Below are positions 1 to 64,000 of a stretch of 64,000 nucleotides of DNA, piece after piece (position 1 is the stretch's first letter; each line of letters opens with the position of its first letter). A program made the position numbers and the translations under genes. Below the pieces are notes generated by a model that saw nothing but the letters and a program-made list of their open reading frames with translations, was not told where the DNA came from and did no database searches. Origin of the DNA: a virus (lineage: Duplodnaviria; Heunggongvirae; Uroviricota; Caudoviricetes); IMG/VR virus record IMGVR_UViG_3300028563_000009; one strand, written 5' to 3'.

Positions 1-138
1 CTGAGTTGGGGCGGCTGTACCTGCCGCTGAGGCGCGGGAGGGGGGACAGCCTTACTGGCCTCCTCTGAAAAAGAAGGACCCGTGAACAGTAAAATTCCTA
101 GTAAAATTTTAATCATAATGTATTATAACACCTTTAGG

Positions 139-465
139 TTAGGGAGTCAAGTACTCTATCTTGAGATTCTCTTCCCTCATTTGTTCGTCAACTGCCCGAT
201 CTACTTCTCGGAGCTTGCCGAGTCTTCGTAGGGTTTCGACTTTATGCCACGCTTTGAACTCCGGAGTTTCAGCACATTTTCTAAAAGCTTCTTGCTTATT
301 CCGGAACTGATCTCTACCGTCACGGTGTTCCGCCCTTGCACCAGATTCGGGATGTATGCACCTGACTCCATTCTGTTTAGCGTTACGATGTTGACCCCCC
401 TTGCCCCCCGTGCAGAACGTCTGGAACTCGAAGTCCTTCGCTGTCAGGCTGAATAACAGTGTCAT
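139..465 (-). CDS. release-factor GGQ-domain protein, ArfB/PrfH-like peptidyl-tRNA hydrolase (108 aa)
   Basis: Motif TGGKGGQHRNAKQNGVRCIHPESG matches class-I RF/ArfB GGQ loop; GGAG RBS 7 nt upstream on minus strand. Confidence 0.6.
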   Translation of the reverse strand: MTLLFSLTAKDFEFQTFCTGGKGGQHRNAKQNGVRCIHPESGARAEHRDGRDQFRNKQEAFRKCAETPEFKAWHKVETLRRLGKLREVDRAVDEQMREENLKIEYLTP

Positions 466-652
466 TGGTTAACTCCTCTACCACGGCCTTTACCCGTGCC
501 TCTTCTTTTGTTTTTATGTCGTGTAGCTCTTGGGCCATCGCCAAAATCTCCCCCGAAGTCGCCAAACTCCACGGGCAACAAGTAGGCCAAATAGCTGATT
601 TCTTTAGACTTGACTCGTCAATTATCTGCTGCAATCTCTGTTTAGTTACCAT
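383..652 (-). CDS. hypothetical protein (89 aa)
   Basis: Strong RBS GGGAGGG before ATG (rc); 83-nt overlap with downstream GGQ gene. Confidence 0.4.
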   Translation of the reverse strand: MVTKQRLQQIIDESSLKKSAIWPTCCPWSLATSGEILAMAQELHDIKTKEEARVKAVVEELTNDTVIQPDSEGLRVPDVLHGGQGGSTS

Positions 653-857
653 TCTTTCCCTCCCAGTAAAATGTATCGAAGTGGTGCTCTACATACCCAG
701 ACTCCATCAACGGGTTCGGGTCCGGAACAGGAACATACTCTACCCTTACCGCCAAGATTTTATTGAACCCACTCCACGCCCGTACCGCTTGCCAGAACCT
801 AAGCTCCGGGTGCTCTTGGCAAAACTTCACGAAATCCTCTAACTCCGCATTCACCAT
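642..857 (-). CDS. hypothetical protein (71 aa)
   Basis: ORF in same minus-strand cassette; weak RBS. Confidence 0.35.
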   Translation of the reverse strand: MVNAELEDFVKFCQEHPELRFWQAVRAWSGFNKILAVRVEYVPVPDPNPLMESGYVEHHFDTFYWEGKNGN

Positions 858-960
858 CCCAAACCTTTACCAACCGCTTCCCCGGCAGCACCCGATATAA
901 GGGCAATAATCACAATCGCCCCGATAACCAGCCCCGCCCCCAGCCCAATCAAAAACCACA

Positions 961-1269
961 TTAAAACCATCCCTTCGAGGGCAAGAAAGGCAGGTTCTTA
1001 ATCCCCGACGCCCTATCTTCCCTCACCCCTTGTATCTCTGTTACCACCAGAAGCCTATCCTCCCGGTTCTCGGGATCAGCAAGTTTGATAGTGCCCTTGC
1101 CCTCCCACGTCAACTTTTTATAATACAAATCCGTTGCTTCTCGTATTGTACCATAAAACACAAACTTACCATACCCGTAGCTAGGAAACTCCAGAATCCA
1201 GTATTCCGGCTTCGGGTCGTCCAACTGAAGAAAGCTCACCCGGTGAACCCCCGTACCCAAAATGTCCAC
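961..1269 (-). CDS. hypothetical protein (102 aa, GTG start)
   Basis: Long ORF, minus-strand cassette; no clear RBS. Confidence 0.35.
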   Translation of the reverse strand: MDILGTGVHRVSFLQLDDPKPEYWILEFPSYGYGKFVFYGTIREATDLYYKKLTWEGKGTIKLADPENREDRLLVVTEIQGVREDRASGIKNLPFLPSKGWF

Positions 1270-1812
1270 TGGAAGTATATTTCCAGATCGTCATACTCGG
1301 AGAGGTTTCCCCATCATAGTATTGTGCGCCAACCTGTACTGCAATAGAATTGTCTGGGTTTAGGTGGTCTTGGCCGCAAACTAAGCATCGAATCATACTC
1401 CATTATACCACGGATTCGCCTTTGTTGTCTAACTGATTGATTGTAAAGGGGTTAGCACAAGGGAGAAGTGTGGGGAGTCAGGTCAGGTCAAGCTCGCGTG
1501 CCGAGGTGCAGGGGGGCTTCCCAGTACCCCCACAAGCCAAAAGAGTACCCTACAGTACCTTAACTCCAATCCAATCAAATAGATGGCACACCATAGACTA
1601 TCATCTATCGCTCTATGTACTATCACATGGCAATCCCTCCTATACTCTGGTATCGAATCACTCATATATCGGACCAATTCTCAGCACTTGCGCGACAATT
1701 GCGCGTAACTCGTTTAAAATCAGTTGCATTTAGGAACTCGTCACGCGGTGTCGTATTGGATGCGTCTCAAACAGGTAAAATTTACATACTTATAACTCAA
1801 GTCAAATCAACA

Positions 1813-1849
1813 CCTTGCGACACTTGCGACACTTGCGACACCTTGCGAC
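1813..1849. repeat. 9-bp tandem repeat TTGCGACAC x ~4
   Basis: ccTTGCGACACTTGCGACACTTGCGACACCTTGCGAC in divergent intergenic region upstream of first + strand gene. Confidence 0.85.
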
Positions 1850-2012
1850 CCCAGTCCGACTGCCGATGTGGAAAACGCCGCAATCCACTCATTCTAAACG
1901 ATTTATTTTTTCTCTTGACACGTTTTTGCCTTTTCCTGTAGTCTCGTTTCAGCCGCAATTGAACGCGGCAATTCTGGTACGCTTCCCAACTGAAAGCAAG
2001 GAGAATCACCAC

Positions 2013-2423
2013 ATGGCCAATATGATCGCACCGAAGAACATGCAAGAGGCATTAGCGTTAATTGAACAAATGCGGAAAGAGGCTGAGGAACGGAACTCTG
2101 CCAAAGTCACTGTGAAAATGGCCGATTATGGCGCTGGTACCATCTCCCTGTATGGTATCAATCGCTTTCCACTGTCGGTTTATCCCTCGCAGATTGCCAC
2201 GCTGAAAGCCGCTATCCCGGACATGGAAGCTTTTGCGGCGAAGTATTCCAATGAGCTTCGTTGTGCCGCGTATGCTGCTGACTTCGCAAAAAAGTCAGGC
2301 GCGAAATGGCCGTCCAATGCGAAAGAAGACGACCCATCCGTCGTGGCATATAAGGCGAAGTATACCGAAGGGTACGCGCAAGCCATGAAGGATGCCACTC
2401 TGGTATCGTCTAAGGCGAAGTAA
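2013..2423 (+). CDS. hypothetical protein (136 aa)
   Basis: ATG 2013 preceded by AAGGAGAA; in-frame part of ORF 1815..2423. Confidence 0.6.
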   Translation: MANMIAPKNMQEALALIEQMRKEAEERNSAKVTVKMADYGAGTISLYGINRFPLSVYPSQIATLKAAIPDMEAFAAKYSNELRCAAYAADFAKKSGAKWPSNAKEDDPSVVAYKAKYTEGYAQAMKDATLVSSKAK

Positions 2424-2442
2424 CCCAACTGTTTTCCCTTTT

Positions 2443-2473
2443 CCCCTAGGCTTTGGCCTAGGGGTTTTTTTTT
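2443..2473 (+). terminator. rho-independent terminator
   Basis: CCCCTAGG-cttTgg-CCTAGGGG stem followed by T9. Confidence 0.85.
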
Positions 2474-2594
2474 GCCTCTAAAACTTCGTCTGTGCAAGTT
2501 CGCCCCCGCGCTGCGATATGCATTCCCGGCCAAGTAAAGCGATTTATAAACTGCCGATGACGGGTCGGTGTAGGGGAATACACCGGAAAATTAG

Positions 2595-2610
2595 GTAAAT
2601 CGATTTACCT
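2595..2610. promoter_or_regulatory. 16-bp perfect palindrome GGTAAATCGATTTACC (operator-like; recurs at 2760, 4296, 13724, 13785, half-site 14650)
   Basis: Self-complementary; related copies all lie in intergenic/promoter-proximal DNA. Confidence 0.5.
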
Positions 2611-2792
2611 TCGAGGGGACTGGTAACTGGTATCGGGTAACCTTGCGGCTGGTTACTTACCATGTCCATTCTGCCAGAGTCGAGTAGACTGCCATGCCGT
2701 GTGTGGGGTAGTAGTGCAGGTAGTCATGCCGTGGCGCGGCGAACTGTGGAAAACGCGCAGTAAATCGCTTTACTCGCGGGTGAAAATTTTTG

Positions 2793-2821
2793 TTGACGCG
2801 CTCGGTTTCGCGGTGTATGAT
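2793..2821 (+). promoter_or_regulatory. sigma70-like promoter TTGACG-17-TATGAT with A/T UP-like tract
   Basis: Exact hexamers and spacing; preceded by gaaaatttttg; palindrome and CTGTGGAAAAC motif upstream. Confidence 0.6.
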
Positions 2822-2851
2822 CGATTCCGGAAGTGGAGAGAGAGGGGTTAC

Positions 2852-3055
2852 ATGGTAGGTAAGCGCAATTACCCGAGGTTGTACTCATTGCACGAGGTTA
2901 GGCGGGTTGGGAGGAAGGTGTCCTATATCCGTGTGAGTGATGCTGGTATGCCGGTTCAGCAGGCGCGTAGGTATTGGCAGAACTCGTTGTTGAGTTACTT
3001 CATGGGTGGGAAGGTGGAGTATTCCCTTCGGCCAGTAAAGGCGTCTCAGCCATGA
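2852..3055 (+). CDS. hypothetical protein (67 aa)
   Basis: ATG 2852 after GAGAGAGGGG RBS, downstream of promoter 2793. Confidence 0.5.
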   Translation: MVGKRNYPRLYSLHEVRRVGRKVSYIRVSDAGMPVQQARRYWQNSLLSYFMGGKVEYSLRPVKASQP

Positions 3056-3423
3056 CAGACTTGGATTACTTCTCTGTCCAGCCTGATATGCCGGTAGGGA
3101 AGAAGAAAGCATTACCAAGAGCTTATGCCTATGTGCCTGCGCGTGGGTTGGGGAGAGTTTTTAGACCTACCCAGAAGGTGAACTTGCTGGGTAACATGGT
3201 ATTGCCCATATATCACCCGAGATTAGTTCCTTGGGGGTATTGTAAGACTGCCACTATGTCAATGGCCAAGCATAGCTATCTGGAGAGAAATCAGAAGTTG
3301 GCTGTCAAGGTGTGCAAGGCTATGGGCTGGAAGGACACTGAGAAAGAACAGCGGCAAAGGAGGATGGATGCTTATCACGATGCCAGTAACCACAATCGTG
3401 TCCCTGATGCAGCGCAAGTCTAA
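3052..3423 (+). CDS. hypothetical protein (123 aa)
   Basis: ATGA overlap with upstream stop; long ORF. Confidence 0.5.
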   Translation: MTDLDYFSVQPDMPVGKKKALPRAYAYVPARGLGRVFRPTQKVNLLGNMVLPIYHPRLVPWGYCKTATMSMAKHSYLERNQKLAVKVCKAMGWKDTEKEQRQRRMDAYHDASNHNRVPDAAQV

Positions 3424-3565
3424 GAGGATCAATGAGTTGCGTAGTGGTGACTCAGTGGATCGTATCTCTGCCGACAAGCTGCAACATGAATACAACGAGC
3501 TAGCACTGGCGTTATTCGCCGGAAAGCAGGTTCAAGTTGACTCGCACAACTCTCATTCAGGCTAA
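3368..3565 (+). CDS. hypothetical protein (65 aa)
   Basis: AGGAGG 4 nt upstream of ATG. Confidence 0.3.
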   Translation: MLITMPVTTIVSLMQRKSKRINELRSGDSVDRISADKLQHEYNELALALFAGKQVQVDSHNSHSG

Positions 3566-3800
3566 CAATGGATTCCACACGTCTCACAAACCAGTGATTC
3601 GGTTTGTGTCTAGGCGTACGCATAACCACTTCCAACCCAGCAAGTATGCGCTGGTAACGTTCCGGTCTGGTAAGCTGGAGCGTGTGGATTACAAGGACGC
3701 TGCTGAGTTCCACGCCCATGTCGAGGCAGTAAAGGCGAAGGTGAAGCACTTCCATCAGCGGATTGGTAAGCAGGCCGGGTGCCAGTGTGGATACTGTTAA
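3537..3800 (+). CDS. hypothetical protein, C-terminal CQCGYC (TTG start)
   Basis: ORF only; no clear RBS. Confidence 0.3.
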   Translation: MTRTTLIQANNGFHTSHKPVIRFVSRRTHNHFQPSKYALVTFRSGKLERVDYKDAAEFHAHVEAVKAKVKHFHQRIGKQAGCQCGYC

Positions 3801-3970
3801 GATTGTGTACTACCGCTGGAATGCCATGCTGGGTACTGACCAGAGTACCTTGAAGATTCGCAAGCCTGTATCCCTCCCATTCCCTTTGTCGGTGGAGTGG
3901 GAGAAGAAACAAGCAAGCACCTATGTGTTTGAGAACACAGGGGTTATACGGTACAGGAGGATCAAACCCG

Positions 3971-4180
3971 ATGGACTTTCGTAAAGGTAAGAAGGGTGGA
4001 TGGGTTATAATCCAGCGTCATGACCCATACGAGGCGACGTTCTACTTCTTCGATGAGGAGAGCGTAGCCCGTAAGAACTACGAGGAGAAGCTGAACTACA
4101 TGAAAGACCCGGATGGCCGGACTCTCCTCCTGTGCTCCATTGCTGAAATGGTAGGTGATACGTCGTTCGACGATGAGTAG
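3971..4180 (+). CDS. hypothetical protein (69 aa)
   Basis: AGGAGG 10 nt upstream of ATG 3971. Confidence 0.45.
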   Translation: MDFRKGKKGGWVIIQRHDPYEATFYFFDEESVARKNYEEKLNYMKDPDGRTLLLCSIAEMVGDTSFDDE

Positions 4181-4197
4181 TTGAGACGTTTTCATTG

Positions 4198-4226
4198 CCC
4201 CGTGGCTCCGGTCACGGGGTTTTTTG
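4198..4226 (+). terminator. rho-independent terminator
   Basis: CCCCGTG-gctccggt-CACGGGG then T6. Confidence 0.85.
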
Positions 4227-4326
4227 TGCTTATGTGCTGCTGGTATGCCGTTTTCCGGTTCCGGACGGCTGTGGAAAACTTGCCGCGCACCGTTAGAAAA
4301 TCGATTTACTTGCTGAAAAAATTTTT

Positions 4327-4355
4327 GTTGACAAAGGCTTTTTTGCGGCGTATCG
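4327..4355 (+). promoter_or_regulatory. sigma70-like promoter TTGACA-17-TATCGT
   Basis: Same upstream architecture as promoter 2793 (CTGTGGAAAAC .. AAATCGATTTAC .. aaaaatttttgTTGAC). Confidence 0.6.
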
Positions 4356-4396
4356 TCGGCTCAATCGCCCGATTCAGGGGCGACTACGGAGGAAGT

Positions 4397-5089
4397 ATGA
4401 GCACACTGCAATTGGTGAGCTTTGCCGATATAAACGAAGGTAGACGAGTGTTGGGAGAAAAGGCTTCCGCACTTGGATACCACAAACTGAAGCAGGCGAC
4501 AGGGAGTAACCTGTTAACTACTCTACGAGACTTGGATATCCGTCCATTCACGTCGGGTAGTGTGGACACCTACAAGGCCAGCAAAGAGAAGATTGGTTGG
4601 TGGTCTGGTAAGGTGTGGGCTGTTCGCTTGCTCGTGCTGAGTTTCCTGTTGGCTCCCCTCATGGCCAAATCCATTCAATTGAGCGACTTAACCTACGACG
4701 CTGCACCCTTCTCCGGTCTTGCCTCCCATCACATCCTTGTGCCTCTGGGCATCACTCTCACCATTCTGACAGGCGTGGCCATCGTCCTGTGTCAGATAAT
4801 TGGGTGGGTAATGCTGGTCGGCGAAGATTCACGAGGAAAACGATCCAAAATCTCTTGGCGTAGGTATACCATACAGGATTACCAAGGCACTATACCTGAG
4901 TTCGCCCTGAACAAGATGGTACAGATTGCTGCGGCCTACCCCGAGGCCAGATTCCAAGTCGATCAACTCGAAAAACACACAGAGAACTGGATTGTGCGGG
5001 AGCCTGACCCCTTTCTAGTTGTTTACGCAGGCAACGAACAGTACTACATCGAAGTCTGGGATGAGAAGGAGTACGAGAAGACCCTGTAA
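4397..5089 (+). CDS. membrane protein (230 aa, 2-3 TM helices)
   Basis: GGAGGA RBS; hydrophobic segments LLVLSFLLAPLMA, ITLTILTGVAIVLCQIIGWVMLV. Confidence 0.55.
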   Translation: MSTLQLVSFADINEGRRVLGEKASALGYHKLKQATGSNLLTTLRDLDIRPFTSGSVDTYKASKEKIGWWSGKVWAVRLLVLSFLLAPLMAKSIQLSDLTYDAAPFSGLASHHILVPLGITLTILTGVAIVLCQIIGWVMLVGEDSRGKRSKISWRRYTIQDYQGTIPEFALNKMVQIAAAYPEARFQVDQLEKHTENWIVREPDPFLVVYAGNEQYYIEVWDEKEYEKTL

Positions 5090-5140
5090 ACCCTCGTATT
5101 CCCCTGACTTAACGCAGTTAACCAGAAGAAGGAGGAAAGA

Positions 5141-5320
5141 ATGGCAGAAATTACCAAAGGATCGGTGGTTATCGTCAAGAAGTTCATCGAGGCCGGTAGC
5201 ACTAAATCGGCTGGGATGACAGAGATGAACGAGTTCTGGAAGTCTCTGACGGACGCCGAGAAGTTGCAGTTCACACTGGAAGCTGTGTCACTGATGCCTC
5301 AATTGGCTCCAGCGGCATAG
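5141..5320 (+). CDS. small hypothetical protein (59 aa)
   Basis: AGGAGG 10 nt upstream; below ORF-track size cutoff. Confidence 0.45.
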   Translation: MAEITKGSVVIVKKFIEAGSTKSAGMTEMNEFWKSLTDAEKLQFTLEAVSLMPQLAPAA

Positions 5321-5432
5321 TTTCAAGGCAGAGCTTAAGTGCTCTGTCTAGGATGCATCTTGGAGGGTGATAGTCCTTTAACCCTTGCTTGGTCAGACAA
5401 GGTGCATCCTAGAGAGCGCAGTTAGGAGGAAT

Positions 5433-5708
5433 ATGGTTCCGGAGTTTTTAGCTGATTGTTTGGGTCATCTTCCGTACCACCAAATAGCGGAACTGACTAT
5501 TTGGATGGACAAGCAGAAAGACGTTAGACAGTCCATCGAACAGATCATAAGTGAAAGTCTCCCCACCGTGGAGGAAGAAATCCCAGAAACTAATCCTGCA
5601 TGTCTCGGCAAGGGGAATAACAACGTCGTAGATTGTACTTGCAAAACGATTTACCGACGACTAAGGAGGGCGAAGGATGGAAGTTCCGGTATTGAAAGAG
5701 TGGATTAA
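5433..5708 (+). CDS. hypothetical protein (91 aa)
   Basis: AGGAGG 6 nt upstream of ATG 5433. Confidence 0.45.
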   Translation: MVPEFLADCLGHLPYHQIAELTIWMDKQKDVRQSIEQIISESLPTVEEEIPETNPACLGKGNNNVVDCTCKTIYRRLRRAKDGSSGIERVD

Positions 5709-6075
5709 AGCCTTGCGGAGTGGAAATTACGCGCAAGGTAAGACCCGTCTTCATTCGGAGTCGGGAGGGAAGCATACCTATTGCTGTTTAGGTGTGCTCT
5801 GCGAGTTGGCCGTGAAGGAGAAAGTTATTCCTCCTCCGGATTCTCTGGCTATGGAGGTAGATGGGAAAACCATTACCGTCTACTATTACGGGGATGATAA
5901 CTATGTCGATGCCAAGAACATTTGTATTCTTCCCCGTAAGGTGAGAAACTGGCTGACCGAGGGTCTCAGGTATGGGTATTTTCCCACCTCTGTACTCATT
6001 AACATGAACGACAGGACAGAGAATCCTCAGTCGTTCGAACAGATTGCGGACTACTTGGAGAAAGAATGGAGCTAA
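5677..6075 (+). CDS. paralog family 1 member (YCCLGVLCELAVK motif), 132 aa
   Basis: AGGAGG RBS; shares W.KAL.SG.Y.QGK..YCCLGVLCELAVK core with 6066 and 12164. Confidence 0.6.
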   Translation: MEVPVLKEWIKALRSGNYAQGKTRLHSESGGKHTYCCLGVLCELAVKEKVIPPPDSLAMEVDGKTITVYYYGDDNYVDAKNICILPRKVRNWLTEGLRYGYFPTSVLINMNDRTENPQSFEQIADYLEKEWS

Positions 6076-6509
6076 CGACAGATTCCAGACCAGCAGAGAT
6101 TGTTAAGGCGTGGGTAGCAGCGTTGCTATCCGGGGAGTACAAACAAGGGAAATTCTATCTTCGACATGAAGATAAGTACTGCTGCTTAGGCGTGCTGTGT
6201 GAGTTGGCAGTCAAAGCCGGGGTTATCGTGCCGGGGAAGCCTTCCCTCGGTAGCGCCGATAAAGTCACAGTGTATGTGGGGGAGACTAAAACCCTTCCAC
6301 GCGAGGTGGCGTGGTGGGCGGGTGTTGGCGCAAACCCTCAAATGTCAAGCACGGGTCATACCTTGGGATACCTGAACGACAATGGCATGAAGTTTCCGGA
6401 TATAGCAGAACTTATCCGGGCAAACCTCCATCCGGAACCGGAAAGTGTCTCTCAACCTGATGGGTTCGGTACTTACGACCCCAACGACAACGGAAATCAA
6501 CCTATTTAG
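6066..6509 (+). CDS. paralog family 1 member, 147 aa
   Basis: Identical YCCLGVLCELAVKAGVI motif. Confidence 0.6.
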   Translation: MELTTDSRPAEIVKAWVAALLSGEYKQGKFYLRHEDKYCCLGVLCELAVKAGVIVPGKPSLGSADKVTVYVGETKTLPREVAWWAGVGANPQMSSTGHTLGYLNDNGMKFPDIAELIRANLHPEPESVSQPDGFGTYDPNDNGNQPI

Positions 6510-6517
6510 GAGGGGAA

Positions 6518-6958
6518 ATGGCAAACAAGAAGCAGTTGTTGAAACTCGCGGACTTTCTCGAAATAGTCCCGGCTAATAAGGTGTGCATGGGATCATGGGC
6601 AAACTTGGGCGACTTGGAGAAAGAATGTGCCACTCAGGAAGACATGCTACATACTTGCGGTACAACAGCGTGTCTTGCGGGATGGGCCGTTATAGCCAAT
6701 GGTTACTGTGTTACTGAAAAGGCGAGAGCGGAGAAAAAGCAGATCAGGACTCTTGATATCGCGGACAGAGCCGCTAGACTACTCGGGTTGACATACGACC
6801 AGCAGCAGGCTCTGTTTTATAGGTCTGGCTGGCCGAAGGAATTCCAGTTCCAACTGGACTTTAGTTACGAACAAGGCAAAAAGCTGGCCATTAGTTACGA
6901 ACAAGGCAAAAAGCTGGCCATTGCCCGTGTAAGGCACATGGCAGAGACGGGAGAGTGA
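6518..6958 (+). CDS. hypothetical protein with CGTTACLAGWA motif (distant relative of family 1), 146 aa
   Basis: GGAGGGG RBS; contains in-frame 30-bp tandem duplication. Confidence 0.55.
   Translation: MANKKQLLKLADFLEIVPANKVCMGSWANLGDLEKECATQEDMLHTCGTTACLAGWAVIANGYCVTEKARAEKKQIRTLDIADRAARLLGLTYDQQQALFYRSGWPKEFQFQLDFSYEQGKKLAISYEQGKKLAIARVRHMAETGE
6861..6920. repeat. perfect 30-bp tandem duplication (x2) inside CDS
   Basis: TTAGTTACGAACAAGGCAAAAAGCTGGCCA repeated; encodes SYEQGKKLAI twice. Confidence 0.9.
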
Positions 6959-7090
6959 GTTGGGATGAGTCGGCGGCGGGAGTAGGGAAACCCGCCAAGA
7001 GTGTCTGCAATACCTTCGAAGGACATACCAAACCGGGTGGAGTATGTTGGAATTGTAGGCACGAGTATCAAGAGCACAAGGAGGAGAACC

Positions 7091-7495
7091 ATGCTGAACA
7101 AAGAAGGAATTGACAAACTCGAAGCAATCATGCTGGCGAATGGTAAGTACTTCTACAACCAGCGGGTTTGGGCGTCAAAAACAGACTGTGGTACTCAGCT
7201 TTGTGCCGCAGGTTTTTCCCTTCTGATAGAGATGGGAGACGGAGCATTCCTTTATGCCTTGGACAGTTCCAGCAAGTCCTCTTTTGCGCGGCTTTGCATA
7301 GAGGCGGGTAAGAAACTTCTGGGAGTTACAACCTTCTCCCAACTGCCTCAAATTTTCGATGCTGTATCCCAATGGCCCGAAGATTTAGCACGGGCATACG
7401 ACGCAGCGGATGCCAAGGGACAGATTGCGGTATACATCAACATGCTTCGTACCAGAACCAACGACAATGGTACGATAAATGAGTTGGAAGACTAA
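7091..7495 (+). CDS. hypothetical protein with DCGTQLCAAG motif, 134 aa
   Basis: GAGGAG RBS before ATG 7091. Confidence 0.5.
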   Translation: MLNKEGIDKLEAIMLANGKYFYNQRVWASKTDCGTQLCAAGFSLLIEMGDGAFLYALDSSSKSSFARLCIEAGKKLLGVTTFSQLPQIFDAVSQWPEDLARAYDAADAKGQIAVYINMLRTRTNDNGTINELED

Positions 7496-7755
7496 TGTCT
7501 CTATCCAGCGTCAAACGAAGGATGCAGGTAGGACAGAAAATCCAGATGGTCAGTCATTCTTGGTACCCCGTTTTATCTGAGAGAGTTAGCGGGGTACGGG
7601 AAGTTGTTAAAGTGCAAACCAACGGAGTGCAGTTCTCCGGTGGGAGTTGGCTTTACTGGCCTAGAGCAAGTTGGATTTACTCAAATGAGGAAGGATTCCG
7701 AATCTCCCTCACGGATGAAAGTTTCGACGAATCAATGACTTACGAATGGAGGTAA
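7495..7755 (+). CDS. hypothetical protein (86 aa)
   Basis: TAATG coupling. Confidence 0.5.
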   Translation: MSLSSVKRRMQVGQKIQMVSHSWYPVLSERVSGVREVVKVQTNGVQFSGGSWLYWPRASWIYSNEEGFRISLTDESFDESMTYEWR

Positions 7756-7756
7756 C

Positions 7757-7936
7757 ATGACCAGCGATACCCTGAGAAACACTGCCTTATTGGTGTTTTT
7801 CTTGTTCTTAATCGCTCAGTACGTTCTTTTTATCGGCATTAGGCGAGAGCTTAATACCATAAGAGTGCCGTCTGAGAGACTTATCCATCCTTCGGATATA
7901 CCTTGGAAGGATAACTACCACTATCGCAGAGCATAG
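7757..7936 (+). CDS. small membrane protein (59 aa)
   Basis: GGAGG 2 nt.. ATG 7757; TM helix TALLVFFLFLIAQYVLFIGI; not in ORF track (<60 aa). Confidence 0.45.
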   Translation: MTSDTLRNTALLVFFLFLIAQYVLFIGIRRELNTIRVPSERLIHPSDIPWKDNYHYRRA

Positions 7937-7938
7937 GA

Positions 7939-8292
7939 GTGGCTGTGGGACTCAAAAGAGTGATTGTGAAAAACATGAGTGCCGCCAAGGTGCAGGCGTT
8001 TATTAGGCGTCGTTCCGCTTGCTGGTCTGCAACGGAGTGGCAGAAAGGAAAGGACTTAAGAACCATTTGGCGCACATGCCCTAACCCCGGATGGCTGCTA
8101 TGGTTCATCTTCGAAATGGCTGTGGATGGCGAACCCGCCGAACACGCAAAATGGGGAGGAGACGACAACTTCTATAAGTTTCGCAACGTATACTGGGACC
8201 TTGACTTAAGGAACAGCAACCCAAAGGTCCTTTTAACCTTCATCAAACGACACTACCAAGTGGAGGCAAAACGTGTCAAAGCTAAGAAATAG
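7939..8292 (+). CDS. hypothetical protein (alt. GTG start 7945)
   Basis: AGGAG precedes GTG. Confidence 0.45.
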   Translation: MAVGLKRVIVKNMSAAKVQAFIRRRSACWSATEWQKGKDLRTIWRTCPNPGWLLWFIFEMAVDGEPAEHAKWGGDDNFYKFRNVYWDLDLRNSNPKVLLTFIKRHYQVEAKRVKAKK

Positions 8293-8533
8293 GCTTTGGT
8301 TTCTCGCCTTGTTGTTACTCCTGTTCTGTCTGACTGAAGCCATGCCGAGGGCAGAGCGGGGAAGCAGTAAGGATAAGATACAACTCATTTACCGCGAACA
8401 AGCTGACGGTAGATGGCAAGTATCTGTTTATGGCACCGTCTGTGAGGATATGATGGTGATGCACCTCAAACAGCCAGATCAACCAGTGATCGAGCCTTTT
8501 GTTGTATCCTGCGATCACCCGAAGGAGAAGTGA
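8273..8533 (+). CDS. secreted/signal-peptide protein (86 aa, GTG start)
   Basis: GGAGG RBS; N-terminal LWFLALLLLLFCLTEA. Confidence 0.5.
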   Translation: MSKLRNRLWFLALLLLLFCLTEAMPRAERGSSKDKIQLIYREQADGRWQVSVYGTVCEDMMVMHLKQPDQPVIEPFVVSCDHPKEK

Positions 8534-8697
8534 TGAAGAATATCACGTTACACGCTCACCACGAGTCGAACTCCCCGGTAGAGGTGGAGGACTACCGGGA
8601 GAGGAAAGAGGATATCAGAGAGAATAAGGCGAATTGGGAGCAACCCAAGTGTGGTTGGACTCCCAAAAACAATAACATCTTGCACTACAAGCTGTAG
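8533..8697 (+). CDS. small hypothetical protein (54 aa)
   Basis: AAGGAG RBS, ATGA coupling. Confidence 0.4.
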   Translation: MKNITLHAHHESNSPVEVEDYRERKEDIRENKANWEQPKCGWTPKNNNILHYKL

Positions 8698-8706
8698 GAG
8701 GAAGTA

Positions 8707-9087
8707 ATGAAGGAGAAGATGAATGAAGCAATCGCATGGTTCCAAGGGTATGTCCAAGCCAAGGCGGAGAGTTTCGCTCACGGTGTCGGTGTCTCTCCAG
8801 ACCTACTTACCGAAGGCTTGGGTAGGGTTGTTCAGTCCAGCAGGCAGCGGGTTAGCAATCGAGTGCCCGACATGCCAGAAACGCCCACCAAGATCAATCG
8901 AAAGCTCTTATCGAAGGCTACGGTGGATAGCCGCGCATCAAGCGGTGGTCCACGGTCAGTAAAGAGCATTCGTACCAGAAGCAAGCAGAGAGCTTTCTGG
9001 CAGAAGAAATTTCCAACTAAGGCGGCACGTTCGGCAGAAATGTCCCGACGCCGTGCCGTTGCTCAAGCCAAGAAGGAGGGGAAGTAA
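8707..9087 (+). CDS. hypothetical protein with basic C-terminus (126 aa)
   Basis: AGGAGG RBS. Confidence 0.55.
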   Translation: MKEKMNEAIAWFQGYVQAKAESFAHGVGVSPDLLTEGLGRVVQSSRQRVSNRVPDMPETPTKINRKLLSKATVDSRASSGGPRSVKSIRTRSKQRAFWQKKFPTKAARSAEMSRRRAVAQAKKEGK

Positions 9088-9120
9088 TGACAAACCCTGA
9101 TTTCCGGAACCGGAGGAACA

Positions 9121-9285
9121 ATGCTCGAACGGGTTTACCATGTGTTAATGGCTATGGGTGTAATAGCCGCACTCGATAACTTCAGCCACAACGCCTATCT
9201 TGATAGGACTGGTAGAGCAATCTTCCATCTTTTCGTGCTAGGCATGTTTGTATGGCTGACGTTGGAATGGGTGGTGAAGGGATGA
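9121..9285 (+). CDS. small membrane protein (54 aa)
   Basis: GGAGGA RBS; two hydrophobic helices. Confidence 0.4.
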   Translation: MLERVYHVLMAMGVIAALDNFSHNAYLDRTGRAIFHLFVLGMFVWLTLEWVVKG

Positions 9286-9515
9286 TGAAGAATATCCTCA
9301 TCATCGTCGTGGGGTTAGTGTTGGGAGCGGGGTTGGAGGAATTTTTCTTCTCTGCTAAATTCCATACTCAGGACCCACAAGCAGCGGCGGGGGAGTGGAC
9401 AATCGCCGTACAACTTCCACCATGCGATAACGGGTATGTTAGTTTCCATCTGCCTGAACGGAATGGGGACGTAGCTATCATTTATTGCGAACAATTCGCG
9501 GTAAAGGAGAAATAA
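9282..9515 (+). CDS. membrane-anchored protein (77 aa)
   Basis: ATGA overlap; N-terminal ILIIVVGLVLGAGL. Confidence 0.45.
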   Translation: MMKNILIIVVGLVLGAGLEEFFFSAKFHTQDPQAAAGEWTIAVQLPPCDNGYVSFHLPERNGDVAIIYCEQFAVKEK

Positions 9516-9742
9516 TGACGCAACGACTTAAGAAGCGTGCTTACGTGGGGTTGCGAGACTCCCAGAGGGAGAAGTTTACCTCCCACCACATGCCAACCAA
9601 GCAGACCCATCCGCAGTACGACGCTGTGGTAGGTCCATTCAGAACAGGGAGAGGAGCGGAGTATTTTGTCAACAACCCTCTTATCTCTAGCCGAGGGGAA
9701 GCCGAGAGGGAGGCTCTAAAACTAGGTGAGCAACGTAGTTAG
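9515..9742 (+). CDS. hypothetical protein (75 aa)
   Basis: AAGGAG RBS. Confidence 0.45.
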   Translation: MTQRLKKRAYVGLRDSQREKFTSHHMPTKQTHPQYDAVVGPFRTGRGAEYFVNNPLISSRGEAEREALKLGEQRS

Positions 9743-9825
9743 TTGGCTACAGGCTGGGGCGGTTGATGTAACCGTCCTACTCCTGTTTGGTGGAGTTTGC
9801 GTACTAATCAACTGTCGGAGGAGAA

Positions 9826-9957
9826 GATGATGTGTCTCAAGTGCAAAGGAAAGGGATGGGTGTACCGGACAATCCGCAGACACGGTAAGAAGATACAAGT
9901 TACTGCTGTCTGCAAAGGCCCCAACTGTCGTCAAGGAGTACTCATTACTGACTCGTA
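9826..9957 (+). CDS. small Cys-rich protein (43 aa; CxxC..CxxxxC)
   Basis: GGAGGAG RBS. Confidence 0.35.
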
Positions 9958-9974
9958 GTACGAAAAAAATTTTC

Positions 9975-10003
9975 TTGACTGTGGAAAACTTTTCGTGTAT
10001 CGT
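9975..10003 (+). promoter_or_regulatory. sigma70-like promoter TTGACT-17-TATCGT
   Basis: Spacer contains GTGGAAAAC motif; upstream aaaaattttc tract. Confidence 0.6.
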
Positions 10004-10020
10004 CGAATGAATGGAGGTTC

Positions 10021-10230
10021 GTGCTAATACCTGAGAGTGTTAAGTGTGATGTTTGCGAAATCTACCACGGAGAATCTAACGGATGGTTTACCGTCGTAAT
10101 AGGAGGAGGAGTCCTTACCATCCTCGCCTACTCTGACGAATACAAAAACCGTCCCGCAGTTTGTGGAGAAAACTGTTTGCATCGTTTTCTCTCTCCCCAC
10201 CTTAACCAACTACATCGAAAAGGAGAATAG
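10021..10230 (+). CDS. Cys-rich small protein (CDVC..CGENC), GTG start
   Basis: GGAGG RBS. Confidence 0.45.
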   Translation: MLIPESVKCDVCEIYHGESNGWFTVVIGGGVLTILAYSDEYKNRPAVCGENCLHRFLSPHLNQLHRKGE

Positions 10231-10231
10231 G

Positions 10232-11752
10232 ATGACGACAGCAGTTGAGCATTTGAAGTCCTATGGGTTGAAATCTCTCCCCGGTTTTGCTTCTTCGGCA
10301 GAGAACATTCTGTCTGGTTGGATAACAGGAAAGGATTTTTCCCCAAGAGCAGTAATTGGATTGTCCAGAGCGGGGCTGATGGGGTATATCATCACCAAGT
10401 ATGTTCTGGGCCGACACGATTACGGGATGGAGCCTAACGAGCTACAGTACGTCTGTAATTTTCTGTTAAGGAATTATCGAGTAAGGGATACCCCTGAATT
10501 TGAGAACTACACAGGCGACGAGGCACAGAACAAGCGCATTGATATGGCTTTGTCGCTGGTCGGGGGAATTCATCCAAATGGCACCGAATTCGGGCAAGGG
10601 GCGTGTAACAATTTCTTCTCGGGCCATGTAGATTTTAGCATTCCCAACGTCCTCCGGAAGACGAAAATTGCGATAATCGGGCATGGGGCTGCTGGCATCA
10701 TACTCCAGAGAGCCTTAACCTTTCATGGTTTTAGCCCCATGATATTCGAGAAAGCACACTCGTTGGGGTTGTGGCAACAAGAGAACGTCTACAAGCGTTC
10801 TAGAAACAACCCTAAGGTGCTTAGCGTGTTAGGCAACACTCTCGACAAGGCTCCGGGGCCGGGGAATCACGTTAAGAATCTCTTGGAGAACCTAGCTCCC
10901 GGCATAAGTAAGTACAACGTCAAAGGTGTTAAAAAGTCTGGCGACGGGTATTTGGTGCATTACGACAACGAGTCTGTTTATGAGGCTAGCATCGTGATTA
11001 ACTGTTCTGGGATTGGCACACCCAAATCCCCTCACGACCCGTTAAAAATGATTACCAATGCTACTGCGACTTCGTGCGGGGAGCGTTGGCAGCGGGAGCT
11101 TAAAGCCGGAGAGGAGCATCGACAGATGTTTATATTCATCGGGCTAGGCAACTCCACAGCAGAAATGCTTCGTCAAATCCACGTCCTACAGGACAAAGGA
11201 TCGGATTGCGATTACCGAATCCTTACTCATTACCCCGAGGAGAGCGTCCGGAACCCGAATGACACGATAACGACAAAACATGGCAAGTATCGTGTTTTCA
11301 GGGATTTAAGCCTCCCAAACCTCACCTCTTTCCAAGGTGATTTACCGGACTCTCGCTCTGACTACTATAGAGCTTTGAGAAACGGTAAGATTATCTCAGA
11401 TGTAGTTCACTGGGATAAAAGTAGTACCGGTTGCGTCTTATACCAGACCCGCCCCCGTCGTATCTCCAAGTATATCAAGGCAGACAAGCTTTTCTGCCTG
11501 ATTGGATACAGGAATTCGACTGTCAGTGCTCTCGGGGTCTCAAGTAGCTACTACGGCCCCGTCCTTGATTACGATGGGGAAGTTATCGACAGCGAAGGGG
11601 AGAGGTTGAAGGGTTACTACTGTTTTGGGGCCTGCGCTGCTTCTCGGGGGGATAAGAATGCGATTGTCCTGCCCGGTATGTTGTTCAGGCTGCATGACTT
11701 GGTTCCCTCCATCATCATGAGAGCAGCGGAGACTGTGCTGGATAGTTTATGA
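10232..11752 (+). CDS. FAD/NAD(P)-binding oxidoreductase (two dinucleotide-binding motifs), 506 aa
   Basis: KIAIIGHGAAGIIL (GxGxxG) and FIFIGLGNSTAEML; AAGGAG RBS. Confidence 0.55.
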   Translation: MTTAVEHLKSYGLKSLPGFASSAENILSGWITGKDFSPRAVIGLSRAGLMGYIITKYVLGRHDYGMEPNELQYVCNFLLRNYRVRDTPEFENYTGDEAQNKRIDMALSLVGGIHPNGTEFGQGACNNFFSGHVDFSIPNVLRKTKIAIIGHGAAGIILQRALTFHGFSPMIFEKAHSLGLWQQENVYKRSRNNPKVLSVLGNTLDKAPGPGNHVKNLLENLAPGISKYNVKGVKKSGDGYLVHYDNESVYEASIVINCSGIGTPKSPHDPLKMITNATATSCGERWQRELKAGEEHRQMFIFIGLGNSTAEMLRQIHVLQDKGSDCDYRILTHYPEESVRNPNDTITTKHGKYRVFRDLSLPNLTSFQGDLPDSRSDYYRALRNGKIISDVVHWDKSSTGCVLYQTRPRRISKYIKADKLFCLIGYRNSTVSALGVSSSYYGPVLDYDGEVIDSEGERLKGYYCFGACAASRGDKNAIVLPGMLFRLHDLVPSIIMRAAETVLDSL

Positions 11753-12163
11753 CAATCCGAGACGTTCTCTCGTTGTTTCGATACCATTTGTCCGACCTGC
11801 CGGAGAACTACGAACCGGCAGATTGCGACGATAGTTGGGATACTGGTGCTTTTATAGTAACTGTATCCTTGGTCATTATCCTCGGTTTACTCAGCAGGAG
11901 GTAACTTGAAAAGCGTGGTTGTGTGGGTAGTGGGAACTGTCTTCACGGCAATCCTCTTGCCGTTCGCGGTAGTGCAGATTGTGGGTACGTTTGTATCTAC
12001 TGGGCTTAACTGTGCGATGGAAGCGTTATGGGACTGGGAGGGGAAGTGAAGGAGAGGAAGAAAACCTACGATGTGGGGCAGAGCCTCCTTCAAACGCTGT
12101 TAGGGCCGGATCATGTGTCCGCTCTGATAGCCCAAACCAAGGCTGACCTTGAAAGGATGAAAC

Positions 12164-12550
12164 ATGAAAACAGAAGTGGGCAAGAAGTGGGTGGAGGCAC
12201 TACGAGGCGGGGAGTATTTACAGGGGATGAGAGCCTTGCGAATTGGAATGGGAACTCCCGAAAACCCTTTTAGGTACTGCTGTCTCGGGGTTCTGTGCGA
12301 GTTGGCTGTGAAGGCCGGGGCCATTGCTCCTGCTACGTTTGATTCGGCTAGTAGTCAGGCCCGGTACGAAAACAATCCTAGCTACCTCCCCGACCAAGTA
12401 ATGCAGTGGGCTGGGCTAGATGACTCTAACCCCCTTGTCGGAGAGCGTTCCCTCAGTTATGCGAACGATAAAGACAAGGTGTCTTTCGATGGCATCGCGG
12501 ATTTGATCGAGCAGCATCTAATACCGAAGGAGGAGAGTGTTGCCAAATGA
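12164..12550 (+). CDS. paralog family 1 member, 128 aa
   Basis: WVEALRGGEYLQG..YCCLGVLCELAVKAGAI. Confidence 0.6.
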   Translation: MKTEVGKKWVEALRGGEYLQGMRALRIGMGTPENPFRYCCLGVLCELAVKAGAIAPATFDSASSQARYENNPSYLPDQVMQWAGLDDSNPLVGERSLSYANDKDKVSFDGIADLIEQHLIPKEESVAK

Positions 12551-13002
12551 CCTTTGGACACGCACAAACGACAGAAACAGGAAAGGCTGGTTACTTGCCC
12601 ACGGGTTTAGGGAGACGTGGGCAGAGAGGACATATTACGACCTTCCCCAGTACATCAGAGATCACTGGGAACACGAAAGTATCTCTTACTAACCCGGAGG
12701 CTGTGGTGGGTCAGATCGTATCAGCGAAGAAGAATGAGAAAGGAAACTACGTTCTGGAAGTTAAGCCCCTACCCGAGCACTCTGTGAGCGAGACAGGAGC
12801 TAATATCCATGTGGCGGGTACGGTTGGCTGGGCTGAGATTCTGCCCGGTCTTACCATCGAAGACCCGGATGGCAACCTACAGCAGTTAAGAGGGACGGTT
12901 GATATCAGGTATATCAACCCGTTTAGCTCAAAGAAGAAGAGGGGTAAGACAGGCAAGCCCTTGACTTCAGAAGATTTACGCAAAGCCGCAGACAAACTCT
13001 AG
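12547..13002 (+). CDS. paralog family 2 member (GQIVSAKKNEKGNYVLEVKP..VAGTVGWAEILPGL), alt GTG start 12706
   Basis: ATGA coupling at 12547; GGAGG before GTG 12706; Lys-rich C-terminus. Confidence 0.5.
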   Translation: MTFGHAQTTETGKAGYLPTGLGRRGQRGHITTFPSTSEITGNTKVSLTNPEAVVGQIVSAKKNEKGNYVLEVKPLPEHSVSETGANIHVAGTVGWAEILPGLTIEDPDGNLQQLRGTVDIRYINPFSSKKKRGKTGKPLTSEDLRKAADKL

Positions 13003-13065
13003 TAGTTTCCCCGTAGCCGCCGTACCGGGGGGAGTCCAACCACGGCGGAAACTTAAGGAGAAGAC

Positions 13066-13527
13066 ATGCCAACAGCGGTACAGAATTTGCAAAAGCTCTT
13101 TCCGCAGGTTACTAACGTGGTCAACGCCAAGAGGGGTCTTCGAGTAGAAGTGACTAAACAGGACGCCTCTTCCGCGAAAGTCAAAAACCACAAAGCGTGT
13201 GCAATGGCTGTAGCTTGCAAGAGGAAGTTCAATCCAGATGGGGTTTTGTTCGGCGTCAGCACTGCCTACATGGTTAGGGGAAACACGGCAACCAGATACT
13301 CCGTTCCCCAATCCGTATCAAGAGAAGTGGTTTCGTTTGATCGAGGGGGAGCTAAATCTTTTGAACCGGGAGAGTACAGGCTCCTCCCCAACAAGACTCC
13401 GCTGGGGGTAAAGCACAGTCCTCCTCCTAAGAAGTCCCCGAACAGTAACAACGGAAATATGTGGAAGAGAGCATACCACCAAACAACGGGAATCAGGGCG
13501 CACCTCGGAAGCAATCAAGTAGTATAA
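13066..13527 (+). CDS. hypothetical protein (153 aa)
   Basis: AAGGAGAAG RBS. Confidence 0.5.
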   Translation: MPTAVQNLQKLFPQVTNVVNAKRGLRVEVTKQDASSAKVKNHKACAMAVACKRKFNPDGVLFGVSTAYMVRGNTATRYSVPQSVSREVVSFDRGGAKSFEPGEYRLLPNKTPLGVKHSPPPKKSPNSNNGNMWKRAYHQTTGIRAHLGSNQVV

Positions 13528-13541
13528 GGAGGAGGGATTTT

Positions 13542-13658
13542 ATGTACGTTCCCATCGTGCTTTTGGGGTTTTTAGTTGTCCTGTCCCTTGTCGGCGTTAG
13601 TGCGATACAAGACGCTATCGTGTCGGCGTACCGCACATATCGCCTTACCAAAAAGTAA
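13542..13658 (+). CDS. small membrane peptide (38 aa)
   Basis: AGGAGGAGGG RBS. Confidence 0.4.
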   Translation: MYVPIVLLGFLVVLSLVGVSAIQDAIVSAYRTYRLTKK

Positions 13659-13683
13659 TCTACCAGACAGCGGGTAAAAGAGT

Positions 13684-13714
13684 CCCTCAGCCTTCGGGCT
13701 GGGGGATTTTTTTG
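13684..13714 (+). terminator. rho-independent terminator
   Basis: CCCTCAGCC-ttcg-GGCTGGGGG + T7. Confidence 0.85.
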
Positions 13715-13723
13715 TCTTTAAAA

Positions 13724-13800
13724 GGTAAATCGCTTTACTAGTTTTCCGGCTTGCTGGGGTCCACGCCGCGTGCGGTGTCGAGTAGGTAAATCGATTTATC
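13724..13800. promoter_or_regulatory. two copies of GGTAAATCG(C/A)TTTA palindrome between convergent terminators
   Basis: 13724-13738 and 13785-13800. Confidence 0.4.
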
Positions 13801-13851
13801 TCGCCGGGAAATGGCATCTGGCGAGGGGTCGCGGAGCGGAATAAAAGGACC

Positions 13852-13877
13852 AAAAAAAACCCCAGCCGAAGCTGGGG
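13852..13877 (-). terminator. rho-independent terminator for minus-strand genes
   Basis: CCCCAGC-cgaa-GCTGGGG preceded by A8 on + strand. Confidence 0.7.
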
Positions 13878-13895
13878 CAAGGGTTTAAAAGGAAG

Positions 13896-14171
13896 TTACT
13901 TAAAGGGCACAGAAGGAATTGAGTTGTCTCTACGAGCCGGGACTACAAACAACCCGCTATGGTAGTTAGACGGGTACCGAATAGAGACGTTTGCCATTAG
14001 AGGCACATCGTTTCCATCGGGGTCTTTGTCATACAAGCCCGGTAAAGGCTCGTACCAGCTTGTTCCCGCGACCTGAACAGTCTTGACGCGAGAATTCCTA
14101 ATCATACTAGGCTTGACTTCTAGAACGAAGTTGCCTTGTTCGTTTCGTGCGAAGGCTACTATCTGTCCCAT
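13896..14171 (-). CDS. paralog family 2 member (91 aa)
   Basis: MGQIVAFARNEQGNFVLEVKP..VAGTSWYEPLPGL; AAGGAG RBS (rc). Confidence 0.55.
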   Translation of the reverse strand: MGQIVAFARNEQGNFVLEVKPSMIRNSRVKTVQVAGTSWYEPLPGLYDKDPDGNDVPLMANVSIRYPSNYHSGLFVVPARRDNSIPSVPFK

Positions 14172-14189
14172 ACATCTCCTTTCGCACCG

Positions 14190-14504
14190 TTAAGCGGTTT
14201 TGCCCATTGAGGTTTGGGCCTTCTTCTTCAGGAGTTCAGCGGTAACTGGCTGACTCTTCTTGGTCGGCGAGGAGCTTCCCGTCTTGTACGGGTTGCGGTA
14301 GCGAACCTGAATTGCAGCCGTGAGAGGAACGGAACGACCTTCGGGGTCTTGTCCAGTAAGGTTAACCAAAGGCTCAGCCCACCCATTTGTCCCGGCAACC
14401 TGAACGGTGTCTCCGGACTTGCTGGCACGCTGGCTATCCAATGGTTTGAACTCGATAACGAAGTTTCCATTTTCCTTTACGGTTGCTGATACGATCTGCG
14501 CCAT
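14190..14504 (-). CDS. paralog family 2 member (104 aa; ORF extends to 14633 but ATG 14504 has AAGGAG RBS and matches paralog N-termini)
   Basis: MAQIVSATVKENGNFVIEFKP..VAGTNGWAEPLVNL. Confidence 0.5.
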   Translation of the reverse strand: MAQIVSATVKENGNFVIEFKPLDSQRASKSGDTVQVAGTNGWAEPLVNLTGQDPEGRSVPLTAAIQVRYRNPYKTGSSSPTKKSQPVTAELLKKKAQTSMGKTA

Positions 14505-14954
14505 TTTATTGCTCCTTTGTTGCGGGTTTTGGGCTATAGTCGAATGGTAGCCTACCACTAGCCCGGAAAGTTTTTCCGAACTGTTCTCCACTTTATATTT
14601 TTCGATTTTCGCCGTCCGGTCAATTGTGCTCACTTTGAAGAAAATGTGCGTAAATCGTTTGTTTTCAACAGTTTACGGCGCGACGCTCGACACTCGACGC
14701 TCGACATTCGAAAAAAGAGGCTGGAGACTCGGGTGTATAGGCTCTAGGTACGTCACTGGTCGTATGTCTGTTGCTCTCGGCGGCAGAGTCGCGCAAAGAG
14801 CCATGCCGTTTAGGTGCTCCCCCCGTACTGAGCGGGAGACACAATTTTTTTCGGCGGCGGCAAAAAATTTTTCGCACTATATATGGGCGACCGTGTGGAA
14901 AACTTTTCTTCGAGCTTTTGCAAATTGTTGAAAATAAAGATTTTAAAAATTTTC

Positions 14955-14986
14955 TTGACAATTTTTTTCCGGCGCTATAAATTTTT
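14955..14986 (+). promoter_or_regulatory. sigma70-like promoter TTGACA..TATAAAT in AT-rich divergent region
   Basis: GTGGAAAAC motif 60 bp upstream. Confidence 0.5.
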
Positions 14987-15036
14987 GTCATCGGCGCAAC
15001 GGCGACGTTGGGCGGAAATCCGAAACTGGAGGGGGT

Positions 15037-15318
15037 ATGGACCCCGTTCAAGAAATCCATCTGAATCTCCAAGACCTCGATTGGTCCTCAGTCGTTGGTC
15101 TGGAGTTGCGCGGCTCTCGTGATGTTTATAAGGGTGCCGAGTATTCTCATTCTATTGAGGATAACTTCAACCCTCAATACGTGTCCGTTTTCATCAAGCA
15201 GAAAAACCAAAATGTTAGCTGGATTGGGGATGAGCCTAATCTTGCGTCGGCTAAAACCTTCGCAAATTCATTGGGCGGTATTCATCACATCCCAGTTAAG
15301 GATTATGTGAGGGAGTAA
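15037..15318 (+). CDS. hypothetical protein (93 aa)
   Basis: GGAGGGGG RBS. Confidence 0.55.
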   Translation: MDPVQEIHLNLQDLDWSSVVGLELRGSRDVYKGAEYSHSIEDNFNPQYVSVFIKQKNQNVSWIGDEPNLASAKTFANSLGGIHHIPVKDYVRE

Positions 15319-15599
15319 TGTTCGCTGGAGTCGGTTTCGCAGATAAGTTCACGAATGACAACTTCAATATTCGCAGGAGCATGGGCAATTGGTATGATCC
15401 TGAGAGTTTGATATCGGGCAAAGAGATTGCGCGTGGGATGACTTATAAGAATTCCAAACGCAACTGGGTTGCGGAGTTCCATTACCTCGAAGCCGTTGAG
15501 GGAAGAATGTCCGTAGAGGATATCTTGGCCACGGCTCCTAGAGAGTTTACCCCCATGACTCCGTGGGATTTTGTGGAAGAGGAGGACGAAGGACTGTGA
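15318..15599 (+). CDS. hypothetical protein (93 aa)
   Basis: TAATG coupling. Confidence 0.55.
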   Translation: MFAGVGFADKFTNDNFNIRRSMGNWYDPESLISGKEIARGMTYKNSKRNWVAEFHYLEAVEGRMSVEDILATAPREFTPMTPWDFVEEEDEGL

Positions 15600-15727
15600 A
15601 GAAATTCGTTTTGGAAAGCTGGACGCGCAGTGTAGTAGTCGAGGCGAAAGACATTTTCGAAGCAGTTAGAAAAGCGGAAGGGGTTATCCACTTCCGGAAA
15701 GGTTACGAGGTCAAAGAGAAAGCATGA
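15596..15727 (+). CDS. small hypothetical protein (43 aa, GTG)
   Basis: Fills gap with start/stop overlaps on both sides. Confidence 0.35.
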   Translation: MKKFVLESWTRSVVVEAKDIFEAVRKAEGVIHFRKGYEVKEKA

Positions 15728-15933
15728 TTACCGAAACGAAGAGGTACGACGTACACGTTCAAGGGCAGATTCACGGACTGGTGGATGATGAATACATCCA
15801 CACATACACCGTGGACCACAAACCCGCCAGCATGGACGAAGTGGCGAAGATCGCGGGAGACTTTCAAAGTCTCAAGAAGGTTCGGGTGGAAGAGATCGTC
15901 ATCCGGACAGAAAAGAGATTGATTAAGCTGTGA
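15724..15933 (+). CDS. hypothetical protein (69 aa)
   Basis: ATGA coupling. Confidence 0.5.
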   Translation: MITETKRYDVHVQGQIHGLVDDEYIHTYTVDHKPASMDEVAKIAGDFQSLKKVRVEEIVIRTEKRLIKL

Positions 15934-16292
15934 GACGCCAACGAGGAACGATTTACTTTACCGATTCGCAGGTGGTTTTGGTAAAGCCGAAGGATGGAGT
16001 TAGGTTCCAACTGGACGAGCTTCAGAAGGCGGTTCAAGGGTACATCGAGCAAGTCCCCGCGTTGGATAGGTCAACAACTGTTTGGGCAAACGAAGAAAGC
16101 TGGTTACAAGAGCCTGTTCCTCCCCCAAACCCTCACGCTCAATCTGTTGTGGCGGTAGACAAGGTACTTACCGTAGACGGCACTATCAGAGGGAATATGA
16201 TCGGTATCTACACGATTAAGCCCGATGAAGACGCCAACGAGGTAGACAAAGGCCGAGTAACCGTGGAGGAAGCGTATGCTGTACGAGGCTAG
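15930..16292 (+). CDS. hypothetical protein (120 aa, GTG)
   Basis: Coupled start. Confidence 0.5.
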   Translation: MRRQRGTIYFTDSQVVLVKPKDGVRFQLDELQKAVQGYIEQVPALDRSTTVWANEESWLQEPVPPPNPHAQSVVAVDKVLTVDGTIRGNMIGIYTIKPDEDANEVDKGRVTVEEAYAVRG

Positions 16293-16458
16293 GTTCAGCA
16301 AAGAGGACGAAATCATAGTATTTGAACGAGTTACCTCTGAGGAAGTGAATATTATCTTCAGAGAGAACGTAACAGAACATACGCGATTTACCAGCGTGAG
16401 AAGGATACATGACGTTACTGGAAGCAAAAAGCTTAGCGGAGAGCGTACTGGGGTATGA
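16276..16458 (+). CDS. hypothetical protein (60 aa)
   Basis: GGAGGAAG RBS. Confidence 0.4.
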   Translation: MLYEARFSKEDEIIVFERVTSEEVNIIFRENVTEHTRFTSVRRIHDVTGSKKLSGERTGV

Positions 16459-16807
16459 GGTACTGACTCCAGAAACTTTAGTTACCAGAATCTACAACGC
16501 AGTGTGTATGAGGGAGGACAATACTTTCAGAGTTTATGGCGATGGTGTATTGTTGGGCGAAAGTTCAGAAGGTCCCAGCAAGGCTTGGGAAGAGGCTTCA
16601 TTAAATCTTCCCGACGATTTTTACAAACCCTTCAGGGTGGAAACCACTCTCACTGAAATCTTTTACAGAAAGGAGAGCGATGAAGAAGATCATCCCCCCG
16701 GTTCCTGTGATCGTACATCGTCTGAGCGTCCGTCGCTTAGAGGTTGCAGTAACAGTAGCAGGAGTATCCCTTATACTCGGGACGGTACTCCACAGCGAAG
16801 CATTTAA
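16409..16807 (+). CDS. hypothetical protein (132 aa); 3' end overlaps next gene by 128 nt
   Basis: ORF; overlap region contains C6 run. Confidence 0.4.
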   Translation: MTLLEAKSLAESVLGYEVLTPETLVTRIYNAVCMREDNTFRVYGDGVLLGESSEGPSKAWEEASLNLPDDFYKPFRVETTLTEIFYRKESDEEDHPPGSCDRTSSERPSLRGCSNSSRSIPYTRDGTPQRSI

Positions 16808-16871
16808 GCACTGCTTCGAAATCACCATCGTTCCTTGTTTGGAAGCAATTGTTTCCCGTAGGATCGAATAA
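16680..16871 (+). CDS. small membrane protein (63 aa)
   Basis: AAAGGAG RBS 6 nt upstream; hydrophobic VAVTVAGVSLILGTVL. Confidence 0.4.
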   Translation: MKKIIPPVPVIVHRLSVRRLEVAVTVAGVSLILGTVLHSEAFKHCFEITIVPCLEAIVSRRIE

Positions 16872-16953
16872 CCTGCCGGGGGAAACCCCGGTTGGACTCA
16901 CAGAGAGCCTTCACGCGGCGAGTCTGAGCACCTACCAATCTCTAGGAGAGAAC

Positions 16954-17199
16954 ATGAAAATCGAAATATCGAAGAACGAAAGTGTAGCCATAAAGGGGGA
17001 TCAAATACCCCGTGGCCGCATCGCAAAAGTTGTTGGCTCGGATTTGTATATCTTTCGAACCCGATCCTCAACGTCAACAGGCGAAGTAATTAGGGTATGG
17101 GTGGCGGGTAATGATTTTGAATCCATACGCCTAGACGCAATTTCAACTTGGGAAGTTGAACTTCTTCCAGAGGGAACAACAGTAACTTTCACCTTTTAG
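16954..17199 (+). CDS. hypothetical protein (81 aa)
   Basis: TAGGAGAGAACATG start context. Confidence 0.5.
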   Translation: MKIEISKNESVAIKGDQIPRGRIAKVVGSDLYIFRTRSSTSTGEVIRVWVAGNDFESIRLDAISTWEVELLPEGTTVTFTF

Positions 17200-17207
17200 G
17201 AGAGAAC

Positions 17208-17444
17208 ATGAGACTCGAATTCGTAGAACCTAATGAGAACTGCGAAATCAAGATGGGCACATTCCAATTTACGGAGAACGGTGCCCATGTTGAGTGTGAT
17301 TTCTTCGTAAAAACCTGTGTGGGGGACGTTACCAAACAGGCCGACGACTACAATGAGCAGCTAGCCGATCAATGGGATGCTTTGAGCGACAAAGGAATCA
17401 AGGATATCTCATACACGGAAGTTGTTCCTAACCCAATTTTCTGA
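17208..17444 (+). CDS. hypothetical protein (78 aa)
   Basis: Identical TAGGAGAGAACATG start context. Confidence 0.5.
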   Translation: MRLEFVEPNENCEIKMGTFQFTENGAHVECDFFVKTCVGDVTKQADDYNEQLADQWDALSDKGIKDISYTEVVPNPIF

Positions 17445-17452
17445 GGAGAAGC

Positions 17453-17680
17453 ATGGTAATAAGCAAAGCAATTCTGGTCAATAAGGACTTGGGAGATATC
17501 GGAACCATCGCTTCCCATGTTCCTATCGGGTTTGTTTACGAAGTTCAACCAGAAAGCATTCGGGATGCTGAAGTGGAAGTGGATGGGAAGATCACCACAT
17601 TTCAATTGATTTTAACCAAACAAGATGACGGAAGCTGGGGATGGTTCCCTCTCTCCGCGCTCAGACTGGAGGACAACTAA
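17453..17680 (+). CDS. tandem paralog family 3, copy 1 (75 aa)
   Basis: MxxxKAxLxxKxLGDxGxIxxxxPxGxVYxVxP....GKIT....DGSWGWFPL. Confidence 0.55.
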   Translation: MVISKAILVNKDLGDIGTIASHVPIGFVYEVQPESIRDAEVEVDGKITTFQLILTKQDDGSWGWFPLSALRLEDN

Positions 17681-17928
17681 TGAAGGCAGTACTCATTGGG
17701 TACGACACAAAGTTTGGGGCGGTAAATGTCACGAGGGAGACACCCTTAGGTACGGAGTTTGAGATAGACTTATCCCAGATTCTAACTTGGAGGATGAGAA
17801 ACGACAGGGATCGTATCACGGTTGACGTTCCTATGGTCATGATTATTTCTCCAGAATCGGAAAAAGGGTGGTTTCCCAAAGAACTTCTACTCATCGAAGG
17901 AGAGACGAATGAAAGCAACGCTCATTAA
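17680..17928 (+). CDS. tandem paralog family 3, copy 2 (82 aa)
   Basis: Shares MKA.LI...G...PLGT.F.....GWFP. Confidence 0.55.
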   Translation: MKAVLIGYDTKFGAVNVTRETPLGTEFEIDLSQILTWRMRNDRDRITVDVPMVMIISPESEKGWFPKELLLIEGETNESNAH

Positions 17929-18205
17929 GAAGGAGAGTCTGGGTGATGTACCCGGAATCAAGGACGAAATTCCTTTGGGGACTGTATACCAAGTGGACCC
18001 AACCAGAATGTCCATCCACTTCCTGCAAAACAAGAAAAGTGGGAAAATAACCCCGGTTCCTTCTATTTGGGCGGACCCCGGAGACGGAGCAAGAGCCGGG
18101 TGGCTTCCATTAGAGTTTCTGAAAATGGAGCCTACCACCGAAGAAGAAATCATGCTGGCGATGGAAGACGGTGTTGAAGACTTTTCACCCAAATACATGA
18201 ACTAG
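17909..18205 (+). CDS. tandem paralog family 3, copy 3 (98 aa)
   Basis: MKATLIKKESLGDVPGIKDEIPLGTVYQVDP..KSGKITPVP..GWLPLEFL. Confidence 0.55.
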   Translation: MKATLIKKESLGDVPGIKDEIPLGTVYQVDPTRMSIHFLQNKKSGKITPVPSIWADPGDGARAGWLPLEFLKMEPTTEEEIMLAMEDGVEDFSPKYMN

Positions 18206-18213
18206 GAGGAAAC

Positions 18214-18669
18214 ATGATTCTTTACCACGGCACTGCCGACGTATACCTTCCGAGTATCCTCAAGGAGGGGTTGAAGCCAAATCCTGATAACGTGTGGAAA
18301 GCCAAATGGCCCTCCGGCGACACCATCGTTTCTACTGAAGAACAAGGGGTAGTCTACCTTACCACCAAGAAAGCAGACGCACAGATGATGGCTGACGCAA
18401 GGGCCAGTTACCTGAAAACAGACAGAGGAGGAAAGTTTCTTTTCACCGCTAAACCGGACCCCTTCGTATTGAGTTTTATAGGGTTCAAGAAGGACGAGGA
18501 CGCTCCTGTGGTGAAAACCGCGAAGCCCGTAATTCTTCGTATTGAGGTCGAGAGTAAAATCTTCCTCAAGCCTGATCCTCACTTCGACAGCGGTAAAGGA
18601 ACTGGATTCATGTACAAGGGATTTATCCCCCCGGAGAAAATCTCGGTGTTGACAAAAAATTCTCGATGA
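18214..18669 (+). CDS. hypothetical protein with N-terminal LYHGT motif (151 aa)
   Basis: AGGAGG RBS. Confidence 0.5.
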   Translation: MILYHGTADVYLPSILKEGLKPNPDNVWKAKWPSGDTIVSTEEQGVVYLTTKKADAQMMADARASYLKTDRGGKFLFTAKPDPFVLSFIGFKKDEDAPVVKTAKPVILRIEVESKIFLKPDPHFDSGKGTGFMYKGFIPPEKISVLTKNSR

Positions 18670-18675
18670 GGTAAA

Positions 18676-18996
18676 GTGAAAATGTGGCGAATCACAACGG
18701 AACACAAAAACATGGGGAAAATCCGGGAGATATTGCTAGCAAACAGCATACCGGATTATACCATGATCCCAGCCGTGGGAAGCTGGAAGGGCGTAGAAGA
18801 GGACTCCTTAATCATTGAGGTATCTGGAGATAACTCCTTTTACCGAATTGCAAAGATAGCCTCCCAAATAGCGATAGAGAACCAACAGGAGAGTGTGATG
18901 ATACAGAGAATCAAAGATCATCCACAATTCATAACCAAAGAAGATTTTGGCATTTACACAGGAGAAGCATGTCTGAACACAAGTACCATTTCGTAG
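18676..18996 (+). CDS. hypothetical protein (106 aa)
   Basis: GAGGT RBS, GTG start. Confidence 0.5.
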   Translation: MKMWRITTEHKNMGKIREILLANSIPDYTMIPAVGSWKGVEEDSLIIEVSGDNSFYRIAKIASQIAIENQQESVMIQRIKDHPQFITKEDFGIYTGEACLNTSTIS

Positions 18997-19343
18997 TCAA
19001 TGAGCAGGATGTGGATTATATTCGCATCCTCCGAGAAGCCCCACGGCAAACTCCGTTTATTCTGGTGGAGGAGAAAACCAGAACCAACCAGCCAAAAGTA
19101 TCCGTACTTCTGGTACATAAGTCCGTTCTCAACAACCCTGAACTTCAGGGCCTTCGGTTGGGAACTGGAGAGGTTTCCCCGACTTGGGGAGGCGATACTG
19201 AGTTGGGAGAGATTGAAAAACTTCACTCCTATCGGTATGTTTGGTACAATAAGAAGTTCCCCGGAATTATCAAGCAGCAGATCGAGGCAATCCGGAGGAC
19301 TCTAAATCCCAAAAACACGAAGGTTGCGGTTACATACCTGTGA
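18969..19343 (+). CDS. hypothetical protein (124 aa)
   Basis: AGGAGAAG RBS. Confidence 0.5.
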   Translation: MSEHKYHFVVNEQDVDYIRILREAPRQTPFILVEEKTRTNQPKVSVLLVHKSVLNNPELQGLRLGTGEVSPTWGGDTELGEIEKLHSYRYVWYNKKFPGIIKQQIEAIRRTLNPKNTKVAVTYL

Positions 19344-19416
19344 TCTTCCGGGGGTTCTCCCCCGTAATGCGGCCATAGACGGTGACAAGCCCGTAAACGC
19401 AGAGTCAGAGGAGAAT

Positions 19417-19674
19417 ATGATTACTACAAAGAAACCACCACTGCAAGTGATGGCGCAGGACCTTCCGGACGGGGCGTACGCTTTAGATTCAAAAGGCGTT
19501 CTAGTCCTCAAGGTGTCGGGAAGGTATTGTTTCCACGAAGGATTGAGGGACTGGGATAGAATCCTTAACATTCCTTCTGCCCAATTCGGAAAATACGGGG
19601 GATCGGACTACTTCACTCCCTTGATTGACAACCAAATCACCATAACCACGAATTCTGAAGCAAAGAATCTGTAA
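19417..19674 (+). CDS. hypothetical protein (85 aa)
   Basis: GAGGAGAAT RBS. Confidence 0.45.
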   Translation: MITTKKPPLQVMAQDLPDGAYALDSKGVLVLKVSGRYCFHEGLRDWDRILNIPSAQFGKYGGSDYFTPLIDNQITITTNSEAKNL

Positions 19675-19679
19675 ACAAC

Positions 19680-19753
19680 GGGTCATTAGCTCAATGCAGA
19701 GCAACGCCCTTTTAAGGCGGAGGTTCTAGGTTCAAACCCCAGATGACCCACCA
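19680..19753 (+). tRNA. tRNA-Lys (anticodon UUU), CCA encoded
   Basis: Acceptor GGGTCAT/ATGACCC, D-arm GCTC..GAGC, anticodon loop CTTTTAA, T-loop TTCAAAC (one stem mismatch). Confidence 0.65.
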
Positions 19754-19755
19754 CC

Positions 19756-19830
19756 GGGGCTATAGCTCAATGGCAGAGCAGGGGACTCATAATCCCTTGG
19801 TTCTAGGTTCGAGTCCTAGTGGCCCCACCA
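19756..19830 (+). tRNA. tRNA-Met (anticodon CAU), CCA encoded
   Basis: Acceptor GGGGCTA/TGGCCCC, D-loop AATGGCA, anticodon loop CTCATAA, T-arm CTAGG-TTCGAGT-CCTAG. Confidence 0.8.
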
Positions 19831-19843
19831 AGAATGGAGAAAA

Positions 19844-20089
19844 ATGGCGAAAGTAAAAGCACAAGCAACTACTGACGAATTTAAGCCGGGGAGAAAGGTA
19901 AAGGACTATGATTATCCCGTCCTTCTCAAATCCACTGAAAGCGACTTGTTAGTGGTTAAATTGTCGAATAGCGTAGTATTCGCTATTTCAAGCAGTGGGA
20001 GAGTCACTGCTTACGACGAGCCGGAGACCTACGGAGATTTGTACTTGCCCGTAAATGGCACTATCGTTTTAACTTTCACGAACGACTAA
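19844..20089 (+). CDS. hypothetical protein between tRNA genes (81 aa)
   Basis: GGAGAAAA RBS. Confidence 0.5.
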   Translation: MAKVKAQATTDEFKPGRKVKDYDYPVLLKSTESDLLVVKLSNSVVFAISSSGRVTAYDEPETYGDLYLPVNGTIVLTFTND

Positions 20090-20093
20090 CCGT

Positions 20094-20171
20094 GGTCCCG
20101 TAGCTCAGATGGATTAGAGCATCTGCCTTCTAAGCAGAGGGTCGCAGGTTCGAGTCCTGCCGGGACCACCA
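20094..20171 (+). tRNA. tRNA-Arg (anticodon UCU), CCA encoded
   Basis: Acceptor GGTCCCG/CGGGACC, anticodon stem TCTGC/GCAGA loop CTTCTAA, T-arm GCAGG-TTCGAGT-CCTGC. Confidence 0.8.
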
Positions 20172-20190
20172 AGACAAGCGAAGGAGGAGG

Positions 20191-20289
20191 ATGAGCAAAT
20201 CTCCAAAGTTGAAATGGACGCCCTCTCTAGAGCGCAGACTCGCTGATCTCATCGAGAGCAACCCCCCGAAATTGTACAAGGAGGAATAA
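20191..20289 (+). CDS. small hypothetical protein (32 aa)
   Basis: Strong AAGGAGGAGG RBS; TAATG into next gene. Confidence 0.4.
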   Translation: MSKSPKLKWTPSLERRLADLIESNPPKLYKEE

Positions 20290-21239
20290 TGTCAGTTAGT
20301 TTCATCGAGGAAGCAGGAGTAGAACGGACAGCCAATGGAGGCTACACCGTACTCCCTGAGAATGTGATCCTAAAACCCGAACTCAGCGGGAGAAGCGAAG
20401 AAACAGATGTGACGGAGTTAGCAGAAGACATTCAACACAGGGAACAGTTGGTTCCGGCTGTCTGCTACAAGGATGAAGATGGGTGGCCTGTACTTATCGC
20501 TGGCCATCGCCGCATCCGGGCGATTATGCTCCTGAATAAGGGAGTAAAAGACCCCGAAAAGAAAACCCGGCTCAAGTTTAACTACAGTAAAGTGAAAGAC
20601 TTGGAAGAGGCTCTCGACATTACTGTGGCTGAAAACCGGAACCGGACAGACACAAACTCTTTGGATGACGCTTACAACATTAGCGTTTATACCAATCGCT
20701 TTGGGAAGGGTTTGGAGGAAATCGCCAAGAAGTACTTCCCCGGCGCGGCCAGTGACGTGAAGAAGTTGGCTTCAGCCGTTCAATGGGTGAAGGATAGACA
20801 GAAGCTTCTGGAACTCTCCCCCGAAGCTCAGGAAAAACTGAGAAAAGGAGAATTCTCAACCTCTGCTGCTCAGCAATTGGCCAAACTACAGCCAACAGAG
20901 CAGAACAAACTTCTGACCAAAAAAGCAGAAGAGGGGAAGAAGCTGAAGGTAAACGATGCCAAGGAAGCTGTTGCTGCGCGAAAGCCTGAACGCAATATCT
21001 CGGACAAGTCTCCAGCGAAGTTGCTGAAAAGGTTCAAGATTCTCGCGGAAGTGGCCGGTGCTCTGGCGGCAGAAGACATGGCGAAGGACTTCAAACGCTC
21101 TCGTGATCCGGAAATGGTTAAGGAGTTTGCTCCGCAGCTTCTGGTCATGTGCTACCGTCTAGGGGTGGAGCTTGAACCACACTCCCTCAAGTGGGCGGAG
21201 CAGAACAAGAGCATCAAGACTGCGATGGATAACGTTTAG
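20289..21239 (+). CDS. ParB-like nuclease/partition domain protein (316 aa)
   Basis: ParB N-domain signature VLIAGHRRIRA; Lys-rich helical C-terminus. Confidence 0.6.
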   Translation: MSVSFIEEAGVERTANGGYTVLPENVILKPELSGRSEETDVTELAEDIQHREQLVPAVCYKDEDGWPVLIAGHRRIRAIMLLNKGVKDPEKKTRLKFNYSKVKDLEEALDITVAENRNRTDTNSLDDAYNISVYTNRFGKGLEEIAKKYFPGAASDVKKLASAVQWVKDRQKLLELSPEAQEKLRKGEFSTSAAQQLAKLQPTEQNKLLTKKAEEGKKLKVNDAKEAVAARKPERNISDKSPAKLLKRFKILAEVAGALAAEDMAKDFKRSRDPEMVKEFAPQLLVMCYRLGVELEPHSLKWAEQNKSIKTAMDNV

Positions 21240-21246
21240 GGGGTAA

Positions 21247-21630
21247 ATGGGTGTATCAACTGTACTAAAAGAACAGTTGTATATAAGACAAAGTGGTAAG
21301 TGCTTCTGGTGCGGGAGGGATATGGCTCCTTTAGATGTATTCCCTCCCAATCCATTAGCAGCCACGGTTGACCATGTGATCCCTAAGGCGGCAACCAGAA
21401 ACTTTAACACGTCTTTCCGAGCGGCTTGTAACGAGTGTAACAATTTACGAAGTGTGTTCAATCCCGGTAGTTACCAAAAAGAAAAGGAAGACCGGGTTGA
21501 AACTATCCGAAAACAAACGGAAGAAATAGCAAGACTTCGCAAACTAGCATACGATCTACAAACCGAACTGGATAGATTAACCCACCGTAACTGGTGGCAG
21601 AAATTTACGAATTGGAGAAAAAATGAGTAG
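21247..21630 (+). CDS. HNH endonuclease (127 aa)
   Basis: CFWCG..VDHVIPK..N..ACNECN. Confidence 0.65.
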   Translation: MGVSTVLKEQLYIRQSGKCFWCGRDMAPLDVFPPNPLAATVDHVIPKAATRNFNTSFRAACNECNNLRSVFNPGSYQKEKEDRVETIRKQTEEIARLRKLAYDLQTELDRLTHRNWWQKFTNWRKNE

Positions 21631-22102
21631 GAAAAACAAAGCAAACCGCGAAGGCATTCTTAGCCTTGCTGACGATCTCATCAAACATGCTCGACTCTAC
21701 AACCAAGAGGTATATGGGAATATTGAGCCTTGTGGCACCGTACGCTGCATGGCTGGGCAGTGTCTGGCCAACGAGATAGGGTCCAAGGAGTTTATCAAAA
21801 GAGTCAAAGCAGGAGAATCCCTATGGCCAGATGCAGTGGAGGCAGGAAAAAGGCAGTTGGGCCTTAGTTTGGCAAAGCACAAACACCCTTTGATCTTCTT
21901 GGATCATTATTCGTGGCCTAATGACCTCACACATGAGTATAACGAGGCCAAGACCAACATCGGAAAGGTTATCGCTGCCCTCAAGGCCCTTTCCCGTCTT
22001 CGTATCGACGGCACCATTAGTTCCAAGGTGCAAACCCGCATCCCTCAACTAACCGCGCTTCTGAAGGACCAGAAGGCACCAGCAAAGAAGGGAAGAAAAT
22101 GA
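21623..22102 (+). CDS. hypothetical protein with PCGTVRCMAGQ motif (related to 6518/7091), 159 aa
   Basis: ORF; shared L..YNQ.V....CGT..C.AG pattern. Confidence 0.5.
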   Translation: MSRKNKANREGILSLADDLIKHARLYNQEVYGNIEPCGTVRCMAGQCLANEIGSKEFIKRVKAGESLWPDAVEAGKRQLGLSLAKHKHPLIFLDHYSWPNDLTHEYNEAKTNIGKVIAALKALSRLRIDGTISSKVQTRIPQLTALLKDQKAPAKKGRK

Positions 22103-22311
22103 GGAAATTAACGGAAGAGTATCGCCAAAAATCAGCAGAGACGTTGAAGAAGAAGTACCCCGACTTTACGGACGAGGTTCGGCTTCAGCTTGTCGATGAC
22201 TACTGGTGGTGGTATAATCAGGGGGTGGACGAGACGACGGAGAAGATTCTGACTACCGTCCTTCGAAAAATGACAGATAAAGAAACCCCCAAACCAACCC
22301 CAGTAAACTAA
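22099..22311 (+). CDS. hypothetical protein (70 aa)
   Basis: ATGA coupling. Confidence 0.5.
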   Translation: MRKLTEEYRQKSAETLKKKYPDFTDEVRLQLVDDYWWWYNQGVDETTEKILTTVLRKMTDKETPKPTPVN

Positions 22312-22595
22312 TCCTTCGGAGGTTCTTCCACCGGGTGTCCCTTAAAGACGCCCGGTTTTTTTGTGCCTTTAAGTGCCTCAATAATGGCCTTTTCTTTGTC
22401 CGTCTTGCGACGAGGGGATGGGCGAAGGGGGATAGCCTCAAGCGAGAGCTTCGCGGCCTGTAGACGCTCCGCAATCGAGGCGTCCGGGTCCTCCAATATG
22501 CCTGCCAATGCGGAGAGCAGCCGATTAGGATACGAATGCCCACGTTTCTTTTTGGTTCTCTTTGGTTCTGTTTCAGGATTACTTTTTTCTAACAT
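22308..22595 (-). CDS. basic ORF immediately downstream, likely frameshifted C-terminal DNA-binding part of the GIY-YIG enzyme
   Basis: +1 frame relative to 22579..23055, junction at A6 run; K/R rich; combined length ~250 aa like I-TevI. Confidence 0.35.
   Translation of the reverse strand: MLEKSNPETEPKRTKKKRGHSYPNRLLSALAGILEDPDASIAERLQAAKLSLEAIPLRPSPRRKTDKEKAIIEALKGTKKPGVFKGHPVEEPPKD
22331..22362 (+). terminator. rho-independent terminator
   Basis: CCGGGTGTC-ccttaaa-GACGCCCGG + T7. Confidence 0.75.
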
Positions 22596-23055
22596 CGCTT
22601 CTTCTTAGATACCCCTCTTCAATCAACACATTTTCGTAGATCATTCTTTCTCCTTCCGGAATTTTAAAAATATCATAGTCTATGAAACGCTTCAGAGATT
22701 TATTCTTGGCCATGTTCCTTATTAACCCGCGCACTTCGTCCTTGGTATACTTACCAGTGTCGGGGTACCCCCTGTGGGTTCCCCCAGCGTGCCTATTGTA
22801 TCCTAGAGATTTTCTACGGGTTCCTAAAAAAGATATAAAAAACTTCTCCGCTCTGTTCATGGCCTCGAAACTAGGGCATTCACACAAAGCCTCGATGGTA
22901 AAAGCTTCCTTTCCGTAGCGATAAATGTCGTCCTCAAGCTCCTTGTTTGGCCGGTAGTAACAGTGCATTCTCCATCTTTCGTACAGAGGCATGATGGTTT
23001 GACCCACGTACCTCTTGCCGTTTTCTTTGCAGGTTATTAAGTATATGGTTTTCAT
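22579..23055 (-). CDS. GIY-YIG homing endonuclease catalytic domain (158 aa)
   Basis: KTIYLITCKENGKRYVGQT (GIY..YIG), conserved R/E/N; minus strand inside + strand block, AT-rich. Confidence 0.7.
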   Translation of the reverse strand: MKTIYLITCKENGKRYVGQTIMPLYERWRMHCYYRPNKELEDDIYRYGKEAFTIEALCECPSFEAMNRAEKFFISFLGTRRKSLGYNRHAGGTHRGYPDTGKYTKDEVRGLIRNMAKNKSLKRFIDYDIFKIPEGERMIYENVLIEEGYLRRSDVRKK

Positions 23056-23176
23056 AACTCTCTTGTCTCAGTTAGGATGCCTCAAGCTCCGCTTTCGGCG
23101 TCAGTAAAGGAGAGCATCGTCGGCCTCCCGGCCTCCTCAAGCTCTTAACTATTTGCTATTATACTATCTTAACTGC

Positions 23177-23215
23177 GGGGGGTTCGGGGGGTGTTCTGCA
23201 ACCCCCCGTCACTTC
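23177..23215. other. strong GC hairpin (9-bp stem CGGGGGGTT/AACCCCCCG)
   Basis: No flanking U-run on either strand. Confidence 0.6.
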
Positions 23216-23426
23216 TCCAGCTAAGAAAGAACAAAAATAGTTGAGAGAGGCAGAGCCGAACTCGAATAGAGCCGCTGAGCGGAGCGAAGCATCCTATAGA
23301 GGAGTTACTTGCCTTCTGATTTCCTTCTAACTGTACATACTTTAGCATGACTTTTCGCAAAAGTCAATAGTTTGTAACACAATTTTAACAATTGACTCGA
23401 AATAAATTGTGTGTCATACTGGATTC

Positions 23427-23615
23427 ATGATTCCCAAAAGGGTAGTGTTTGAAAAATTTGAACCAGATACAAGTTTCAGTATATTGAAGCGTAGGCAAAA
23501 GAGGGCGTACGCATCCGGCTCCGCGCTGGCCAATCATGCGAAGGTTTGCCACAAGGGTATTTTCGACCCTCTATGCGCGGCTTGCCGGGAGTTGAAGGAG
23601 AAATCTAAGTCATGA
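23427..23615 (+). CDS. small Cys/His-rich protein (62 aa; alt GTG 23409)
   Basis: HAKVCHKGIFDPLCAAC. Confidence 0.4.
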   Translation: MIPKRVVFEKFEPDTSFSILKRRQKRAYASGSALANHAKVCHKGIFDPLCAACRELKEKSKS

Positions 23616-24637
23616 CAGAACTTGAACTTGTGCACAAACGTCTGCTGGCGGCGGTGACGGTAGAGGAAGTGTTCGGGATGGGTTCCCCCGCCAAGACCGT
23701 GTTCCGGCAGTTAGCTAAGGTCGTACACCCTGACCAGAACCCCGGTAATCCCCTCTCTAAGGCGGCGTTTGAACTTCTGACGCAGTTGTATAGGGAAGCG
23801 GAAGACAGAGCCAAGGAGGGCACCTACGGCCTCAACAAGACTGTCTGGTGGAAGACCCCGATTACGATTGGGGCGTACGAGGTATCGAAGTTTCCCATCA
23901 GCGGTAGTATATGCGACCTGTACGAGGGGAAGGACGTGTTTGTCAAGGTGGCTAGAAACCATGACGATAACGATCTTCTCCGCGCAGAGAGGGAGGCTCT
24001 TGGTATTCTAACCAGAGTCATGCCGCCTGTGAGGGATGGGATACCTGTGCTCCGAGATTCCTTTTCCATTTCCGGAAGATTTAAGCGCAACGCCAACGTT
24101 ATCAATAAGATGCAAGGGTTCTTGACTTTAGAAGAGGTTAAGCGTAGAGTGAAATCTGACCCGCGAATGCTGGTTTGGTTGTTCAAGCGGACTTTGATCC
24201 TGTTGGGATGGGCGCACAATTTGGGCGTGATTCACGGCGCAGTTTTGCCGCCACATATAATGGTGTTTCCGGACAACGCAACGCCGGACCGAGACGCGAG
24301 AAAACACACAATCCGTTTAATCGATTGGTGTTACTCCGTCGGTAAAGATAGAACTAGGTTAAGCGCCTTGGTGCCGGAGTATGAGTCTTTTTACGCCCCG
24401 GAGATTTTAGACCGTAAGCTCACCACGTCTTCGGATGTGTACGCGGCGGCGAAGACGATACAGTTCTTGGGGGAAGTTCCAGACCCTCTCTCGAAGATTT
24501 TAGAGAGGGCACTTGACAAAACACCGAGTAAGCGGTATAAAAATACTAACGAGATTTTTAACGAGTGGGTTGTAGCGGCAGAGGCCGCATACGGCCCTCC
24601 GAGTTGGAGCAAGTTCGAAGTACCAGAGGAGAAATAA
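23612..24637 (+). CDS. J-domain (DnaJ HPD) fused to protein-kinase-like domain (341 aa)
   Basis: FRQLAKVVHPDQNPGNP..FELLTQLYREA = J domain; VFVKVAR, LRAEREAL, IHGAVLPPHIMV (degenerate HRD loop), IDWCYS (DFG-like), FYAPE, SDVYAAAKT. Confidence 0.55.
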   Translation: MTELELVHKRLLAAVTVEEVFGMGSPAKTVFRQLAKVVHPDQNPGNPLSKAAFELLTQLYREAEDRAKEGTYGLNKTVWWKTPITIGAYEVSKFPISGSICDLYEGKDVFVKVARNHDDNDLLRAEREALGILTRVMPPVRDGIPVLRDSFSISGRFKRNANVINKMQGFLTLEEVKRRVKSDPRMLVWLFKRTLILLGWAHNLGVIHGAVLPPHIMVFPDNATPDRDARKHTIRLIDWCYSVGKDRTRLSALVPEYESFYAPEILDRKLTTSSDVYAAAKTIQFLGEVPDPLSKILERALDKTPSKRYKNTNEIFNEWVVAAEAAYGPPSWSKFEVPEEK

Positions 24638-25224
24638 TGTTTGGTTGGGGAAAAGAAAACATGGGCAGTCAAGAGCCGGAGTATCCAGAGACAGTAATAG
24701 TAGAGGAACCACCTAAGCCAGAACCAGAAAAGGTTCCGGACCCACAGACGTACGAGGCAAAACCCGATCTTTCTTCGTTAGAACTTGAGGAATACCTCAA
24801 AGTCTGTGAAGAGATTGGACTTACAAATAACGCAGACGTAATATCGCAAAAACTTCTTTGTTGCTTCAAAGAGGAAAACATTCATGTATACAATGGTTCA
24901 CAGGTTGTTAATTACCTAGATAAGGAACTCGGAGATACGTGGCAGTGGAGAGGGTTGCGCGACTCGGATGTAGAGCATCTTGCAGGCTGGTCGCAAGATT
25001 ACAAAAACGCGAGAGATGTTAGTTTCTCAGATAGAAAATATAACGGAGCTATTCCTCTTCCTGTTCTTCTCACAGTGAAGAAGATAATGAAGGCAGTTCC
25101 GGAAGCTCACTTCTATGTTTCTGCTACCGAAGAGGACGGGGACCCTTTCCTTTCTGTGGCGCATAGAAATTCGCCTACATACATAGTCGAACGATGGAAC
25201 GAACCGGGATTCAGAGAAAGATAA
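24637..25224 (+). CDS. hypothetical protein with Pro/Glu-rich N-terminus (195 aa)
   Basis: TAATG coupling, GAGGAG RBS. Confidence 0.5.
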   Translation: MFGWGKENMGSQEPEYPETVIVEEPPKPEPEKVPDPQTYEAKPDLSSLELEEYLKVCEEIGLTNNADVISQKLLCCFKEENIHVYNGSQVVNYLDKELGDTWQWRGLRDSDVEHLAGWSQDYKNARDVSFSDRKYNGAIPLPVLLTVKKIMKAVPEAHFYVSATEEDGDPFLSVAHRNSPTYIVERWNEPGFRER

Positions 25225-25234
25225 AGGAGAAATA

Positions 25235-26188
25235 ATGGGCGGTGGTAGTTGGGATACACATTCATACACGTCTAATGCGGCAGACCGTAAGGCCAACAAA
25301 GTAGACGACTTCGCATACACACGCAGCGCAACCAAGGTTCACAAGAATCTCGATCCGCTGAGGATCAACAAGAAGGCAGATTCGAAACTGGAGTCTAGGG
25401 ATAGCAAGGAACATCCTAACTCGACGCCGGTTCTGATTAGCTTCGATGTGACTGGCAGCAATATCAACAGGGCTGTCGTGGCTCAGAAGAAGCTTCCGGC
25501 TCTGATGGACCTTCTCAAGAAGTATCTTCCGGATGCTCAGGTGGCATTCGCGGCTAACGATGATTACAAGGTGGAAGGCACCAATAGCATCCAGATTTCT
25601 GAGTTCGAGTCTGACAACAGAGCGGACGACCATCTTAGAAAGATTTGGTTGGTTGGGAACGGTGGCGGGAATTCGCAAGAGAGCTATGAGTTGATTCTGT
25701 ACGCGGCTGCTAGAAAGGTTTCTCTAGACTCCATCGACAAACGCGGTAAAAAAGGATACCTGTTCATGTATGCCGACGAGCGCATTCCTACTTCTGTCCT
25801 CAAGGGAGAAGTAAAGGATGTTTTCGGTGACGCACTGGAAGCAGATATTCCGGTTAAGGAAATCATCGAGGAAGCGCAACGCAACTTCAATGTGTTCCTT
25901 CTCTGGCCCCACGGTGGATACATTCCCGATGCGCGTGCTCAGTATGAAAAACTGTTCGGGGAAGACAACGTGATTACCCTCGAAGACCCAAGTCTTATTT
26001 GCGAAGTCATCGCAAGTACCATCGGGTTGTTCGAAGATCGCGCTACTCCTGCCTCGCTGGTTACTGACCTCGTTGCGGTTGGAGTGAGCGACAAGGACGC
26101 TAAGGCAGTCTCTAAGTCCCTCAAGAAGATTGAGAAGGGTGAGGAGTTAGCGGTAGCGGGTGGCGGAAAGAAGGCGAAGAGAGTATGA
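25235..26188 (+). CDS. von Willebrand factor A (vWA) domain protein (317 aa)
   Basis: MIDAS-like FDVTGS .. Lys-rich tail. Confidence 0.55.
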   Translation: MGGGSWDTHSYTSNAADRKANKVDDFAYTRSATKVHKNLDPLRINKKADSKLESRDSKEHPNSTPVLISFDVTGSNINRAVVAQKKLPALMDLLKKYLPDAQVAFAANDDYKVEGTNSIQISEFESDNRADDHLRKIWLVGNGGGNSQESYELILYAAARKVSLDSIDKRGKKGYLFMYADERIPTSVLKGEVKDVFGDALEADIPVKEIIEEAQRNFNVFLLWPHGGYIPDARAQYEKLFGEDNVITLEDPSLICEVIASTIGLFEDRATPASLVTDLVAVGVSDKDAKAVSKSLKKIEKGEELAVAGGGKKAKRV

Positions 26189-27201
26189 AGCAATACATAG
26201 GAATCGCTAGAGATCATTCCGGTTCCATGAGTAGTCTCAAGACTACGGCCACTTCGGACTACAATTCGAATGTGGAAAGTATTAAAGAGGGTGCCACTGA
26301 CCACGGTATTGACACTGTGGTCAGTGTTATCAAGTTCGGGGTAAGAGCGGCGACTGGTATTGAGTTCGAGGTTAAGAACTCAAGCGTGAATAGCCTTAAG
26401 AAACTAACCTCGTACGAGACGTATGGCTCTACTCCCTTGTTCGATAGTGTTGGAGAACTTATTGAGCAGTTGTCGAAAGTTCCAGATGCGGAAGACCCGG
26501 ATGTTTCATTCCTTATCATGGTGATTACGGATGGAGCGGAAAACTCAAGCCGGAATTACAATGGCAACAGTATCTCTAAGAAAATAAAGGAGTTGCAGAA
26601 CACCGATAAGTGGTCATTTGTGTTTCGCGTTCCTCAAGGGTACGGCCATAACCTTTCTCGACTTGGGATTCCAGAGGGGAATATCCTCGAATGGGAGCAA
26701 ACCAAACAAGGTTTTGAGAAGGCAACGCAGAGAACCAAGGAAGCGGTGACGCGATTCTATGCCGCTAGAGCCAGTGGGCAAAGACGTACTACCAGTTTCT
26801 ACTCCGATCTTAGCCAAGTATCGGTTAAAGAAGTGGAAAGAGAGTTGGTAGAAATTACCAAGCAAGTATCTTTTTGGTCGGTCCGAAAGAACTCTTCCGT
26901 GCGAGATTTTGTGGAAGACCACATCGGCGGGGGAATGATAATTGGAGCAGCCTTCTACCAGTTAACTAAACCCGAGAAGCTTCAGAGCTATAAGCTTATC
27001 TGTATTCGTAACAAGGCAACAGGAGAAGTTTTCTCCGGCGATGCCGCGAGAGATTTGCTCAACCTTCCTAGAGGGGGAGAGATTAAACTTCAACCGGGAG
27101 ACCACGGGAAGTTCGACGTGTTTATCCAGAGCACCAGCACAAATCGGAAGTTATTACCCAATACAGAGCTATTGTATTGGCCGAAAGTGAGGAGTCTTTA
27201 A
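26185..27201 (+). CDS. vWA domain protein (338 aa)
   Basis: IARDHSGSM (DxSGS MIDAS), ITDGAEN. Confidence 0.6.
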   Translation: MKQYIGIARDHSGSMSSLKTTATSDYNSNVESIKEGATDHGIDTVVSVIKFGVRAATGIEFEVKNSSVNSLKKLTSYETYGSTPLFDSVGELIEQLSKVPDAEDPDVSFLIMVITDGAENSSRNYNGNSISKKIKELQNTDKWSFVFRVPQGYGHNLSRLGIPEGNILEWEQTKQGFEKATQRTKEAVTRFYAARASGQRRTTSFYSDLSQVSVKEVERELVEITKQVSFWSVRKNSSVRDFVEDHIGGGMIIGAAFYQLTKPEKLQSYKLICIRNKATGEVFSGDAARDLLNLPRGGEIKLQPGDHGKFDVFIQSTSTNRKLLPNTELLYWPKVRSL

Positions 27202-27202
27202 G

Positions 27203-27424
27203 ATGAGCAGGCTAACTTTACAGAAAAGAAAGGACCCCCGAGACGACCAAGATACTTGGGGGTTCATGCTGGGAGACCTATTCTACGCCTTCTCGGACTT
27301 CGGAGGAAGCACCAGTAAGGAATTAGCTACTATAGGTCTGGACTGGATTAAACAGGGATACGGGAATCCTTTCGACGGAGAGGACCCTAATAACTACGGA
27401 CCAGTGTTGGAGGAGATAGAATAG
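27203..27424 (+). CDS. hypothetical protein (73 aa)
   Basis: Coupled start. Confidence 0.45.
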   Translation: MSRLTLQKRKDPRDDQDTWGFMLGDLFYAFSDFGGSTSKELATIGLDWIKQGYGNPFDGEDPNNYGPVLEEIE

Positions 27425-28566
27425 TGAAGGCAATCCTGCTTCAGGGTATGGCGTTCGGCGACGAGAGCAAAGGCGCGACAGTCGATGCTCTTTGTCGTAA
27501 GTTCCCTGTGGATCAGATAGTTCGGTATAATGGCGGTCCACAGACGGCCCATAACGTAGTAACACCACAAGGAGTACATCACACTTTCAGCCAGTTCGGG
27601 TCTGGAATGCTAGCTAACTCTACTGTTAAGACACACTTATCTCGTTTCATGTTGATTAACCCGTTTAGTATGATGAGGGAAGCCGCCGCGTTGCCTACCT
27701 ATACTCCGGTCTGGAACCGAGTTACCATAGACAGACAGTGCGTAGTCATCACTCCAATGCACAAAAGGCTTAATCAGTTAAGAGAGAAGGCAAGACGGGA
27801 AGGTGCCCACGGAAGTTGTGGGGTCGGTGTAGGGGTTGCCAGAGAACTCAGCCTGAGGTATGGTGATAGAGTGTTGTTAGTGGAAGACTTCGCGGACGAA
27901 AACAGAATCCACATGAAGCTATTGTTCATGTTCTCGCAGTTAGGTTTCGAGATAGACAGGCTACAGAGAGAACTGAAGATTCCGGATATGGACTTTGATT
28001 TCGAGCACATGGCCCGTGCTTACAAAGATTTCGGAAGTTACGCAAAAGTCGTTGACAAACTGGAGCCGAGTGACTTAATGTTGTTTGAAGGCGCTCAGGG
28101 CGTCCTGTTGGATGAGCGGAAGGAATTCCTGCCACACAACACTTGGACAAACTGCACCTTCGGAAACGCAGACAACCTCTTGTCAGAAGTCGGATGCAGT
28201 GATAGATTAAGGATTGGGTGCTTCAGATCGTACTTCACGAGGCACGGCCACGGGCCATTCCCAACGGAAGACGTGGACTTGACAAAATCCTTTAAGGAAG
28301 CGCATAATGGAACCGGAGAGTTTCAGGGTGCTTTTAGGTGTGGTAAATTTGATTTTGATTTAGCCAAAAAAGCACTTGACATTGTTGGCGGTTTGGATTA
28401 TCTTTCTATTAGTCACTTGGATCGGGCCTCGTTAGAAGTGGGCGATGAAATTTCAAGCACTCTAGGAGTTCCGGTAGGAGTCTGGGCCACGGGTCCCACA
28501 TCAAACCACCGTGGTTTTAACTGTGAGTTGATCGACAGACTTGACAAGGTTTTGGAAACGTGTTAA
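27424..28566 (+). CDS. adenylosuccinate synthetase (PurA) family enzyme, PurZ candidate (380 aa, GTG start)
   Basis: GDESKGATVD P-loop region, RYNGGPQTAHNV, AHGSCGVGVGVARE; GGAGGAG RBS. Confidence 0.65.
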   Translation: MKAILLQGMAFGDESKGATVDALCRKFPVDQIVRYNGGPQTAHNVVTPQGVHHTFSQFGSGMLANSTVKTHLSRFMLINPFSMMREAAALPTYTPVWNRVTIDRQCVVITPMHKRLNQLREKARREGAHGSCGVGVGVARELSLRYGDRVLLVEDFADENRIHMKLLFMFSQLGFEIDRLQRELKIPDMDFDFEHMARAYKDFGSYAKVVDKLEPSDLMLFEGAQGVLLDERKEFLPHNTWTNCTFGNADNLLSEVGCSDRLRIGCFRSYFTRHGHGPFPTEDVDLTKSFKEAHNGTGEFQGAFRCGKFDFDLAKKALDIVGGLDYLSISHLDRASLEVGDEISSTLGVPVGVWATGPTSNHRGFNCELIDRLDKVLETC

Positions 28567-28578
28567 AATGGATTTGGG

Positions 28579-28866
28579 AATAGCGTTAGAAACAGTTACT
28601 TCTCATGCTTAATGAATTGCCGAAAGGCAGTCTCTGTTTCGCTTGTTCTTTCCCATATTTGAAGTTCTAGGTAGTGTAGATACAGTTACTTCGGTTAAAG
28701 TAGCTTCGGCTATGAGAGGTTTCGACGCCTCACCTTCTTTCGAGAAGGGTTACTGTGTCGCTTGTGCTCCTAGATGTTTTAAGGTTCTAGGTAGTGAAGA
28801 CCACGGTTACTTCTTTGGTGATAAACACCGTATGTCGCTTATTCTCCTAGATAAGATTAGCCTAGT
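28579..28866 (+). repeat. three tandem imperfect repeat units (R1-R3): conserved flanks GTAGTGTAGAnACAGTTACTTC / CTGTnTCGCTTGTTCT..TTCTAG bracketing variable hairpin inserts
   Basis: Direct reading; flank segments AAACAG/CTGTTT, ATACAG/CTGTGT co-vary; UUCG tetraloop hairpins in R2 insert. Confidence 0.7.
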
Positions 28867-29083
28867 TCGCAAGAGCGCGAGTCGGCAAACCCCCGGGAAC
28901 CCTTGATTTCGAATATATAGGGGCAACAAGGCAATGGTATGCGACAGTGGCTAAAACAGGGGCATTATACGGGTAGCTCCCGTGCCCCGAAGGTTGTAGG
29001 GTGGCAGAGAGTATTAGAATTGCGGGTCCTGTTACGGACTCAACGCTGGCGACGAATCTCCAGCCCCTACTAAAATTCAGTAG

Positions 29084-29217
29084 CAGTAGTGTTGAAACAA
29101 TTCCTTCTTCCAAACCGTAGGTCATGGGTTCGAATCCCATCTATCAGGGTTTCGATAGTAGCTCAGTTGGTAGAGCAACAGTACAAGGTGTTTCGCTCGT
29201 TCTCTGCTATAATCTGG
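29084..29217 (+). ncRNA. repeat unit R5 carrying tRNA-like module (T-arm ATGGG-TTCGAAT-CCCAT, acceptor-like hairpin CTATC/GATAG, D-arm TAGCTCAGTTGGTAGAGCA)
   Basis: Module at 29124-29177; flanks TGAAACA / TGTTTCG complementary. Confidence 0.4.
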
Positions 29218-29339
29218 TAACGGGTTTCACCGGTCGTGGCGGAGTCGTTAAAGAGAACAAAAACGGGAATGACTCTAACCGGTAAAGTGACCACGAATTT
29301 GCTTGCCGCCTAGAGCGTGATTATGTTGCCAATTTTTTA

Positions 29340-29476
29340 GGTATAGTGTTAGATACAGTTACTTCAATGCTAATGAAGAAACGTCGGTTCGAATCCGACT
29401 CCCGGTGTGTGCCGGGATCGTCTAGGGGTTAGGACGCTAAAATATCTGTGTCGCTTGTTCTTACCTAAGTTCTAAG
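29340..29476 (+). ncRNA. repeat unit R4 carrying complete but circularly permuted tRNA-like cloverleaf (AC arm, T-arm, acc-3', 5-nt loop, acc-5', D-arm)
   Basis: 29362-29436: CTTCA-ATGCTAA-TGAAG, GTCGG-TTCGAAT-CCGAC, TCCCGGT/GCCGGGA, GTCT-AGGGGTTA-GGAC. Confidence 0.4.
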
Positions 29477-29480
29477 AAAT

Positions 29481-29660
29481 ATGAGAATAACCCAGTGTTG
29501 TTTAGCATTTACGTCGGCTGTGGCGTTAGTAGTTGCCGCAATAGCGTCCAAACCACAAGGACTATCGAGTCCTTTAGAAGCATTAGGATTCTTGGTTTTG
29601 CTTGGAAACGTGGCGATACAAGTTTTTGGCGTCGTCATCGCAGTACACGAACTGGAGTAG
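29481..29660 (+). CDS. small membrane protein (59 aa)
   Basis: Weak RBS; hydrophobic. Confidence 0.3.
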   Translation: MRITQCCLAFTSAVALVVAAIASKPQGLSSPLEALGFLVLLGNVAIQVFGVVIAVHELE

Positions 29661-29661
29661 T

Positions 29662-30021
29662 ATGGGTATAAAAGACCTACTTGAAAATGAAATGAAGGCC
29701 AGCCACGAGTTTTCTAAAAGTAACTTTGGTGCTCAGGTGGGAGCGGCATACCCAGAGTTAGTAAAAGAAGTTTCTTCTAGCGATCCCGTATGCGCGACGT
29801 TGATGGTCGAATTGTGTATTGCTGGCATTACTGGAAAACAGGTAGCGGACAGTCTTAAGAAGCATAATGACTCAAAGGATTTACAGAAAGCTATCCTTGA
29901 GAATCTTCCCTCGTTTAACGGGCAGTTGTCCATGCTATACTGGGGTATCAACATAGGGCGTAAACTGGAAAAAGAAAGCCTCGAAGTTAACAAGCTTGAG
30001 GAAATGTTTGGAGGGAAATGA
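29662..30021 (+). CDS. hypothetical protein (119 aa)
   Basis: GGAG RBS; ATGA coupling to next gene. Confidence 0.45.
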   Translation: MGIKDLLENEMKASHEFSKSNFGAQVGAAYPELVKEVSSSDPVCATLMVELCIAGITGKQVADSLKKHNDSKDLQKAILENLPSFNGQLSMLYWGINIGRKLEKESLEVNKLEEMFGGK

Positions 30022-31385
30022 AAACCAATACTGCAATTAAGACCCCCGCTCCGAAGACGCACGAAGGTGCCACGGCAGCGCGTATCAATCCTGAGCAACA
30101 GCTTCGTCGTGTTGTTCTAGCATCCATGTTGTTTGAAGACACCTTCTATTTGGACGGAGTTAGCTCTGCCCAGATCGTTGAAGACTCGGTTCAGGAAGTT
30201 CTTAAGAAAAAGAATGGCCCTCAAATCGTGTCCGATCTGGCATACGAAACCCGTACTAACGGTAAACTGCGCCATATCCCGTTGTTCTTGGCCCTGACTC
30301 TTGTTAGAGCAGGCAACAAAAATACCAAACTCGGCGAGGAATGCCGTGCCGTGGTTGCGGAAACGCTGACCAAGATCATCCAGCGTCCGGACGAACTGGC
30401 GGAGTTTTTAGCTCTGTACTGGAAGGACAAGAAAGTTCCTTTGTCCAATCAGGTTAAGAAAGGACTCGCTGCTGCGTTCCAAAAGTTTGACAGGTACTCT
30501 CTGTCGAAGTACGCGAACCGGGAAGGCTCTATCTCTCTGCGCGACGTGTTGTTCTTGGTACACCCGCGTCCTCTGAACTCCGATCAACAGGAGTTGTGGA
30601 ACGAGTTGGCCGAGAAGAAATTGGTTGCTCCGGATACTTGGGAGTCGAATCTGTCTGCTGGTGCGGATAAGAAAGAGACTTTCATTCGTCTGATCGAAGA
30701 GAAGAAGCTGGGTGCTTTGGCACTACTCCGCAACTTGCGTAACATGCAACAGGCGGGAGTCCCGGATGATACCATCCGCAAAGCTTTGTCCGAAATGAAG
30801 ACCGAACGTGTTCTTCCTTTCCGGTATATCTCTGCCGCTAACTACGCTCCGCAACTGGAGCCTGAGTTGGAACAGGCCATGTATCGTAGCCTTAAGGATC
30901 ACGAGAAGCTGTCCGGCAAGACCGTTCTGTTGGTGGACAATTCTGGAAGCATGGGTTCTCCCGTTTCCGGAAGATCGCAAATCAGCAGAGCCGATGCCGC
31001 TCAAGCACTGGCAATGTTGGTCCGTGAGATCAGCGAAACCAGCGAAGTGATTGTGTTTGGTACGACGGCTGGAAGCATTCCTCCCCGTAGAGGATTTGCT
31101 CTCCGCGATGCTGTCAGACATAGCCAACACGGAGGCGGGACTAACACGGAAGTTGCTAAGAAACTAGCAGATAAAGTTGGATACGACAGACTCATCATCT
31201 TCACCGATGAACAGTCGCATCAGGCTCTCTCTGCTCCTAAGGAAGGCTCCAAGGCTTACGTCATCAATGTGGCCGCATACCAGAACGGAGTTGGGTATGG
31301 GAAGTGGGTTCATATTGACGGGTTCTCGGAAGCTGCGGTAGACTTTATCCAGCAGTATGAGAAAGAGAAAAATGAGCTTGCTTAA
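30018..31385 (+). CDS. rsr: Ro60/Rsr orthologue (TROVE domain + C-terminal vWA), 455 aa
   Basis: LRHIPLFLALTLVRAG, ALLRNLRNM (TROVE-like), C-terminal LLVDNSGSMGS (MIDAS) .. IIFTDEQSH. Confidence 0.6.
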   Translation: MKTNTAIKTPAPKTHEGATAARINPEQQLRRVVLASMLFEDTFYLDGVSSAQIVEDSVQEVLKKKNGPQIVSDLAYETRTNGKLRHIPLFLALTLVRAGNKNTKLGEECRAVVAETLTKIIQRPDELAEFLALYWKDKKVPLSNQVKKGLAAAFQKFDRYSLSKYANREGSISLRDVLFLVHPRPLNSDQQELWNELAEKKLVAPDTWESNLSAGADKKETFIRLIEEKKLGALALLRNLRNMQQAGVPDDTIRKALSEMKTERVLPFRYISAANYAPQLEPELEQAMYRSLKDHEKLSGKTVLLVDNSGSMGSPVSGRSQISRADAAQALAMLVREISETSEVIVFGTTAGSIPPRRGFALRDAVRHSQHGGGTNTEVAKKLADKVGYDRLIIFTDEQSHQALSAPKEGSKAYVINVAAYQNGVGYGKWVHIDGFSEAAVDFIQQYEKEKNELA

Positions 31386-31578
31386 AATACTGGCGGGTCT
31401 CTCGTGGGTCGTAATTGGTTTTTACGTCCTACAAGGGGCCTTCTGGCTTATGACCTACCCGAGCGACTTTACTTTCTTGGGCGGTATACTCTCGGTATTC
31501 CTTTACGGCTTTGTAACCTTCAAAATGATACAATACGCAGTAAGAAAATTCTTTAAGGAGAATAATGAACCTCGTTAA
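31372..31578 (+). CDS. small two-TM membrane protein (68 aa)
   Basis: Upstream partner of SPFH gene. Confidence 0.4.
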   Translation: MSLLKILAGLSWVVIGFYVLQGAFWLMTYPSDFTFLGGILSVFLYGFVTFKMIQYAVRKFFKENNEPR

Positions 31579-32461
31579 GTTGGCTCTGGCAGGATTCCTA
31601 ATGACTTTCCTCGCCGGTTGCGGAGTAGATAGAATTGGACCCGGCCACGTCGGTATTAAGATCAACATGGCTGGCGATAACAAAGGTGTGCTGGATACAC
31701 CAGTGAGTACGGGATGGGTGTTTTATAACCCCCTCGGCACCACGGTGATCGAGTACCCAACCAACATGAAGAATGTAGTGTGGACTAAAAGCCTCGATGA
31801 AGGCAACGCGAAGGACGAAAGCATTACGTTCACCAACAAAGAGAGCATGGTGGTTAACGCCGACTTCTCTCTGAACTACTACCTACTTCCTGAGAAGGTT
31901 CCGGCCTTTTATGTGAAGTTTCTCCAGAGGGATTTGGACGATTTCAGCAACGGGTACCTTCGTACCATCGCAAGAAATTGCGTGAACGACAGTGCTGGTA
32001 AGTATGAGATCGCACAGATCATGGGGGACAACACTGCCTTCCTGCTAGATAGTAAGGCATGTATTAACAAAACTCTCACGTCTTATGGTATCTTTGTCGA
32101 TAGCTTTGGCTTGATTGGTGCTCCGCGTCCTCCTCCGGTGGTAATCGAAAACATCAACGCCAAGATTCAGGCGCAACAGATCGCTCTCCAGAAGCAGAAC
32201 GAACTCCTTCAGGTTCAGGCAGATGCCGCGAAACAGGTGGCCGCTGCTGAAGGTAAGGCTAAGTCTATGGTCACTGAGGCCAACGGAGAAGCGGAAGCTA
32301 ACCGTATCAGAGCAGCTAGCATTACCCCGGCTATCATCCAGAAGCTTTCTCTGGAGAACCAGCACGACGCTATCTGGCGTTGGGATGGACACATGCCAAC
32401 CACTGTAGCCAACGGCGATAAGGGGGGACTGTTGTTCAACATCCCTACGGACAGTAAGTAA
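31565..32461 (+). CDS. SPFH/band-7 domain lipoprotein (298 aa)
   Basis: Lipobox FLAGCG; SPFH core plus coiled-coil QAQQIALQKQNELLQVQADAAKQ. Confidence 0.55.
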   Translation: MNLVKLALAGFLMTFLAGCGVDRIGPGHVGIKINMAGDNKGVLDTPVSTGWVFYNPLGTTVIEYPTNMKNVVWTKSLDEGNAKDESITFTNKESMVVNADFSLNYYLLPEKVPAFYVKFLQRDLDDFSNGYLRTIARNCVNDSAGKYEIAQIMGDNTAFLLDSKACINKTLTSYGIFVDSFGLIGAPRPPPVVIENINAKIQAQQIALQKQNELLQVQADAAKQVAAAEGKAKSMVTEANGEAEANRIRAASITPAIIQKLSLENQHDAIWRWDGHMPTTVANGDKGGLLFNIPTDSK

Positions 32462-32847
32462 TGGGTATTGAAGAAGTAGTAGAAAAAACAGTAACCATGA
32501 GCTTTGAGGATTTTGGGTACTTGTCCAAGACTCAAAGATTCTGGGACGAACAAGCTGAGTGGTCCCGAGCCACGTTTGGTAGCGATACCGAGCGTGGCCC
32601 ACTCGGACCTCTAAAGCATCTAGAGAAGGAAACCGAGGAAGCACGGCAGTCTTGGATTAAGCAAGACATTCCGGAAGCTAAGGTTGAGATCGCTGATTGT
32701 CTTTTCCTTACATTCGATGCGGCACGTAGAGCAGGCATGTCTTTAGACGACCTTCTAGACACAGCTTTCCGGAAACTGGAAATTAACAAACAACGCGAGT
32801 GGCAGAAACCAACGAACGACGGGCCAGTGGAGCATGTGAGGGAATGA
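32461..32847 (+). CDS. MazG-like nucleotide pyrophosphohydrolase (128 aa)
   Basis: LKHLEKETEEA .. EIADCLFLTFDAARRAGMSLDDLLDTAFRKLEINKQR (EExxE..ExxD). Confidence 0.55.
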   Translation: MGIEEVVEKTVTMSFEDFGYLSKTQRFWDEQAEWSRATFGSDTERGPLGPLKHLEKETEEARQSWIKQDIPEAKVEIADCLFLTFDAARRAGMSLDDLLDTAFRKLEINKQREWQKPTNDGPVEHVRE

Positions 32848-33053
32848 AAGACAGACTTCTAGAAACTTTGTGGGTACTGCCTAAGTTAGCGTTTTGCCTA
32901 CTGTTGGGTGTGCCCAAGCTTTTCCTCCTACCCTTGGTTGCTTATGTGTATTGGGTAGTAACAGGGGAGCAGTCTGATGGCTGGTACTTTAAGGACGATG
33001 CCACAGGAAAGCTGATCGAGGTAACGGGAACCATCGTAATCGAGCAGGAATAA
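32844..33053 (+). CDS. membrane protein (69 aa)
   Basis: ATGA coupling. Confidence 0.4.
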   Translation: MKDRLLETLWVLPKLAFCLLLGVPKLFLLPLVAYVYWVVTGEQSDGWYFKDDATGKLIEVTGTIVIEQE

Positions 33054-33056
33054 AAA

Positions 33057-33227
33057 TGAAAAAGATACTCCTTAGTTTTCTAGCAGTGGTTGCGAATGCC
33101 CTTTTAGTGGGGATATGTGCTAACCTTCCCGCTTGTTTTGCCATCCCGTTAGTGGTAGTGTTTGTGCTCTCGGGGACAGCCACTGTCGTCATTTGTGGGT
33201 ACTTTTTGTGTACCTTCATTGGATGAT
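33057..33227 (+). CDS. small membrane peptide (56 aa)
   Basis: Hydrophobic; weak RBS. Confidence 0.3.
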
Positions 33228-33233
33228 TTTTAA

Positions 33234-34241
33234 ATGAAAAACATATATCGCTGTGAATTCGGAAGTCATCTGTACGGTACTAATACGGAGGCTTCCGATC
33301 ACGATTTTAAGTCGATCCATATCCCATCCTCGGAGCAGATTCTACTTCAGAGGGTTCAGGATAGTACCGGCCATGTCGTGAAGAGGGAAGAAGGGGATAG
33401 AAACACCAAGGACGATACTGATGACGAAAGTTACTCCCTTCAGAGATATTTATCTCTTCTAGCCGAAGGGCAGACCGTAGCTATCGATATGTTGTTCGTC
33501 CCTAAACCTCTGATTACAAGTGAAATATGGGAAGAAATCGTTGCGAACAAGGACAGGCTGGTCACTAAGAAGTCTTATTCCTTCGTGGGGTATTGTCGCA
33601 CTCAGGCCAATAAGTATGGTATAAAGGGTAGTAGGGTGTCAGCGGCTAAAGAGGCTATGGACTTCTTCGAGGAGGCAATTACTTTCAAAGGGCCGTTGGC
33701 TAAAGTAGGTGACTTGGGTTTGTTCCCCGCTGGAGAACACTCTCACACGGTGGTCAAGGAAACCACTCCCGGAAAGTTTGAGACGTACTTCGAGTGCTGC
33801 AATCGTATGGTAGGATATAAGAACACTCTCAAGGAAGCGCACCATATCTTTTCCCGCATCTACGAGGAGTACGGCAAGAGAGCCAAGCTGGCCGAGTCCA
33901 ACAATGGGATCGACTGGAAGGCTTTGAGTCACGCAGTAAGGGTAGGACATGAGGCTTTGGCTTTGTTATCAACTGGCGAAATTTCTTTTCCGTTGTTTAA
34001 CGCACCGCATTTACTTGATATTAAAAAGGGCAGACTCCCCTACAAGGAAGTTGCTCAAGAAATAGAAGAGTTGCTGGAGGACGTGGAAGCGGCCTCTAAA
34101 ACATCCCCGCTCCGGAAAGAGCCGGACTACAAGTACATCGATGGGTTGGTAAGGAGAGTTTATGGTAGAGAAGTTTTTAACGATTACTGTTTGGACAGTA
34201 CTTACCACAATGGCGTATGCTCTGTTGCAGGGGAGGTTTAA
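33234..34241 (+). CDS. Pol-beta superfamily nucleotidyltransferase (335 aa)
   Basis: GSHLYGTNTEASDHDF (GS-x9-DhD) plus downstream Asp. Confidence 0.5.
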   Translation: MKNIYRCEFGSHLYGTNTEASDHDFKSIHIPSSEQILLQRVQDSTGHVVKREEGDRNTKDDTDDESYSLQRYLSLLAEGQTVAIDMLFVPKPLITSEIWEEIVANKDRLVTKKSYSFVGYCRTQANKYGIKGSRVSAAKEAMDFFEEAITFKGPLAKVGDLGLFPAGEHSHTVVKETTPGKFETYFECCNRMVGYKNTLKEAHHIFSRIYEEYGKRAKLAESNNGIDWKALSHAVRVGHEALALLSTGEISFPLFNAPHLLDIKKGRLPYKEVAQEIEELLEDVEAASKTSPLRKEPDYKYIDGLVRRVYGREVFNDYCLDSTYHNGVCSVAGEV

Positions 34242-34444
34242 TGTCTCTGCTTGATTTCATCCCTTGCTTTATCTTGGCAGTTGCCAGCGGATACTTCGTT
34301 GCTATAAACTGGTATGCACAAGCAGTGTTTTCCGCTTTGTGTTTTTTCCTGTTATTGGTCAACGTGGTGTTGCACTACGTCAGTCACCCCCTCCCCCGGT
34401 TTGTGATAGGGGAGTTAACCGTAACACCGGACAAAGAGGAATAA
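34241..34444 (+). CDS. membrane protein (67 aa)
   Basis: TAATG coupling. Confidence 0.35.
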   Translation: MSLLDFIPCFILAVASGYFVAINWYAQAVFSALCFFLLLVNVVLHYVSHPLPRFVIGELTVTPDKEE

Positions 34445-34586
34445 TGCTACTCATAGCCTTTTTAATTTTGTTCATCATATTGGTGAATAGATGATAGACT
34501 TTATGTCGGCACATCCGTTCTTGACGGTAGTGTTAGTTATTTTAGTATCCAACTTTGTGTACGAGACGATCAAGCTTTTTAGGTAA

Positions 34587-34669
34587 GGCCGCGTGGTGAA
34601 ATCGGCAGACACACTTGCCTTAGGAGCAAGCGCGAAAGCATGGGGGTTCAAGTCCCTCCGTGGCCACCA
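34587..34669 (+). tRNA. tRNA-Leu (anticodon UAG), type II, CCA encoded
   Basis: Acceptor GGCCGCG/CGTGGCC, anticodon stem CTTGC/GCAAG loop CTTAGGA, long variable arm, T-loop TTCAAGT. Confidence 0.75.
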
Positions 34670-34671
34670 GT

Positions 34672-34763
34672 GCGCTAGTGGCGAAGCTGGTTGAAACGCA
34701 TCGGACTTAAAATCCGACACTGATAAGTTCACAACGGGGGTTCGAACCCCTCCTAGCGTACCA
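34672..34763 (+). tRNA. tRNA-Leu (anticodon UAA), type II, CCA encoded
   Basis: Acceptor GCGCTAG/CTAGCGT, anticodon stem TCGGA/TCCGA loop CTTAAAA, long variable arm, T-loop TTCGAAC. Confidence 0.7.
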
Positions 34764-34765
34764 AT

Positions 34766-34954
34766 ATGACAGAAAAAACAAACAAAGAAAAATTGCAAGA
34801 AGTTAAGAGAGAGATCGAGGTCAACGGCCTTGATATTCTCAACGGGTTAAACTGTACTGATATCGACAACAAGACATTTCAAAGGCTCTTAGAAGCGTAT
34901 AGGAAAGCGTCAGAGAGAGTTGAAAAGTATATCTACAAGCACTCAAAGGATTAG
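34766..34954 (+). CDS. hypothetical protein (62 aa)
   Basis: ORF directly after tRNA. Confidence 0.45.
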   Translation: MTEKTNKEKLQEVKREIEVNGLDILNGLNCTDIDNKTFQRLLEAYRKASERVEKYIYKHSKD

Positions 34955-34955
34955 C

Positions 34956-35459
34956 ATGAAACTCTACATTGGACTCCTCGCTTTACTTCTGACCCCTACG
35001 CTGCTGGGACAGTCAGTAGAGCCTACCGCTAAGGTGATAGTTCTTTCGGCGGATGAAGCTGCTGAGGCGCGTTCCATACAGTTACAGGAAGCCGCGCTAG
35101 AGGCTCGTCGAGAGGTATTCCATGACCAGTTGGTAAAACACTACCTGATATTCAGAACTGACGAGTGTTATACCAGTACGGGAAGACTCTATGCGGTTCA
35201 TGTGCGGGACAATGGCACCGCTGTTTGCGATGGTTATTATAAACCGGGTTGGGAGAACGGCTTTAAGTTTAGCGAGGACTACAAGGCTATCGTCGCCTCC
35301 GCTCCACCACCTCCCACGGCGGAAGATTGGTACCATTTCACAACTCCCCCTAACTGTTATCCTCGCATAGTGTTGGATGCGTTTGGTAGGTGGATACAGT
35401 ATGAGGCCGACGGTACGTGGCAGATGTGCGGAATTGGACATGCGTGTGAGAACAAGTAG
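34956..35459 (+). CDS. secreted protein with signal peptide (167 aa)
   Basis: MKLYIGLLALLLTPTLLGQS. Confidence 0.5.
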   Translation: MKLYIGLLALLLTPTLLGQSVEPTAKVIVLSADEAAEARSIQLQEAALEARREVFHDQLVKHYLIFRTDECYTSTGRLYAVHVRDNGTAVCDGYYKPGWENGFKFSEDYKAIVASAPPPPTAEDWYHFTTPPNCYPRIVLDAFGRWIQYEADGTWQMCGIGHACENK

Positions 35460-35874
35460 TGTTGGGATAAACTTAATCAAAAACAATGAGGGGTTCCGGG
35501 GGCATGTTTACAACGATGTGGTCGGAAAACCAACGGTAGGATACGGGCATTTGGTTATCCCCGGAGAGGACTTCTCCGCAGGGCTGACCGAAGACCAAGC
35601 AACTGCTTTGCTTCTCAAGGACATTGCTCACGTCGAGCTATACCTTAATGCGGCTATGGGAGGGTTGTACCAGAACGAGTTCGACGCTCTTATAGACTTT
35701 GGGTTCAATCTAGGAGTCGGGGCCTTGCATCAGCTACTAACGCACGGGCTGTCTCAGATACCCACCCAGATTCTTTTGTGGGATCACGCGGGTGGTAAGG
35801 TTGTGCCGGGGCTGCTGGAAAGACGGCAGAGAGAGCTAGCCTTGTGGGGGCAGGAGACTGAGGAGGGTGTATAA
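35440..35874 (+). CDS. GH24 lysozyme / endolysin (144 aa)
   Basis: NEGFRGHVYNDVVGKPTVGYGHL (T4 lysozyme-like EG..Y.D..G..T.G.GH). Confidence 0.65.
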   Translation: MRVRTSSVGINLIKNNEGFRGHVYNDVVGKPTVGYGHLVIPGEDFSAGLTEDQATALLLKDIAHVELYLNAAMGGLYQNEFDALIDFGFNLGVGALHQLLTHGLSQIPTQILLWDHAGGKVVPGLLERRQRELALWGQETEEGV

Positions 35875-35887
35875 TGGTGGGTAAAGA

Positions 35888-37960
35888 GTGTACCTTTATT
35901 TAGACACAGAATTTAGATCAGAATTAGACCTTGAAGACGTTGGCCACTATAAGTATCTGAACCACACAAGTACAGAGCTTCTTATGGTGGCTTACGCTTT
36001 TGGGGATGAACCTATTAAGATTTGGGAAACCCATAAAGGCCCCATTCCAGAGGAGTTAAAGCAGGGTCTTGAGGACTACTTACAGATCATTGTTGCGTGG
36101 AACTCCGCCTTCGAGAGAATCGCTTTCCGTAGGCATTTAGGAATCAACATACCTCCTGAACGGTGGGAAGACCCGATGATCCGCTCTCGGTATATGTCTA
36201 TGCCGGGAAGGTTAGAAAAAGTCGGCAAGATTCTAGATATCAAGGCCAAGAAGGTCACGGAGTTCTTTGTTAAAGAACAATCCATGATAAGCCTCTTCTC
36301 TTTTCCTTTACGGATGGGAGGAGATATAACGCTATGGGGTTTAGAACCAACAACATACAGGGACTGGGACACCCACCCGAAAGAGTGGGCCGCGTTCTGT
36401 GACTACTGCAAGACCGACGTGGCCGCGATGCGGGAAATCTTGTATCGGTTAGAAAAGTTTCCACTTCCGGACTTCGAGTACGAGCTATTCGCGCTCAATG
36501 AGGAGATCAACGACTACGGGATATACACGGATAAGATGCTGATCGAAGGCGCAGGGATCGTCGTAGATCGGGAATTTGCCGCGCTAAAGAAGGAGTTCAC
36601 AGAGATCACGGGGTTAATAAACCCTCGTTCGAACAAGTCCGTTCTGTTCTTTGCTAGGCAGCATGGGTATACCTTCTCTTCCCTGAACAAGCAGTATGTT
36701 AACAGAGCATTAAAAGGTGAGTGTACTCTAGACGCTTTGGGCCGACGAGCGTTGGAGCTACGTCTACAACTCGGTAAGAGTAGCGTTAGCAAGCTTGAGG
36801 CGGTCCGTAGCGCCGTCGAAGATGATCGGAGGATACGTGGGCTGTTCAACTTCATGGGAGCGGCTAGAACAGGCCGCTGGACCTCGGGAATCGTGCAAGT
36901 ACAGAACCTTGTGAAGGCGTCTAAGGAAGTCGAAGCGAACTTCGATCTTGCCTTGGATTTGCTTAAGGCCGGGAATTACGAACGAATTAAGCAGGAGTTC
37001 AAGAGTCCTATCGACGTAGCGGCCTCAGCCATACGCCCGATGCTCCGCGCTCCTGAGGGTAAGAAGTTCATTATAGCGGACTTAAACGCCATCGAGACTA
37101 GGGGAGCAGCATGGGTTGCGGACTGCCAGCCTCTCATGGAAGTGTTTAGGCAGGGCAGATGCCCTTACATATCCTTTGCCGCCCAGATGGACCCATCCCG
37201 CAGCTATGATGAGTTATACAAGGAGTACAAAGCAGGCAACAAGACCACTCGTACTAACGCCAAGCCCCCTACCTTAGGGTGTGGGTACGGCCTTACTCCC
37301 GGCATCATCGATGTAGATGAGGATGGTAACACGGTTAAGACGGGTCTGTTGGGGTACGCTGCGGCTATGGGTATCGAACTCCTCCCTGAGTACGCAGAGA
37401 AAGCTGTGCAAGTTTACCGGAATGCCTACCGCGAGATACCTAAGTTCTGGTATGATTTACATGCGTGTGTAGTAGAAGTAATCGAGCACGGTGGGCTGGT
37501 ACAGATCGGCCCCCTTACCATCGAGAAGATTGGGAGGGTGTTGTGTGTTTGGCTTCCGTCCGGTAGAGCACTACACTACATCAACCCGAGAGTAAGGGAA
37601 GTAGAGAGGGTATCGCTACGCACTGGTAGACCCTACAAGACTACTGAGATTACTATTGAGGGGATAGATCAGAAGACCCACCAGTGGCAGGATATAACAA
37701 CCCACGGGTCTAAGATTTTCGAGAACGTTGTCCAAGCAATTTGCAGGGACATACTCGGTCATGGTATGCTGGAAGCGAAACGTGATGGCTTCCCCATCGT
37801 CCTAACCTGCCACGATGAGATTGTGGCAGAGGTCGAGAACGGTTCTCCGTTAGGGGTACCAGAGCTAGTAGACTGTATGACTAGGAAGATTAGTTGGGCC
37901 GGAGGGTTTCTAACCGGAGCGGAAGGCTTCGAGACGGATTACTACAGGAAGGATGGGTAA
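35888..37960 (+). CDS. family A DNA polymerase with 3'-5' exonuclease (690 aa, GTG)
   Basis: Exo I LDTEF; motif A ADLNAIETR; motif B KPPTLGCGYG; motif C CHDEI. Confidence 0.8.
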   Translation: MYLYLDTEFRSELDLEDVGHYKYLNHTSTELLMVAYAFGDEPIKIWETHKGPIPEELKQGLEDYLQIIVAWNSAFERIAFRRHLGINIPPERWEDPMIRSRYMSMPGRLEKVGKILDIKAKKVTEFFVKEQSMISLFSFPLRMGGDITLWGLEPTTYRDWDTHPKEWAAFCDYCKTDVAAMREILYRLEKFPLPDFEYELFALNEEINDYGIYTDKMLIEGAGIVVDREFAALKKEFTEITGLINPRSNKSVLFFARQHGYTFSSLNKQYVNRALKGECTLDALGRRALELRLQLGKSSVSKLEAVRSAVEDDRRIRGLFNFMGAARTGRWTSGIVQVQNLVKASKEVEANFDLALDLLKAGNYERIKQEFKSPIDVAASAIRPMLRAPEGKKFIIADLNAIETRGAAWVADCQPLMEVFRQGRCPYISFAAQMDPSRSYDELYKEYKAGNKTTRTNAKPPTLGCGYGLTPGIIDVDEDGNTVKTGLLGYAAAMGIELLPEYAEKAVQVYRNAYREIPKFWYDLHACVVEVIEHGGLVQIGPLTIEKIGRVLCVWLPSGRALHYINPRVREVERVSLRTGRPYKTTEITIEGIDQKTHQWQDITTHGSKIFENVVQAICRDILGHGMLEAKRDGFPIVLTCHDEIVAEVENGSPLGVPELVDCMTRKISWAGGFLTGAEGFETDYYRKDG

Positions 37961-38212
37961 ATGTTTTGGGATAAAAGGTGCGACCAATGCAGCACTAAAA
38001 CTAAAGAAAAATGTCTATGCCGTACCTGCCGCGAGAACAGGAACCACGATTGGTGGAGATTGGGATATGTAAAAGGGTTAGAAAAAGCGAAGCAAAACAA
38101 ACTACCCCAAGATGTTCTCAAGAAAATGCTGGTTTTGTGCCATCCCGATAAGCACGGTAACTCCCCTGTTTCTAACGAAGTAACTAGGTGGCTTTTGGAG
38201 AGGAGAAAGTAA
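37961..38212 (+). CDS. zinc-finger protein with partial J-domain (HPD), 83 aa
   Basis: CDQCS..CLCRTC; KKMLVLCHPDKHGN. Confidence 0.45.
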   Translation: MFWDKRCDQCSTKTKEKCLCRTCRENRNHDWWRLGYVKGLEKAKQNKLPQDVLKKMLVLCHPDKHGNSPVSNEVTRWLLERRK

Positions 38213-38664
38213 TGTCGAAGATGAATAGGTTGGGTAATGTTACCAACAAGTATCAAGGGGATTTCAAAAGAGTTCTATGTGTTTGTTCGGGAGGGATACT
38301 TAGATCGCCTACCACTGCCGTTGTGTTATCTCAACCTCCCTACAACTACAATACCAGAGCCGCAGGAACAGACCAAGAGTTTGCCCTCGTGCCTGTCGAT
38401 GACGTTCTCATTGAGTGGGCAGACGAGATCGTGTGCATGGAGAAGGAGCACGAGGAAGCGTTAAGAAGTAAGTTCAAGATCGAAGCTCCCATCTACGTGC
38501 TGGGTATCGAAGATAGGTATCCTTACAGAGACCCCCTGCTAATCAGCCTTATCACCCAGAACTACAATGACATACAGATAATGAAGATGGGACTGGGGCC
38601 TAAGTATACGGTAGGGGACCACATCAACGAGAAAGGTTTGAAAAAGCTAGATGAAGAAGGATAA
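38212..38664 (+). CDS. low-molecular-weight protein tyrosine phosphatase (150 aa)
   Basis: P-loop VLCVCSGGILRSPTA (C-x5-R). Confidence 0.6.
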   Translation: MSKMNRLGNVTNKYQGDFKRVLCVCSGGILRSPTTAVVLSQPPYNYNTRAAGTDQEFALVPVDDVLIEWADEIVCMEKEHEEALRSKFKIEAPIYVLGIEDRYPYRDPLLISLITQNYNDIQIMKMGLGPKYTVGDHINEKGLKKLDEEG

Positions 38665-39580
38665 TCCTTTGTTCGCCATAGCAGCCGACAACTACGTGAA
38701 TGAAATCTTGGGGTTGAACAAGTACGGCAGCTTTAAGTCTAACAAAAGAATAGTCAAACATCTAATACAAGAGTTCGGTCACAAGCGGGTGCAGAGCGTA
38801 ACGCGCCAAGATATCCAGAGGTATATCGGTAAGTTAAACGAAACAATGGGCACTGAGTATCTCCGCCATCACCTCAGTACGTTTCGTGGTATAATGGAGT
38901 ATGCCGACGACGACTGGGTAATGCCAAGGGTAAAACTGCCCAAACGAATCAAGCCGAAGCAGGATTTTTACTCGTTCGAAGAAGCCCGAAAACTGATGGA
39001 AATAACCTCTGGTCAGGATAAGGTTTTGGTCATGGTACTGGCAGAGACTGGTTGTAGGTTAGGGGAAGCATTGGCTTTAACCCCGGATGATATAAAACCG
39101 TACGAGGTCAACATCACTAGGAACGTGTACGAGGGGTTCGTGCAGGATACACCGAAGACAGATTCCAGTATCCGGAAAGTTACAATCTCTGAAAGACTTT
39201 ACAATCAGATACTTACACTGAAGAGAAAACAAAACGAGTTTATTTTCCAGAGTAAGACCGGGAGGCCGGAGTGGCCACAGATTCTAAGTGTAAGATTCCG
39301 GGAGATTTGTGACAAGCATTCGGTGGAATACAAAGGGTTCCACGCATTCCGCAGAGGGAACATCACAGAGTTGTGTACGGTAATTGGAATCCCTGAACGC
39401 ATCGTGGGTGTTAGGGTCGGGCATTTATCAAGCGGCACCACCCTCGGGGTGTATTGCAAAACTTTGCCGGGGTGTGATAAAATCTGGATTCCAGAGATTG
39501 AAAAAAGATTGTACTTGACAGAAGACAAACGAAATGATAGCGTAATTAGAGAGGAAATAAATGGCATTACCGACAATTAA
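38651..39580 (+). CDS. int: tyrosine recombinase / integrase (309 aa)
   Basis: LAETGCRLGEAL (box I R), HAFRRGNITEL (H-x-x-R), LGVY. Confidence 0.65.
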   Translation: MKKDNPLFAIAADNYVNEILGLNKYGSFKSNKRIVKHLIQEFGHKRVQSVTRQDIQRYIGKLNETMGTEYLRHHLSTFRGIMEYADDDWVMPRVKLPKRIKPKQDFYSFEEARKLMEITSGQDKVLVMVLAETGCRLGEALALTPDDIKPYEVNITRNVYEGFVQDTPKTDSSIRKVTISERLYNQILTLKRKQNEFIFQSKTGRPEWPQILSVRFREICDKHSVEYKGFHAFRRGNITELCTVIGIPERIVGVRVGHLSSGTTLGVYCKTLPGCDKIWIPEIEKRLYLTEDKRNDSVIREEINGITDN

Positions 39581-40328
39581 CATCAAGGGTAAAGAGTATA
39601 CAATGGTCAAGGACCGTATACTTTTCTTCAATGAAACCTACGAAAACGGAAGCATCACCAACAGACTTGTGTCAGCACCCGATGATCCTAGAGTAGTCAT
39701 TGAGTCCACAGTAGTTCCAGACGTGTCAAACCCTCACCGTTATTTTAGGGATTACTCCCAAGCGGTAGTGGGTGACGGTCTGATTAACAAACAAGCGGCT
39801 CTAGAGAACGCTTCTACCTCAGCGGTGGGTAGAGCATTAGCTCTAATGGGCATTGGAGTTATCGAGAGCGTAGCCTCCGCAGACGAGATCAAGAAAGCGA
39901 CTTCTTTCGGCAAGCCGGTGAACACGGTGGCACAGGTAGAGAAGGCTACCAGTAAATCAACCAGCTTTGAGTACGGGGCAAACAGGGTAAACCCGGAGAT
40001 CACGGACGATGATATTCCTAAGTTCGACGGTCCGGTGAGAACGACTGAGAACTTATCCCCAGAAGCAGTAGCTGTGGCGGATCATCTTATTCATTTTGTT
40101 CCTCTAACCCAAGATAGAAACAAACAGATTCAGGATAGACTTGCCGAGTTAGTGAAAGCTAAGACGTTGGACAGACGTAAGTTGCAAGTGTTTCTAGATA
40201 AAGAGCATGACGGCAAACGTAGCATCGATGTTCCGGCTGATAAGTGGGAGCAGACCATTAAGAAGATTGAGGACGCCGTTAAGGACGGAGCAGAGTCTAT
40301 CAAGACGCTGTTTAAGAAGGGGGACTAA
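39561..40328 (+). CDS. ERF-family single-strand annealing protein (255 aa)
   Basis: ASTSAVGRALALMGIGV resembles P22 Erf ATSSYARKYCLNGLFGI. Confidence 0.5.
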   Translation: MALPTINIKGKEYTMVKDRILFFNETYENGSITNRLVSAPDDPRVVIESTVVPDVSNPHRYFRDYSQAVVGDGLINKQAALENASTSAVGRALALMGIGVIESVASADEIKKATSFGKPVNTVAQVEKATSKSTSFEYGANRVNPEITDDDIPKFDGPVRTTENLSPEAVAVADHLIHFVPLTQDRNKQIQDRLAELVKAKTLDRRKLQVFLDKEHDGKRSIDVPADKWEQTIKKIEDAVKDGAESIKTLFKKGD

Positions 40329-40624
40329 TGCTGACCAAAGCTGAGGAGGAAAGACTAAATCTTTTACAAGAGGAGTGCGCTGAGATTATTCAGGCAGTCA
40401 GTAAGATAAAGAGATTTGGTTTCGACTCTAAGAAGCCGCGAGACCCGGACGGACCAAACAACAAAGAGCATTTGGAAACAGAACTGGGAGGGTTAGCAGC
40501 GGTTCTCGACCTTATGATCGTAGCTGGGGATGTTGATGAAGAACACTGCGAGGCCGCTCAAATGGCCAAAGCGTGTAGCATCCATACTTACACCAAACAC
40601 CAAGGAGAGGAATGCGAAGCATAG
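40328..40624 (+). CDS. hypothetical protein, possibly small MazG/HisE-like (98 aa)
   Basis: EECAEI .. ETELGGLAAVLDLM weak EExxE..ExxD pattern. Confidence 0.4.
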   Translation: MLTKAEEERLNLLQEECAEIIQAVSKIKRFGFDSKKPRDPDGPNNKEHLETELGGLAAVLDLMIVAGDVDEEHCEAAQMAKACSIHTYTKHQGEECEA

Positions 40625-40789
40625 GGAACGGCATAGTCGGATTACTTAACTTACTACTAGCAGTTGTGTTGGCGCACGACCTTCTTGTGGGCGTTGGGAA
40701 TGTCGGCATAGACATAGGCTTACTCATTGGCAATCTTTTATTCAGTGGGATCAACTTATTCATTTTTATCAAAGCAAATAAGGAGAACA

Positions 40790-41161
40790 ATGTCGGTTAA
40801 TTCAATCGTAGTTTCGGGTCGTCTTGGGAAAGACCCCGAGTTGAGATCAACAAGTGGCGGCAAAAGCGTTGCCGGATTTACGCTAGCAGTGGACGAGGGG
40901 TACGGAGAGCACAAGAAAACCATCTGGCTTTACTGTGAGGTCTGGGGTAAGACTGCGGAAGCTGTTGCCAGACTCGTTACCAAAGGCAAGCGTGTTGTGG
41001 TTACTGGCCGGTTGTCCGAGGACAAGTGGACGGATAAGCAATCCGGTCAGGAGCGTAGCAAGCCCAAGGTAATTGCGAACGAAGTTGAGATTGTTGACTT
41101 CGCGGACAAGGATCAGGCAGACGGGCACGGAGAGGTTTCGGATGACGATATCCCTTTCTAA
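40790..41161 (+). CDS. ssb: single-stranded DNA-binding protein (123 aa)
   Basis: MSVNSIVVSGRLGKDPELR .. acidic tail DDDIPF. Confidence 0.75.
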   Translation: MSVNSIVVSGRLGKDPELRSTSGGKSVAGFTLAVDEGYGEHKKTIWLYCEVWGKTAEAVARLVTKGKRVVVTGRLSEDKWTDKQSGQERSKPKVIANEVEIVDFADKDQADGHGEVSDDDIPF

Positions 41162-41297
41162 GCAGCCTAGTTGGGACGACTTCCTCCGGGAACGGCACCG
41201 GAAGGGAGGACGAAGGCGTAGCTAAGAAGTACACCCGGTATGTGTATTTAGGCAGGGGTCACTTCAGAACCGATATTTGCCGGGTGCAGGAGTATTG

Positions 41298-41471
41298 ATG
41301 TTTGGTTTCTGGTACTGGGCGGTTTTCGCGGTAAGTTTGTTTATCATCGGAGGACTCGGAAATGTAATCCGGAGAGAGTACGGGAATGTGTATTGGGTCG
41401 TGTACTTGATTCTGGTGTTTATTTACGGGTTCAATTATTCAACAATTTGGAATGTGTTAGGTGGACAATGA
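41298..41471 (+). CDS. small two-TM membrane protein (57 aa)
   Basis: AGGAG RBS. Confidence 0.35.
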   Translation: MFGFWYWAVFAVSLFIIGGLGNVIRREYGNVYWVVYLILVFIYGFNYSTIWNVLGGQ

Positions 41472-42136
41472 GAAATGCAACAAGAATATTGATCGTGTTA
41501 GACCGATCTGGTAGTATGGAGTTAGCTAGAAAATCTACGATAAGTGGATTGAACGAGTTTATCTCCATGCAAAAACAAAACAAAGGGGATATCTCTCTCA
41601 AGCTGATTCAGTTTGATTCGGACTCCGCGAACAACTTGAGTTACGAAGTCACTCTCGATAAACCGATTCAGGATATTAAACCCTTGACCGTCGAAGACTT
41701 CCAACCGAGAGGCGGGACTCCACTTCTGGACGCCCAAGGAAAGACAATTACTGAATTAGGAAAAGAGCTAGCCAATCTCCCTGAATGGGCACGCCCCGAC
41801 AAGGTGATTGTGGTTACTATCACAGACGGGTATGAGAATACCAGCAAGAAGTATTCGAACCATAAAATCCGTGAAATGATTAAGCACCAGACGGAGAAAT
41901 ACAACTGGGATTTCGTTTACCTCGGAGCTAACCAAGACGCCGTAGCAGTGGGTCAGTCGATGGGATACTCCGGTTCCAAGTCCATGAGTTATAGCGTGTG
42001 CGACCCGGCTGCGGTTGCAAACACATACGCTAACTTAGGGCAGTATGCAACTAGAGCAGTAGCTGCCGGATCAGCAGGGTTAGCGAGTAATCAGTTCGAA
42101 GACGAGGAGCGTTCTAGTTCTCTGACGGGCAAGTAA
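41468..42136 (+). CDS. vWA domain protein (222 aa)
   Basis: IVLDRSGSM, ITDGYEN. Confidence 0.55.
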   Translation: MRNATRILIVLDRSGSMELARKSTISGLNEFISMQKQNKGDISLKLIQFDSDSANNLSYEVTLDKPIQDIKPLTVEDFQPRGGTPLLDAQGKTITELGKELANLPEWARPDKVIVVTITDGYENTSKKYSNHKIREMIKHQTEKYNWDFVYLGANQDAVAVGQSMGYSGSKSMSYSVCDPAAVANTYANLGQYATRAVAAGSAGLASNQFEDEERSSSLTGK

Positions 42137-42290
42137 GTAAATATTTCTCTGTGGCGGAATAGAAGTTTGCTGAATATCGGACCCGATCACGTCCGGAATA
42201 AGCTAAATAGTAGACGCTAGGGTTAGCTCGTGACGGTGAGAGCCGTAGTGGACACCCCGAAACTCATAAAAGAAATCCACACAAAAGGTT

Positions 42291-44093
42291 ATGTGGGGTG
42301 GATACTGGAATCCCCACCGGAGAGATATGTTAGACGAAGATCAGCAAAAGATAGTCAACCTTAAGAACGGCAACTACGCGGTGATGGCTGGCGCAGGATC
42401 GGGTAAGTCAACCGTCCTGCTTCACCGCTGTGGGAGTCTTAACAACGAGGGAGAGAAGGATATAATCTGTGTCACGTTCACCAGCGAAGCGGCAAAGAAT
42501 CTTAGGACGCGCAGTAGTAAGCTATTCCCTACCCTTGATTCTAATATCTTTTGTACTTTACATTCTTTGGCTTTGCGTTTCGCTTACGATCACTCAGACG
42601 CTTTCCCCTTTAAACTAGCCGATAATATATTAGCCGAGGACGGCGTAGCCGCCAACATGATCTTCCGGATCATAGGCGACAAGATTAACTTCAAGGCGTT
42701 TACGACTTGGGTTAGTCTCCAGAAGCGTAACCGGGTATCATACACTGACGCTATCATCAAGGGGGATAAGCCCGACTTCGCAGCGGCGTACAAAGCGTAC
42801 GAGGCAGCAAAGAGAAAAGTGGGTATCCTAGACTTTGATGACCTGATATACTACATGGTAGAGTTACTAGAGACCCGCCCGGATATCCGGTCTAAGTGGC
42901 AGTATAAATGGGTGATGATGGACGAGGCGCAAGACGCCTGCGAGTTAGATTGGAGGATGCTGCAATTACTAACAGAGAAGCACCAAAACCTGATGTGCGT
43001 GGGAGACGCGGGACAGGCATTGTTTGGTTTCCGTGGGGGGATTGCGGGTCATTTCCTGAATATGGACGAGCTTTTCCCTACTACCTCGAAATTATATCTT
43101 GGGAACAACTACAGAAGCACCCAGAGTATTGTAGATTTTGGTAAGCAAGCGTATCCGTATCCGGAAATATCCACCAAGTTCCGGAGCATGTCTTCAGAGA
43201 TAGGCGTGGAGCCGGTGGTTACTATGTACTCTACAGACTACAGGGAGGCGCAGGAGGTAGTGGGGAGTATTACACAGTACAACCCTGACTCGTGTGCTAT
43301 CTTAGCGAGAACCAACTTAGCTCTACGACCTTTCGAGGAAGCTCTGCTGGACGCGGGGCTGGAGTATTACGTTCTAGGAGACTCAGGATTCTGGGAATCT
43401 CCCGAGGTTAAGAACGTGCTATACTGGATACGTTGCTGCGCGATGCTCACAGACAACTCTGTGATCGGGGCTATCCGTACTCCGTTCTGGCCAACTAAGT
43501 ACCTGAAGAAAAGGATCATAGTCGAGAAGATTACAGCACGTACGGACGCAGGGGAGACGGCGTGGGAAGCCTGCAAAAACATCTACGAGTTATCCACCTT
43601 CCGGAATTTCTTAGGCGGGTTGTTTAAGTACCAGTATCTCCCGGCAGACGAAGCAGTTAAGGGAATCATAACCGAGCTTAAGGCTGTAGAGTTTTACAAA
43701 GAAGAAGATAACATAAGCCCAGACAGGGACCCGGTTGCAAACCTTCGAGAGTTATCTCATGCCGCACGCCGGTTCGGAAACCTAGCGGACTTCATAGACT
43801 TCATTAGACGGCTTCAGTATATTCGTAAGAATCGTAAGGGGGTATGTCTTAGTACGATACACGCTTCGAAGGGTAAGGAGTGGCCTCATGTGTTTGTCGT
43901 GTCGGTTAACGAGGGAATCCTTCCTCACTCCAAGTCTGAAAACATTGAAGAGGAAAAGGCTTGTTTCTTTGTTGGGGTATCCCGAGCGGAAGAGACACTT
44001 AACGTAAGCTACTACGGGGCACGTAGTAGATTTTTAACACCTTGGATGAATCGAGAAGATGGCGTACTTATACAAGAACCCGAAAGGGTATGA
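42291..44093 (+). CDS. UvrD/PcrA-like SF1 DNA helicase (600 aa)
   Basis: AGAGSGKST (motif I), MMDEAQDA (motif II). Confidence 0.75.
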   Translation: MWGGYWNPHRRDMLDEDQQKIVNLKNGNYAVMAGAGSGKSTVLLHRCGSLNNEGEKDIICVTFTSEAAKNLRTRSSKLFPTLDSNIFCTLHSLALRFAYDHSDAFPFKLADNILAEDGVAANMIFRIIGDKINFKAFTTWVSLQKRNRVSYTDAIIKGDKPDFAAAYKAYEAAKRKVGILDFDDLIYYMVELLETRPDIRSKWQYKWVMMDEAQDACELDWRMLQLLTEKHQNLMCVGDAGQALFGFRGGIAGHFLNMDELFPTTSKLYLGNNYRSTQSIVDFGKQAYPYPEISTKFRSMSSEIGVEPVVTMYSTDYREAQEVVGSITQYNPDSCAILARTNLALRPFEEALLDAGLEYYVLGDSGFWESPEVKNVLYWIRCCAMLTDNSVIGAIRTPFWPTKYLKKRIIVEKITARTDAGETAWEACKNIYELSTFRNFLGGLFKYQYLPADEAVKGIITELKAVEFYKEEDNISPDRDPVANLRELSHAARRFGNLADFIDFIRRLQYIRKNRKGVCLSTIHASKGKEWPHVFVVSVNEGILPHSKSENIEEEKACFFVGVSRAEETLNVSYYGARSRFLTPWMNREDGVLIQEPERV

Positions 44094-45168
44094 AGTCAGA
44101 TCGCACAGTCACTCTGGTGGCGCGGATTGGTCCTGCCCTAAAAGGTACTACTGGAAGCGGGTAGAGGGTTGGCAGAACAAAGAGGACGGTGCCCCTCAGC
44201 AATTCGGGAAGTGTACCGAAGCGGCAATTCAGTACTTCCACCAACAGGGATTCGTCGCGGGGACGGGTGTGGAGGAATTCAAAAAACTTTGGTGGAACTT
44301 CAAGGACGACAACAGTTTAGTCTACACAGAAAAGTCTGGTAACTGGGACGACTTCTATCGCTGCGGGGTCGAGTTGATAACCCTGTACGAGTTAACATAC
44401 CAAGACCTTCCTATTACCAACGCTAGGTTTCAGGTAGAGTTCAAGAAAGATTTGACCACGGATGGGTTGCAGTTCCGAGCAATCATCGATATGCTTTGTA
44501 TTGCCCCCAATAAGCACCCATCTTTACCGGCGCAGGAGGGGGAAGATTTCCGGGAGTTCGTGGTGGATATCAAGACTTCCACGGCAAGCTACTACACCGA
44601 CCCTAGACTCTCTTCGCTGGACGATCAGCTAAGGGACTATGCTTGGATGACTGGGTGTTCGACGGTGGCCTTTCTGGTACTGGTAAAGAACCACACTAGC
44701 ATAGGAACCGGAGATTGGATCACGGTTTTATACGGCCCCAAGAAGGGGAAGAAGTACCAAGTCTTCGACGCCAAAGACGATAAGATACTTGTCCTACCCA
44801 AGGATATGTACGAGGAGTACCAGTCCAGAAAAAAGGATATCAAAGGCAAAGGGTCGAAGGAAAGAACCGACGCCCTACTCACAGAGTACTTTTATAAGGG
44901 TCTTTCTTTTCAACGACACGAGATCACCAAACAAAAGATACAGTTCCTTCCTGCTATAATCAGCAAAGAAGACGCGGCTGAGGCTAAGCGAGAGGCTATC
45001 CATGAAGCAATGGACATATCGAAACATGGGACTGAAGGATATTGGCCTAAGCGCCCCGGCGTTCGTTTTCCTCACAATCCTTGTACTACTTGCGATTGCT
45101 TGGGATTGTGTATCGGGGATCAAGAAATGGTTCAGCAGAAGCTAGTACAGATAGGAGGGGTATTTTAG
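44059..45168 (+). CDS. PD-(D/E)xK nuclease with Cys cluster, Cas4/RecB-like (369 aa)
   Basis: IIDMLCI..EFVVDIKTS; N-terminal C and C-terminal CTTCDCLGLC. Confidence 0.55.
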   Translation: MAYLYKNPKGYEVRSHSHSGGADWSCPKRYYWKRVEGWQNKEDGAPQQFGKCTEAAIQYFHQQGFVAGTGVEEFKKLWWNFKDDNSLVYTEKSGNWDDFYRCGVELITLYELTYQDLPITNARFQVEFKKDLTTDGLQFRAIIDMLCIAPNKHPSLPAQEGEDFREFVVDIKTSTASYYTDPRLSSLDDQLRDYAWMTGCSTVAFLVLVKNHTSIGTGDWITVLYGPKKGKKYQVFDAKDDKILVLPKDMYEEYQSRKKDIKGKGSKERTDALLTEYFYKGLSFQRHEITKQKIQFLPAIISKEDAAEAKREAIHEAMDISKHGTEGYWPKRPGVRFPHNPCTTCDCLGLCIGDQEMVQQKLVQIGGVF

Positions 45169-45419
45169 TGTGGGTTTTTGTAATACTTTATATACTCCAA
45201 GTATTCCTAGCTCCTTACGCTTTGATTAGAAGGGTAAGGCGTTTGGAGGACGTGTACTTACTCGAAGTAATTTTTTTCGTTATGATAGGGTTGCTACCTT
45301 TCGTGGGAGCCGCAGTGGTAGCACTCTCTCTACTTCTGGACAGTCCTGCTTTCACCAAACCGTTGATAAAGAAATACGAGACTGAGTACGACGTTAAACC
45401 CAAGATCAAAAAGATATGA
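45168..45419 (+). CDS. membrane protein (83 aa, GTG)
   Basis: AGGAGGGG 8 nt upstream. Confidence 0.45.
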   Translation: MWVFVILYILQVFLAPYALIRRVRRLEDVYLLEVIFFVMIGLLPFVGAAVVALSLLLDSPAFTKPLIKKYETEYDVKPKIKKI

Positions 45420-46102
45420 AAATTCTTATTATAAGCGACACTCACGGACTGCACGACTTAGTACCAGCCCTTCCTCCTGCGGATGTGTTTATCTTTGCGG
45501 GGGATATGATGAATTCCGGAAGGTACTTGGGCGAACTGGCTGCGTTTAACGCTTGGTTAGAAAAGATTCCTGTTCCGAAGGAGCGGAGATTATTGTGTGC
45601 AGGCAACCACGACATATCTCTGGACGGAACACACCCGGAGTCAAGTCCGAATAAGTCGGCGAAAGCACGGGAACTGCTTACTAACGGGGTTTATCTCCAA
45701 GACCAAAGGATCGAAATCGACGGGGTTAAATTTTGGCTTTCCCCGCAGTCCCCCTTCTTCCTTAACTGGGCTTTCAATTCTCAAAGGGGAGAGGATATCA
45801 AAACTTTCTGGGATAGAATACCAGAAGATACTAATGTGCTCGTGACCCACGGCCCTCCTCATGGCATCCTAGATGAGGTTCCGGGTAGCCCGTACAACAA
45901 ATGGGTTACAGAATCCGTGGGGTGCGAGGAACTTAAGAAGAAAATAGCAACCCTTCCTAACCTGAAACTACATGCTTTTGGGCACATACACGCTCCAAGA
46001 GGGTTGTATAATGATGGAAGAGTGCAATACGTTAACGCTTCCTTTCTGGACGATGCGTATAGACCCCACAAGGGTGATGGATATTTTCTAGTGGAGATTT
46101 AA
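45416..46102 (+). CDS. calcineurin-like metallophosphoesterase (228 aa)
   Basis: ISDTHG, GDMMNSG, GNHD, THGPP, GHIH. Confidence 0.7.
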   Translation: MKILIISDTHGLHDLVPALPPADVFIFAGDMMNSGRYLGELAAFNAWLEKIPVPKERRLLCAGNHDISLDGTHPESSPNKSAKARELLTNGVYLQDQRIEIDGVKFWLSPQSPFFLNWAFNSQRGEDIKTFWDRIPEDTNVLVTHGPPHGILDEVPGSPYNKWVTESVGCEELKKKIATLPNLKLHAFGHIHAPRGLYNDGRVQYVNASFLDDAYRPHKGDGYFLVEI

Positions 46103-46972
46103 GTGAAGACATACAAAGTCCTTTCGGTGAATACTTTTTTCACAGAGGTGTTGGAGTTAATGGTTAAGTTCAATTTTCTCGAAGAGATCGAGGAAGCAAA
46201 CGACGACAAGCCTTCTTTAACTCAGGCTCAAGTAGAGACAACGAGATACATGGCCTCAAACACAACAAGTAGTTCTTGGCCTGTTACGCTCCGCACCGCT
46301 AACCCCCTTCTAGGGGAACCGTACAACATCACAGGCCCCATGCCTAAAGACCCCTACGTGGCGATGGCTGTGCGTATCAAGTACATAGGTAATGGCCTTC
46401 CAATCGAATCCAACATGGAGAAGATTTCAAAAGAACACCTTGGGCTAGTAGACGACAAAAAGGATTGGGGTAAGGCTCTCAAGCAAGCAGTAAAGGATTA
46501 CGGCCACGATGAAGTCCTCACGGCTTTCTACGAGTGGAGTCAAAGCCAAGGCAACACAATCATCCGCAAGCCTATCGGTAATTTCCTGAAGAACGTAGGA
46601 AGCCACATCGGCGTGGTGAACAAGCCGGTAGTATCCAGTCCAGTCCTCGGAAGAGTCGAAGCGAGGGTTGCTTTTGTGTCCGATAATCTGATATTCTTTA
46701 CCGGGGATTATCGCTTCAGACTGTCCGCTCTGATTCGGGAGTATGGGGAGGAGCTAGTCATCGAAGCCTTCGAGCAGTTCTTCCAGACCGTAGACGACAA
46801 GGAAATTAAATGGGCGTCCAGAAACTTTATTGAACGCGCTCCGGTTATGATACAGACCATCGTAGCTAAGAAGGAACAAGAAAGAGTTGCGAAGGAAATG
46901 CTAAACTTGAGTTACAAGCAGGCGCAAGAAGGAGTCCTTCCGGAACTGGAGGACGAAGAAGAGGAATTATAA
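46103..46972 (+). CDS. hypothetical protein (289 aa, GTG)
   Basis: Long ORF. Confidence 0.5.
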   Translation: MKTYKVLSVNTFFTEVLELMVKFNFLEEIEEANDDKPSLTQAQVETTRYMASNTTSSSWPVTLRTANPLLGEPYNITGPMPKDPYVAMAVRIKYIGNGLPIESNMEKISKEHLGLVDDKKDWGKALKQAVKDYGHDEVLTAFYEWSQSQGNTIIRKPIGNFLKNVGSHIGVVNKPVVSSPVLGRVEARVAFVSDNLIFFTGDYRFRLSALIREYGEELVIEAFEQFFQTVDDKEIKWASRNFIERAPVMIQTIVAKKEQERVAKEMLNLSYKQAQEGVLPELEDEEEEL

Positions 46973-48864
46973 TGGCGAGTAATCTTAAGGCGCATCCCGC
47001 GCTCCTTAGTATCTTCGCTTCTCGCATCCCCGGATTACAAAAGAAGGACGGCTCCTATTGGGGCAAGTGCATATTCCACGCAGAGAATACTCCCAGCCTC
47101 ACGGTGGGTAAGGACGAGCACGGGGAGTATTGCTACCATTGTTTCGGGTGCGGTGTAGGCGGAGACGTAGTACAATTCATACAAGCGGTAGACAATGTTA
47201 CGTTTAAACAAGCCAAGGAATTAGTAGAGAAGGTTACGGGAGGAAATTGGGAAGAGACCAAGAAGCTAGCCGATGCGACCTTCAAGAGACTGGAGCTAGA
47301 CGAAACCAAGCCAGCGAAGAGATACAAGCTAGAGCAGTACGCCAAGTTTGAAATCAATCTGTACGAGTCCAAGGAAGCACAAGAGTGGTTGTTCAGAGAG
47401 AGAGGGATTACTTATGAAACAGCAAGAAAACTCCACTTCGGATACTGTAAAGATTTATCCGATCTCAACAAGAACCCAAACAAGAGTTTTGAACCAATTA
47501 AGGAAAAAGGCTGGATTATTACCCCTGCGGTCGAAGGCGAAGAAGTAGTAGCCATCGAAGCTAGGAGCATGGAGATTAAGGAGTTTGCCCGAAAGCCGGG
47601 GATGGATTACAAAATCCTCTGGGGGGTAGACTTCATATCATGGGATGAACCTGTGTATCTGGTCGAGGGAAAGTTCGATCAGGCCATCTTCATCCAAGCT
47701 GGGTACCGGGCGGTTAGCCTCCCCAACTCTTCCTCCAAGCTGTCACCGCAGCAAAGAGACCTCCTCATGTCCGCATCGGTTATTATCTTAGCTGGGGACA
47801 ACGACGGGGGAACCGGGACTGACTCTATGATAAAGCTCTGGAATGAGCTTCAGGAGCGCACGTACCGGCTAGTATGGCCCAAGGGGAAGAAGGATGCCAA
47901 CCAGACGTTCCTAGAGACTTGTGGGCGCGATATCGATGCTTTTAAGAAGGTAGTGGATAGCCTTACTCTGAGCGCGTTCTCTAACCCGATGCCGGGAATC
48001 AAGAGCCTTCAGGACATTCTGAAGTCTGATACCTCGGAAAGTGCTGAAAACAGAGAGGATAGATTCAAGTTCAGCATCAAGCCGTTGGATCGCATGGCTT
48101 ACGTGTTTCCGGGGAGCGTGGTTTACATCAGCGCGGCTAGCACCGGGACAGGCAAGACCCAGCTTACCATCCAAGAAACCCTCAACGCCGCTATGAAAAA
48201 TGACGCGGTTGTGTTAAACTACCAGACACAGATGCAGGGGGAGGAGTTGGGAGAGGTAGTAACCTCCCACATATTAGCGAAGGATAGGGATACAATAGGC
48301 AGGCAGGACCGACTAGAGGCAGCAAAGAGATTAAGGGGCGTCCAGTATTACATCGGTCACGACCCGACAGCCTCTTCCTCGGCGCAAGTTCTTGATTTGA
48401 TTGAGGCTGGGATACGCCGGGTAGGAGCTAATGTCTTTGTGATTGACTTGATCCACGATATCTGTAATACTGAAAAGGATGAGATTAAGGCCCAACAAAG
48501 AGCCATGAGACGTATTAAACTTATGGCGCAGAAGTACTTAGCCATAGGCATCGTGATCGGACAGCCGCGAAAGGTAGATTCTAAGAACGTGGGAAGGCCC
48601 CTAGATATTTATGACAGTAAGGGAAGCGAGGCTCTTGTTTCGGAATCAGATGTGGTATACTATCTTTACCGCGAACCAATCAAGAAGATGAACGACGACA
48701 CCAAGGACAGATTATCTCCGGAAGTGGAAATCAGATGTATGAAAGCTCGTAACCAAGGGAGAGGATCAGCGTTTGCTAAAGTGTTCTTTCTAGGGAAGAT
48801 AGCCACGTTCAGGGAAATCATACCTATCGAGGAGCCGAAGGTCGATAACAGAAAGGACTTCTAA
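46972..48864 (+). CDS. bifunctional primase-helicase (DnaG zinc ribbon + TOPRIM + DnaB-like), 630 aa
   Basis: CIFHAENTPSLTV..YHCFGCG; TOPRIM E..DxD LAGDNDGGTG; Walker A ASTGTGKT. Confidence 0.8.
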   Translation: MASNLKAHPALLSIFASRIPGLQKKDGSYWGKCIFHAENTPSLTVGKDEHGEYCYHCFGCGVGGDVVQFIQAVDNVTFKQAKELVEKVTGGNWEETKKLADATFKRLELDETKPAKRYKLEQYAKFEINLYESKEAQEWLFRERGITYETARKLHFGYCKDLSDLNKNPNKSFEPIKEKGWIITPAVEGEEVVAIEARSMEIKEFARKPGMDYKILWGVDFISWDEPVYLVEGKFDQAIFIQAGYRAVSLPNSSSKLSPQQRDLLMSASVIILAGDNDGGTGTDSMIKLWNELQERTYRLVWPKGKKDANQTFLETCGRDIDAFKKVVDSLTLSAFSNPMPGIKSLQDILKSDTSESAENREDRFKFSIKPLDRMAYVFPGSVVYISAASTGTGKTQLTIQETLNAAMKNDAVVLNYQTQMQGEELGEVVTSHILAKDRDTIGRQDRLEAAKRLRGVQYYIGHDPTASSSAQVLDLIEAGIRRVGANVFVIDLIHDICNTEKDEIKAQQRAMRRIKLMAQKYLAIGIVIGQPRKVDSKNVGRPLDIYDSKGSEALVSESDVVYYLYREPIKKMNDDTKDRLSPEVEIRCMKARNQGRGSAFAKVFFLGKIATFREIIPIEEPKVDNRKDF

Positions 48865-49238
48865 TGGGAATGTTTGATACAATACGTACGAAGATGCCAT
48901 TGCCCGGAATCACTCTCCCGGACTTCGTAGAGCCGGGTTTCCAAACCAAGGACCTTCACTGTAACCTCGACGATTATACCCTCACTGAGGAAGGGACTTT
49001 AAAGCTAGACGGAGAACTTGTACCATACACCGGAGAGGTAAATATGTATACTTGTAATTCGTCAATTTGGTCCGGGGGTAGTACTTATACTAGGGGCGGG
49101 GTAGACGAAGTTTGGGTAGAGTACAAACTACTATTCGCGGAGGGCAGGCTTATCTACATAAACCAAACCAAATACGAACAGAAACCAGCCAAGGATGCAG
49201 ATAACTTTTGGCAGGAACGAGCGAAGGAAGCAAAGTAA
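48864..49238 (+). CDS. hypothetical protein (124 aa)
   Basis: TAATG coupling. Confidence 0.5.
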   Translation: MGMFDTIRTKMPLPGITLPDFVEPGFQTKDLHCNLDDYTLTEEGTLKLDGELVPYTGEVNMYTCNSSIWSGGSTYTRGGVDEVWVEYKLLFAEGRLIYINQTKYEQKPAKDADNFWQERAKEAK

Positions 49239-49903
49239 TGGACGTTCTCGAAGGGATAGCAAACAGTTTCAGCGACAAAGAGCGTAAGGAAGCTGCGGAA
49301 TTAGAGTCGAAGAAAGACCAGATAATCAAAGTCATCGTCCGGGAAAGAGAAAGCCTAGACAGGAACTTCGTTAAGCTGGCTCAGATAATCAACGAAGTAC
49401 GACAAAAGAAGTACTGGCTGTTAGGCAACTACAAGAACTTCGGAGAGTACTTAGCAGGTTGTGAAACGAAGTTCGGGGTTGGGCACTCCCAGATTTACGT
49501 GGGGATGAAGATCGTCCGTAACCTTCTTCCGGCATTAGCTGGGGAAGACCTAGTGAACATGGGTATTACCAAGGCGGGGGTGTTGAGTAAGTTTGTCGAG
49601 CAGTCTGGACAAACCAGCATTCCTGATGATATACTTCAGATTGCTAAGGACCCGGATAAGAAAACGGAAGACCTTGAGATAGCGGTAAACGCAAAGCTAC
49701 ATAACGTTCCCTTGGAGAAGGGAACTTGGATTAACCTTGGAGGGTTCTTCTGTACCGAGGAGGAGAAGCAAGAGATTAACGACGCGCTAGAGTTAGCTGG
49801 CAGCATCGATCCGGTGGTGCCTAATAACATCCCAGCGTGGCAACAACACCGGGAGAAAGTACTTCGGTTGGCTAGAGAGTTTCTAGGGAGCTACGATGGA
49901 TAA
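49238..49903 (+). CDS. hypothetical protein (221 aa)
   Basis: GAAGGAAG RBS. Confidence 0.5.
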   Translation: MDVLEGIANSFSDKERKEAAELESKKDQIIKVIVRERESLDRNFVKLAQIINEVRQKKYWLLGNYKNFGEYLAGCETKFGVGHSQIYVGMKIVRNLLPALAGEDLVNMGITKAGVLSKFVEQSGQTSIPDDILQIAKDPDKKTEDLEIAVNAKLHNVPLEKGTWINLGGFFCTEEEKQEINDALELAGSIDPVVPNNIPAWQQHREKVLRLAREFLGSYDG

Positions 49904-50090
49904 CGCATACATAGTAGAATACGAAGCCGCTAAGGTCCGTAAGGGGTATCTGGAGCCGCTGTCTACCGAGCAGCAGATCGAATGCGCGTTCGCCGCAGGA
50001 TTTAGGGTTGGGTATATGAGGTGTACCCAAGAAATGATTGACAAGGTAAACGAAAAGAGACAGCAGGAGATAGACGAACTTCGTGGGTAG
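49896..50090 (+). CDS. hypothetical protein (64 aa)
   Basis: AGGGAG RBS. Confidence 0.45.
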   Translation: MDNAYIVEYEAAKVRKGYLEPLSTEQQIECAFAAGFRVGYMRCTQEMIDKVNEKRQQEIDELRG

Positions 50091-50445
50091 ACAAACTGTT
50101 TTTGTTGAGGTAGACTTAGATACAGAGCTTCCGATAAGGATTCTCAAGACGAACAAACAGGCATACGAATTACCCCCTGAAAAAGTCAGGATGATGGCGC
50201 GGTCAGTGGCTGTCAAGTACATACGAGATCAAGTAGTAGAAAGAGCCAGAAAAGATAAAAACATTCTGTGCGAGTTTTGTGGGCTTATAATTACAGAGGA
50301 TACAGGGCACATGCACGAAGTCCTGTCTCGCGGAAAGGGAGGAGAGGTCAGTCTTGAAAACAGCAGATTCATTTGCGCCCAATGCCATTTGGGGCCAGAC
50401 GGCGAACACGGAGACCGTCGATGGCAGAAAGGGAATATTGTCTAA
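50083..50445 (+). CDS. HNH endonuclease domain protein (120 aa)
   Basis: CEFCG..HMHEV..N..CAQCH. Confidence 0.5.
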   Translation: MGRQTVFVEVDLDTELPIRILKTNKQAYELPPEKVRMMARSVAVKYIRDQVVERARKDKNILCEFCGLIITEDTGHMHEVLSRGKGGEVSLENSRFICAQCHLGPDGEHGDRRWQKGNIV

Positions 50446-51767
50446 TGTATAATACTTACGTTCCAGAAAAGACCTATGTCCATGCTGTCCTCAAAGATTC
50501 CGAGAAGAGTATAGCGCAATACCTATCCTCCGCCAGAGAGAATTGGGCAGTCCTCCACTACTCCGACGAGGACGGGAGCGGATTGGATACCATCGAGAAC
50601 GCTCTTAACCTAGCCGTCTGCCAATCGAACAAGCCGAAACAATTTTCATACGAATTGGATATTAAGAAACAGATTTCCGATATCCAATTCCTAAACGGTT
50701 CTGAGTGGTTCTTCATGATGCGCCCCTCGATGGAAGGACGAACCATAAAAGAAATGGAACTCGAAAGAGGGAAGTCCAAAAACACGATGGTTGGTTTCAC
50801 TGTCAATGGGATCAAAATGATCCACCTTCGTACGGAGATCAACACATCCCCCGGTTCCGAAGGAACGCAGATGGGAGATTTTTTCATCCTTGATAACAGG
50901 AGCATCCGTGCCCTGAAGGATTACATCATCGGATTTCTGTCCTCCACCAAACGCTCCTACGAGGTTAAGACGTACGACTGCGACAACTCTGGGGATATTA
51001 TGATCGACCACGCGGAAGGTCTTCCTCAGTCTTGGGATAACTTAGTCCTGAACGACGACGTTGTTAACCTAGTCAAGAGGGATATCGAATCCTTCCTGCG
51101 GAGAAAGGCGTGGTTTCTTAAGAACTCACTCCCCTTCCGTAGAGGATATTTGTTCCACGGACCTCCGGGGAATGGTAAAACCAGCGTCATCAAGACGATC
51201 CTATCCACGTCCAACATGAACGTGTACAAGATCAGGCTATTCAACAAACACCTGAACGACCAGACGTTAGAGAAGATGTTTGAGGACGCGCAGAAGTCCG
51301 GACCGAACATCGTGGCGCTGGAGGATATCGACAGAGCGTTTCCCAAGACCGGAGAATCAGGATGCCCACTCGGCCTCCACACCCTCCTTAACTGCTTGGA
51401 CGGATTGACTTCTCAAGAGGGAGTGATTACAATAGCTACAGCTAACGAACCCACCATCCTCGACAGAGCTATCCTCAAGAGGCCGGGTCGGTTTGATCGC
51501 GTGGTGCTGTTCGACAATCCGAATCCGGAAACGAGGGAGAAGTACTTTCGCAAGAAAGCTCCCTACCTTACGGTGGTCGGCGAGGTGATTGAGGCAACCG
51601 AAGGGTTCTCCTTCGCGCAGCTTCAGGAAACCTACATCCTAGCGGGGCAGTATGCTTACGATAGGAACGAAGAAGAAATTAAGGAAAAAGATTTGATCGA
51701 GTGCGCGTCTCTCCTCAAAGGAGCTACCATTAACATCACCGGCAAATCAGAGAGGAAAGGATTTTAA
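50421..51767 (+). CDS. AAA-family ATPase (alt start 50445)
   Basis: Walker A GPPGNGKTS, Walker B IVALEDID, RPGRFDR. Confidence 0.7.
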   Translation: MAEREYCLMYNTYVPEKTYVHAVLKDSEKSIAQYLSSARENWAVLHYSDEDGSGLDTIENALNLAVCQSNKPKQFSYELDIKKQISDIQFLNGSEWFFMMRPSMEGRTIKEMELERGKSKNTMVGFTVNGIKMIHLRTEINTSPGSEGTQMGDFFILDNRSIRALKDYIIGFLSSTKRSYEVKTYDCDNSGDIMIDHAEGLPQSWDNLVLNDDVVNLVKRDIESFLRRKAWFLKNSLPFRRGYLFHGPPGNGKTSVIKTILSTSNMNVYKIRLFNKHLNDQTLEKMFEDAQKSGPNIVALEDIDRAFPKTGESGCPLGLHTLLNCLDGLTSQEGVITIATANEPTILDRAILKRPGRFDRVVLFDNPNPETREKYFRKKAPYLTVVGEVIEATEGFSFAQLQETYILAGQYAYDRNEEEIKEKDLIECASLLKGATINITGKSERKGF

Positions 51768-52192
51768 TGCCCGTATTCATTGACGAATACATCAAGATCA
51801 GAGACGTAGAGGGTAAAGAGCAGACAGGAAAGGCTTTAGCTAGCAATCTGGTTGCGGTGGAGGACGAAGAGAAGGTGATTCACTACGGGTTAGCCGTGGG
51901 CATGGATCACCTTCATACCACCATCGTGTGCGATAACCCTCAGTGTGAGAACTCTACTGTGGACGACAGCTTCAAGACAGTCCCCAAGACTATCGAGTTC
52001 GATGAGTCCGAAGACACCGCCGGTACTTTCCTTAAGGATGTGGTGGACGTGGTTATCGTGTCGGACTTCAAGGGGCAGAAGACGGTATTCTGTTCTGACA
52101 AGTGCTACGCCAAGTTCACCAAGAAGGCACCAGCTACCGTGCTGGCTATGCCTAGCGGTAAGGGAAGCAAGACGGTCCTGACGGAGGAGTAG
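51767..52192 (+). CDS. hypothetical zinc-ribbon protein (141 aa)
   Basis: CDNPQC .. CSDKC. Confidence 0.5.
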   Translation: MPVFIDEYIKIRDVEGKEQTGKALASNLVAVEDEEKVIHYGLAVGMDHLHTTIVCDNPQCENSTVDDSFKTVPKTIEFDESEDTAGTFLKDVVDVVIVSDFKGQKTVFCSDKCYAKFTKKAPATVLAMPSGKGSKTVLTEE

Positions 52193-52728
52193 TGGACTTT
52201 AAGACCTTTGATAAGTGCATGATACTTATCCGCGCGTGGCGCAGCAGAACCGACCAGAACAACAACGAGTGGCCGGATTCCCGCGATCCTTCCTTGAGAG
52301 AACTTCTCACGGAGTTCTCGGTGGTGCCTCAGGACCTAGAGAAAAGCATGGTTGCGTTAGCGGCATGGAGAGAAGCCGGTGAAGACATTTATCAAAAAAT
52401 GTCTACCATCACCCATGTAATAAGAAACCGTCAGAAGCAGGGGCTGTTCAGAACTCACCTAGTCTCTTCCGGATTGGATCAGTTTCCGACCATGACTGGC
52501 GATGGCTCCTCGGGGTATCCTACTGAGACTGAAAACTTTAAGAAGATTCTCCAGAATTTAGATATCATCCTCGAAGACAAGGCCGTGGACTTAACCCAGA
52601 ATGCTATTTACTTTGGGGTTGTAGGGGATGGTATGCCGGACTGGTTTCGTGGTATAGTAGAATCTACTAACTACGAGAGAACAGTTCAGGCAGCGAACCT
52701 GACGTTCTACAGGGAAAGGAAAAAATGA
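52192..52728 (+). CDS. hypothetical protein (178 aa, GTG)
   Basis: ORF. Confidence 0.45.
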   Translation: MDFKTFDKCMILIRAWRSRTDQNNNEWPDSRDPSLRELLTEFSVVPQDLEKSMVALAAWREAGEDIYQKMSTITHVIRNRQKQGLFRTHLVSSGLDQFPTMTGDGSSGYPTETENFKKILQNLDIILEDKAVDLTQNAIYFGVVGDGMPDWFRGIVESTNYERTVQAANLTFYRERKK

Positions 52729-53189
52729 ACTGGCCTGACCAACCGATTGTGATAGTAGATATCGACGGGACGCTAGCTGATGGTACGCATCGAGAACACT
52801 TCATTCGTAAGACGCCTAAGGACTGGAAGAACTACTTGGGCGGGACCTCCGAGGACGTTCCTATCCTACACGTTTTTAGATGGGTGCAGGAGCTAAGCAA
52901 GGATCATACCATCGTCATAGCCACAGGAAGAATGGAGGAGCGGAGACAGCCTACGCTAGAGTGGTTCGAAAGAGTGTGGGCAGAAGGAGCACCCCGGTTT
53001 CCTGTATTCAAATATTACTTCCGTCCGCAGAACGACTATCGGCCCGACTACGAAGTCAAGCCGGAATTTTTAAAAGACATGCCTACCCAACCCGTTCTTA
53101 TTCTGGAAGATAGACCTTCGGTTATCCGGATGTGGAGAGGGCTAGGCTTGAACGTAATCCCCGTAAAAGGGGAGTGCGAAGATTTCTAA
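52725..53189 (+). CDS. HAD-superfamily phosphatase (154 aa)
   Basis: IVIVDIDGTLAD (DxDGT), IATGR, ILEDRP. Confidence 0.55.
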   Translation: MNWPDQPIVIVDIDGTLADGTHREHFIRKTPKDWKNYLGGTSEDVPILHVFRWVQELSKDHTIVIATGRMEERRQPTLEWFERVWAEGAPRFPVFKYYFRPQNDYRPDYEVKPEFLKDMPTQPVLILEDRPSVIRMWRGLGLNVIPVKGECEDF

Positions 53190-53203
53190 TGAAAGGAATG
53201 AAA

Positions 53204-53482
53204 ATGTTTATCGCAGTTTGTGTATTAGCGTGGTTGGGATGCAGCTTCCTTACTTATGGTTTCACCCTCGGAGAGTTCTCGCACCTTTGGCCGGACCAGT
53301 CAAATGTGGAATTCGTGATACCATTCTCACTTTTTTCTGGTCCGATTGGTTTACTCATTTCTGCCGCCGATGGAAGATTCAAGTATTGGCAATTGGTTCC
53401 GTACACTAGAGAACAGCGTTGGGAATTTTTTGATAAAAAGTTCCCGTCGCTAGGTAGAGAGTACTTCGACCAGAGGAGATAA
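53204..53482 (+). CDS. lipoprotein (92 aa; alt start 53189)
   Basis: Lipobox LAWLGCS. Confidence 0.45.
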   Translation: MFIAVCVLAWLGCSFLTYGFTLGEFSHLWPDQSNVEFVIPFSLFSGPIGLLISAADGRFKYWQLVPYTREQRWEFFDKKFPSLGREYFDQRR

Positions 53483-53483
53483 C

Positions 53484-53951
53484 GTGGTTAGCAAATACAA
53501 ATCCAACAGAGACGGATACCTGCAAAGAAAGTTCGGTATCACGGAGGAAGAGGTAGACGCGGCATTGGCGCAGCAGGGAGGGGTCTGTAAGGCGTGCAGC
53601 CAGCCACCCGGCGCAAGGTCCTTGCACATAGACCACGACCACGAGATCGCCAACTGGAAGATAACATCGCAGAAGCTAGGAGTTAAAAGGTGGGAAGCGA
53701 GGCCAGAGACGTTGATCGGCTCTCGGTTGGACTTCCGATGCTACGCCACAACTAAGCCAGAGGCTAGAAAACTAGCAAAGGCCAAACTCAAAAGACTATC
53801 CGTACGCGGCATACTCTGCTGGCACTGCAACGCAGGGCTGAAGAAGTATCAAGACGACCCGGTTAGAATACACAAGATCGCGGAGTATTTGGATGAATAT
53901 TATGAGTTTGTAAACGGAGAAGGAGCAACAAGAAACGGGTTTGGGGAATGA
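53484..53951 (+). CDS. endonuclease VII-like Holliday junction resolvase (155 aa, GTG)
   Basis: CKAC..LHIDHDHE..RGILCWHCNAGL. Confidence 0.7.
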   Translation: MVSKYKSNRDGYLQRKFGITEEEVDAALAQQGGVCKACSQPPGARSLHIDHDHEIANWKITSQKLGVKRWEARPETLIGSRLDFRCYATTKPEARKLAKAKLKRLSVRGILCWHCNAGLKKYQDDPVRIHKIAEYLDEYYEFVNGEGATRNGFGE

Positions 53952-54109
53952 AAACATTTAACGTAATAATTGAAATAGATGATTACTCTAATAGCGATGG
54001 GGAAGATGTAGAAGAGATTTTACAGTCACTGCTAGACGGAGAACTTCCGGAAGGTTTGCCTCGGGATTTAGAGGCTAGGATTATAGAGGTAGTAGACGAT
54101 GAAGATTGA
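53948..54109 (+). CDS. small highly acidic protein (53 aa)
   Basis: ATGA overlap both ends; ~36% D/E. Confidence 0.35.
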   Translation: MKTFNVIIEIDDYSNSDGEDVEEILQSLLDGELPEGLPRDLEARIIEVVDDED

Positions 54110-54359
54110 AGATATCTTAAAGGGGAATAACGTAAAGACAGTCGTAGACTTCCTGCAAAATGCGCCCGTGGACGAGCTATACTCAACCAACGAACTGACA
54201 GAAAAATTTGGAGTACCCCCAAGTACTATTCGACACTCTCGGGTGTTGAGCACATACTCTTTGTGGTATAACGAGAATCGTTTTTATGGTTCCCCCTCCG
54301 CTCTTTTTGAGTTCAACAATAAGATAGGTTCTAATGAAGACGAACGACATTCTGACTAA
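54099..54359 (+). CDS. hypothetical protein (86 aa)
   Basis: Coupled start. Confidence 0.45.
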   Translation: MKIEDILKGNNVKTVVDFLQNAPVDELYSTNELTEKFGVPPSTIRHSRVLSTYSLWYNENRFYGSPSALFEFNNKIGSNEDERHSD

Positions 54360-55464
54360 AAAAACCCCAGAAGAAACCCACGAGATCAAAGGGGATACGT
54401 GGACAATATCTTTACCGAAAACTAGAATCCACACCCTAGAGGAACTACTTGAGTACTGCGAAGCTGACCTATCCGTTTGGGAGGTAGAGAGATTCGTTTG
54501 CAACAAGTGGGAAATGGGATTCAAGAACAAGAACGAGGAAGCGGAAGTCGTTCCTCTGTTTCAGGTTAAGGCATTTCTTAGACGGCGCAAAGATGTAGAA
54601 GCGGTAAAGAAAGAACTAGAAGCACTGAAGCATTTAGCTAAGGAGTTCCCTTGGCCCGAAGTATCGATTCCATTCAGTCCCACTCCTCAGACTGGGTTGA
54701 TGCTAGAAGTTAACGTGCCCGACCTACACTCAGGGAAGCTAAGCTGGGGAGTGGAAACCGGTGGGCCTAACTACGATGTGAAGATAGCGGAGGAAACTTT
54801 CAACCGGGCGTTGGAAACTCTCCTTCAACGAACATCGATGTATCGTTTTGATTACATTGTGTTTGTGATCGGGAACGACCTTCTCAACTCGGATGACATT
54901 GAGGGGCGAACCACAGCCGGGACGTACGTTAGTACCGACGCTAGGTACCACAAGACTTTCGCAGCTACCCGCACCATGATTATCAAAGCGGTTCAAAGAC
55001 TTCTCCAAGTAGCTCCGGTGAAAGTAATTCCAGTTTACGGAAACCACGACAGGCTGTCGTCTTGGCACTTGGCCGATAGCGTGGAAATGTTCTTCACCAA
55101 CGATAGTCGTGTTACTATAGACAACAGACCGAGAACCAGAAAGTACCACCAGCACGGCAAAGTTATGCTGATGCTAACCCACGGTGACAAGGGCAAGAAG
55201 ACAGACTACCCTCTAGTCATGGCGGCGGAAGAACCGGAAATGTTCGGGAAGACCTTGCATAGAGAGTGCCATACGGGACACACTCACATGACCAAGCTTG
55301 ACGAGCAGCATGGTATTCGTGTTAGAGTATTACCAGCTTTGTGTCCTGCGGACGATTGGCACTCCGCCAACTTCTTCGTGGGGAACAAGCGAAGCGCGGA
55401 AGCGTACATATGGGATCATGAGGAAGGGCTAATCTCGGTGGTGTTCCATACGGAGAAAGAATGA
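54334..55464 (+). CDS. metallophosphoesterase with N-terminal extension (376 aa)
   Basis: IGNDLL, GNHD, THGDKG, GHTH. Confidence 0.65.
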   Translation: MKTNDILTKKTPEETHEIKGDTWTISLPKTRIHTLEELLEYCEADLSVWEVERFVCNKWEMGFKNKNEEAEVVPLFQVKAFLRRRKDVEAVKKELEALKHLAKEFPWPEVSIPFSPTPQTGLMLEVNVPDLHSGKLSWGVETGGPNYDVKIAEETFNRALETLLQRTSMYRFDYIVFVIGNDLLNSDDIEGRTTAGTYVSTDARYHKTFAATRTMIIKAVQRLLQVAPVKVIPVYGNHDRLSSWHLADSVEMFFTNDSRVTIDNRPRTRKYHQHGKVMLMLTHGDKGKKTDYPLVMAAEEPEMFGKTLHRECHTGHTHMTKLDEQHGIRVRVLPALCPADDWHSANFFVGNKRSAEAYIWDHEEGLISVVFHTEKE

Positions 55465-55991
55465 CAGAGTGCTGGCTAATTTCGGACAACCATTTTCACC
55501 ACGCGAATATCCTTACCTTTCTGGATTATGAAGGGAAGGTAATGCGTTCGTTCGCGGACGTGAATCACATGAACGACTACATGGTAGATCGCTGGAACTC
55601 GGTTGTAAAACCGGGCGATAAGGTGTACCATCTAGGAGACGTGGTTATGGGGGACAGCGCGGAGAGGATGCAGATTATCGGGAGGCTTAACGGTACCAAG
55701 ACTCTGATCTTGGGGAACCACGATACGCCGAACATGAACAGGTATCGAGGATACTTCCAGCGGGTGTACTCTAGCCGTATGCTAGACAAGCTTCTGCTTA
55801 GTCACATTCCGGTTCACCCTATGAGTCTGGGAAAGGCTAGGGCCAACGTCTTCGGCCACGTCCACAACAACATCACTCCCGGACAATACGGCCCCCAGTA
55901 CTACAACATCAGCGCAGAGGTTATCAACTACACTCCTATCAACTTAACCGAGTTAAACCAAAGAATCGACAAGCAGTTGGAGGCAAAATGA
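55461..55991 (+). CDS. metallophosphoesterase (176 aa)
   Basis: ISDNHFHH, HLGDVV, GNHD, GHVH. Confidence 0.65.
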   Translation: MTECWLISDNHFHHANILTFLDYEGKVMRSFADVNHMNDYMVDRWNSVVKPGDKVYHLGDVVMGDSAERMQIIGRLNGTKTLILGNHDTPNMNRYRGYFQRVYSSRMLDKLLLSHIPVHPMSLGKARANVFGHVHNNITPGQYGPQYYNISAEVINYTPINLTELNQRIDKQLEAK

Positions 55992-56299
55992 GTCCGAACT
56001 TTTTTTATGTTTATAAAGTAACGTACGTCAGACCCGGACATGCCGGATATGTTCCCGCTTCGGGGTGGACTGTACACGTCTTAGCCGAGAGTGTAGAGGA
56101 GGCTATCGAAGCGGCAGAACAGTATCTCGCCTGCCTTGGAACAAACGACGAAGGTCCGGGAAATTTGATATACGAAATACTTTCCGTGCAGAGGCTATTT
56201 GAAGTGTTTTGTGGGTTAGATGCCGCGCAAATAGGAGAGTTAGAATCGACGGTAGAAGACGATCTTAGGCCGTCTACGAGGGAGACACTACGGGGGTAG
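55988..56299 (+). CDS. hypothetical protein (103 aa)
   Basis: ATGA coupling. Confidence 0.45.
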   Translation: MSPNFFYVYKVTYVRPGHAGYVPASGWTVHVLAESVEEAIEAAEQYLACLGTNDEGPGNLIYEILSVQRLFEVFCGLDAAQIGELESTVEDDLRPSTRETLRG

Positions 56300-56300
56300 C

Positions 56301-56525
56301 ATGGGAGTAGACATGATTAACAGGCCACCGCACTACGCGAGACTGGACCCCGAGCCTATAGACGTTATAGAAGCTTGGGGGCTAGGGTACCATCTGGCTA
56401 CTGCGGTAAAGTATATTAGCCGAGCGGGGCATAAGGAAGATGAAATACAAGACTTAGAAAAAGCAGTATGGTTCTTGAACCGGAAAATCCAACAACTAAA
56501 AAATGAAAAAGAAAACGGTATCTGA
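56301..56525 (+). CDS. hypothetical protein (74 aa)
   Basis: ORF. Confidence 0.45.
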   Translation: MGVDMINRPPHYARLDPEPIDVIEAWGLGYHLATAVKYISRAGHKEDEIQDLEKAVWFLNRKIQQLKNEKENGI

Positions 56526-56889
56526 AACCGCACAAGAAATTATCGAGTACTGGCAACCTATACTCCGTCTCCAGAACTGGAAAATCACAGTAACAGTAGT
56601 AGAAGATGTTAAAGACATTCGGTGCTTTGCGACCAATACGCAAGACCCCCATTACGAAATCTCTTCTATATCTGTTCTCAACCCAGAAAAAATCCCTCCC
56701 GAATGGAAGGGATGCAAAGATTTGGAAGTCACAATTGTGCATGAGCTTATGCACACGCGCCTTATTTATGTGGCACCTAGACCTAAGAAGAACAAAAGAA
56801 AAAGCTGGCAATTAGAAATGGCCGTCGAGACCATCGCTAAAGCATTAGTAGCCAGCAGACGGGGCGTAGACCCAGAGGATATTAAGTGA
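56503..56889 (+). CDS. HExxH zinc-metallopeptidase-like protein (128 aa)
   Basis: TIVHELMHTRL. Confidence 0.45.
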   Translation: MKKKTVSETAQEIIEYWQPILRLQNWKITVTVVEDVKDIRCFATNTQDPHYEISSISVLNPEKIPPEWKGCKDLEVTIVHELMHTRLIYVAPRPKKNKRKSWQLEMAVETIAKALVASRRGVDPEDIK

Positions 56890-58745
56890 AAGAATGGAGC
56901 AACCTTGCCAAGGTCGTTTACCGTAGAACCTATAGCCGCAAGGATGAGGGTAATCTAGAGAATTGGGATCAAACAATCGAGCGAGTCATCGCTGGGAACG
57001 TGAAGGGAAAGAATGTACCTGAGTCGGAAGTTAAGGAACTTCTTAGGCTAGCTAAGGAGAGGAAAGCTGGTCCTGCCGGTAGAGGATACTGGTTCTCCGG
57101 CGCACCCAGCCACTCCAAAATCGGAGGCGCTGCCCTCAACAACTGCTGGTTCTTAACAGCCGAAGAGTGGCATAGCTTCGTTATCGCGCAAGACCTTCTT
57201 ATGCTGGGAGGGGGCGTAGGACTGAGCGTCGAGCACCGCTTTACCAGCAAGTTGCCTAAAGTGAAGAAGGATGTTATCATTGTTCACAAAGGCACCAACG
57301 ACGCAGATTACATTGTACCGGATAGCAGGGAAGGATGGTGCGAACTTACCTACAGATGTTTGGAGAGTTACTTCGTTACCGGCAAAAGCTTTAGCTACTC
57401 GACGGTCTGTCTTCGCGGGTCCGGAGAACCAATCGTGGGATTCGGAGGAGTCTCTAGTGGGCCGATTCCTCTTATCGACTTCGTAAAGAATATATCTTCG
57501 ATCTTGACAAACCGTTCTGGACGTAGTATAAGACCTATAGATGCGGCGGATATCCTTACCGCGATTGGGCAGATGGTTGTAAGCGGAAACGTCCGTAGAT
57601 CGGCTATCATCATCCTCGGCGATTGCTGGGATAAAGAGTACCTGAAAGCGAAGCGTTGGGACTTGGGGCAGATACCCTCCCATCGTAGCAAGGCGAACTA
57701 CTCAGTGGTGTGCGATGATGTAGAAGACCTACATCCTTTATTTTGGAAGACTTACGAGCAGGGAGAACCATTTGGGATTGTTAACCGAACCAATATTCAA
57801 CGGTACGGAAGAATGGGGGAACTTAAACCCGACGCCGCTATCGGCGTTAACCCTTGTGCTGAAGCAACCCTCGAACACGGGGAACCGTGTAACCTTACAG
57901 AGACGGCATTGTGTAATATTGAAGATGAGCGGGAACTGCTATCGGTGGTTCGATATATGCAGCGATACGCCAAACGAGTTACTTTAGAGAAATACCATCA
58001 CAAGGTATCAGATGAGGTTATCAAAAGGAATAGAAGAACGGGTAACGGTATTACGGGCTGCTTGGCGAGTCCGCTATTTGTTCCGGAAATTCTTGATCGT
58101 GCGTATAATGCGATACAGGACGAAGACGAGAAGTACTCCAAAGAGCTTGGCGTACCGCGCAGCAAGCGCACTACTGTGGTTAAGCCGTCTGGGACAATAA
58201 GCAAGGTAATGGACTGCATGGGGTACGAGGGCATACACGCGGCATTCTCTAGGTACATGGTACAGAGAGTCCGGTTCGCTTCGAATGACCCTTTGCTGCC
58301 TAAGCTAAAAGCAGCGGGGCACTACATGGAACCCCAGAATGATTTTGGGGTTGTTGATCCGGGGACAATGGTGGTAGACTTTTACCAGCAGGCACCAGAA
58401 GGTTTTCCAGTTGCGGACGAGGACTGGACAACTTGGAAGCAATTGGATATACTGAAAATGGCTCAGAAACATTGGGCAGACCAAGCGGTGTCGGTTACTG
58501 TGTACTACAAAAGAGAGGATATCCCACAGCTAAAAATCTGGGTCTCGGAGAATCTTCAGTACTTGAAAAGCATTAGCTTTTTATGCCATAACGACCACGG
58601 GTTTAAGCAGGCCCCCAAGGAAGCAATTACGAGGGAGCGGTACGAGAAACTTTCAAGCAAGATTAAACCAATTGAGTTTGACGATATCGGAGAAGGTGAT
58701 ATGATCCAAGAAGAGTGCGAAGGGGGAGCATGTCCGGTAAGATAA
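56886..58745 (+). CDS. ribonucleotide reductase, monomeric class II-like (619 aa, GTG)
   Basis: Active-site NPCAEATLEHGEPCNL; C-terminal redox pair CEGGAC; no ATP cone, no small subunit nearby. Confidence 0.65.
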   Translation: MKEWSNLAKVVYRRTYSRKDEGNLENWDQTIERVIAGNVKGKNVPESEVKELLRLAKERKAGPAGRGYWFSGAPSHSKIGGAALNNCWFLTAEEWHSFVIAQDLLMLGGGVGLSVEHRFTSKLPKVKKDVIIVHKGTNDADYIVPDSREGWCELTYRCLESYFVTGKSFSYSTVCLRGSGEPIVGFGGVSSGPIPLIDFVKNISSILTNRSGRSIRPIDAADILTAIGQMVVSGNVRRSAIIILGDCWDKEYLKAKRWDLGQIPSHRSKANYSVVCDDVEDLHPLFWKTYEQGEPFGIVNRTNIQRYGRMGELKPDAAIGVNPCAEATLEHGEPCNLTETALCNIEDERELLSVVRYMQRYAKRVTLEKYHHKVSDEVIKRNRRTGNGITGCLASPLFVPEILDRAYNAIQDEDEKYSKELGVPRSKRTTVVKPSGTISKVMDCMGYEGIHAAFSRYMVQRVRFASNDPLLPKLKAAGHYMEPQNDFGVVDPGTMVVDFYQQAPEGFPVADEDWTTWKQLDILKMAQKHWADQAVSVTVYYKREDIPQLKIWVSENLQYLKSISFLCHNDHGFKQAPKEAITRERYEKLSSKIKPIEFDDIGEGDMIQEECEGGACPVR

Positions 58746-59974
58746 AAACAAGTTCTGTCCCTTCCTTGCGGAATTGGATAGAACAACTAGAAGAAGAAAT
58801 GGAAAAGGAGAGCATGGCTTACACATTAGGATTGGCGAAAGCGAAAAAGAAGATGGATATCTTAGCAGAACAACCCGAGAAGCAGCCCGGTGTCGGCTTT
58901 GGCTTGAAGACGTATTTTCTCAAGCAGGGTAACACCTTTACCGTTAGCTCCGAGGGCGCGTTAGACCTTCACGAAAAGCTTCCTGTTGGGAACTATGTTG
59001 TTAAAGTCAGCATGGATAGAGGATTTTATCTAGAGAAGACGGAGAACTTTTCTATTCCCAGCAAGATTTACGGGGACACGCCCAAAACGGCAGAGCGTAT
59101 TCTCAACACGTTCCACGAGCGCAATACCTCTACCGGCGTTCTTCTGTGCGGACAGATGGGTAGTGGCAAGACCCTTCTGGCTAAGTTGATTGGCGCAGAG
59201 GGAGCGAGTCTCGGTATTCCTACCCTTATCGTTAACAGCCCTTTCTGCGGGGATGCTTTCAACAGCTTTATCGCCACCATCACCCAACCAGTGATCGTGT
59301 TCTTTGACGAGTTCGAGAAGGTGTACGACGAGGAGCACCAGCAAGCCTTGCTCACCCTGTTTGACGGCGTGTTTGGTAACAAGAAATTGTTCCTTACCAC
59401 GTCCAACAACAAGTGGAAGATCGACGTTCACATGAAGAACCGCCCCGGAAGATTTTTCTATTTCTTGGAATTCTTTGGTCTGGACTACGACTTCATCCGT
59501 GAGTACTGCGAACTGAATCTGCTAGACCAGAAGTACACGGAGCAGGTGTGCGTGCTGTCTACTCTGTACGAGGACTTCAACTTCGACATGCTTCAAGCAT
59601 TGGTCGAGGAAGTCAATCGGTACGACGAGTCTCCGCGTCAGGCAGTGAAGTTCCTTAACGTCAAGCCCACCAACACCGTTCAGGGTAAGTACACTGTTAC
59701 CTTCTTGAACAGCGGACAGGAGTTCAAGGACGAGAACCTGTATACGTCAACTTGGGGTGGTAGCCCATTGACCCAACAAATCGAAATCACGTACGCAGTC
59801 GGCAAAGACGAGGACGGGGATATCGAGTGGGAACAGGCGGAGTTCACTCCGGATAACGTCAAGTTTCTTGATGTTCGGAACGGCATCATCAAGTTCAAGA
59901 ACAGCAAGAACCAAGAGCTAACCCTAACCAGAAAAGCAGACACCAAAGAGTTTGACTACGAGAAGTATCTGTGA
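58730..59974 (+). CDS. P-loop ATPase, AAA-like (415 aa)
   Basis: Walker A GQMGSGKT, Walker [15 protein letters not shown]. Confidence 0.6.
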
Positions 59975-60942
59975 GTATTTCTGATTCAGTAGCTCAAATA
60001 GAAAAGCAATTTGGGAAAGGCTCCGTTATGCAGTTAGGTGCTAAAGGGGCCTTAATTCCCGTTGACAGCATATCGACTGGGTGCTTAAGCTTAGACTCAG
60101 CGTTAGGCATTGGCGGTCTCCCGAAGGGGAGAATAATCGAGGTGTTCGGTCCGGAGTCTTCGGGCAAGACAACTCTATCTTTACAGGTAATTGCAGAGGC
60201 TCAGAAGCTAGGAGGAGGGGCCGCTTTCGTTGACGCGGAGCACGCTCTCGATCCTATCTACGCCAAAAGACTTGGTGTGGATACTGACAGCTTATGGGTA
60301 TCCCAGCCGGATTCCGGAGAACAAGCACTGGAGATTACAGAGGCTTTGATTCGCTCTGGAGAGATCGCAGTGCTGGTTGTGGACTCTGTGGCTGCGCTCG
60401 TGCCTAAGGCAGAGCTAGAAGGCGATATGGGAGACTCCCACATGGCCCTACAAGCTAGGCTGATGGCTCAGGCGTTGCGTAAGCTGAACAGCACCGTATC
60501 CAAGACTAAGACTGTTCTTATCTTCATTAACCAGTTAAGAGATAGTATGTCGAAGTACGGGCCGTCTGAAACCACCACGGGAGGAAAGGCTCTCAAGTTC
60601 TATGCCTCGGTCAGAATCGATATCCGTCGCATCGCGTATATCAAAGATTCTAAAGAGGATAACATCGGTTCTCGCACTGTAGCGAAGATCGTAAAAAACA
60701 AACTGGCCGCACCTTTCAAGAAGGCTGAGTTCGATATCATGTACGGAGAGGGTATCAGTCGAGAAGGTGACAGCTTAGACCTCGCAGCCGCAGCAGGGAT
60801 CGTGGAAAAATCCGGAAGCTGGTATAGCTACGGAGGGGAAAGACTGGGGCAAGGAAGAGAGAAGGCAAAAGAATTTCTCAAAGAGAACCCAAAGATTCTA
60901 CAGAAGATAGAAGAAGAGATCAAAACAAAACCCCCGGTTTAG
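59971..60942 (+). CDS. recA: RecA recombinase (323 aa, GTG)
   Basis: [21 protein letters not shown], full-length similarity. Confidence 0.85.
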
Positions 60943-60957
60943 GCCGGGGGTTCTTTA
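60931..60957. terminator. bidirectional rho-independent terminator between convergent genes
   Basis: CCCCCGG-tttag-GCCGGGGG with A/T runs both sides. Confidence 0.7.
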
Positions 60958-63900
60958 TTCTTCGGATTCAATTACCGGAGCTATTCGTTGCGCTCGTTTG
61001 AAGATCGGGTCCTCTGCTCTTTCGGCAGGGGTGAAATCCTTACGAGCTTTCTTAAGATAGCTCTTTGCTTTTTTGGTGATTAGTTTCTCCAGCACTTGCT
61101 TCTCTGAAGGGTTAGCAGTATCCCATACGGTCAACGCCCCACCGAAGTCGAGGCGGCTAACACGGGAATACAATCTAGCCGTTTCTGGGTCTTCCCCGGC
61201 AGTCTCCTTGACGTTCTTGATGATCGCCTTGGCGTCCGCTTCCGGAAGATTACCTTGGTCTACCATCTGGGACAAATCTGCCGTTCTCAAGTTCCCTTGA
61301 CGCATCTGATCCTCTAACTGGAGAATCAAACGGTGATGGGAGATTTGAGCCTGATTGATAGGACCCCCCTCGCTGCGCTCTGAAGCCAGTTTGGCGGCTT
61401 CCTTTTGCGCCGGGGTACGGAACACCTGTGCTGTTAAGCCTCCCGCCTTAGCCAACTGCGGACCCAAACCAACGTCCGAAGCCGTGGCCAAGTGACTGAT
61501 ATCCTTCAGACCAGACTGACCCCAGATCGGAACCAAGTTCGATACCAGATCGACGTACTTTTCGCCGTCCGATAACTTCTGGTCGTACTGGTTTCTGCCG
61601 GTACGAATCTCTTCCTCTGTACGGAGGAAGGGACTCATACGCCCGTTAAGAAAGCCCATAGGGTCGGTAGCCATGTGTAGAATATCTGTCGGCATAGTAC
61701 GGACAGAGAACTCTACCTCGCGCCCGTCCTTGTCTTTGGTAGCCAATCCGAATGGGGTTTCGTAGTGGGCATTTCCTGAGTACAACTGGTTCAGAAGGCG
61801 CATAGATACCCACAGCGCAGCCGCAGTACCGGCTACTTGTTCTCTAGAGAAGTTTCGACCATGTTCCGGTTCGTACTTTGCCGGACCTATGCCTGCTCCC
61901 TTGAACAACCCGGCAGCGAATCTCATTTCAGATTCCAGCCAGTCCGGAGCTAGCGCGATCAAATGGAACCAGTCCTGCGTGGCCGCAGACCTTCCCATTT
62001 CTCTCCAGTTCTGACCACCGAAGGCATTGTTGACATGCGTAGCTGCGGCATGAGCAACAGCGTCATCGGACCATTCCGGGTGAGCCGAAGCGTACTTATC
62101 AAACATTTTCCGGAATCCGGAAGCTTTGTAGGAAGGGATGAGACGATTGAATAACAGATCGTGAATCTGATCCGAGTATCTTAGGTAATGCCCTACCACA
62201 GGAACCTTATCCAATGCCCCTCTGAAGGCCCCTCCGTGGCTGGCAACCCCTACAGCATAGTCTTCTGCCTCGAACCGGTTAGAGAACAGCGTGAGGCCGT
62301 TATTGACCCCCAGCCGCATTAGAGGGAGGTCGCCTTTCACTGTCTTGTAAGTAGCGTTTAGGTCCTCGATTGGGTTAGGGCGAACAAACGGATTCGTCCA
62401 TAACATAGCCGCTCTAAGAACTTCCTGCATAACGTGGAAGGGAGAACCGCTTAAAATGGCAGACTTCGCCTCTGCCCCTACCTTGAGTAGAGGAGCCGTG
62501 ATTTTTCCTAGCCCTTCCGGCTTACGCAGCCAAGAAGGTTCTAACCCTAACCGATTGACTAAGTACCTATAGTAGTAACGAGATACAGCCATATCGGATT
62601 CGGCTAACGTGGGGGTTCCGTCCGAAGCGGTGGCCATCCATTTGTACTTCGAGAAAGAAGGATGGTCGATGGTGATGTGCTGCTTCGGTGCCCACAAGTA
62701 TTGCTTCTGCTGTCTGGCGTTAATCTCCTTAAGATGATCGACAGCTTCCGCCCGGTTCTGTTCAACTGTCTGAGGGCTAATCGGAGGACGGGTTTTTACT
62801 TCCTTCCAAGGATACACTCCAGACTGTTCAGAACTAAGCACGTTGTCAACCCACTTCAAATCCAGAAGGTCTTGATGAAGTTGTTTGTAGTGCGGGTTTT
62901 CGGCCACATGCGCGATATGGTACAACGCACTGTTAGTTCCTTTTAGGTCCCAGTTAGTTCCCAACTTACCGTGAACATCGTTCAGGTATTTGGTCAACTC
63001 TGGGTCTAGGTGATCCTTCTCTTGTAAAAGAAGTCTCGCAACCTCATGTGGACGGATGGGGGAATCCTTGTAGGAACTTTTCCCATCGGCGTAATCTCTA
63101 TTGCGCTCCGAGTACTCCTCAAGTCTTTGGATATCCGCAGGAGAAATCTTACGGCCCGACCCTCCGTGGAGAACACTATCCAAGTACTTAGCCATCGACA
63201 AGTCCTTAGGCTTGTCGGCGGGGTCCCAAGGAGCGTAGTTCTTCCCGTCTATGGTGTCGCCTTTAGTGATTTGAGCAATGGTAGAATCTAGATAATCTGC
63301 GATCTTTCCCGCTTGCTCTCTGGCGAATAGCTGTAGCTGGCCCCATCCGGCTTCGTGGTCTCTGAGATTATCTCTCGAATCCACTAGCAAAGGATTCTTC
63401 TTTTCTAGAAGCCCTATCTTGGTCTGGGTGTCCTTTATCCACTCCTTGACGTTATCAATACTAACCTGAGGAGTTTGGTCTACGACCTTACCCGCCTTAA
63501 TGTACGAATCCAGAAGTTTAGAATCGGTTAGATTCTTCACGTCCGCTTCGCTCATCATTATGTTACGGACAGCATTGGGGTTAACGAGTAGGCTACTCTT
63601 GGTTTTGTCCACGCCGGGAACAACATTACCACGACCCATAAAGGTCACGACAGGCATACCCTCAGGGTCCTTAAGACCCGAGTCGCGTAACGCTTCAATG
63701 AAGTTTCTGTGGGCAACAGCCGTAGCTATATTAGCCGCGTCGTGGGATATGATCGACACGGGATCGTGAACCTTGAGTTGACGGCCAGCTAAGAAACCTT
63801 CGAAGGCTGTTCCCCAGCTTCTATGACGGGCCTGAGCGGCGTTGATGGAGTAGGCTCCACTCGCCGCGTGCTGCATGGTATTGTTGCCGCCTTCTTTGTC

Positions 63901-64000
63901 TCCCCAGATATGGTGGATATGGTTATCCACAATAGAGTGGATGATGTTATGGTTAGAACCTACCGCCCAGTTATCATCATCTGCGTTACGGAGAGTCTTG
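60955..64000 (-). CDS. very large hypothetical protein, N-terminus beyond window (>1014 aa)
   Basis: Open frame continues past GTG at 63930 to window edge without stop. Confidence 0.6.
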   Translation of the reverse strand, partial: KTLRNADDDNWAVGSNHNIIHSIVDNHIHHIWGDKEGGNNTMQHAASGAYSINAAQARHRSWGTAFEGFLAGRQLKVHDPVSIISHDAANIATAVAHRNFIEALRDSGLKDPEGMPVVTFMGRGNVVPGVDKTKSSLLVNPNAVRNIMMSEADVKNLTDSKLLDSYIKAGKVVDQTPQVSIDNVKEWIKDTQTKIGLLEKKNPLLVDSRDNLRDHEAGWGQLQLFAREQAGKIADYLDSTIAQITKGDTIDGKNYAPWDPADKPKDLSMAKYLDSVLHGGSGRKISPADIQRLEEYSERNRDYADGKSSYKDSPIRPHEVARLLLQEKDHLDPELTKYLNDVHGKLGTNWDLKGTNSALYHIAHVAENPHYKQLHQDLLDLKWVDNVLSSEQSGVYPWKEVKTRPPISPQTVEQNRAEAVDHLKEINARQQKQYLWAPKQHITIDHPSFSKYKWMATASDGTPTLAESDMAVSRYYYRYLVNRLGLEPSWLRKPEGLGKITAPLLKVGAEAKSAILSGSPFHVMQEVLRAAMLWTNPFVRPNPIEDLNATYKTVKGDLPLMRLGVNNGLTLFSNRFEAEDYAVGVASHGGAFRGALDKVPVVGHYLRYSDQIHDLLFNRLIPSYKASGFRKMFDKYASAHPEWSDDAVAHAAATHVNNAFGGQNWREMGRSAATQDWFHLIALAPDWLESEMRFAAGLFKGAGIGPAKYEPEHGRNFSREQVAGTAAALWVSMRLLNQLYSGNAHYETPFGLATKDKDGREVEFSVRTMPTDILHMATDPMGFLNGRMSPFLRTEEEIRTGRNQYDQKLSDGEKYVDLVSNLVPIWGQSGLKDISHLATASDVGLGPQLAKAGGLTAQVFRTPAQKEAAKLASERSEGGPINQAQISHHRLILQLEDQMRQGNLRTADLSQMVDQGNLPEADAKAIIKNVKETAGEDPETARLYSRVSRLDFGGALTVWDTANPSEKQVLEKLITKKAKSYLKKARKDFTPAERAEDPIFKRAQRIAPVIESEE

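What the first reader, a model, noticed from the sequence alone, without database searches (positions are those of the whole stretch)
29124..29436. tRNA-like modules in circularly permuted order (T-arm, acceptor hairpin, D-arm)
At 29362-29436 a full cloverleaf can be drawn only if the 3' half precedes the 5' half. An anticodon arm (CTTCA-ATGCTAA-TGAAG) and a T-arm (GTCGG-TTCGAAT-CCGAC) are followed by TCCCGGT, a 5-nt loop (GTGTG), then GCCGGGA and a D-arm (GTCT-AGGGGTTA-GGAC). At 29124-29177 the same T-arm, hairpin and D-arm order recurs (TAGCTCAGTTGGTAGAGCA), but with no anticodon arm. No colinear tRNA can be assembled from either. This matches the tRNA-mimic domain of YrlA-type Y RNAs, or truly permuted tRNA genes.
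Basis: seen in the sequence. Interest (0 to 1): 0.75.

Follow-up and report, generated by a model that had tools for sequence, protein, structure and literature searches.

The report
Phage Y RNA array beside Ro60
The two "scrambled tRNA" modules are the tRNA-mimicking cores of two YrlA-type Y RNAs, part of a five-unit non-coding RNA array just upstream of a phage Ro60 gene; this is a real, conserved member of an already described RNA class, not a permuted tRNA gene.

Summary
At 29124-29176 and 29383-29435 a T-arm, a capped acceptor-like hairpin and a D-arm follow each other in that order. ARAGORN and Rfam find no colinear tRNA there.

Each module sits inside a longer RNA, U4 (29082-29208) and U5 (29339-29466). 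Their 5' and 3' flanks pair into two stems around a conserved asymmetric loop, a variant of the published Ro60-binding motif. Three shorter units with the same stems (28576-28850) precede them, behind a near-consensus promoter. A Ro60 (TROVE plus vWA) gene follows on the same strand at 30018-31385.

A covariance model built on relatives finds only these five sites in the 64 kb. It also finds 2-7 such units beside Ro60 in about 75 environmental phage contigs and in phages CcrColossus, Sopo and Kikimora. Across 61 long units, 96.5% of cells pair, 28 of 30 pairs show compensatory changes, and the Levitt 15:48 pair covaries in the 17 units examined.

This is the YrlA architecture of Chen et al. 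2014, which was already reported in phages. Rfam's YrlA model scores only 37.5 bits (threshold 69).

Verdict: new member of a known kind, of moderate interest.

The parts
28541..28569 (+). Sigma-70-type promoter TTGACA, 17 nt, TG-n-TAAAAT. The predicted start is about 28576, the first base of unit U1.
   Evidence: 11 of 12 hexamer matches with a TG extension. Consensus match only; not shown to be functional.
28576..28654 (+). U1, a short Y-like RNA. Layout: outer stem GGGAA/UUCCC, AGCGUUAG motif, inner stem AAACAG/CUGUUU, UUAC, a degenerate anticodon-like hairpin, and a GAAA-capped hairpin. It has no T, acceptor or D domain.
   Evidence: Model R1, 43.9 bits, E 1.2e-10. Motif pair found.
28667..28773 (+). 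U2, an intermediate Y-like RNA. It has the same outer and inner stems and motifs. The apical part is three hairpins (UUCG-capped, a degenerate T-like GAGGU-UUCGAC-GCCUC, UUCG-capped), with no D-arm.
   Evidence: Model R1, 41.0 bits, E 6.9e-10. Sequence.
28787..28850 (+). U3, a short Y-like RNA. Layout: outer stem CUAGG/CCUAG, AGUGAAG motif, inner stem, UUACUUC apical loop, and 3' GCUUAUUCU.
   Evidence: Model R1, 34.8 bits, E 2.5e-8.
29082..29208 (+).
- outer stem 29082-29086 with 29204-29208, plus AG/CU at 29088-29089 with 29202-29203
- 5' motif AGUGUUG, 29088-29094
- inner stem 29094-29099 with 29189-29194
- T-arm 29124-29140
- capped acceptor hairpin 29141-29158
- UA 29159-29160
- D-arm 29161-29176
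- 3' motif GCUCGUU 29195-29201
It has no anticodon-like hairpin, which is the canonical YrlA topology.
   Evidence: Model R1, 74.7 bits; U4 was not in the seed. Rfam YrlA 37.5 bits, E 2.6e-6. Covariation.
29205..29213 (+). Possible internal extended -10 element, TGcTATAAT, overlapping the 3' end of U4.
   Evidence: Read from the sequence. The scan did not list it because there is no -35 match. Weak.
29339..29466 (+).
- outer stem 29339-29343 with 29462-29466, plus AG/CU at 29345-29346 with 29460-29461
- 5' motif AGUGUUAG, 29345-29352
- inner stem 29352-29358 with 29446-29452
- UUAC (YUAY) 29359-29362
- anticodon-arm-like hairpin 29362-29378, loop AUGCUAA
- linker AAAC
- T-arm 29383-29399
- 7-bp capped acceptor hairpin 29400-29417, loop GUGU
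- UC, then D-arm 29420-29435 (GUCU/GGAC type)
- 3' motif GCUUGUU 29453-29459
   Evidence: Model R1, 125 bits (a seed member). Rfam tRNA model aligns 29352-29401 as anticodon arm, variable loop and T-arm at 24.1 bits. Orthologue at L020 1404-1540.
30018..31385 (+). Ro60/Rsr orthologue (455 aa), the presumed protein partner of U1-U5.
   Evidence: Pfam TROVE 5.3e-16 and vWA_Ro60 1.2e-7. PDB 9KOP and 9L5Y, Thermus phage phiLo Ro60, E 4.8e-27 over residues 11-448.

Best explanation
The region 28576-29466 encodes a tandem array of five Y RNAs, probably transcribed from the promoter at 28541-28569. These RNAs are the partners of the phage Ro60 protein encoded at 30018-31385.

Every unit has the same base. 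A 5-bp outer stem plus two G-C/A-U pairs and a 6-8-bp inner stem bracket a conserved asymmetric loop. The clade consensus is 5' U-GG-Y-G-W-A-G and 3' C-G-N-Y-U-G-UU-CC. The window copies read 5' U-AG-Y-G-(UU, UA or AA)-(A)-G, that is AGCGUUAG, AGUGUAG, AGUGAAG, AGUGUUG and AGUGUUAG for U1-U5, and 3' GCUUGUU-CU or a one-base variant of it. This is a variant of the published Ro60-binding motif GNCGAAN0-1G, and I take it to be the Ro60 docking site (inferred).

The two long units, U4 and U5, carry on top of this base a YrlA-type tRNA mimic. Its parts are a T-arm, an acceptor-like helix closed by a loop, U8-N9, and a D-arm. All the tRNA elbow nucleotides are present (G18G19, the U54-U55-C56-R-A58 T-loop positions, G53-C61, and a G15:C48 Levitt pair). 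The domain should therefore fold into a tRNA L-shape without a free CCA end.

U5 also keeps a 5-bp, 7-nt-loop hairpin with an anticodon-loop signature between the Ro module and the T-arm.

By analogy with characterised systems, Ro60 binds the stem module. The apical module (tRNA mimic or hairpin) then recruits or gates a second factor, which directs the ring-shaped Ro60 to structured or damaged RNAs during infection. The analogies are D. radiodurans and Salmonella Rsr-Y RNA-PNPase, and phage phiLo Ro60-Yrl-host PNPase. Candidate second factors are host PNPase or a protein that recognises the tRNA elbow.

Shown here: the sequence elements, their secondary structure by covariation, and the genomic linkage to Ro60. 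Inferred: Ro60 binding, the effector, and processing of the array into separate RNAs.
For: 1. Linkage. Model R1 hits only the five sites in the window. In 72 metagenomic Ro60 loci it gives 139 hits, all on the Ro60 strand and nearly all upstream of Ro60. The 16 distinct viral-contig loci searched and phages CcrColossus, Sopo and Kikimora show the same pattern.

2. Structure. In 61 long units, 96.5% of cells pair, against 41-51% when partners are slid. 28 of 30 pairs have compensatory changes. The covariation score is 0.786 against 0.12 or less, and 0 of 500 shuffles reach it. The 17-sequence set gives the same result. In 30 short units the outer stem is 96% paired and the inner stem 92%. Both window copies have UAG...CU where relatives have UGG...CC, a compensatory change.

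3. tRNA mimicry. The Levitt pair is G15:C48 in 11 sequences and A15:U48 in 4, with one A:C exception. U8-A9 occurs in 54 of 61, the D stem is GCUC/GAGC in 42 of 61, and the T loop is UUCRANU.

4. Homology to YrlA. Rfam RF02553 matches U4 at E 2.6e-6 and matches units of Sopo, CcrColossus and Kikimora at 30-52 bits.

5. Literature. The YrlA architecture (Ro motif, T, AS, D, optional V after YUAY; within 4 kb of Ro60 on the same strand; 22 phages) is in PMC4201824. CcrColossus is named as having Y RNA-like ncRNAs, and phage phiLo Ro60 binds two upstream Yrl RNAs and host PNPase (PMC12135203).

6. The Ro60 identity of the neighbouring gene.
Against: - Rfam's YrlA model stays below its gathering score for U4 (37.5 against 69 bits) and does not report U5 at all.
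- The window's 5' motifs match only 2-4 of the 6 fixed positions of GNCGAAN0-1G (AGUGUUG, AGUGUUAG, AGCGUUAG, AGUGAAG). The clade consensus GGYGWAG is closer.
- No expression, Ro60-binding or processing data exist for this phage.
- No PNPase or other obvious effector is encoded among the window ORFs scanned against Pfam.
- The covariation alignments were fitted to the model, which inflates the percentage paired. The slid controls and the independent MAFFT/RNAalifold result argue this is not the cause.
Confidence: 0.85

Rival explanations
1. U5 (and perhaps U4) is a Y RNA that RNase P cuts in the acceptor loop and that then receives CCA. This would give a two-piece tRNA-like RNP with a free acceptor end, as shown for M. 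smegmatis YrlA. It is a refinement of the best explanation rather than an alternative to it.
For: - U5 has a 7-bp acceptor helix, which Chen et al. give as the determinant of RNase P cleavage of M. smegmatis YrlA.
- U5's orthologue in the closest relative keeps A-CCA plus a 9-nt spacer in the acceptor loop (L020 1404-1540).
- A few other units (L065, L069, L004) have N-CCA at that place.
- L008 and L012 carry an RNase P RNA hit near their Ro60 gene.
Against: - In the window the loops are GUGU (4 nt) and AGGGUUUC, with no CCA.
- Most family members cap the helix with UUCG or GNRA tetraloops. That argues for a permanently closed hairpin and leaves no single-stranded leader for RNase P.
Confidence: 0.08
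2. These are true circularly permuted tRNA genes. Their transcripts would be circularised or rearranged into functional decoding tRNAs, as in the red alga Cyanidioschyzon merolae.
For: - The order of the halves (3' half before 5' half) fits. For U5, every cloverleaf arm is present, including a hairpin with an anticodon-loop signature.
Against: - U4 has no anticodon arm.
- The acceptor ends are joined by a short loop.
- The flanks form conserved, covarying stems with a Ro-site motif, not a processing motif.
- The loci always accompany Ro60.
- The 34-36 triplet varies freely (23 triplets in 39 hairpins). In U5 it is GCU (Ser), without the long variable arm that, from my own knowledge, bacterial tRNA-Ser has.
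- The splicing-endonuclease pathway used for permuted tRNAs is, to my knowledge, archaeal and eukaryotic.
Confidence: 0.02
3. These are non-functional debris of a tandem tRNA array: the 3' half of one decayed tRNA gene followed by the 5' half of the next.
For: - Ro60 genes in this phage clade sit inside large tRNA arrays.
- Adjacent real tRNAs give weak partial hits to the model (model positions 47-103; L101 4698-4831).
- The published origin model for YrlA is a dimeric tRNA transcript (bioRxiv 10.1101/312249).
Against: - That model describes an origin, not a present state.
- The acceptor strands always pair although their sequence differs in every locus.
- The flanking stems and motifs are conserved across Ro60 proteins only 41-67% identical.
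- Debris would not keep 96% pairing with compensatory changes.
Confidence: 0.02
4. The tRNA mimics act mainly as decoys or sponges for host tRNA-targeting defence nucleases or tRNA-modifying enzymes. Ro60 would serve only to stabilise them.
For: - The anticodon-loop signature is conserved: U33 in 34 of 39, purine-37 in 38 of 39, A38 in 32 of 39, with variable 34-36.
- D-arms of several sequence types occur within arrays.
- RNA-repair-associated genes lie nearby: RlaP at 33234-34241 and SPFH at 31565-32461. Their role in countering anticodon nucleases is discussed in PMC7824862.
Against: - There is no direct evidence.
- U4 and about a third of the long units lack the hairpin.
- Short units have no tRNA elbow.
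- The best-conserved part is the Ro module.
Confidence: 0.05

Closest known systems
YrlA (Y RNA-like A; Rfam RF02553; Chen et al. 2014, PMC4201824; structure of the Salmonella tRNA-like domain, bioRxiv 10.1101/312249)
   Same: - Encoded close to a Ro60 gene and on the same strand.
- 5' and 3' ends pair into a stem with a Ro-site motif near the 5' end.
- The tRNA-like domain runs T-arm, closed acceptor-like stem-loop, UA, D-arm.
- The D stem is GCUC/GAGC, the elbow nucleotides are present, and the Levitt pair covaries.
- A conserved YUAY sits before an optional extra stem-loop upstream of T.
   Different: - The score is below Rfam's gathering threshold.
- The Ro motif is GGYGWAG (AGYGUU(A)G in the window) rather than GNCGAAN0-1G.
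- The 3' strand (CGNYUGUUCC) is as conserved as the 5' strand, whereas Chen et al. say only the 5' strand is recognisable in the Salmonella and M. smegmatis RNAs.
- The extra stem-loop has anticodon-arm dimensions and loop signature, followed by a 5-nt AGGUC-type linker. Salmonella YrlA is described as lacking an anticodon loop.
- U5 has a minority D-arm type (GUCU/GGAC).
Phage Y-like RNAs: the Y RNA-like ncRNA(s) cited for CcrColossus, and Yrl1/Yrl2 of Thermus phage phiLo (PMC12135203)
   Same: - Phage-encoded Ro60 with several Y-like RNAs immediately upstream.
- My model finds seven units of this same family upstream of CcrColossus gp139.
- phiLo Ro60 is the closest solved structure to the window's protein.
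   Different: - The phiLo Yrls are described as stem-bulge-stem RNAs with a CGAA motif; the passages of that paper I searched contain no mention of a tRNA-like domain.
- The window phage is not close to any cultured phage.
- No GenBank record examined annotates these RNAs.
M. smegmatis YrlA and YrlB
   Same: - Several Y RNAs lie upstream of Ro60 and are processed from one precursor.
- One has a tRNA mimic and a 7-bp acceptor stem.
- A second, shorter one lacks the full mimic.
   Different: - The mycobacterial YrlA is cut by RNase P and gains CCA.
- The window units have short capping loops and no CCA.
- There are five units here rather than two.
Circularly permuted tRNA genes (Cyanidioschyzon merolae; from my own knowledge)
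   Same: The 3' half of the cloverleaf is encoded before the 5' half.
   Different: - Those genes yield ordinary mature tRNAs through a circular intermediate.
- Here the acceptor stays capped, the ends of the RNA form a protein-binding stem, and the context is Ro60.
Metazoan Y RNAs and Salmonella YrlB
   Same: The short units U1-U3 consist of a Ro-binding stem plus a small apical loop or hairpin, without a tRNA elbow.
   Different: The sequence motifs differ, and the short units share the UUACUUC element of the long units.

Membership tests
YrlA-type Y RNA | Encoded within about 4 kb of a Ro60 (TROVE) orthologue, on the same strand | tested here: met
   U5 ends 552 nt and U4 810 nt upstream of the TROVE plus vWA_Ro60 gene at 30018-31385, all on the + strand. 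All 139 hits in 72 related loci are also on the Ro60 strand.
YrlA-type Y RNA | 5' and 3' ends pair into a long stem | tested here: met
   The outer stem (7 pairs) and inner stem (7 pairs) are 97.7% and 93.0% paired. All 14 pairs show compensatory changes in 61 sequences.
YrlA-type Y RNA | Ro60-binding motif GNCGAAN0-1G near the 5' end | tested here: inconclusive
   A conserved motif sits at the equivalent place. The clade consensus GGYGWAG matches 4-6 of the 6 fixed positions. The window copies match only 2-4 of 6: AGUGUUG, AGUGUUAG, AGCGUUAG, AGUGAAG. The first G-to-A change is compensated in the 3' strand.
YrlA-type Y RNA | tRNA-like domain in the order T-arm, closed acceptor-like stem-loop, UA, D-arm, with the tRNA elbow nucleotides | tested here: met
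   Searches give the order. T, AS and D helices are 99.0%, 96.1% and 98.4% paired with compensatory changes. The T loop is UUCRANU, G18G19 is present, and U8A9 occurs in 54 of 61. U5 has U8-C9.
YrlA-type Y RNA | Levitt pair 15:48 kept by covariation (G:C or A:U) | tested here: met
   G:C in 11, A:U in 4, A:C in 1 of 17 units. Both window units are G15:C48.
YrlA-type Y RNA | Reaches the Rfam RF02553 gathering score (69 bits) | tested here: not met
   U4 scores 37.5 bits (E 2.6e-6) and U5 is not reported. Units of CcrColossus, Sopo and Kikimora also score only 30-52 bits, so the curated model does not cover this phage subgroup.
YrlA-type Y RNA | Bound by Ro60; modified by TruB and DusA | not testable with these tools
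   Needs immunoprecipitation or EMSA, and modification mapping.
Circularly permuted tRNA gene | Yields a mature tRNA with free acceptor ends and an anticodon; a processing motif lies at the junction of the halves | tested here: not met
   The acceptor strands are joined by 4-nt and 8-nt loops. U4 has no anticodon arm. The flanks form Ro-site stems. Processing itself cannot be tested here.
Ordinary colinear tRNA | Detected by ARAGORN, or by Rfam RF00005 at 29 bits or more | tested here: not met
   ARAGORN finds nothing at 28500-29600. RF00005 gives only a partial match (model positions 6-65) of 24.1 bits at 29352-29401.
tmRNA (including two-piece permuted tmRNA) | tRNA-like domain plus a tag reading frame; Rfam or ARAGORN detection | tested here: not met
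   Only a 13.9-bit T-arm match to RF00023. ARAGORN reports no tmRNA.

The most novel reading that the evidence does not exclude
In this phage lineage the Y RNA array may be a set of complete, capped cloverleaves that each imitate a different tRNA. The D-arms differ in sequence type: the canonical YrlA form, GUCU/GGAC, and, from my memory of tRNA sequences, a tRNA-Leu-like form in CcrColossus. The hairpins have a genuine anticodon-loop signature but varied 34-36 triplets. On this reading Ro60 would present the mimics to host tRNA-targeting enzymes (anticodon nucleases, modification or repair enzymes). Alternatively, members that retain N-CCA would be opened by RNase P into two-piece, possibly chargeable, tRNA-like RNPs. 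That would make the array a programmable tRNA-decoy or repair platform rather than a simple PNPase tether.
Probability: 0.1. Interest if true: 0.75.

Novelty: new member of a known kind. Interest (0 to 1): 0.4.

Why it matters
The finding is a correct call of a Y RNA from raw sequence, and it extends a known class rather than founding one. It has practical value in three ways.

- **A large unannotated subgroup.** Phage Y RNAs of this kind occur in at least about 75 environmental contigs, and in CcrColossus, Xanthomonas phage Sopo and Brevundimonas phage Kikimora. They escape Rfam's YrlA threshold and are not annotated in the GenBank records examined. Parts of them are called as tRNAs: "tRNA-Gln" in the CcrColossus record, "tRNA-Ser" in the Kikimora record, and an ARAGORN "tRNA-Asn" call in Sopo.
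- **Arrays.** These phages carry 2-7 paralogous units, short and long, behind one promoter. That gives a natural series for asking what the tRNA mimic adds to a Ro60-binding stem.
- **Origin.** Some units retain an anticodon-arm-like hairpin, a class-I-type variable linker and, in places, N-CCA plus a spacer in the acceptor loop. This is the clearest sequence-level support I have seen for the published proposal that YrlA arose from tandem tRNA transcripts.

Tried and rejected
- **ARAGORN and Rfam gathering-mode scans** found nothing at the site.
- **Plain MAFFT plus RNAalifold** recovered only the outer, T and D stems. The acceptor and inner stems are too variable to align by sequence, so I built a covariance model with a hand-set structure.
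- **Nucleotide search against cultured phages** gave only weak matches inside the Ro60 gene.
- **The two spacers** inside the array (28855-29081 and 29214-29338) do not fold better than shuffles (z -1.0 and -1.7). They match no Rfam family and get no model hit. A GGCGGAG...GCUUGCCGCC pair at about 29238-29310 looked like a more canonical Ro module but has no comparative support.
- **A short anticodon-stem-like helix** between UUA(C) and the UAA after the D-arm is not supported, because both sides are conserved and show no clear compensation (by eye).
- **The colinear-tRNA fold** that ARAGORN reports in Sopo and Kikimora needs a GWAG/YUAC D-stem. Column 12 is A in 30 and U in 29 sequences, while its would-be partner stays A in 54 of 61, so that fold is not conserved.
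- **Literature not held.** The supplement of Chen et al. 2014 and the two Wolin-lab reviews were unavailable. I could not check how many CcrColossus units were already listed.
- **My first hairpin census** (perfect stems only) undercounted at 16 of 61. Allowing one mismatch gives 39 of 61, against 20.7% of shuffled regions.
- **Other ideas.** An attP or integration-site reading and a cis-regulatory leader were considered. I dropped both because the elements are tied to Ro60, not to the integrase at 38651-39580, and nothing else matched in Rfam.
Full report
**1. Observation**

The sequence at 29124-29176 reads T-arm (AUGGG-UUCGAAU-CCCAU), a hairpin (CUAUC-AGGGUUUC-GAUAG), UA, and a D-arm (GCUC-AGUUGGUA-GAGC).

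The sequence at 29362-29435 reads a 5-bp hairpin with a 7-nt loop (CUUCA-AUGCUAA-UGAAG), AAAC, a T-arm (GUCGG-UUCGAAU-CCGAC), a 7-bp hairpin (UCCCGGU-GUGU-GCCGGGA), UC, and a D-arm (GUCU-AGGGGUUA-GGAC).

ARAGORN and Rfam at curated thresholds report five ordinary tRNAs elsewhere in the window and nothing here. The stated refutation test, an ordinary colinear tRNA at these coordinates, is therefore not triggered.

**2. Context**

The window is a phage genome. It encodes a lysozyme, a family A DNA polymerase, a primase-helicase, a UvrD helicase, ribonucleotide reductase, an integrase and a MazG-like protein, nearly all on the + strand.

The modules lie in a 900-nt gap without convincing ORFs, between an adenylosuccinate synthetase gene (ending at 28566) and small ORFs that precede a 455-aa gene at 30018-31385. 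That gene has a TROVE domain and a Ro60-type vWA domain. Its only matches among solved structures are the Ro60 of Thermus phage phiLo (9KOP and 9L5Y, E 4.8e-27, residues 11-448).

An SPFH/band-7 gene (31565-32461) and an RlaP nucleotidyltransferase (33234-34241) follow. RlaP is a family linked to RNA repair in phages (PMC7824862).

**3. What the modules belong to**

In permissive mode Rfam's YrlA model matches 29093-29198 at 37.5 bits (E 2.6e-6; gathering score 69). The tRNA model partly matches 29352-29401 as anticodon arm, variable loop and T-arm (24.1 bits).

Using the Ro60 protein as an anchor, I collected 18 viral contigs (Ro60 41-59% identical) and 80 metagenomic contigs. One of these is the same phage, and the closest other relative is 67% identical.

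A structural pattern scan found T-arm, capped hairpin and D-arm modules beside Ro60 in most of them. The hairpin sequence differs in every locus but always pairs.

Printing the flanks showed a shared frame:
- an outer stem;
- U-GG-YGWAG;
- an inner stem;
- (U/A)UAC-UUC;
- often a 5-bp, 7-nt-loop hairpin, then an AGGUC-type linker;
- T-arm, capped acceptor helix, UA, D-arm;
- a purine-rich linker;
- the 3' strand of the inner stem;
- C-G-N-Y-U-G-UU-CC;
- the 3' strand of the outer stem.

Both window copies have UAG...CU where relatives have UGG...CC, which is a compensatory change.

**4. An array, not two modules**

The same 5' and 3' motifs with complementary flanks occur five times between 28576 and 29466.

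I built a covariance model (R1) from U5 and five relatives, leaving the variable hairpin unpaired. With filters off it scores the five units as follows:

| Unit | Coordinates matched | Bits |
|---|---|---|
| U5 | 29339-29470 | 125 |
| U4 | 29082-29212 | 74.7 |
| U1 | 28576-28658 | 43.9 |
| U2 | 28667-28777 | 41.0 |
| U3 | 28787-28854 | 34.8 |

In the search of the whole window with E up to 1, R1 reports nothing else on either strand.

U1 and U3 are short: the stems plus an apical hairpin or loop. U2 has three hairpins but no D-arm. U4 and U5 carry the full tRNA mimic.

A near-consensus promoter (TTGACA, 17 nt, TG-n-TAAAAT; 11 of 12 matches) ends at 28569. That places the predicted start at the first base of U1. 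This is a consensus match only.

**5. Is the structure real?**

On 17 long units aligned to the model:
- 96.0% of cells pair, against 37-50% when the partners are slid;
- 26 of 30 pairs have changes on both sides;
- the covariation score is 0.843, against 0.09-0.13 for the slid controls.

On 61 long units:
- 96.5% of cells pair;
- 28 of 30 pairs have changes on both sides;
- the covariation score is 0.786, against 0.12 or less;
- 0 of 500 shuffles reach the observed values.

All five helices contribute: outer, inner, T, acceptor and D.

These alignments are fitted to the model, which favours it. However, an independent MAFFT/RNAalifold run already recovered the outer, T and D stems with many compensatory changes.

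In 30 short units the outer stem is 96.2% paired and the inner stem 91.9%, with 4-6 pair types per position.

The tertiary signature of tRNA is present:
- the Levitt pair is G15:C48 in 11 sequences, A15:U48 in 4 and A:C in 1;
- U8-A9 occurs in 54 of 61;
- the D stem is GCUC/GAGC in 42 of 61;
- the T loop is UUCRANU.

**6. Distribution**

In 72 metagenomic Ro60 loci, R1 gives 139 hits at E < 1e-3. All are on the Ro60 strand and nearly all are upstream of the gene. By my reading of the table, 56 loci have at least one hit, and most of the others have less than 300 nt of upstream sequence. Arrays of 2-5 units are usual. Some loci (L042, L045, L094) have only short units.

The family also occurs in cultured phages:
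- seven units upstream of CcrColossus gp139;
- four upstream of the Ro60 gene of Xanthomonas phage Sopo;
- four in Brevundimonas phage Kikimora;
- one downstream of Ro60 in Microcystis phage Mvi-JY20.

None of these is annotated as a Y RNA. Rfam's YrlA model scores them at 30-52 bits, so the curated model does not cover this subgroup.

**7. Comparison with what is known**

Chen et al. 2014 (PMC4201824) defined YrlA RNAs by these features:
- a position within 4 kb of Ro60 on the same strand;
- a 5' motif GNCGAAN0-1G, thought to bind Ro60;
- a tRNA-like domain made of T, an acceptor-like stem-loop (AS) and D;
- a covarying Levitt pair.

They found such RNAs in 254 bacteria and 22 phages. PMC12135203 names CcrColossus among the phages with Y RNA-like ncRNAs. 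It also shows that phage phiLo Ro60 binds two upstream Yrl RNAs and forms a complex with host PNPase.

The window's U4 has exactly the canonical YrlA topology. U5 adds the hairpin after UUAC (the YUAY), which is the position of "V".

Membership is therefore met on linkage, terminal stem, domain order, elbow nucleotides and Levitt covariation. It is inconclusive on the exact 5' motif: the clade consensus GGYGWAG is close, but the window copies match only 2-4 of the 6 fixed positions. It is not met on the Rfam score. I file these RNAs as YrlA-type Y RNAs of a phage subgroup.

**8. The 'anticodon arm'**

Of 61 long units, 39 have a 5-bp (one mismatch allowed), 7-nt-loop hairpin 3-6 nt before the T stem. 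Only 20.7% of shuffled regions do.

The loop shows C32 in 26 of 39, U33 in 34, purine-37 in 38 and A38 in 32, with 23 different 34-36 triplets. The pairs nearest the loop covary: 31-39 is CG 14, AU 11, UA 8, GC 4; 30-40 is GC 16, CG 15, UA 5.

The linker to the T stem is most often AGGUC. From my own knowledge, that is a typical class-I tRNA variable loop. Rfam's tRNA model reads the hairpin plus T-arm as anticodon arm plus T-arm (24.1 bits here; 30.2 bits in L008). Many short units keep the same CUUCN-loop-NGAAG hairpin.

Whether this helix or the Ro stem stacks under the D-arm in three dimensions cannot be decided from sequence. The published Salmonella YrlA is described as lacking an anticodon loop, so this is a modest difference from the type member.

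**9. Origin**

The 2018 structure paper cites a model in which YrlA arose from a dimeric tRNA transcript. In that model T comes from the first tRNA, D from the second, and AS from the junction. Several observations here fit it:
- Ro60 genes of this clade sit inside large tRNA arrays.
- Adjacent real tRNAs give weak partial hits to R1.
- The U5 orthologue in the closest relative has an acceptor loop reading A-CCA plus a 9-nt spacer (L020 1404-1540).
- L004, L065 and L069 also have N-CCA at that place.
- D-arms of different sequence types occur within arrays: GCUC/GAGC in U4, GUCU/GGAC in U5, and a UGGCGGAAUUGGUAGACGC arm in CcrColossus. Assigning these to particular tRNA species rests on my memory of tRNA sequences.

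**10. Mechanism**

Shown: five structured RNAs with a common conserved stem-loop module, two of them with a capped tRNA mimic, tightly linked to a phage Ro60 gene.

Inferred from the characterised systems: Ro60 binds the stem module, and the apical module recruits or gates another factor, so that the RNP acts on structured or damaged RNA during infection. Candidates for that factor are PNPase, as in D. radiodurans, Salmonella and phage phiLo, or a protein that recognises the tRNA elbow, as proposed in the 2018 paper. The neighbouring RlaP and SPFH genes fit an RNA-repair or RNA-conflict setting.

RNase P cleavage of U5, which has a 7-bp acceptor helix like the M. smegmatis YrlA that is cleaved in vivo, is possible. 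I think it unlikely here because the helix is closed by only four nucleotides, and most relatives use UUCG or GNRA caps.

**11. Rivals**

- **True permuted tRNA genes.** This fails because the acceptor is capped, U4 lacks an anticodon arm, the flanks are covarying Ro-site stems, and the elements are strictly associated with Ro60.
- **Decayed tRNA debris.** This fails on the covariation.
- **A decoy role against tRNA-targeting nucleases.** This is not excluded but has no direct support.

**12. Verdict**

It is a new member, from a poorly annotated phage subgroup, of a known RNA class. Interest is moderate. The array organisation, the anticodon-loop signature, the tRNA-junction relics and the gap in Rfam and GenBank annotation are worth recording, but none overturns current understanding.

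Noticed in passing
L008 and L012, 1081-1356 (+): A match to bacterial RNase P RNA class A (RF00010, 126.8 bits, gathering 100). It is only 276 nt long against a 367-position model. It sits at the head of an array of more than 25 tRNAs, upstream of the Ro60 gene in a viral contig. It may be a phage-encoded, reduced RNase P RNA.
   Followed up: no
L099 (CcrColossus JX100810) 2164-2231; L102 (Kikimora ON529857) 2784-2858; L100 (Sopo LR743529) 2824-2894: The GenBank 'tRNA-Gln' (CcrColossus) and 'tRNA-Ser' (Kikimora), and an ARAGORN 'tRNA-Asn' call in Sopo, lie inside Y RNA units of this family. The tRNA finders read the 5' stem strand, the anticodon-like hairpin and the T-arm as a colinear tRNA. 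These are probably mis-annotations.
   Followed up: partly
L102 (Kikimora) 6359-6704 (+): A match to permuted (two-piece) tmRNA, RF04321, at 57.7 bits (gathering 47), about 2 kb downstream of the Ro60 gene in a cultured Brevundimonas phage. It is not annotated in the record.
   Followed up: no
window 31565-32461, 32461-32847, 33234-34241, 34587-34763: Downstream of Ro60 lie an SPFH/band-7 gene, a MazG-like dATP/dGTP pyrophosphohydrolase, an RlaP RNA-repair nucleotidyltransferase and two tRNA-Leu genes. crAss001 also has an SPFH gene near its TROVE gene. No RtcB or other RNA ligase was found among the window ORFs scanned against Pfam.
   Followed up: partly
window 28855-29081 and 29214-29338: Two spacers inside the Y RNA array have no model hit, no Rfam match and no significant folding (z -1.0 and -1.7). 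The second contains GGCGGAG...GCUUGCCGCC (about 29238-29310), which resembles the ends of the Rfam YrlA consensus. There is no comparative support because no close relative covers it apart from the identical contig L019.
   Followed up: partly
window 29481-29660 and 29662-30021: Two small ORFs lie between U5 and Ro60. One is a 59-aa ORF that looked hydrophobic when I translated it by eye. The other is a 119-aa ORF whose stop overlaps the Ro60 start (ATGA). Neither has a Pfam match. In most relatives the array ends 40-300 nt before Ro60, so these ORFs look like an insertion.
   Followed up: no
L103 (crAss001 MH675552) 4543-4767: Downstream of the crAss001 TROVE gene there is a weak R1 hit (4543-4620, 29.3 bits). 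Right after it, Rfam gives a tRNA match spread over 144 nt (4624-4767, 46.6 bits). Neither is annotated. This could be an intron-containing tRNA or a divergent Y-like RNA.
   Followed up: no
L042, L045 and L094 (for example L042 813-1112): Some Ro60 loci carry four tandem short units (about 67-71 nt) and no long tRNA-mimic unit within the sequence held. The tRNA-like domain is therefore not obligatory for every phage of this clade.
   Followed up: no
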